Shown piece after piece: positions 1-14,231 of a stretch of DNA of 14,231 bases. The number at the start of each line of letters is the position of its first letter. Positions within the stretch are counted from its first letter, which is position 1. Under the pieces are notes generated by a model. The model saw only the letters and a list, made by a program, of their open reading frames with translations, had not been told where the DNA came from and did not search any database. This DNA is from Leptolyngbyaceae cyanobacterium (lineage in GTDB: Bacteria > Cyanobacteriota > Cyanobacteriia > Phormidesmidales > Phormidesmidaceae). The translations under genes were made by a program, and so were the position numbers. The stretch lies in assembly GCA_965263355.1 (NCBI GenBank), contig CBDHHL010000006.1:1-14231 (forward strand), read 5' to 3'.

Positions 1-82
1 CCCACAAGAACTACAGCCCGGCACCCAACTCCAGGTGCCTCACGACACCAACCACACGGAGCCCATACCCAATGACCAATAG
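1..82 (+). CDS. Probable C-terminus of ORF3 (…PPQELQPGTQLQVPHDTNHTEPIPNDQ*) if the window is circular or tandem
   Basis: Joining 14231 to 1 (CC+C) keeps the ORF3 frame open to TAG at 80-82. All three frames are open for ~25 codons here, so the frame match alone is not decisive. Confidence 0.55.
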   Translation, partial: PQELQPGTQLQVPHDTNHTEPIPNDQ

Positions 83-220
83 CAAACATGATTAAATAAA
101 CACCCACACCAACCATTCAATATACACACAATACCCATGTCACACAATACACACATCACACTAAAACACTTGAGCATGCCACTTCCACTAATACAAACCA
201 AATAACCAAACAAATTGTTG

Positions 221-236
221 TCACACTTTCTCTCAG
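221..236 (+). promoter_or_regulatory. Putative 3' splice acceptor for env mRNA
   Basis: Pyrimidine tract tcacactttctctcAG, with a branch-like CACTAAT at 186-192. It is followed in frame by a Met-less signal peptide. Confidence 0.65.
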
Positions 237-2966
237 CGCCCTCTAACCACACTATTCTTACAGCTTTCCACTGCCATTGTGGTCGCACAAGCATTCACTG
301 CTTATGATTGCGCCCACAATAACATCACGGCCACCATCATTGACCTGACAGAACCGGACCACTGCGCCACCCTTGACCCAGGCTCCTACTCAGAGACCAA
401 TGTCACAGTGTCTGTGATATCCACTGCCAACAGGCTCACGATACAAGCGGTCCAATGCCGGGTACTCCTCACCCAGAAGGCAGTTTATTGCGGCTCAGGC
501 CATGCCACTTATGGCACCAGATTCCTGGAGATTGAGAAGCCCATCCACATCTCACCCTCCCACTGCACTGACCAGGATGGCCCCATCATAGCCGACGGCC
601 AACCTTACCCAGCCAATACCTTGGACCATGGAGACAAATACTCCACCTCCTATCCACGAGGCAACCTCGACCACGACCACTACTGCGAGACCGAGTCCTT
701 CACCTACAATGGTGTCTCCTTCTCCTCCCACTACGTGGAACAGGTCGCCAGAACAACCAGAGCCTCCATTACAGGGACCTACAATGCCGCCTCGGGCACA
801 GTCACCTTTGGCAACGTCGCCGTCCCCTTCGCCCAGGGCTACCTGCAAGACGTTACCTTGGGCACCATCACTTGGAACACGACCAATGTCCAGTGCAAAT
901 CCACCACGGACATCATCTACAAGGGCAACGCCACCAAACACTCCCCCACGGACACGACGACTGGAGGCATCACGATCATCACCATTGGCAACTCCAACAC
1001 CAAACAATACGGAGCCTTCACCTTGAAGCAACCCATTCCCCTTTGCGGCAAAGCTTGCTTCGCCACACAGCTGGAGGACTTCACTATCTGTTTCACGGAT
1101 ACACCCGAGACCCACTTCGGCACAGACCCACTCCCTACGCTCGACTTCCACAACACGGAAAGGTTGGCTGGAATCCATACCTTCCAGGTCAACCACGCCC
1201 TCACCACCAGGTCCAATTTCCAGGCCATCAATAAGGCCCTTTGCGAAGTCGATGCCAAGACCATTGCCAACAAGCGGCAACACATCCTGGCCACGGATTC
1301 ATCCGCCGCCGTCATGGACCTCTACGGCCCAGGTTACCAGGTCACCAGGGCTGGGGCAGTAGCATATGTGGCCAAATGCGTACCCATTGAGGTTAACATC
1401 TATGAAGAAGCCCACAATTGCACCCAGGAGCTCCCTGTCATTCTACCCGCGGAGTACAAAGACAGGATCCGCTACATGGACCCAGTCACCAAGATAGTCA
1501 CCAGCTATCCCACCTACACGGTCTGTTCAGAGATCATCAGACCCATGATTAAGATCGGCAACACCTGGTACGAATATGGCCCCATCCGCAACTCCTCCAA
1601 CACGTTCAGACCGGCAACCATCACCCCCACGGTGATTACCTCCACGGTCCTCAAACTCAAGCTGTTCCACTTCGAGATAATACTTGCTGCCTCCATCTAC
1701 ACGGAACAGGACAAGGTCGAGTACAACCTGTATATCACACAGATCTCAGCCAGAGCGCCCATAACCTCCTCCATGGTCAACAGCAAGCTTGACTACGCAG
1801 ACAACCCACAAGCGGCTCTGACCTTCGATGACACCTCCTTCAAGTCCCTCAAATCGGCCTTCCTCTTCCTGGTTAACCCCATAGCCTACATCCTGGGAGA
1901 CGTCGGTCAATACTACATGTGGTTCATGTCCTTCCTGCTCTTCTTAGTCATGCTAAAAGTAGCAGCCGAAGGCATTTACCACATCCTCCTCCAGTACTCA
2001 ACCGATGGCTGCGGTACCTGGTGCCTCCTGGCATGGCTCCGCACTTGCTGGAACGTCGCCAAGGCACCTGTAGCCATCAATGATGCCGCCGTAGAACGCT
2101 TGGTGGACGACCACCCGACACAGAACCACATCCAAATTGAGATGACAGACATGGCACTCCCATCCAGAGACATTGAACAGGAAAGAAGAGACTTTGATCC
2201 CAGGGAGTTTGCAAGCCACAGACCTCCCTCCTACACGACGGCAACTGCACCTCCATTGACAAACCTCGTCAGGTACCCCTCCCTGACGTCCCTCACCTCG
2301 GCACGCGCCCTCCAAGCAGCAGTCGACCCCATGCGTGCTGCTGTCACCACGGCAGCCACAACCCTGAGACGACTGCGCTCAGCCTCGCGGGAAACACTGC
2401 GACGCAGAGCAAATTCAGATACCGCCTCCAGAGCATGGTCAGCCACCAGAGACCTCGCCACAAGAGCACGCAGTGCCTCGGCCAGCACGGCGCGCAGCCT
2501 TTCCCGGGCCGCTTCAAGAGCCGCTTCGGAAAGGTCCTTCAGGAATTCCACGGGCTCACTGAACGCAATCAGACGGTCATTCCGCCAGGGCTCCACCAGG
2601 GCCCTGACACAACTCAATGGATCCCTCAGATCCCTAGCAGCGGCCTCCGATCAGACAATCAACACGAGCAGGCGCGCAGCCAGACACGCCTTACACCAGA
2701 TTGAGGACGATGCCCGCAGTACATTCTCCAAAGCGAGCTCCGCAGCCTCCCGCGCCTCCCGCAAGGCCCGGAAGGTTGCTTTCGCTGCAGCCAGACGAGT
2801 CAGAACATCATCCACCCTGGCTTACCGGCTAATCCAACATCCCCAGGACGCTAACGTCCTGACTCTCGCACCTGATGATGCACGTGCCCCGCTCCTGGAC
2901 GCCGAACCACCTAGGAGACCCCCACGCCGCTCTAGACGTGATCGTCACGAGGACACTAGACACTAA
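237..2966 (+). CDS. env: Env-like class III fusion glycoprotein, chuvirus (Jingchuvirales) G-like, with long basic cytoplasmic tail
   Basis: Signal-like RPLTTLFLQLSTAIVVAQA|FTAYDC. Motifs I recognise from chuviral G: AYDC, QCRV..YCG, PGY...AG....KCVPIEV, CxxELPV, C..IRP....WY, IYT. About six N-x-S/T sequons, membrane-proximal FLVNPIA, TM at about 1911-1990. The frame is open from 192 but has no ATG near the start; the track start at 279 is GTG. Confidence 0.88.
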   Translation, partial: RPLTTLFLQLSTAIVVAQAFTAYDCAHNNITATIIDLTEPDHCATLDPGSYSETNVTVSVISTANRLTIQAVQCRVLLTQKAVYCGSGHATYGTRFLEIEKPIHISPSHCTDQDGPIIADGQPYPANTLDHGDKYSTSYPRGNLDHDHYCETESFTYNGVSFSSHYVEQVARTTRASITGTYNAASGTVTFGNVAVPFAQGYLQDVTLGTITWNTTNVQCKSTTDIIYKGNATKHSPTDTTTGGITIITIGNSNTKQYGAFTLKQPIPLCGKACFATQLEDFTICFTDTPETHFGTDPLPTLDFHNTERLAGIHTFQVNHALTTRSNFQAINKALCEVDAKTIANKRQHILATDSSAAVMDLYGPGYQVTRAGAVAYVAKCVPIEVNIYEEAHNCTQELPVILPAEYKDRIRYMDPVTKIVTSYPTYTVCSEIIRPMIKIGNTWYEYGPIRNSSNTFRPATITPTVITSTVLKLKLFHFEIILAASIYTEQDKVEYNLYITQISARAPITSSMVNSKLDYADNPQAALTFDDTSFKSLKSAFLFLVNPIAYILGDVGQYYMWFMSFLLFLVMLKVAAEGIYHILLQYSTDGCGTWCLLAWLRTCWNVAKAPVAINDAAVERLVDDHPTQNHIQIEMTDMALPSRDIEQERRDFDPREFASHRPPSYTTATAPPLTNLVRYPSLTSLTSARALQAAVDPMRAAVTTAATTLRRLRSASRETLRRRANSDTASRAWSATRDLATRARSASASTARSLSRAASRAASERSFRNSTGSLNAIRRSFRQGSTRALTQLNGSLRSLAAASDQTINTSRRAARHALHQIEDDARSTFSKASSAASRASRKARKVAFAAARRVRTSSTLAYRLIQHPQDANVLTLAPDDARAPLLDAEPPRRPPRRSRRDRHEDTRH

Positions 2967-3035
2967 CCCGTGCCTATTGCAGCCACTCTTGCCGCACCGC
3001 CGCCTACGACCTAAAGGCCTACACCGCGCTGCTCC

Positions 3036-3043
3036 GGAGGATT
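3036..3043 (+). other. Possible short polypurine tract (GGAGGAtt) before the LTR
   Basis: Purine run just 5' of TGTGA at 3044 and about 70 nt after the env stop. It is shorter than a typical PPT. Confidence 0.4.
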
Positions 3044-3138
3044 TGTGAGCAGCTGCAACACGACGATCATTACACACAACAAGGACATAACACACACGGA
3101 AGAAGACGCATACGAACACAACCCTTTCACGCTGGAAG

Positions 3139-3180
3139 CTATATACACATATACATATATACACATATTACATACACACG
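3139..3180. repeat. Degenerate (TA/CA)n low-complexity tract in U3
   Basis: ctatatacacatatacatatatacacatattacatacacacg. Confidence 0.6.
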
Positions 3181-3198
3181 TTACATGACCTTTTACAC

Positions 3199-3212
3199 AA
3201 TAAAAGTCAGTC
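3199..3212 (+). promoter_or_regulatory. Poly(A) signal AATAAA followed by initiator-like TCAGTC
   Basis: AATAAA at 3199-3204 and TCAGTC at 3207-3212. This matches the TCAGTY initiator known from invertebrate gypsy-like LTRs with short R regions. Confidence 0.6.
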
Positions 3213-3531
3213 TTGACAACACGCTAAAACAGTTCACACGTTTCATGCGTTATCGTATATATTCTTATTCCTAAGTGCATTTATTCCGTGATATCTATCC
3301 GTCAACATAGGTAACTATATTCATAAGTATAAGTATATTAGGATACCAGTAAAGCGATGGTATCCACATATACGTGATTAGGTCTCTTGACCTATAGCTA
3401 GGATACAAGGCCTGATAAAGCGATATCTCCCTTTATCAGACCCGACCTAAAGGCGCCGAGGTTACATAACGTCCTCACACGCCTTAAGTGATCATTACCC
3501 CTTCCTTAGGGAGATAGGGTAAGATCACAAA

Positions 3532-3544
3532 TGGTGGCAGCGGT
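3532..3544 (+). other. Primer binding site, complementary to the 3' end of tRNA-Leu
   Basis: TGGTGGCAGCGGT is the reverse complement of ACCGCTGCCA-CCA, the 3' end of metazoan tRNA-Leu(AAG-type) as I recall it. It lies 2 nt after the LTR-terminal CA. Confidence 0.85.
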
Positions 3545-3891
3545 TTTAAACAACCCATGCCATTATTTTCCCCTCAAATATTGCTCACGCTACCACTTAA
3601 CATTCCAATTTATTTTCCGTTAGCTACAAGCTAGCTTCTGTGAGAAAATACTGCATTTATAATGCATTTCCTCCCAACGGTCGCCCTATATTTCTTAAAT
3701 TAGGTGGTCATTCCAAGCTACTTCTTTTCATTTCCGCCATACTAAACTCCCCATGTATAGAGATCATCGGCATCCAACACGTGGTGTCAGCTAATGCAGG
3801 CAAACATCCGCTAGCATTACCCCACCATGTGCTTGTGTGCTGAGCCCCGCTTTTGAGCCAGTGTGATGTAAAACAGGGCGCCAAATTTAAA

Positions 3892-4290
3892 CGTCTGGGA
3901 CGGTGCTTTCTTCAAAGCGAAACTGACTGTGTGTCAACAGGGGAGGCTGTGTGCCTCCTCTGGATCTCTTAGCCGGGCTAATTGATCAATCGGGTAGCAA
4001 CAACCGAGATGCTCTGGGAGCATCCTATAGGACGCCAGTTTTCTCCTCCTATAGTAACAGCATGTGTGTACTGGGTGCACACCACACAATAGAGCACTGT
4101 GTGTGCATTGTGTGACAATTTGTATACACGGGGTGTATACGGTGCTTCCTCTCTGGGAGAGGAGCTAGTCGGGGACTAGCCATGCTCTGCGTGTGCACAT
4201 TATACTGTACCGGGTACAGTGCGCTGTGTGCGCGGCTGTGTGCCGAATGAGTGATGCTATGCATCTCCCTTGGGACCTCTAATGTCCCCA
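3892..4290 (+). other. Dense stem-loop array in the 5' leader (candidate packaging signal)
   Basis: More than 15 adjacent inverted repeats; eight have C-[T/C/G]GG-G loops and five have C-TGTGT-G loops. Confidence 0.8.
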
Positions 4291-4886
4291 TCCTTGCTGG
4301 TCGCTGTCAGAAAACGGGTGCGCCCTGAAAAGTGGAACATGCCTATATGCATAGCTACAGCCCTCTTATCTAACACGGCCTACCTATGCATCATAGTGCA
4401 CGGTCTCTCTATACATAATGAGTAGTCACTGGCATCTTAACATTGCCTCTAACAATTAACATTCAGTCTCTCTGACCCCTCCAAACTGTTCACGCATCTT
4501 GACCACCCACCATGCAACTTCCAACCCTCCCTCTTGCTCTAATTATAGTAAGCGACCGTTAAGACATATGCTTCAGCACATTATATTTAACCCTTCTTTC
4601 TTAGGTTCAGCGCACTCTTTACACGCGCGGGCTTTTCCCTAAGAAAGTTATAAAAACCCTTCTACCACTTTCCTAACTCTTAATTGTTTCCACACACTCA
4701 CACTTCACATACTAACACCAGAATCGCTTTTCTGATTCTGTCCCATAAGCCTTGGCTTATACTCAACACGATCCAGCTATAATTCCACGAAGTGTCCCCC
4801 ATACAAGGTCCAATCAGTAGCCGTCGCAAGCTGCCAGATCGCTACCAATATACGATCCGAGGTCTCTGACCTCCCAACTTTAACCT

Positions 4887-4977
4887 ACTGATCCAGCACA
4901 CTGCTCAAGAGTAGCGGTCTATCAGTATCCACTTCCCACTGATCCAGCACACTGCTCAAGAGTAGCGGTCTATCAGT
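4887..4977 (+). repeat. Perfect 40-bp direct repeat x2 (4887-4926, 4938-4977), each able to fold as a hairpin
   Basis: actgatccagcacactgctcaagagtagcggtctatcagt occurs twice with an 11-nt spacer and ends 6 nt before the gag ATG. Confidence 0.95.
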
Positions 4978-4983
4978 GCAAAG

Positions 4984-6228
4984 ATGAACGACCACGAGAG
5001 AGCCATTTACGCCGATAAGCTTGCCCTCAAGCAAGCTTATGCGCCGTTCCCTGTACTGTCCACCACGGATCCCACCGACTTCAAACGTTGGAGGGATTCC
5101 TTCACAGAGATCGCTATCCTCAACCGCACCAGGGAGCAGGACGCTGTCCGTGCTGCCAGGAACAACCTAAAAGGTGCGGCTTTGCAAAGAGCCAAGCAGA
5201 TTGTTCCAATCATCACAGACGATGACCCCTATACAGGCACTAAACTGTCGCAGTACATGTTTTGCCTGTCCAAGGCCTTCTTGGATGATGCTTCCCCTGC
5301 CAGGAACCTCAAACTGTTCCAAACGGCAGCACAAAAGCACGGCGAAGATTTCCACGACTTGGCTGTGAGGATCAAGACCTACTACATGGAGGCTTATCCC
5401 ACAGCCAACCACGATAACATAGAGGCAAACACCCTCGTGATTGACCGCTATGTGGATGCCATTAAGGACCTCAGCATTCAGCAGTCCTTACTCTCTGTGC
5501 AGAAGCCAACCATATCGGCCACGTCCCAGATTGCATACCGGTTGCGGCAATCCGTCTTGCAATCTTACATCAGCTGTGCACCAGACAAGATCCTCGAGCT
5601 CCAGCGGTTGAGACCGTTCCTCTTCATCTCTCCTGAGGAAATTTCAGGCTTGCCAGGCCACCAAACCTACCAACAGGACCAGTCAATCAACCAAATGGCT
5701 CCCCCACCAGCACCCCCACAGGCGCCAACTGCAGCAACCCCTGCAACACCAGCAAGTGAACCTATTCCACCGGCACAGCCTCAGCCATCAACATCTTTCA
5801 ATATAGATCCAACCCAGCTGCAGGCAGCCCTCGGCATTCAAGCTTTCATGAATGCTGCTACCAGATCCCCTCAGAAGTCAACCTCCAGAGGCCAGGGAAG
5901 ACCAAAGCCGCGCCAACAGTCGCGCACCGACCTCTCAACGGTCACCTGCTACAACTGTGGCACCAAGGGGCATCTGGCTAGAAATTGCACCAGGCCCAAA
6001 CCAAATTCCTCAGTCAGGCTGGTCCTCCCCAGACGGTCAAGCAACCAGTCAGGCAGAAATTCCACTGCTAGAAAGTCTTTCCATAACAAGCTCAGGCAGA
6101 GGATCAACGCCCTCTCAGCTGAGGACTTCGGCAGATTCGCTGAATCCATCAGCAATCTGGAATACACAAGTGATCCAGAAGCCTCGGACATCACTGACGA
6201 GGAGTCCGACGCAGAGCAGGGAAACTAG
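4984..6228 (+). CDS. gag: Gag (capsid plus single CCHC nucleocapsid knuckle), 414 aa
   Basis: MHR-like QKHGEDFHDLAVRIKTYYMEAYP, Pro-rich linker, CYNCGTKGHLARNC (5947-5988), basic then acidic C-terminus, located upstream of pol. Confidence 0.93.
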   Translation: MNDHERAIYADKLALKQAYAPFPVLSTTDPTDFKRWRDSFTEIAILNRTREQDAVRAARNNLKGAALQRAKQIVPIITDDDPYTGTKLSQYMFCLSKAFLDDASPARNLKLFQTAAQKHGEDFHDLAVRIKTYYMEAYPTANHDNIEANTLVIDRYVDAIKDLSIQQSLLSVQKPTISATSQIAYRLRQSVLQSYISCAPDKILELQRLRPFLFISPEEISGLPGHQTYQQDQSINQMAPPPAPPQAPTAATPATPASEPIPPAQPQPSTSFNIDPTQLQAALGIQAFMNAATRSPQKSTSRGQGRPKPRQQSRTDLSTVTCYNCGTKGHLARNCTRPKPNSSVRLVLPRRSSNQSGRNSTARKSFHNKLRQRINALSAEDFGRFAESISNLEYTSDPEASDITDEESDAEQGN

Positions 6229-6250
6229 ATCAGCCGGGTTCCACCCGGCT
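6219..6250 (+). promoter_or_regulatory. -1 programmed ribosomal frameshift signal
   Basis: Slippery G_GGA_AAC (6219-6225) in the gag frame directly before TAG, a 6-nt spacer, then an 8-bp stem AGCCGGGT-tcc-ACCCGGCT (6232-6250). The -1 frame is open from 6198 into pol. Confidence 0.9.
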
Positions 6251-9200
6251 ACCTTCACCCGCAATAACCCAGATCCAGGACACCAATACATACGAATCTG
6301 ACTCTGGTGCAGAAGATGACTCAGACAATGCTGATGAACAAGACACTACCAACAATGACACAGAGGAAGACCCAGAGGCTACGGCCTTCATCTCTCACTT
6401 GCAACAACTTCCACATGCCATTAGGCATAAGGAGACTGATACGGAGGCCCGTAAGGCTAAGACCTTCAGGAAGTTCTTACGCTGTTCAGTGGACGGCCAC
6501 ACTGTCAACGGCCTCGTGGACGGTGGCAACACCTGGCACTCATGCATCTCCGAAAACTTCATGAAAGTTTTAGGATGGAAGAAGACAGACCTCCTACCCA
6601 CCAAGTATTGCAATGTAAATACGGCCAAGAAGGGATCCTCTATCAAGTCCCTCGGACAGTTGCCAAGGCCCTTGACCCTAACTCCTTCCAACGGAGGCAC
6701 ACCTATACAGTTCCAGCCCATGGTCATGAGATCGTTGTCCACTTCACTCAATATCTCAGGACCTTTGCTCGAACTTTGCGGTATCGATCACCTCACCTCC
6801 AAGGGTGCCCTCAATTGGAGAGGCAAAAGGATCCCACTCCTCAACAGACCCAGTCTCAAGGACTCAGCAGCTATTTCCATCCTCGAGACAGCCACACTTC
6901 CACCAAAGTCCCTCAAGTTAGTCCTAGGAGTCTGCCCAGACACAATCAACTCAACCTTTGCATCTGGCACTGTAGTGGTTGAAGGAGACAAGTTATTAGC
7001 AGAGGAAACCAACCTAGCGCCTGCCAGGAATGCCCTCTGCACAATTACACCAGAGGGCTCCGTCTATGTGCCCCTTATCAACCCACATCACTACCCCATT
7101 ACCATCAAGAACGGTACCTTCTATGGGCGAGCTCACCTCACCAAAACCACGCTGCTCAGTAATGGCATCCAGTCCATATCCATGGTCTCTGACTCAGCTG
7201 ATGACTCAGGTTATGACAGCGAGGACGAGGATACCCCACAGGACATCAAGTATTTTGAGAACCTCCCGGAGGACCCAGAAACAAACCCCTCTGACCAATA
7301 CACCAATTGGTCTGATGACCAGAAGAAACAATGGTTCCTGGACACATACAAGTTAGACACCAGGCCCTGCTTCAAAACTCAACACCAGTTGAACCTGGCA
7401 CTAGACACCCTCACCAAACACTTTGACCTTTTCTCCAAGGACGGCTCCTATGGCTTCAGTGACCTCATCACCCATAGAATCATAACGGACGACGTCCAGC
7501 CTGTCAAGGACAAACTGCGACCCTGTAATCCACTGCTACAAGACTCACTCAAGGCACAACTAGAGAAATGGGACAAACATGGAGTCATCGAGCCCTCATA
7601 CTCCCCATGGGCGGCCAATGTTGTCCCAGTTAAGAAGAAAGACAACTCCATCCGCTGGTGTATTGACTACCGCAAACTCAATGCGGTTACTAAGAAGGAC
7701 AGCTTCCCCATGCCCAGCGTCTCGGAAACATTCAACGCTTTGGCAGGATCCTGTCTCTTCTCCAGTGTAGATATGGAAGGAGCATTCCACTCTGTGGCGA
7801 TTCACCCAGCTGACAGGGAGAAGACAGCCTTTATCACGCCATTTGGAACATTCCAGATGAAGAAACTGGGCTTTGGAGTTAGCAATGGCCCTGCAACATA
7901 CTGCAGGCTCATACAGATGGTTCTCAGAGGAATCCCCTCATCCATTGCTTTGGGATTCCTCGACGACGGAATTATTCATTCCAATGATGTCGAGACCCAT
8001 TGCCAAAACCTTGACAGAGTCTTCACAGCATATGCCAACGCTGGGCTCAAAATCAACCCAAAGAAGTGCTCATTATTCATGGAAGAAATCAACTACCTGG
8101 GCCATACAATCAACCAGCACGGCGTCAGACCACCAGCAGAGTACATCGACCAGATCAAAACATGGCCAGTCCCTGACTCTCCAAAGAAGATACGGCGCTT
8201 TCTGGGAATGGTCGGCTACTACAGAAACCATATCCCCGATTACGCTCTTCTCTCAGCCCCATGGACAGACGCCTTGAAGAAAGACAACGTCAAAAAGAAG
8301 ATCAAGCCCACACCTGAGATGATTGCCAACTTTGACAAACTCAAAGAGAAACTCACCACGGCACCCATACTGGGTTTCCCATACTTCCATGGACCAAAGG
8401 CGGGCACCTTCATCCTCGACACAGACTTTTCCTGCAAACAGATCAGCGGGATCCTCTCACAGATCCAGGATGGACAGGAAGTGGTCATAGCTTACGGCTC
8501 CAAAAAGCTAGACAGTGGTCAACAAAACTACCCATCCACAAAAGGGGAGCTGTTCGCTGGCAAACACTTCATGCAGAAATATGCATTCTACCTCAAGTGG
8601 TGCCAACAGTTCACCTGGAGGACCGATAACTCAGCCCTCCAATGGCTGAACAGTATGCAAGACCCGCCCAGTATCATCTACCGGTGGCGAGAAGTACTCA
8701 GGGACTTCAACTTCAAGGTGGTTCACAGGGCAGGAACCAAGCACACCAATGCTGACTGCTTATCGCGAGTGGAATTCGATCAACCACCACCCAAGAAACC
8801 TAAGCTCCAGACAGAAGACCAAAACACCCTGCCGGAGGACCACAAAACCCTGCCGGAGGACCACAACTCCCTGCCGGAGGACCACAATTCCCTGCCGGAG
8901 GACGCCACAGTCGCAGCCCTAGCCAATGATGCGGATTCACTGTCTTACAAACCACAGGAACCCACATGGCAAGACCTCCTCCAGCCCACAGCTCCACCTC
9001 CTCCAAACCAACTCATGAAGCGCATCACTGACCTCATTCCAGTCAGTATGGAGGACGAACAGCAGAAGTGCTCCACCCTCAGTATGGTTCGCAAATGGAT
9101 TAGAGGCATTGACAAACCAGATAGGCTCATGCAGCGATGCTTAACCCCAAACCAGAAGAAGTACTTAGGCACCCTCTCCTCCCTCAAACTCATACAGAGA

Positions 9201-10766
9201 GGAAAGGAACATGTATTGTGCTCCCTGTATCTCAAAGATGACGGTACTGTCCCACACTACCAAATCTGCCTCCCAGAACACCTCTGGGTACCGGTCATCC
9301 AAGCAGCACACACCCTCAATGGTCACATGTCGCATCAAAGTACCCTGGACCGTCTCAAAACCCTGGTGCATTTTCCAAACATGTCTAAAATGGTGAAGCA
9401 AGTTATTCACTCGTGCCAACCATGCATAACCAAACACAAGACAGCCAAGCCCCAGAAGCACACGCTCATTTCCAGTATGCCTCCCTATCCGTTCCACACC
9501 ATCCACGTGGACTTTGTTGGCCCCATTTACAAGTCATCGCAGGGGAACCAATACATATTCACGGTCAAAGACGCTTTCTCACGATGGGTGGAAGCATTTC
9601 CCATGAAGGAAGCCACAGCCAACAACGCAGCCTTCTGCCTGGAAACACAAGTATTCCCACGTTTCGGTCTTCCCCAAAGGATACACTCAGATTGTGGTTC
9701 ACAATTCACAAGTAACTTCTGGAAGCAGTTAGGAGAACAACTTAATATCAAGATCTCCTACACCACTCCATACCACCCCCAATCAAACGGGATGGTTGAA
9801 CGCTTCCACAGGGACCTTGGGAAGATGCTGGCCGCCACCAACAAAGGCGGCTCAGAAGACTGGGAACAAGGCCTTCCAGCCGCACTGATGGCTCTCAGAT
9901 CCGCAAAATCCAGAACCACGAATCTGAGCCCTTACTCAATATTGTTTGGCCGGGAAATGTCTCTGCCACTAGACCTGATTTTCGCACTCCCTGATAAGGA
10001 TACTGAACACATCACAGATGCTAAGGCTAGAGCCTTCACAATCAGGAAGAGGATCAACCGGGCCTATGAGTGTGCCATTATACACGCCCATAGAGCTGTA
10101 GAGAGGCAGAGACGTTCTTACCACCAGGACAAACAATATTTCACCGTTGGCCAAAAGGTGTGGCTTTACACTCCCAAGACATTCGACAGAGGCCCAACCA
10201 AGTTGAAAACTAGATGGTCCGGTCCCTGGACAGTCTGCGCACCACCGGGCAATGAGATTATGATCCGCATCTCACCCATGGCAGGTTGGCAGTTCAAACA
10301 TTCCATAGTGGTCGCCATTGACAGACTCAAGCTGTACACAGGAGAGAACCCCATAGAGCCTGACCCCTCTTCTGACCTACAAATGACCGGTGATGAATTT
10401 GCAGAGGAACTAGACCCTGCGGAGTTCGAGTGGAACAACGACCACTCTGTCGACCTTGAGACCTACAAACACCTCATGCCAGTGCTCACAGGGCCTTCAC
10501 CTTACCCAGATGACACATTAGACGACGGTGATCAAGCACGACCTGGCACACCCCCTCAACATAGTGATATTCAAACAAACATTAGTCAAACCAATACTAG
10601 TCCAACACAGACACAAGTGCAGTGCCCAAATAAAGCCCCTACACCAATTCAAACAGTGCTGACCAGTGTTACATATCCCATAGTTTCTGTACAACTCTTT
10701 CCACCAATCATCAGCAATATGAAATATAAGCCAAAGATCCCATCCGCTTCCAGCCGGAAGAATTAG
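6219..10766 (+). CDS. pol: Pol polyprotein: aspartic protease, reverse transcriptase, RNase H, integrase (made as Gag-Pol, ~1,930 aa)
   Basis: PR LVDGGN. RT SPWAANVV..KK, RWCIDYRKLN, FG...PAT, FLDD, YLGH. RH LDTDFS, KGEL, TDNSAL, NADCLSR. IN H-x4-H..CQPC, VDFVGP, SDCGSQF, NGMVER, GPW. The track start at 6399 is TTG; the frame opens at 6198. Confidence 0.97.
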   Translation, partial: GKLDQPGSTRLPSPAITQIQDTNTYESDSGAEDDSDNADEQDTTNNDTEEDPEATAFISHLQQLPHAIRHKETDTEARKAKTFRKFLRCSVDGHTVNGLVDGGNTWHSCISENFMKVLGWKKTDLLPTKYCNVNTAKKGSSIKSLGQLPRPLTLTPSNGGTPIQFQPMVMRSLSTSLNISGPLLELCGIDHLTSKGALNWRGKRIPLLNRPSLKDSAAISILETATLPPKSLKLVLGVCPDTINSTFASGTVVVEGDKLLAEETNLAPARNALCTITPEGSVYVPLINPHHYPITIKNGTFYGRAHLTKTTLLSNGIQSISMVSDSADDSGYDSEDEDTPQDIKYFENLPEDPETNPSDQYTNWSDDQKKQWFLDTYKLDTRPCFKTQHQLNLALDTLTKHFDLFSKDGSYGFSDLITHRIITDDVQPVKDKLRPCNPLLQDSLKAQLEKWDKHGVIEPSYSPWAANVVPVKKKDNSIRWCIDYRKLNAVTKKDSFPMPSVSETFNALAGSCLFSSVDMEGAFHSVAIHPADREKTAFITPFGTFQMKKLGFGVSNGPATYCRLIQMVLRGIPSSIALGFLDDGIIHSNDVETHCQNLDRVFTAYANAGLKINPKKCSLFMEEINYLGHTINQHGVRPPAEYIDQIKTWPVPDSPKKIRRFLGMVGYYRNHIPDYALLSAPWTDALKKDNVKKKIKPTPEMIANFDKLKEKLTTAPILGFPYFHGPKAGTFILDTDFSCKQISGILSQIQDGQEVVIAYGSKKLDSGQQNYPSTKGELFAGKHFMQKYAFYLKWCQQFTWRTDNSALQWLNSMQDPPSIIYRWREVLRDFNFKVVHRAGTKHTNADCLSRVEFDQPPPKKPKLQTEDQNTLPEDHKTLPEDHNSLPEDHNSLPEDATVAALANDADSLSYKPQEPTWQDLLQPTAPPPPNQLMKRITDLIPVSMEDEQQKCSTLSMVRKWIRGIDKPDRLMQRCLTPNQKKYLGTLSSLKLIQRGKEHVLCSLYLKDDGTVPHYQICLPEHLWVPVIQAAHTLNGHMSHQSTLDRLKTLVHFPNMSKMVKQVIHSCQPCITKHKTAKPQKHTLISSMPPYPFHTIHVDFVGPIYKSSQGNQYIFTVKDAFSRWVEAFPMKEATANNAAFCLETQVFPRFGLPQRIHSDCGSQFTSNFWKQLGEQLNIKISYTTPYHPQSNGMVERFHRDLGKMLAATNKGGSEDWEQGLPAALMALRSAKSRTTNLSPYSILFGREMSLPLDLIFALPDKDTEHITDAKARAFTIRKRINRAYECAIIHAHRAVERQRRSYHQDKQYFTVGQKVWLYTPKTFDRGPTKLKTRWSGPWTVCAPPGNEIMIRISPMAGWQFKHSIVVAIDRLKLYTGENPIEPDPSSDLQMTGDEFAEELDPAEFEWNNDHSVDLETYKHLMPVLTGPSPYPDDTLDDGDQARPGTPPQHSDIQTNISQTNTSPTQTQVQCPNKAPTPIQTVLTSVTYPIVSVQLFPPIISNMKYKPKIPSASSRKN
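8814..8903 (+). repeat. In-frame 21-bp tandem repeat (~4.3 units, LPEDH[K/N][T/S]) in the RNase H-integrase linker
   Basis: Core ccctgccggaggac at 8827, 8848, 8869 and 8890. Confidence 0.95.
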
Positions 10767-10902
10767 CTAACCCTCTTACCATTTATATTCCAGTGTTTGT
10801 TTCTGCATACCTCCACTGCCATCCACCACCACATACACAAGCCTTCGCTGATCGCTTTCCCCTGTTCCAATACACAGTACAGCAACCAACCAAATCACTA
10901 CC

Positions 10903-13900
10903 ATGGAGTTCAACCCCAATGCCACCGACTTCATCTCCGGAGTCTCCAACGCTGAGCTGGTCAACAACACCATGTTGACCCAATCCACCTCCGTAGCCCC
11001 TACCACCTTCGAGCTCACCGCCGTGAGCTCCCCCATGGAGATGACCAGGCACGGGGCTGTAGCCGCCATGACGGCTGCAGGCTCGATCCAGCCGGACCCA
11101 GCCTTCCCGTCTCTGCAGGAGACCGTGACCCGTCACGCCAGTGCGGCTTTCGCTGCAGCCCAGGGATCAATCCAGCCAGATCCCACATTCCCCAGCCTGG
11201 ATGATAAGCGGAACCAGCTTATCGCCAACGCGGACCCCCTCCTCCGCCCAGCCCACATGAGGACCCCAACCAAACCACCCCAGCAGCACGTGGTTAAAAC
11301 AGCCTCCCAACTGGTCAGGGAGCTGTACACCAGCCAGCCAAGGGACCCCATGTCAACCCCACCCCACAAAAAGAGGGCCTTCGAGTACCAGGAGTCCGAC
11401 TTCCCCTCACTCCATGACCTGACTACCAAAGGAGTGATGGAGAGGCCGGGGTACTCGACCATGAATCTCCAGAGAGCCAGAGCCAGGGACACCGAGTCCA
11501 ACTCAACCCAGTCCCCTCCCACAACGGTCCCTCACTCGCCGGCCCCTTACACACCCAGGGCAGTCAACTCAAACCTGACCCCCTTAGGTACACCCAACAA
11601 GAGACATTTGGGCAGCAGGGACTCCAACATCTCAATCGAGCCCCTCCACCAAACCAACCAGGCTATCCAGGCCTCCCAGCAAAGCCTGCTAAGGACTTCG
11701 GAGGACCTCGGAAGGACGGCCGACACAACCGTCTCCAAGCTCTCCAACCTTAGTGACCTCGTTGCCAAGCAAATCCCGGAGGCGCTTACGCAACTCACCA
11801 ACCTCAACCAGGAAATTGCCAGCAAGACTAGCCAGCTGCACGATCTGGAGCTCTCTCTGGCCACAACCAGATCGCCCAGGGCCTCTCACTCAAGATCAGG
11901 CTCCTTCTCTAGACCATCGAGGTCAAGGAACCCCTCCACGAGCTCCAAGACCCGCTCGCCCTCGGCCTCCCCAGCTACCCGCAGCCGCAACAAGTCCCTC
12001 CAGGAGGACTTAGACAGATTGAGATCTCGCATCGAGGAGAAGACAACCAAAATCGATGCTCTCAACAGCCAAGAACGATCTCTCCAAGACAGGCTATCCA
12101 AGTCAAAGAAGGCCAAACAAGAAGCAGACTCCGCTGTCAACGTGGCTCGCCGTACCAAAATTGACGTCGACACAGAGGTTAAGTCACTCAAGAAAGAGAA
12201 GGAAAACCTCCTTAAGACCATCTCAGAGCTTCGATGCAAGGAGGCAGCCTTGGAGTCCCGCAAGAAGGACGACGATGATGCCGCCGCTGCAGCCCAGGCG
12301 GTCAAGAAGGAAACAGAGAGTCTGAACAACAAGATCGCAGACCTCAAAGCGACCCTTGCCAGACTTGGCGCCGACAAGCGAAACTTGGAAACCACCTTGG
12401 CGGCGCATAACCTCGAGGTTACCACACAGAGGTCAAACCTCCATGACCTCAACCAGCAGCTATCCCAAGCTGCAGTCAACTTGCGGAGGACCAAAGAAGA
12501 TCATATAGCCGCCTCCAATGAACTCAATGCCATTAACGCTGCCATTACCGAGGCCAGAACGGCATATGAACAAGAACAAGAAGCCAGACAACAGCAGATG
12601 ACCACTACCGATAACCAGATTGCGGAACTACAACAACACCTCGTGGCCCTCCAGCAGCAATATGACACCCAGAAACAGCAGATGACCGCGCAGATCGACA
12701 GCCTCCGGGCTGACACTGACAAGCTTCAGCGCCAAAACAAAGAAGCAGCTGAGTCCCTCAGCGACACACTGTCCTCCAACTCGGCCTCCCTACAAAATTC
12801 GGCCATTAAACAATCCAACGAGCTCAACGCTGAGTTGGAGGCAGTCAGAAACAAGGTGGGTGCAGCCAAAATGCGCCTCACCCAAGTCAATAAGGAGCTC
12901 ACACAGGCCACCACCGACCTCCAGAAAGTGCAAGCCGACAAAAATTCAACAGAGGATGACCTAAGTATCACCAAGTCCAGACTGGACTTAGAGTGCAAGA
13001 AACTACACGACGTCCTCCATGCTCTCGACAGCACCAAGACCAGCCACGAAAATTCCAAGACGGCCCTCAACAAGGCCACCGCAGAATTAGACAAGGTCAC
13101 CAGAGCAGTGCAGGACAAAACTAAGGATCACCAGAACTTGACAGCCCAGGTCTCCAAAGCCAGATCCACCCTGCAAGAGCTCTCGTCAGACATCACTATG
13201 GCCCGCAAAAACCCCATAGTGCCAGCACCACTCTCCCCCATACCAATGGCACACCCCTCCATGATGATGGAGTTTGATGATGCCACTAACTCATGGGTTA
13301 GGCCGCAAGGACTGCCAGTCACACCAGGCAAGTCCATCCCCACACAGCCTCACTCAAGCAGCAACACGGTGACTGTCAACCCCACCATAACCATTCAGGC
13401 CCCAGCTGCAAGAGATGGCGAGGCCAATATTGCCCACCAGGCCGCAGCTTTCTTTGCACAAGCGGGCAAAGATCTAACCACATATGTGAATCATGAAATT
13501 ACGCAGTCCCAGGCCCTCCTAGCCAATCAGATCCAGACCATGAATGCCACTATAGCAGACATGAAGACAACGGCACTTAAGCACTTTGAGGTCCAGAAGG
13601 CGACTTATGCGCAACATTTCAACGACCTTGAGGCCATGCAGGTCCAATTCAATCAGCAGAAAGATACAGAAGCTGCAATCCAAATCGGCCAACTCAAAGA
13701 GACCTTGACAGAAGAATTTAAAGCGACAAGACAAGTTGACTTACTGGAACCACAAATTGCCAAGCAGCAAACCCAGATCACCCTCCTACAGAATGCACTC
13801 AAAGAAATAGACCGACTCCTCAAGGCCCAACAGAGCAAGAAACCAGGCAAAGGCAGTAAAAAGACTCAGCACATCGCAGAGAAACAGCTCCAGATAGCCT

Positions 13901-14231
13901 CACAACTGGAGCTCCAGGACATTGACGCCAATGCCACTGAGGATGACCTAGCCCGAAACCAGACCAAGCTGTACAGGACCATCAATAACAAGATCGAAGA
14001 CCAACATGCCAGGGTCACGAGAGTAATGGAGGATCTGCGCAACGACATCCACGATCCTAACACTCTATTCTCCATCGACCCGAAGACAGTGGCTCACAAA
14101 AGGCCTAGGGATATCTCTACTGACACCACAATAGGCAAGCCTCCTGCCAAGATTACACCAACAGTGGACACTTCAAGAGTACCACAAGAGCATCTTGCCT
14201 CCGTGCAAGAAACATTATCCAAGTTACACCC
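10903..14231 (+). CDS. ORF3: large accessory protein (>=1,109 aa) with disordered N-terminus, RS-rich patch and long coiled coils; runs off the window end
   Basis: Hand translation from ACC-ATG-G (strong Kozak; upstream in-frame TGA at 10849) finds no stop to 14231. It begins MEFNPNATDFISG. Heptad-rich Q/E/K/L/A stretches lie at about 11990-13200 and 13480-14050. It is presumably absent from the ORF track because it has no stop codon. Confidence 0.9.
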   Translation, partial: MEFNPNATDFISGVSNAELVNNTMLTQSTSVAPTTFELTAVSSPMEMTRHGAVAAMTAAGSIQPDPAFPSLQETVTRHASAAFAAAQGSIQPDPTFPSLDDKRNQLIANADPLLRPAHMRTPTKPPQQHVVKTASQLVRELYTSQPRDPMSTPPHKKRAFEYQESDFPSLHDLTTKGVMERPGYSTMNLQRARARDTESNSTQSPPTTVPHSPAPYTPRAVNSNLTPLGTPNKRHLGSRDSNISIEPLHQTNQAIQASQQSLLRTSEDLGRTADTTVSKLSNLSDLVAKQIPEALTQLTNLNQEIASKTSQLHDLELSLATTRSPRASHSRSGSFSRPSRSRNPSTSSKTRSPSASPATRSRNKSLQEDLDRLRSRIEEKTTKIDALNSQERSLQDRLSKSKKAKQEADSAVNVARRTKIDVDTEVKSLKKEKENLLKTISELRCKEAALESRKKDDDDAAAAAQAVKKETESLNNKIADLKATLARLGADKRNLETTLAAHNLEVTTQRSNLHDLNQQLSQAAVNLRRTKEDHIAASNELNAINAAITEARTAYEQEQEARQQQMTTTDNQIAELQQHLVALQQQYDTQKQQMTAQIDSLRADTDKLQRQNKEAAESLSDTLSSNSASLQNSAIKQSNELNAELEAVRNKVGAAKMRLTQVNKELTQATTDLQKVQADKNSTEDDLSITKSRLDLECKKLHDVLHALDSTKTSHENSKTALNKATAELDKVTRAVQDKTKDHQNLTAQVSKARSTLQELSSDITMARKNPIVPAPLSPIPMAHPSMMMEFDDATNSWVRPQGLPVTPGKSIPTQPHSSSNTVTVNPTITIQAPAARDGEANIAHQAAAFFAQAGKDLTTYVNHEITQSQALLANQIQTMNATIADMKTTALKHFEVQKATYAQHFNDLEAMQVQFNQQKDTEAAIQIGQLKETLTEEFKATRQVDLLEPQIAKQQTQITLLQNALKEIDRLLKAQQSKKPGKGSKKTQHIAEKQLQIASQLELQDIDANATEDDLARNQTKLYRTINNKIEDQHARVTRVMEDLRNDIHDPNTLFSIDPKTVAHKRPRDISTDTTIGKPPAKITPTVDTSRVPQEHLASVQETLSKLH

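Follow-up and report, generated by a model that had tools for sequence, protein, structure and literature searches.

A Ty3/Gypsy retroelement with a chuvirus-type envelope gene and a large fourth gene between pol and env

What kind of element carries gag and pol together with a glycoprotein gene of viral type and a further gene of more than 1,100 codons, and is any part of that layout new? The question is raised by a contig from a cyanobacterial assembly, analysed here over its whole length of 14,231 bp (the window), which reads env, non-coding, gag, pol, ORF3, with all features on the + strand. We are fairly confident that the window is one repeat unit, LTR plus internal region, of a Ty3/Gypsy element that is errantivirus-like in the wide sense and has four genes.

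The four long uninterrupted ORFs named in an initial annotation of this DNA are real. The env-like ORF (192-2966), gag (4984-6228), pol (6198-10766) and ORF3 (10903 to the window end) have, from base composition, chance probabilities of log10 P -12.8, -6.7, -28.4 and -16.5, respectively, and the other two + frames contain 8 to 70 stops each across the four spans. Among the 40 best-supported variants, a subset chosen by the tool with 692 more beyond it, 28 fall within the ORFs, and all 28 are synonymous (21 in env, two in gag, two in pol and three in ORF3). The ORFs are under purifying selection.

The order of the genes in the window is not their order in the element. Five contigs from three runs (two in X1, one in X2, two in X3 and none in X4) go back from 14228 to 1 with a 3-base overlap, joining the end of the window to its start and thereby ORF3 to env. 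The window is a circular permutation of a retroelement, produced by the assembler because the two LTRs collapsed, and the true order is LTR, tRNA-Leu-type primer binding site (PBS), 1.45-kb leader, gag, -1 frameshift, pol, ORF3, env and LTR, over ~14.7 kb. Since the contig is permuted, only one LTR copy is present. The 14,231-bp window has zero long direct repeats.

Gag (414 aa) bears one CCHC zinc knuckle at 5944-5991 (Pfam zf-CCHC, 8.5e-07), and its sequence matches in the PDB are retroviral nucleocapsids. Pol (1,522 codons) lies in the -1 frame relative to gag, overlaps it at 6198-6228, and has the domain order PR, RT, RNase H, IN. The protease region is marked by a protease-like D(G)G motif, LVDGGN, at residue 108 (DGG codons 6519-6527), and is followed by the Pfam domains RVT_1 (7629-8111, residues 478-638), RT_RNaseH (8310-8708, residues 705-837), Integrase_H2C2 (9273-9431, residues 1026-1078) and rve (9489-9779, residues 1098-1194); within pol, a 21-nt unit repeated in tandem (8807-8911) gives a run of LPEDH repeats. 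The best PDB matches of pol are to Ty3 (7q5b, 3e-82; 4ol8, 3e-62), with weaker ones to a caulimovirus (4.8e-38), foamy virus integrase (4e-32) and gammaretroviral RT (1e-23), and a common domain set is found in all 120 listed of its 1,839 relatives. By homology, then, pol is Ty3/Gypsy (Metaviridae), as first proposed. A BEL/Pao pol of the Anakin type was rejected, as zero BEL/Pao Pfam families were found and the best relatives are Ty3/Gypsy.

The terminal and regulatory signals are those of a Ty3/Gypsy element, with TG...CA ends, flanks that diverge at both ends, and a PBS. The 486-bp LTR (3044-3529) has the inverted ends TGTGA...TCACA and is bounded both by sequence and by loose contig ends: one contig begins at 3044, matching the LTR start, one is loose before 3042, and behind 3529 three X2 and two X3 contigs continue into flanks that disagree. 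Within the LTR are a TATA-like run (3140-3179) and an AATAAA (3199-3204). Two nucleotides after it lies the tRNA-Leu-type PBS TGGTGGCAGCGG (3532-3543), a 12-mer that recurs in supplementary file 1 of PMC13524379, where 11 rows have it, nine assigned to Leu (one mismatch) and two to Thr (two mismatches); Daphnia and Ceriodaphnia ENV_HSV elements are among these rows. The leader (3530-4983) has no ORF of at least 100 aa; it folds more stably than its shuffles (z = -3.68; 0 of 100 as good), presents, at about 3963-4220, an array of short inverted repeats whose hairpins have (U/G)GG in the loop, and contains a 51-nt tandem duplication at 4884-4977 (joint 4930 to 4981). The -1 frameshift signal (6219-6248) comprises the slippery heptamer GGGAAAC (6219-6225), the gag stop (6226-6228) and a 6-bp hairpin, CCGGGT/ACCCGG (6234-6248).

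The initial annotation had called these signals intact and consistent with recent activity, and this holds in part. The PBS, the frameshift site and the LTR ends were indeed found, whereas the candidate polypurine tract directly upstream of the LTR start, GGAGGA (3036-3043), is weak, with only six purines, and neither a second LTR, a target-site duplication nor a full-length genomic copy was seen with this permuted contig. Nor is the coding part wholly intact: the protease carries the motif DGG in place of the DSG of most relatives, and no ATG lies in frame at the N-terminus of env.

The env ORF, 924 codons from stop to stop, was described by Pfam, BLASTP and hydropathy, and has a candidate type I layout: a signal-peptide-like stretch (237-293), an ectodomain with 14 cysteines (294-1847), a hydrophobic anchor (1848-1991, residues 553-600) and an A/R/S-rich tail of 324 aa (1992-2963). 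It matches PF24664 (Monjiviricetes_fusion) at 1.4e-52, with 179 bits against a cut-off of 27, over profile positions 5-593 of 653 and window positions 243-2045. The BLASTP match to an IMG/VR glycoprotein on the viral contig L001 (7e-19, 22% identity over 466 aa) begins at the signal-peptide cleavage region, and that glycoprotein is itself a core PF24664 member (864 bits). Env shares conserved cysteines with the corresponding parts of two Gypsy pol-env proteins, P0094 and P0098, and in a language-model search, to be taken as a lead only, 18 of 30 env neighbours were PF24664 clusters, some of them also with gB or rhabdovirus G families. By sequence homology, env is thus a member of the PF24664 chuvirus-type glycoprotein family, in agreement with the chuvirus-like assignment made at the outset. 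An Errantivirus in the narrow sense, with an F-type class I env, was rejected, the only Pfam match being PF24664 and the neighbours belonging to PF24664, gB and rhabdovirus G clusters. The Chuviridae-like glycoprotein is described as structurally similar to gB in the available text of PMC13524379, and for env, membership of its family predicts a fusogen of the gB/G-like (class III) kind; the env sequence had 0 matches in the PDB, and its AlphaFold2 model has a pLDDT of 27, from a shallow alignment of eight rows.

Is this env alive? The window offers a short upstream ORF (137-205) with two ATGs, at 137 and 176, in one frame; this frame is not that of env and ends at the stop 203-205. By gene-caller starts, six of 14 cluster members (the window's own record, P0013, and its sisters P0005, P0008, P0009, P0012 and P0018) have no in-frame env ATG and are called from an internal GTG, while the sister P0014 is called from the second upstream ATG, which is out of frame in the window but there in frame with env. 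On these two grounds env may be disabled in this young subfamily, and the missing start weakens the suggestion in the initial annotation that the element is infectious. Taken to its conclusion, env would already be dead, its ancestral start out of frame and its ORF open only because the copies are young, and the copies would spread as an intracellular retrotransposon or through help in trans. An X2 contig that covers 1-982 with 0 gaps relative to the window indicates that the missing ATG does not stem from an assembly error confined to the window, and full-length env copies are 98-100% identical, leaving little time for decay. Yet all 21 env variants among the 40 listed are synonymous, which points to constraint on env during the divergence of the sampled copies; two candidate 3' splice sites, each a pyrimidine tract with CAG, at 234-236 and 261-263, are in phase 0 with the env frame, so that the start could come from an upstream exon joined by splicing; and P0014, a somewhat diverged copy, is itself interrupted farther downstream (with P0006 it lies on one 24,898-bp contig). 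We therefore hold a dead env to be possible but doubtful.

Between pol and env lies ORF3, which bears out the early claim of a separate gene of more than 1,100 aa at this place. It starts at the ATG at 10903, in the context ACCATGG, runs to 14231 and continues at window positions 4-82 (bases 1-3 repeat 14229-14231), so that its C-terminal 26 codons occupy 1-82, with the stop TAG at 80-82. The resulting 1,135 aa equal P0019, a sister copy, in size, and the wrapped translation agrees with its C-terminus. The other two frames have 41 and 46 stops over these 1,135 open codons. ORF3 is thus a genuine gene, and its presence between pol and env is the new part of the layout. The N-terminal 260 aa are rich in P, S and T and contain three FPSL motifs, an RS-rich stretch lies at about residues 326-364, and KRPR occurs at 1066. 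Six heptad-rich segments (260-325, 357-696, 707-773, 860-900, 936-980 and 1018-1058; about 600 aa) exceed the 99th percentile of shuffles by a home-made heptad score. An AlphaFold2 model of the C-terminal third (pLDDT 54) consists of long helices at pLDDT 60-79, and ORF3 is predicted to be a heptad-rich, mostly helical protein of coiled-coil type. Its relatives and copies (P0019, P0020, P0021, P0022 and P0023) include a copy at 94% identity and relatives at 64-66% and 83%, and only four relatives were found among 1.84 billion protein representatives.

Whether ORF3 matters to the element is a separate issue, because it could be a passenger of no use to its carrier, either a gene taken up from the host or a foreign source or an ORF of recent origin. 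It has no Pfam family above the cut-off, it changes faster than env (94% versus 98% identity to the nearest cluster), and in P0094 and P0098, two of the 120 listed pol relatives, pol and a PF24664 env share one ORF with nothing between them. None of the four relatives, however, resembles a cellular gene family, and a colinear relative of 1,156 aa shares architecture and motifs at 25-31% identity on a 14,470-bp contig, near the size of this unit. In addition, the three ORF3 variants among the 40 listed are all synonymous, and P0020, 66% identical overall, is highly conserved in the C-terminal third. A passenger is thus improbable, and we favour a working fourth gene.

That ORF3 and env belong to the same LTR pair as gag-pol follows from the joint 14228 to 1 and from further contigs. 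An unbroken X3 contig spans 2970-3794, from the end of env through the LTR into the leader, and another spans 10320-11084, from the end of pol into ORF3. Protein pairs, assigned to a shared contig by the equal sizes of their contig records, place a complete ORF3 (P0019) and 744 aa of env (P0009) on a 6,711-bp contig, an env (P0005) and a pol (P0024) on a 17,982-bp contig, and an ORF3 part (P0021) with env parts (P0015 and P0016) on a 19,564-bp contig. A chimera, in which the assembler joined gag-pol of one element to ORF3-env of another through a shared or similar LTR, would suit a collapsed circular path with a single LTR and data in which many related Gypsy families coexist, but it is very improbable in the face of these two X3 contigs, the 17,982-bp contig with both pol and env, a sequencing depth that stays within one order of magnitude over all 30 bins in each of three runs, and an internally deleted copy that joins gag (5939) directly to ORF3 (13144).

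The element most likely has the life cycle of other env-carrying Ty3/gypsy elements. A full-length RNA driven by the LTR would serve as both genome and mRNA, with Gag made directly, Gag-Pol arising from a -1 slip on GGGAAAC immediately ahead of the stop of gag, and reverse transcription primed by a Leu-type tRNA. Because stops precede ORF3 and env, which are read in other frames, both would be expressed from subgenomic, probably spliced mRNAs; acceptor-like sites of good quality precede each, the candidate upstream of ORF3 being a pyrimidine tract at 10770-10793 with CAG at 10791-10793. No splice junction was seen in the one RNA run, which yielded only 9 contigs, none bridging, and in which DNA carry-over is possible. 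Env would be a type I membrane glycoprotein of PF24664, as in Jingchuvirales-like RNA viruses, and as a class III fusogen could let particles enter neighbouring cells. ORF3 would be an orphan accessory protein in particle assembly or egress, our best guess being a self-associating scaffold or adaptor, with a CERV/Rev-like handling of unspliced RNA ranked second.

More tentatively, and with the odds against it, ORF3 may mark an unseen lineage of "complex" enveloped Ty3/Gypsy metaviruses that need a conserved giant coiled-coil protein, which might act as a tegument-like adaptor between the capsid and the long Env tail or as a CERV-like RNA-handling factor. Such a lineage would be old, because two branches at 25-30% identity keep the protein size and a unit of ~14.2-14.5 kb, and it would have been missed in published surveys of env-carrying elements because these limited the pol-env gap. 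Env-carrying Gypsy elements are an ancient and widespread kind of invertebrate retrovirus, described as three-gene; a conserved fourth gene, sized like the enzymatic core of pol, would show that accessory functions evolve in them as in complex retroviruses, and surveys that limit the pol-env distance would then undercount such elements. With almost no relatives, ORF3 is also a handle on what these elements need beyond Gag, Pol and Env, be it a scaffold, egress, RNA export or host antagonism, and the most abundant subfamily, with its start-less env, lends itself to the question of whether env is kept or shed during amplification.

How, then, does this element compare with known ones? Drosophila gypsy, ZAM and Idefix express env from a subgenomic message. 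The present element resembles them in having gag, with pol made by frameshift, and in an endogenous-retrovirus lifestyle, and differs in having four genes rather than three; their env, unlike the one here, is described as F-type, as in baculoviruses and paramyxoviruses (PMC13524379).

The combination of a Gypsy pol with a chuvirus-like fusogen, which the initial annotation did not recognise, has already been published: the accessible text of Chary & Hayashi (eLife 2026, PMC13524379) lists 114 gypsy elements carrying a Chuviridae-like, gB-like env, and also reports HSV/gB-type env in Ty3/gypsy elements across metazoans. Like the elements as described there, this one exists as several nearly identical copies in which a glycoprotein gene of gB/chuvirus type comes after a Gypsy gag-pol within the LTRs, and it shares its Leu-type 12-nt PBS word with 11 of them. 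It departs from that description in the 3.4-kb extra gene, with a pol-env gap of ~3.7 kb, in the 1.45-kb leader and in the 324-aa env tail. Since the search, as set out in that text, capped the POL-ENV gap at 1,000 nt and admitted no other arrangements, it would miss the present layout. Anakin of mosquitoes, as presented in the available portion of Dezordi et al. 2020 (PMC7642597), is likewise an LTR retroelement with a Jingchuvirales-type glycoprotein as env, on a BEL/Pao backbone; here pol is Ty3/Gypsy and ORF3 is added.

ORF3 itself can be set beside known accessory genes. Cer1 of C. elegans and bdelloid rotifer LTR elements, going by the excerpts at hand, are Gypsy-like elements with lineage-specific, non-env ORFs downstream of pol on a spliced mRNA: the Cer1 protein CERV self-assembles into large rods under phospho-regulation (PMC10309623), and some rotifer ORF3 types are marked only by coiled-coil motifs, LTR-element ORF3s being typically expressed from spliced messages (PMC5408684). 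In those descriptions CERV is a 517-aa protein that has exons in common with gag and takes the place of env, whereas ORF3 here has 1,135 aa and is free-standing beside a viral-type env. No sequence similarity was detected between ORF3 and CERV or the rotifer ORF3s, the family of the present ORF3 comprising just the four relatives given above. Retroviridae, too, can have one or more extra genes in the pol-env interval, expressed from spliced RNAs. ORF3 occupies the same interval; in Retroviridae the genes there are small regulators, whereas this Metaviridae element encodes a single very large protein of structural appearance.

Overall, we conclude that the Ty3/Gypsy element in the window is real, has been amplified recently and carries four genes, its env belonging to the PF24664 family. 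A stop-to-stop scan under the standard code returned four long frames on the + strand, at 192-2966 (env, 924 codons), 4966-6228 (gag, with its ATG at 4984), 6198-10766 (pol, 1,522 codons) and from 10852 to the window end (ORF3, with its ATG at 10903). The chance of such long open frames arising from base composition is 10^-6.7 to 10^-28, and the remaining two + frames over the same four stretches contain 8 to 70 stops each. The initial annotation had described four long, uninterrupted + strand ORFs with intact cis-signals; the scan bears out the four ORFs, and the word intact calls for a caveat, since env has no in-frame ATG near its N-terminus. None of five overlapping or minus-strand ORFs matched a Pfam family.

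The env-first order in which these genes appear in the window is an assembly artefact with collapsed LTRs; the true order is LTR, leader, gag, pol, ORF3, env, LTR. The window is an entire contig (the cluster entry of the env protein sits on a 14,231-bp contig) and contains no long direct repeat, so only one LTR can be present. Contigs from three DNA-type runs go back from position 14228 to position 1 with a 3-base overlap (two in X1, one in X2 and two in X3), CCC being found at both the window end and the window start; the joint occurs in no contig of the RNA run, X4, which contributed just nine short contigs that account for a small part of the words and was not used as evidence of expression or habitat. 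Read across the joint, ORF3 continues for 26 more codons to a TAG at 80-82, for a total of 1,135 aa, the same size as its sister copy P0019, whose C-terminus agrees with the wrapped translation. Linkage, with co-location inferred from equal size in bp, is seen on a 6,711-bp contig with the complete ORF3 P0019 and 744 aa of env (P0009), a 17,982-bp contig with pol (P0024) and env (P0005), and a 19,564-bp contig with part of ORF3 (P0021) and parts of env (P0015 and P0016); in addition, unbroken X3 contigs run over 2970-3794 and over 10320-11084. Together, the joint and the linkage evidence establish the true order. The ENV-GAG-POL elements of oribatid mites in the survey of Ty3/gypsy elements that carry an env by Chary and Hayashi (2026; PMC13524379) were weighed as a parallel to the env-first order and ruled out, since the order here is a permutation artefact and the two table rows shown there, both Medioppia, are F-type. 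With a repeat unit of 14,228 bp and an LTR of 486 bp, a full copy would measure about 14.7 kb. An internally deleted, non-autonomous derivative without pol is also present, in an X3 contig that fuses gag (5939) to ORF3 (13144) with 9 other letters between them. The + strand is strongly skewed toward C over G and A over T in coding and non-coding sequence alike, with a GC skew of -0.12 to -0.37 and an AT skew of up to +0.41.

The LTR occupies 3044-3529 on the + strand, starting TGTGA and ending TCACA. Its start is marked by one contig that diverges into unrelated sequence before 3042 and another that begins at 3044, and its end by divergence behind 3529 in three X2 and two X3 contigs, whose flanks disagree among themselves. 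Two bases past the LTR lies the primer binding site (PBS), TGGTGGCAGCGG, a 12-mer that we take to match exactly the 3' end of animal tRNA-Leu(AAG). Its reverse complement is present in 11 rows of supplementary file 1 of PMC13524379, where the assignment is tRNA-Leu with one mismatch in nine rows and tRNA-Thr with two mismatches in the other two. The candidate PPT upstream of the LTR is a run of only six purines. Gag ends GGG AAA C TAG, in which GGGAAAC (6219-6225) is a classical -1 slippery heptamer; a perfect 6-bp hairpin follows eight bases past it, and the open pol frame, -1 relative to gag, begins at 6198. Searches of the window returned no Rfam family and, with ARAGORN, no tRNA.

About seven short, perfect hairpins are arrayed in the leader at 3963-4220, with stems of 5-8 bp and loops of GGG or UGG, among them GUAUACAC-GGG-GUGUAUAC and GCUAGUC-GGG-GACUAGC; the RNA fold of 3950-4260 has z = -3.68, with 0 of 100 shuffles as good. 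Retroviral zinc-knuckle nucleocapsids bind exposed G-rich loops, and by this analogy the array is a candidate packaging signal. Immediately 5' of the gag ATG, at 4884-4977, is a 51-nt tandem duplication with 43-nt cores that are 98% identical. A joint from 4930 to 4981 in X1 and X3 contigs deletes one 51-nt unit, and the copy number of the unit thus differs between insertions. The leader also varies in size between samples or subfamilies, with a 26-nt insertion behind 4090 that is in all of the X1 depth there and absent from X2 and X3.

Pfam identifies a single CCHC knuckle in Gag, which also has nucleocapsid matches. Assignment of pol to Ty3/Gypsy, as first proposed, is confirmed by its Pfam domain order of RVT_1, RT_RNaseH, Integrase_H2C2 and rve and by the closest solved structures, Ty3 Gag-Pol (3e-82) and Ty3 RT (3e-62), with caulimovirus, foamy-virus and gammaretrovirus enzymes far behind. 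Protein searches found 1,839 pol relatives; among the best 120 of these, the nearest non-self relatives are metagenome proteins at 50-52% identity, and the best named relatives among the matches listed are from pseudoscorpion, at 33-38% identity over about half of the query. The protease motif reads LVDGGN(TW), with the D-G-G codons at 6519-6527. Twelve of the 14 relatives with the motif in the examined part have D-S-G, and because the other two (P0052 and P0058) also have DGG, this motif may be a trait of the lineage rather than a lesion. Between RNase H and integrase, at 8807-8911, is a 21-nt tandem repeat of about five units that encodes LPEDH(K/N)(T/S). The pol ORFs of P0027, P0052 and P0058 (43-50% identity) extend 850-1,000 aa past integrase, in disordered, P/G- and S-rich tails that by eye include some coiled-coil-like stretches and in which neither a transmembrane segment nor a Pfam family was found; hhalign of an ORF3 profile against the C-terminal tails of P0027 and P0058 gave no detectable similarity. 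Within this clade, large additions seem to gather preferentially in the part that follows integrase.

The env at 192-2966 matches PF24664 (Monjiviricetes_fusion) at 1.4e-52 over profile positions 5-593 of 653, so that the chuvirus-like family proposed for it stands; the class III fold proposed with it was not obtained, AlphaFold2 of the ectodomain on a shallow alignment of eight near-identical rows giving an unusable pLDDT of 27. Behind a hydrophobic signal-like stretch come an ectodomain with 14 cysteines, a membrane anchor (residues 553-600) and a tail of 324 aa rich in A, R and S. Env had no match among PDB sequences, a word-based protein search returned only its own cluster, and as a query against genome and viral contig collections it found no related DNA. 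It does align with the glycoprotein of L001, an IMG/VR viral contig, at 22% identity over 466 aa (E 7e-19), beginning exactly at the signal-peptide cleavage region; that glycoprotein is a core PF24664 member (6.7e-260) and is followed at 2390-3703 by a second ORF of 438 aa with no Pfam family, which may be a nucleoprotein if chuvirus gene order is a guide. Two proteins with 39% identity in pol, P0094 and P0098, have a Gypsy pol joined to a PF24664 env within one ORF, and their env parts have the same cysteine pattern as the window env. Each is a single ORF of about 2,520 aa with a proline-rich linker between pol and env, the product either of an in-frame fusion of env to pol or of a prokaryotic gene finder that called a read-through. 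The cytoplasmic tail of the window env (1992-2963), with 50 A, 49 R, 36 S and 27 T in its last 284 residues, is much longer than the region after the anchor in the L001 glycoprotein and in these two env parts. Of 30 language-model neighbours of env, 18 are PF24664 clusters, some also with gB or rhabdovirus G families, and according to PMC13524379 the Chuviridae-like glycoprotein resembles gB in structure; a class III fold thus has indirect support from these two sources.

No in-frame ATG is found near the env N-terminus in the window, the ATGs at 137 and 176 sharing another frame that stops at 203-205. A diverged copy, P0014 (92% identical to the window env over 417 aa), begins MPQPLIQHK... 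and continues without a change of frame into the env signal peptide, whereas the upstream out-of-frame peptide in the window reads MPLPLIQTK and then stops, which places the parting of the ancestral-start frame and the env-body frame between about 200 and 215. Judged by internal gene-caller starts, the frames part likewise in 6 of 14 cluster members, including the window's own record, P0013, and an X2 contig over 1-982 shows no gap against the window, so the lost start is not an error in the window alone. This young subfamily may have a disabled env, or else a spliced first exon may supply the start. Good acceptor-like sites lie at CAG 234-236 and CAG 261-263, both of which keep env in phase 0. 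A donor scan showed that an ATG at 3185 with a donor-like site at 3206 could give env the start MTFYTIK in phase, a candidate that we did not adopt because it is speculative and overlaps AATAAA.

Among the 40 best-supported variants, a tool-chosen set outside which lie 692 further variants, 28 fall in ORFs and all 28 are synonymous (21 in env, two in gag, two in pol and three in ORF3); the other 12 are non-coding. All four genes have therefore been under purifying selection while the sampled copies diverged, on only three sites for ORF3 and with a tool-chosen subset throughout.

The ORF3 start codon has a strong context (ACCATGG) and lies 136 nt past the pol stop, in a different frame, with a pyrimidine tract and CAG upstream at 10770-10793. 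Counted from its Met, the protein opens with 260 aa rich in P, S and T that contain three FPSL motifs, followed by an RS-rich stretch. About 600 aa are heptad-rich, in six segments that score above the 99th percentile of shuffles, and the protein also has a conserved linker with MMEFDD and VNPTITIQ and a C-terminal tail containing KRPR. The FPSL motifs resemble short viral late-budding motifs; they lie in the disordered N-terminus at 11104-11412 (DPAFPSL, DPTFPSL and SDFPSL, at residues 68, 96 and 167) and are absent from the distant relative P0023. No family was found for ORF3 in Pfam, among PDB sequences (no matches) or in the ESM Atlas (no usable match), and alignments against metagenome, genome and viral contig collections found no matching DNA. 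HMMER on 1.84 billion representative proteins returned only four relatives. P0020, encoded on a record of 45,833 bp, is 64-66% identical across the region that the two proteins share, and most strongly conserved in the last third; P0021 matches the N-terminal part at 83% identity; P0022 is a fragment; and P0023, on a 14,470-bp contig, is colinear, 1,156 aa long and 25-31% identical with the same motifs. AlphaFold2 of the last 341 residues (786-1126) gave long helices only, with pLDDT 60-79 there and a mean of 54, and Foldseek of this model against the PDB gave generic helical bundles and nothing at E <= 0.001. Our tentative preference, held at a little under even likelihood, is that ORF3 is helical, associates with itself and serves assembly or egress as a scaffold or adaptor. 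Next, and rather less likely, comes a factor handling unspliced RNA, like CERV or Rev; it is suggested only by the RS-rich stretch, the KRPR motif and analogy to the CERV of Cer1 (PMC10309623). What belief remains goes to host antagonism or to no function at all.

The LTR, frameshift and PBS support a putative errantivirus-like cycle. Genomic RNA would be driven by the LTR, Gag would be made together with Gag-Pol by frameshifting, and reverse transcription would be primed by a tRNA of the Leu type. ORF3 and env would be translated from spliced subgenomic RNAs, given their frames, the preceding stops, the acceptor-like sites and a general statement in PMC5408684 that LTR elements express their ORF3s from spliced messages. 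Env may serve as a gB/G-like fusogen, because of its membership in PF24664.

The main novelty claimed in the initial annotation, a Gypsy pol with a chuvirus-like env, is already in print (PMC13524379). What makes the element interesting is ORF3, with the start-less env detracting from this. Within the library searched, no paper was found to describe a Gypsy element in which a large, conserved gene separates pol from a viral-type env. Among known systems, the BEL/Pao case, Anakin, was described by Dezordi 2020, and a 2023 paper from the same group reports Gypsy fragments near such glycoproteins with no clear capture. A review (PMC6431247) refers in a general way to additional ORFs "between pol and env", and coiled-coil-type ORF3s occur in rotifer elements according to PMC5408684. 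The 2026 survey (PMC13524379) allows a gap of at most 1,000 nt between pol and env, so that a layout with ORF3 between the two genes, like the one described here, would be excluded from it.

Follow-up and report, generated by a model that had tools for sequence, protein, structure and literature searches.

The window, that is, the whole stretch of 14,231 bases analysed here, represents one unit of a Ty3/gypsy LTR element that carries env, in circularly permuted form. Contigs of three sequencing runs join position 14228 back to position 1, and the final three letters of the window equal its first three; hence, the unit has a length of 14,228 bases, and in the window the tail of ORF3 is followed by env, a noncoding stretch, gag, pol, and ORF3. 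The features of the element are as follows.

279-2966: ORF of env, encoding a fusion glycoprotein of the Monjiviricetes type (Pfam, E 4.9e-51)
About 3044..3529, plus strand: probable LTR, 486 bp, with TGTGA...TCACA termini (contig breaks and terminal repeat)
3532..3544, plus strand: candidate primer binding site, which begins with TGG two bases past the LTR end (sequence reading)
3532..4983, plus strand: 5' leader of the genomic RNA, 1452 nt (no plus-strand ORF of at least 80 aa)
4984..6228, plus strand: gag (ORF; Pfam, Gag with one CCHC knuckle)
5944..5991, plus strand: single CCHC zinc knuckle of Gag, residues 321-336 (Pfam zf-CCHC, E 8.3e-07)
6399-10766: pol of the Ty3/gypsy type, with RT, RNase H, and integrase (Pfam)
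10903-14229: ORF3, 1109 aa (Pfam, no family)

ORF3 continues across the junction of the unit for 26 codons more, up to a stop at 80-82. The sequencing data considered here come from four runs, X1 to X4, belonging to two studies, all of them taken as contigs and not as reads. Beyond 3529, three X1 contigs leave the window and continue into sequences that differ from one another (agreement 0.62), which marks the 3' end of the LTR; the 5' end is placed where an X3 contig begins, at 3044, with the termini forming a 5-nt inverted repeat, and this 5' boundary is less certain than the 3' one. Read from the sequence, the LTR holds a TATA-like run at 3141-3170 and an AATAAA at 3201. ACACA-rich runs are found at 3070-3180 and at 118-160. 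The region comprising U5 and the PBS (3330-3600) folds with a z of -8.0, and the candidate primer site appears to match the 3' end of a tRNA-Leu over 13 bases. The tRNA scan detected no tRNA genes in the window. The leader that starts at the primer site carries several upstream AUGs as well as stable hairpins.

An exhaustive hairpin scan of the whole 14,231-base window, directed at stems of at least 4 pairs (G-U allowed) with loops of 3 or 5 and a C-G closing pair, retrieved 13 such motif hairpins on the plus strand, all of them within 3892-4245 (354 nt) and at the places where the initial annotation had reported them. Each is closed by a C-G pair; eight have NGG triloops (tgg in four, cgg in two, and ggg in two) and five have TGTGT pentaloops. 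The array lies on the coding strand, begins 360 nt past the primer site at 3532, and stops 739 nt short of the gag AUG at 4984, so that the psi-like position between PBS and gag that had been attributed to it is correct. In the following list, the pair probabilities are those predicted by a partition-function fold of the full leader.

3892..3902, plus strand: hairpin CGTC-tgg-GACG, mean pair probability 0.71
3924..3936, plus strand: hairpin TGAC-tgtgt-GTCA, pair probability 0.73
3938..3962, plus strand: hairpin of 10 bp with a tgtgt loop and one internal G-U pair, pair probability 1.00
3969..3981, plus strand: hairpin TTAGC-cgg-GCTAA, pair probability 0.94
4008..4024, plus strand: hairpin GATGCTC-tgg-GAGCATC, pair probability 0.95
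4064..4082, plus strand: hairpin of 8 bp with a tgg loop and one internal U-G pair, pair probability 0.96
4083..4114, plus strand: two-tier hairpin CACACAAT/ATTGTGTG around GCAC-tgtgt-GTGC (4094-4106), inner stem 0.72
4120..4142, plus strand: hairpin GTATACAC-ggg-GTGTATAC with two terminal G-U pairs, pair probability 0.38, out-competed in the leader fold
4146..4164, plus strand: hairpin TCCTCTC-tgg-GAGAGGA, pair probability 0.83
4164..4180, plus strand: hairpin GCTAGTC-ggg-GACTAGC, pair probability 0.73
4203..4221, plus strand: hairpin TACTGTAC-cgg-GTACAGTG, pair probability 0.93
4220..4234, plus strand: hairpin GCGC-tgtgt-GCGC, paralog of the 4094 hairpin, pair probability 0.01, out-competed
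4233..4245, plus strand: hairpin CGGC-tgtgt-GCCG, pair probability 0.46
4253..4288, plus strand: two hairpins with non-motif loops, GATGC-tat-GCATC and GGGAC-ctctaat-GTCCC, on the 3' side of the array

The pair at stem position 1 is C-G in all 13 hairpins, and positions 2 to 4 use 3 to 5 pair types, the pairing as such at positions 1 to 4 being a matter of selection, since a stem of at least 4 was a requirement of the search. The 13 motif stems contain no internal mismatch, all of the hairpins are near-perfect palindromes, and C-U-G opens 9 of the 13 loops, as read from the hairpin list. The stems had been described as unrelated. Among the 13, there are 12 distinct inner 4-nt stems. The stems are not all unrelated, however, since the pentaloop hairpins at 4094 and 4221 have flanks that are 81% alike over 16 nt; these two paralogs differ by one compensated change, from an A-T to a G-C pair. 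Further traces of similarity consist of a decayed pentaloop copy at 4184-4197 and of two 12-mers, at 3900 and 4139, that are 92% alike, whereas no tandem periodicity was found in the array.

The composition of the array sets it apart from its surroundings. The plus strand of the window is C/A-rich throughout (C 31.7%, A 28.7%), and its GC skew is negative in every bin but 3901-4350; the G content is 20.2% for the window and 15.9% for the leader outside the array, but 29.9% within the array. The loop bases of the array comprise 28 G, 19 T, 2 C, and no A, and the remaining 305 nt are balanced (C81, G78, T75, A71). The G/T-rich block in a C/A-rich strand noted in the initial annotation is thus real, and its excess comes from the loops alone. 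An 80-aa ORF on the minus strand, at 4049-4291, overlaps the array.

The array is not a product of chance and stands far above background. Among 2000 dinucleotide-preserving shuffles of 3880-4300, the mean number of motif hairpins was 0.17 and the maximum was 3; in 80 related loci, counted on both strands, 261 motif hairpins occurred in 994,732 nt, a density of 0.26 per kb, while that of the array is 36.7 per kb. According to the scan of the window itself, the other 13.8 kb of the plus strand contain no motif hairpin and the minus strand contains six. No Rfam family matched either strand of 2900-5100 at E values up to 1. Three other readings were considered and dropped, namely, microRNA-like precursors, for which stems of 4-10 bp are too short, a G-quadruplex, for which the G runs are too widely spaced, and a coding function of the minus strand.

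When folded against shuffled controls, as had been proposed for checking the hairpins, the 421-nt block folds better than its shuffles in both directions, with z = -4.5 on the plus strand and z = -7.0 on the minus strand, so that the fold on the minus strand equals or beats that on the plus strand. Internal G-U pairs number two on the plus strand and none on the minus strand, very small numbers as evidence for a strand. The partition-function fold of the full leader predicts pair probabilities of at least 0.7 for 10 of the 13 motif hairpins, with loops that are at least 0.73 unpaired in these 10, and predicts that the remaining three, at 4120 (0.38), 4220 (0.01), and 4233 (0.46), lose to alternative pairing. 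In the minimum-energy fold of 3880-4300, eight of the 13 hairpin loops are motif loops and five are others (CUUC, a 10-nt loop, UCU, UAU, and CUCUAAU). The statement that there are only two loop types is therefore too strong.

A candidate reader of such loops is encoded by the element itself. The single CCHC knuckle of Gag is flanked by basic stretches, and a comparison with all solved structures gave HIV-1 NC (1F6U and 1A1T) as the closest ones, with E values of 8e-9 to 1e-8, the best alignment being with knuckle 1 of HIV-1 NC. The Val, Tyr, Leu, and Ala of Gag align opposite Val13, Phe16, Ile24, and Ala25 of HIV-1 NC, which, according to the portion of the source consulted, make up the guanosine pocket of HIV-1 NC with the psi and SD hairpins (PMC7599994). 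The same portion describes retroviral knuckles as binding exposed guanosines, with the single-knuckle NC of MoMuLV binding UCUG (PMC7599994). Judging from this alignment, the knuckle of Gag is probably of the G-binding kind, and the link with CCHC knuckles suggested earlier finds its counterpart in the fact that the nearest structures are those of HIV-1 NC complexed with G-containing psi loops.

It is from the anatomy, the leader position, and the predicted fold of the array, together with the type of knuckle, that we infer a role in binding, multivalency, packaging, or dimerization. Our preferred reading, which we hold tentatively and regard as falling a little short of probable, is that the array is a multivalent platform on the genomic RNA for Gag/NC docking and dimerization. 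It would act in cis, as an RNA element in the 5' leader of the full-length sense transcript. On its C-G clamp, each of the approximately 13 stem-loops would expose either a UG run (UGUGU) or, in the NGG loops, one or two unpaired G; the single CCHC knuckle of Gag would thereby find many equivalent sites to dock at, each of them weak. Several copies of Gag could then bind cooperatively to this G-rich island, which would stand out in an otherwise G-poor, C/A-rich RNA, and capsid assembly would be nucleated on the genomic RNA. Since every hairpin is a near-perfect palindrome, inter-strand duplexes are possible, and the chaperone activity of NC might convert the block into such duplexes, linking two genomes.

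Several observations fit Gag docking: the position of the array in the leader and on the coding strand of an LTR element with gag, pol, and env; the varied stems as opposed to the fixed closing pair and loops, along with one compensated change between paralogs; the confinement of the G excess to loops that are predicted to be unpaired; and the residues of the knuckle pocket, which appear to be kept with respect to HIV-1 NC. The place, strand context, and loop chemistry of the array and the knuckle type thus fit a docking strip for Gag/NC, which may double as a dimer linkage. Against Gag docking speak the 80 distant relatives, which are devoid of the array, the fold of the minus strand, which is as good as that of the plus strand, and the 3 of 13 hairpins that are out-competed. 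Moreover, a triloop clamped by a C-G pair may leave its G difficult to reach. Two results reported in the portion of the source consulted, namely, that MoMuLV NC does not bind isolated psi hairpins and that replacement of the HIV GGAG loop hardly changed packaging (PMC7599994), would, by analogy, be caveats for a model in which the loops are read.

Concerning the relatives, a word-indexed protein search found one pol that is 99% identical to that of the window, while the next ones are all at most 58% identical. The 80 related loci were collected in a metagenome scan with a 16-row pol alignment and have pol identities of 27-57%. The 12-mer of the primer site is present in 0 of the 80, blastn gave no matches in them to the noncoding stretch 2967-4983, and gag and ORF3 had no tblastn match in them at 1e-5; the same kind of env occurs in 10 of the 80. 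None of these loci contains more than four motif hairpins per 500 nt, the maximum being four weak 4-bp motif hairpins in 500 nt in one locus (L005), and a motif-free scan of all 80 found no dense hairpin array with recurring loops of any sort. The initial annotation had proposed that homologous leaders be aligned in search of covariation. This led nowhere: 0 of 80 distant loci have an alignable leader or a similar array, and orthologous covariation is thus not to be seen among them. Since these relatives are distant, we deem the missing array to be a blank and not a refutation. As far as the 80 loci reach, the array appears to be specific to its own lineage. Neither a protein scan for relatives of pol nor a search with an exact 25-mer of the array produced any match in viral contigs.

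Splicing of env bears on which RNAs contain the array. Six related loci have a conserved YDC motif in env that is directly preceded by a signal peptide, and in these the frame opens with an ATG of its own; in the window, the YDC motif and the final part of a signal peptide are present in the env frame, with no ATG after the upstream stop. Pyrimidine-rich cag acceptors precede this frame at 236/237 and 263/264, and a candidate for the absent start lies in the leader.

4512..4553, plus strand: candidate mini-exon, ATG plus 11 hydrophobic codons (mini-ORF 4512-4547), putative

The mini-ORF at 4512-4547 would supply the start of the env signal peptide, and it is followed by a candidate donor, ATA/GTAAGC, at 4548, in phase and with a score of 5.65 on a crude donor matrix. 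The top-scoring donor of the crude scan, at 3519, is upstream of both the primer site and the array; its use would place the array within the intron of subgenomic RNAs. Going by the reading frames, we consider 4548 to be the most plausible env splice donor. It is downstream of the array, and consequently the spliced RNA may carry the array too, which is the main reason why we do not rate the packaging reading higher. An arrangement in which a signal of this type is upstream of the env donor, and is hence retained in spliced RNA, is that of avian retroviruses.

The possible presence of the array in spliced RNA is also the reason why another explanation retains its weight, somewhat unlikely as we consider it to be, namely, that a host RNA-binding protein which reads UG/GU-rich or G-rich loops uses the array as its landing pad. 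Such a protein could serve the nuclear export of intron-containing RNA, cap-independent or shunt translation past the 1.45-kb leader, localization, or stability. If the env donor is 4548, the array would be present in spliced and unspliced RNA alike, which suits a general RNA function better; the upstream AUGs and stable hairpins of the leader would hinder scanning; and the loops fall into two discrete classes, one of which is a UG run. Host proteins such as those of the CELF/Bruno and TDP-43 kind bind UG/GU-rich elements. However, nothing favors a host factor over Gag, the knuckle of Gag is apparently of the G-binding kind, and the related elements of the 80 loci, which would face the same host machinery, are without the array.

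That the array works through contacts between RNAs, with the UGUGU loops pairing with ACACA runs and the NGG loops pairing with CCN, strikes us as distinctly unlikely. The partner could be in the same molecule, leading to 5'-3' cyclization or compaction, or in a second copy, leading to dimer linkage, and stems might be swapped between strands. The plus strand would be suited to such contacts, being C/A-rich (C 31.7%, A 28.7%) and having the ACACA-rich runs at 3070-3180 and 118-160, and 13 of the 13 hairpins are near-perfect palindromes. However, loops of five and three bases make weak contacts, triloops lend themselves poorly to kissing, and we identified no specific partner site. Dimer-linkage palindromes and 5'-3' cyclization are described for Ty1 in the part of a review that we consulted (PMC4974528). 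The RNA-RNA explanation overlaps with the Gag docking reading and does not exclude it.

The contigs of the four runs give some insight into how the array varies between copies of the same family. Among the pieces and differing positions that were listed (32 of 2009 pieces and 40 of 1457 positions), an X2 contig spanning the array (3856-4443) has one difference (1/588), and an X3 contig (3857-4186) has one difference (1/330) as well as a 26-nt insertion behind 4090, that is, in the two-tier hairpin at 4083..4114. This insertion accounts for a depth of 140.9 of 140.9 in X3, in one contig, and reappears in X1 as a loose end. Taken together, the array contigs of X2 and X3 differ at 2 of 918 positions, compared with 110 of 10,403 for the other 18 near-identical pieces listed; among the 32 listed of 2009 pieces, the low divergence of the array between runs is a weak hint of constraint. 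At a depth of 2, the run contigs also show 132 nt skipped between 3883 and 4016. More diverged copies are present as well, since X1 to X3 include contigs that are 85-95% alike, and 149 of 1172 X3 pieces are less than 90% alike. Finally, a contig from a leaf-litter metatranscriptome covers 4211-4405 with two differences. Coming from an RNA library, this contig is a sign of presence and not proof of transcription, and the stretches of the window that lack RNA-contig cover in X4 are uninformative.

These data bear on the view that the array is a young by-product devoid of function, in which reverse transcription would have produced inverted duplications at CNGGG or CTGTGTG sites, through template switching or snap-back synthesis, too recently for them to have decayed. 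It would account for an array that is lineage specific among the 80 loci, for indels of the size of a hairpin (the 26-nt insertion behind 4090 and the 132-nt skip from 3883 to 4016, depth 2), for both strands folding equally well, and for the decayed pentaloop copy at 4184-4197. We nevertheless regard it as quite improbable: mutation alone leaves unexplained why the same C-G pair and two loop sequences are found on 13 independent stems, and neither the compensated change between 4094 and 4221 nor, among the listed pieces, the low divergence of the block between runs is explained, and the 13 motif stems are free of internal mismatches.

Binding sites for a protein at the DNA level, like the insulator/enhancer arrays in the 5' UTR of gypsy-type elements of Drosophila, would occupy the same position in the element, between primer site and gag, as does the Su(Hw) site array that gypsy carries in its 5' UTR, but we hold this to be very improbable, since the units have only 5 to 7 bases in common, their unrelated flanks are palindromic in every unit, which is needless for DNA sites, and there is no tandem period, while an insulator array of the gypsy type repeats, with spacers, a duplex-DNA consensus of about a dozen bases.

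If docking of Gag is indeed the function of the array, its modular strip could be the first packaging code readable from the sequence in an env-bearing element of Ty3/gypsy (Metaviridae), with two-loop hairpins as units that are read multivalently by a single-knuckle Gag and are gained or lost as cassettes (compare the 26-nt indel), their stems drifting while pairing is kept; we consider this broader proposal possible, though we would not call it probable. As a candidate signal, the array is unusually legible, being composed of 13 tiny units with two loop words and one closing pair, and it could reveal how a zinc-knuckle Gag selects RNA and whether this occurs by multivalency or through one high-affinity site. 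If a host protein uses it as a pad instead, it would reveal how cells deal with a long leader laden with AUGs. The finding is so far confined to one element family and rests on prediction.

Among related retroelements, the 5' ends of Ty1 and Ty3 RNA carry signals for dimerization, packaging, and priming, and the binding sites of Gag on both RNAs are called imprecisely defined in the consulted part of a 2016 review (PMC4974528). The element of the window differs from Ty1 and Ty3 in having a much longer leader and an env gene, and that part of the review describes no hairpin array (PMC4974528). In PMC3258130, which was searched for statements on Ty3, the term packaging signal is confined to the reference list, and our search for literature on errantivirus packaging signals found no paper in the collection covered.

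The resemblance to retroviral psi consists in the location of the array, past the primer site and ahead of gag in the leader, in a predicted structured RNA that exposes G, and in a Gag with a CCHC knuckle. Examples of psi given in the parts of the sources consulted are the GGUG and GGAG loops of SL2 and SL3 in HIV-1 and the UCUG sites of MoMuLV (PMC7599994), and several unpaired-G sites in the leaders of HIV-1 and HIV-2 are reported to aid packaging jointly (PMC12031250). Unlike psi, which is made up of a few idiosyncratic stem-loops and junctions, the array is a row of approximately 13 minimal hairpins with two motif loops and a fixed C-G clamp, and, unlike many but not all retroviral psi, it may precede the env splice donor and hence would not be limited to unspliced RNA. 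No sequence or Rfam similarity was found for it, and conservation with covariation, as expected of psi, was not found for it in the 80 distant loci.

The packaging signal in nsP1 of alphaviruses, described in the consulted portion of the source as stem-loops with repeated GGG motifs that are recognized by the capsid protein (PMC6283419), is likewise a series of stem-loops in which variable stems share a G-rich loop motif. That signal belongs to a plus-strand RNA virus whose capsid protein is unrelated, and it is situated within coding sequence, whereas the array is in a noncoding leader, has UGUGU as a second loop class, and would be read by a zinc-knuckle Gag. Comparable features are reported, as far as the sources were consulted, for the packaging-signal-mediated assembly of single-stranded RNA viruses and HBV, in which many degenerate stem-loops present a short loop motif such as RGAG (PMC6281560, PMC7612645, PMC5699041). 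There, as in the array, differing stems present a common short motif; however, those signals are dispersed, while the 13 hairpins of the array are clustered in 354 nt.

Contigs from three sequencing runs join the end of the window (14228) to its start (1), and the window is therefore a circularly permuted unit of 14,228 bases carrying one LTR. A collapsed LTR pair, a tandem arrangement or a circle could each be the source of such a single-LTR unit. Within the LTR, one contig of run X3 (depth 26) skips 387 nt (3055 to 3443), while a contig of run X2 enters the window at 3443 coming from unlike sequence, which together suggest that some copies have a shortened LTR or have been rearranged. The U5-primer-site region (3330 to 3600) is the strongest structure within the noncoding stretch, with a fold energy well below that of shuffled sequence (z = -8.0), and the predicted fold places the primer site itself within a hairpin.

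The hairpin array in the leader upstream of gag also varies among copies. An insertion of 26 nt at position 4090, the final bases of which repeat the 6 bases preceding it, is the sole form at that position in X3 and is also found in X1, but is present neither in X2 nor in the window. This variant is a gain or loss of hairpin size within the array, and the inserted bases could form a small hairpin of their own with a different loop. In L051, a distant relative recovered from metagenomes, we observed five perfect hairpins of 7 to 9 bp within 400 nt downstream of pol (3562 to 3961), all of them free of wobble pairs and each with a different loop. The array is spanned by an open reading frame, and tandem repeats lie next to gag and within pol:

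4049 to 4291, minus strand: ORF of 80 amino acids spanning the array
4884 to 4977: 51-nt tandem duplication, copies 98% alike, directly 5' of the gag AUG
8807 to 8911: four to five 21-nt tandem repeats in pol

The minus-strand ORF most likely arises incidentally from the array palindromes. The two 51-nt copies are predicted to form one long hairpin together (z = -3.3). In both X2 and X3 there are contigs that lack 50 nt of this region (4930 to 4981), and therefore copies with a single 51-nt unit exist. The repeats in pol encode a proline-rich stretch flanked by RNase H on one side and integrase on the other, and an 8-nt skip variant of this region occurs in one run.

Further features concern the start of env and the interval between pol and env:

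236/237 and 263/264 (region 200 to 300): candidate cag splice acceptors ahead of env
4512 to 4553: hydrophobic mini-ORF of 12 codons, ending at a GTAAGC donor (4548)
10903 to 14229, running on at 2 to 82: ORF of 1135 amino acids between pol and env

The env of the window has no ATG of its own; the env genes of six relatives have one. Judging from the sequence, the mini-ORF could be the source of the env signal-peptide start, via a splice across gag-pol-ORF3. For the 1135-amino-acid ORF no Pfam family was found, its sole matches being weak coiled-coil ones (E values of 0.003 and 0.02), and tblastn gave matches in none of the 80 related loci. Relatives of the element proceed from pol to env without this intervening ORF, which is an additional gene in the window's element.

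Follow-up and report, generated by a model that had tools for sequence, protein, structure and literature searches.

The window analysed here, a stretch of 14,231 nt, is one circularly permuted unit of a Ty3/gypsy LTR retroelement, and its joint (14228>1) was seen in contigs of 3 of 3 runs, which represent two samples at most and one study. In element order, and with its LTR, genes and motifs on the plus strand, the unit consists of an LTR, a primer-binding site, a 1.4-kb leader, gag, pol, ORF3 and env. The LTR (TGTGA...TCACA, 3044–3529) carries AATAAA at 3199 and is followed on its 3' side by a primer-binding site starting with TGG at 3532, which we take to be of the tRNA-Leu type. The gag gene (4984–6228) encodes a CCHC zinc knuckle (PF00098, E 8e-7), and pol (6198–10766), entered in the -1 frame with a slippery GGGAAAC at 6219, encodes a protease-like domain, reverse transcriptase (RT), RNase H and integrase. 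The Ty3/gypsy assignment follows from the CCHC gag, the order of RT, RNase H and integrase, and the presence of an LTR with a primer-binding site. Two repeats were also noted, a 43-nt direct repeat just 5' of gag (4884–4977, copies 51 nt apart), one copy of which is skipped by some contigs, and, within the pol linker, a tandem repeat of 21 nt (8807–8911); a search of the window against Rfam gave 0 matches. The host of the element is a eukaryote, and we infer an invertebrate, since the named Pol matches, all of them distant, came from a bivalve, a lancelet and a pseudoscorpion.

The env reading frame (192–2966), which lies 3' of ORF3 in element order, encodes a chuvirus-type fusion glycoprotein (PF24664, Monjiviricetes_fusion, E 1.4e-52). 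A glycoprotein of this type is a regular env after pol in this Ty3/gypsy clade, being present at 32 of 79 loci (L001–L079), many of which are short or come from few assemblies. A 2023 survey reports, in the accessible portion of its text, no clear capture of chuvirus-type glycoprotein genes by Gypsy elements (PMC10084718), and the corresponding portion of a 2025 paper names only Anakin (PMC12440569); our literature search on Gypsy elements with a chuvirus-type env returned nothing beyond these two, and such an env as a regular Ty3/gypsy gene may count as a separate finding. Within the first 374 codons of the env frame there is no ATG. In the 5' leader, a hydrophobic mini-exon of 12 codons with an ATG (4512–4547, donor 4548) is in phase with an acceptor ending at 263 and would supply the start of the env signal peptide. 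The cytoplasmic tail contains PPSY, TAPP and VRYPSLTSL (2223–2297) and continues for ~220 more residues (2290–2960) that are rich in Ala, Arg and Ser with RSAS-type repeats, making it much longer than the usual glycoprotein tail; the 23%-identical env of locus L005 (near 9198) has VRYPSLTSL and PSAP. Late-domain-like motifs on env rather than on gag are unusual.

ORF3 is an intact frame, the first 1109 of its 1135 codons lying at 10903–14228 and the last codons and stop at 1–82, reached across the circular joint; the full length of 1135 aa is found in three database copies. A 3' splice acceptor for ORF3 is predicted at 10767–10793 (CTAAC branch point, pyrimidine tract, CAG), and this was the only site in the window to pass a branch-point/pyrimidine/AG scan. 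The only ATG after the acceptor ending at 10793 is that at 10903, where the protein begins MEFNPNATDFISG in the strong context ACC ATG G. This start is supported by diverged contigs, whose match begins at 10897–10904. Since the likely env donor at 4548 would place its upstream ATG out of frame with ORF3, another donor (e.g. 3519) or leaky scanning would be needed for ORF3. Splicing of the ORF3 N-terminus onto env was also considered and dropped, as the first 400 nt of ORF3 offer no good donor and the 5' UTR mini-exon suits env better.

Judged by sequence and predicted fold, ORF3 is an orphan protein of 1135 aa. In Pfam and fold searches it resembled no known protein in either sequence or fold; the fold search, run with a low-confidence model, yielded coiled-coil noise only (TM-score ≤0.13 by query length), and the ESM Atlas gave no usable match for residues 1–200 and 775–1115. 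Neither a transmembrane segment nor an RNA-binding domain was found in ORF3, and a La motif with an RRM is absent from its Pfam results; a basic patch, PPHKKRAF, and a linker rich in RS are present. In the predicted model, which was built from 6 sequences and reached a pTM of 0.22, residues 1–250 are disordered and the rest forms long helices (249–321, 357–450, 476–676, 687–769 and 843–1063). Short helices are predicted within the disordered front at residues 51–58, 71–86 and 99–109.

Three FPSL motifs lie in this front. The first is contained in the 12-mer GSIQPDPAFPSL (11080–11115, F at residue 68), a candidate RACK1-interacting motif, and the second in GSIQPDPTFPSL (11164–11199, F at residue 96), which belongs to the second unit of a 28-aa repeat. 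The third, AFEYQESDFPSL (11377–11412, F at residue 167), is acidic, with DFPSL at 11398–11412, and stands in a context unrelated to the two repeats. The coordinates given in the first-pass annotation all hold. An acid stands directly before F in the third motif and in neither of the two repeats. All three FPSL motifs fall in predicted coil with pLDDT under 50, and the ORF3 motifs as a whole, including the PAM2-like start discussed below, are low-confidence coil (pLDDT 26–48).

We examined whether these motifs exceed what composition would give. In shuffles of ORF3 residues 1–172, FPxL occurred three times at a frequency of 3e-5 and twice at 1.3e-3, and any 4-mer occurred three times at 9.5e-4 and twice at 0.23; because two of the three FPSL motifs stem from one duplication, the figures for two occurrences are the fair ones. 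Among the 172,058 residues of 119 Pol relatives, the background counts were 22 FPxL, 3 FPSL and 4 [LF]NxxAxxF. Together, the shuffles and the Pol background rule out a low-complexity artefact. The two repeated 12-mers share 11 of 12 residues and only 25 of 36 nt, and their codons divide into 7 synonymous, 1 non-synonymous and 4 identical pairs, as had been proposed from the sequence apart from the single replacement codon; a silent variant at 11169, within the second 12-mer, was seen in runs X1 and X3. In neutral point-mutation simulations carried to 11 nt differences, one amino-acid change or fewer was obtained in 0 of 93,208, the 12-mer being the best block of the 28-aa repeat unit and chosen after the fact. 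The remaining 16 codons of the unit include 11 non-synonymous differences, which indicates that selection is concentrated on the 12-mer. These results bear out the earlier proposal of protein-level selection: the repeated 12-mer has been kept by such selection since the duplication, which by itself does not name the partner.

Relatives of ORF3 are few. A HMMER search against 1.84 billion representatives returned 4 proteins at E up to 0.001, of which P0132 (68%) and P0134 are pieces lacking the N-terminus. P0133 (86% identity, 604 aa) keeps all three FPSL motifs and reads TTDL for ATDF (A7T, F10L), so that two PAM2 anchors are gone; truncated as it is, it may be a decayed copy. In the P0002 cluster, every motif was kept in the 7 of 10 members counted, the other 3 being fragments without the N-terminus. 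All 8 database copies with the ORF3 N-terminus (86–100%) thus retain the three FPSL motifs, although 7 of these 8 are 92–100% identical in the N-terminus and are not independent. Word-based searches for further N-terminal relatives found P0002 and P0133 only, and viral contigs scanned with pol contained no relative. A diverged copy of 10904–11495 was present in run X2, with 105 differences and 6 gaps.

Compared to ORF3, P0133 differs at 9 of 150 positions (6%) in residues 1–150 and at 72 of 300 (24%) in residues 151–450 (Fisher p 9e-7). Two of the 9 N-terminal changes fall on the three PAM2 anchors (p 0.013) and none falls in the 12-mers, the latter not being significant alone (p 0.21). The disordered front is therefore the best-kept part of ORF3, but it is conserved as a whole and not in its motifs alone. 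The sole distant full-length homologue, P0135 (25% identity, E 5e-34, 1156 aa), aligns to ORF3 residues 233–1132, a shared region that includes a C-terminal KRP patch, and contains no FPxL and no PAM2; its DAPTL may or may not be a motif remnant. Conservation in homologues, on which the first-pass annotation had staked its reading, was consequently found for FPSL in all close copies and failed for both motifs in P0135 and for A7 and F10 in P0133. As P0135 lacks both motifs, the core function of the family does not need them, and the FPSL and PAM2-like motifs look younger than the helical core. None of the 79 related gypsy loci, many of them short, had a match to ORF3 or P0135, and the 24 pol–env intervals examined leave a gap of 633–2180 nt, too small for ORF3; ORF3 is thus a lineage-restricted addition. 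In the Pol relatives P0015, P0039 and P0045, the integrase is followed by a disordered or coiled-coil tail several hundred residues long, where ORF3 stands in the present element, and the Pol tail of P0063 has a PAM2-like stretch.

The first 12 residues of ORF3 (10903–10938) resemble a PAM2 motif, with F3, A7 and F10 in register. Phe at PAM2 position 3 is found in some cellular PAM2s. Compared to the consensus XXLXXXAXXFXP given in the consulted text of PMC6486636, ORF3 has F instead of Leu at position 3 and Ser instead of Pro at position 12; Ala7 and Phe10 are present in the window and in 7 of 8 database copies, both being lost in P0133, and the setting is unstructured (pLDDT about 30 over residues 1–20). 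A single [LF]NxxAxxF arose in shuffles at 0.004 for residues 1–172 and at 0.012 for the whole ORF. When residues 1–20 were searched against 177,635 PDB sequences with E up to 10, the sole match was the PAM2 peptide of Paip2 (1jgn_B, E 0.53), extending to G13-V14 of Paip2, and a search with residues 1–186 gave one chance-level match (E 0.49). The first-pass annotation had noted a PAM2-like motif here and suggested a Pfam scan; the register and the Paip2 match stand, L3 and P12 are wanting, and the Pfam PAM2 profile gave no match to ORF3 at E up to 10. Because two consensus positions fail, residues 1–12 are not filed as a PAM2 member. On the side of the PAM2 reader, Pfam matches to MLLE domains without RRM matches were seen in proteins of 208–480 aa (L080, L081, L085, L093, L095 and L097), mostly from giant-virus bins, and these viral-collection proteins are possible viral PAM2 decoys.

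FPxL was recently described as a RACK1-interacting motif that cryo-EM reveals in SERBP1 and ZAK and that LARP4 shares, with ZAK F417 and L420 entering a RACK1 pocket between blades 2 and 3, SERBP1 contacting RACK1 by P396, V398, F404 and L407, and SERBP1 competing with ZAK for the pocket (PMC12823453, in the sections available). This supports the ribosome link that had been proposed for SERBP1; for ZNF598/Hel2 the same link found no confirmation in the literature consulted. The available part of a preprint (10.64898/2026.08.26.747346) adds RNF10 as a ligand, places an FPxL-type motif in 4.5–6% of ribosome-associated proteins, and describes a second RACK1 site for a helix of the form S-aromatic-A-x-hydrophobic, which is present in ZAK, LARP4 and RNF10 and absent in SERBP1. 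In ORF3, no strict RACK1-interacting helix was found, the near misses being AFAAA (11146–11160), where a short helix is predicted between the first two motifs, and GYSTM. ORF3 has three copies of the FPx(L/F) core in disordered sequence (residues 68, 96 and 167), and its 12-mer runs from F-8 to F+3, exactly the contact span of SERBP1. At the upstream contacts, Ile occupies F-6 (the position of SERBP1 V398) in 2 of 3 motifs, and F-8 (the position of P396) is Gly, Gly and Ala, with Pro in 0 of 3. Searches of the PDB with the FPSL peptides gave no match, to SERBP1 or to anything else. A comparison of one vertebrate and one algal RACK1 showed Q76, F77, L89, F113, Q119, N133 and K139 of the pocket to be identical and T93 not; given this near-invariance, the host probably has the FPxL pocket. 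Eukaryotic RACK1 genes (fungal-like, algal-like and vertebrate-like) were also encountered in the prokaryote genome records L100, L101, L102 and L104, where they represent contamination.

The motif cluster at the N-terminus of this orphan accessory protein is real and has been under selection, and RACK1 is its candidate partner; its poor conservation in the distant homologue weighs on the other side. We favour, tentatively and with a probability of roughly 0.4, the reading that ORF3 would be an oligomeric adaptor of the LARP4/SERBP1 kind, occupying RACK1 and perhaps PABP too so as to protect element RNA. The pairing of a PAM2-type motif with FPxL in LARP4 recurs in ORF3 and counts for this reading; that FPxL is common and has a second reader, HD-PTP, a rival partner missed by the first-pass annotation, counts against it.

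The foremost alternative, itself unlikely, is that the 12-mer repeat was kept for the structure or self-assembly of ORF3 (helix, turn motif, helix) or for some other partner, the PAM2 likeness being coincidental. The conservation of residues 1–150 of P0133 throughout, and not at the motifs alone, is consistent with this, as are the modelled short helices on both sides of the 12-mers, the lack of the motifs in P0135 and of the PAM2 anchors in P0133, and the occurrence of the loose PAM2 pattern 4 times in 119 Pol relatives. However, no folded domain is predicted there (pLDDT under 50), the third FPSL lies 70 residues away in an unrelated context that the repeat does not explain, and the PAM2-like match covers exactly residues 1–12 and extends to G13-V14 of Paip2.

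A more improbable alternative is that the FPSL motifs serve as late-domain-like ligands for ESCRT adaptors of the Bro1 family (HD-PTP, ALIX), with ORF3 a matrix-like or scaffold protein assisting the budding of enveloped particles. The FPXL of UBAP1 is described as binding HD-PTP and resembling viral YPXnL late domains (PMC5145805, in the text consulted), the env gene lies directly 3' of ORF3, and VRYPSLTSL is common to the env tails of this element and of L005, so that an xPSL motif in this clade could plausibly serve ESCRT. YPSL, PPSY and TAPP are, however, already present in the env tail, and ORF3 has no YPxL. In the same source, the contacts of UBAP1 with HD-PTP further include hydrophobic residues at F-5 and F-2 (I263 and L266), whereas the three ORF3 motifs share the core and have Q/P, Q/P and Y/S at these positions. 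Moreover, 24 of 24 env-bearing pol–env intervals examined are without ORF3, and a PAM2-like start would play no role in budding.

Least probable is that ORF3 is mainly a Rev/CERV-like export or assembly factor for unspliced genomic RNA acting through its helical body, with late and secondary N-terminal motifs: this has a precedent in Cer1, a C. elegans gypsy element whose spliced accessory protein with coiled-coil parts is described as exporting genomic RNA (PMC10309623, in part), and would suit the region shared with P0135 (residues 233–1132, including the KRP patch), the PPHKKRAF patch and the RS-rich linker, but ORF3 has no sequence or fold likeness to known proteins, CERV-like factors included, ORF3 is missing from relatives whose env likewise depends on spliced RNA, and the selection on FPSL is left unexplained. 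An export role can coexist, as a second role, with occupation of RACK1.

If ORF3 does occupy RACK1, we envisage a lineage-restricted accessory protein of an env-bearing element that would work as a stripped-down LARP4/SERBP1. ORF3 would be made from spliced RNA and stay soluble in the cytoplasm, where its helices would assemble into a coiled-coil oligomer and so display several motifs together. On the 40S subunit, FPSL would then enter the RACK1 pocket between blades 2 and 3 in the register of SERBP1, and the MLLE domain of PABP might be a weaker or optional target of residues 1–12. With the two hubs filled, factors acting in quality control and decay (ZAK, RNF10 and deadenylase adaptors) could be displaced and the long, frameshifting element RNA protected; alternatively, ribosomes and PABP could be gathered where the proteins of the element are made. 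This benefit to element RNA is the weakest step, as ORF3 has no RNA-binding domain that we could find. With its -1 frameshift at GGGAAAC (6219), the element may stand to gain from dampened collision sensing.

An extended form of this proposal, which we consider doubtful, would make ORF3 the first ligand of the RACK1 FPxL pocket to be encoded by a retroelement. As an oligomer, it would act as a decoy whose repeated motifs cover RACK1 of neighbouring or collided ribosomes while PAM2 holds PABP, so that ribosomes pausing at the gag–pol frameshift would evade ribosome quality control as well as ZAK and RNF10, and the RNA would evade deadenylation. If true, such a decoy would be a LARP4/SERBP1 mimic evolved from scratch and recently added to an older coiled-coil protein. 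The FPxL pocket was defined in 2025–2026 as a hub contested between SERBP1 and stress or quality-control factors, the ligands in the accessible descriptions being host proteins, and our search of the open-access literature found no retroelement or viral protein with RACK1 FPxL motifs and no retroelement PAM2 protein. What is new here is a retroelement protein with three FPxL motifs, spliced accessory ORFs, some of them coiled-coil, being already known in LTR elements. If the element has built three FPxL motifs and a PAM2-like start, the RACK1 hub would be a target in host–transposon conflict, similar mimics would be predicted in RNA viruses, and a testable role could be given to one of the orphan accessory ORFs that are numerous in LTR elements.

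Compared to known systems, ORF3 shares features with several. Compared to the PAM2 of Paip2, it has the same register, N4-P5-N6-A7, F10, G13-V14 and a disordered setting, and differs by F3, S12 and only two residues before position 3; compared to PAM2 ligands generally, it lacks a Pfam match and its anchors are lost in one relative. With UBAP1 FPXL and viral YPXnL, as described in the consulted part of PMC5145805, it shares an aromatic-P-x-L core, here in an enveloped retroelement, whereas its two repeats are without the upstream hydrophobic contacts and the Y-type motif of the element is in env. Coiled-coil ORF3s are also described as accessory ORFs in LTR elements of bdelloids (PMC5408684, in part), and these, like Cer1 CERV (PMC10309623), are extra, spliced and family-restricted coiled-coil genes of gypsy elements; ORF3 has no homology to them and sits between pol and an intact env, and RACK1 or PABP motifs are not described for them in the available text of either paper. 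With the RACK1-interacting motifs of SERBP1 and ZAK, as far as their published description was accessible, ORF3 shares the FPxL core, a hydrophobic F-6 in 2 of 3 motifs and the block from F-8 to F+3; its motifs differ in being internal and repeated, and it has no Pro at F-8, no mRNA-channel segment and no kinase. LARP4 carries PAM2w, FPPLP (in CR1) and SYAEVC (in CR2) on one chain, with FPPLP predicted on the same RACK1 site as FPxL (10.1101/2024.11.01.621267, in the sections available). In LARP4/LARP4B, as in ORF3, an N-terminal PAM2-type motif and FPxL occur in disordered sequence on one chain, and by analogy a bridge from PABP to 40S-bound RACK1 would be possible in principle for both. Lacking a La module, ORF3 is not a LARP4: it has neither La motif nor RRM, nor the strict CR2/RIH that is described as the main RACK1 anchor of LARP4, and instead combines three FPxL motifs, not one, with a 700-residue helical body, all encoded by a retroelement.
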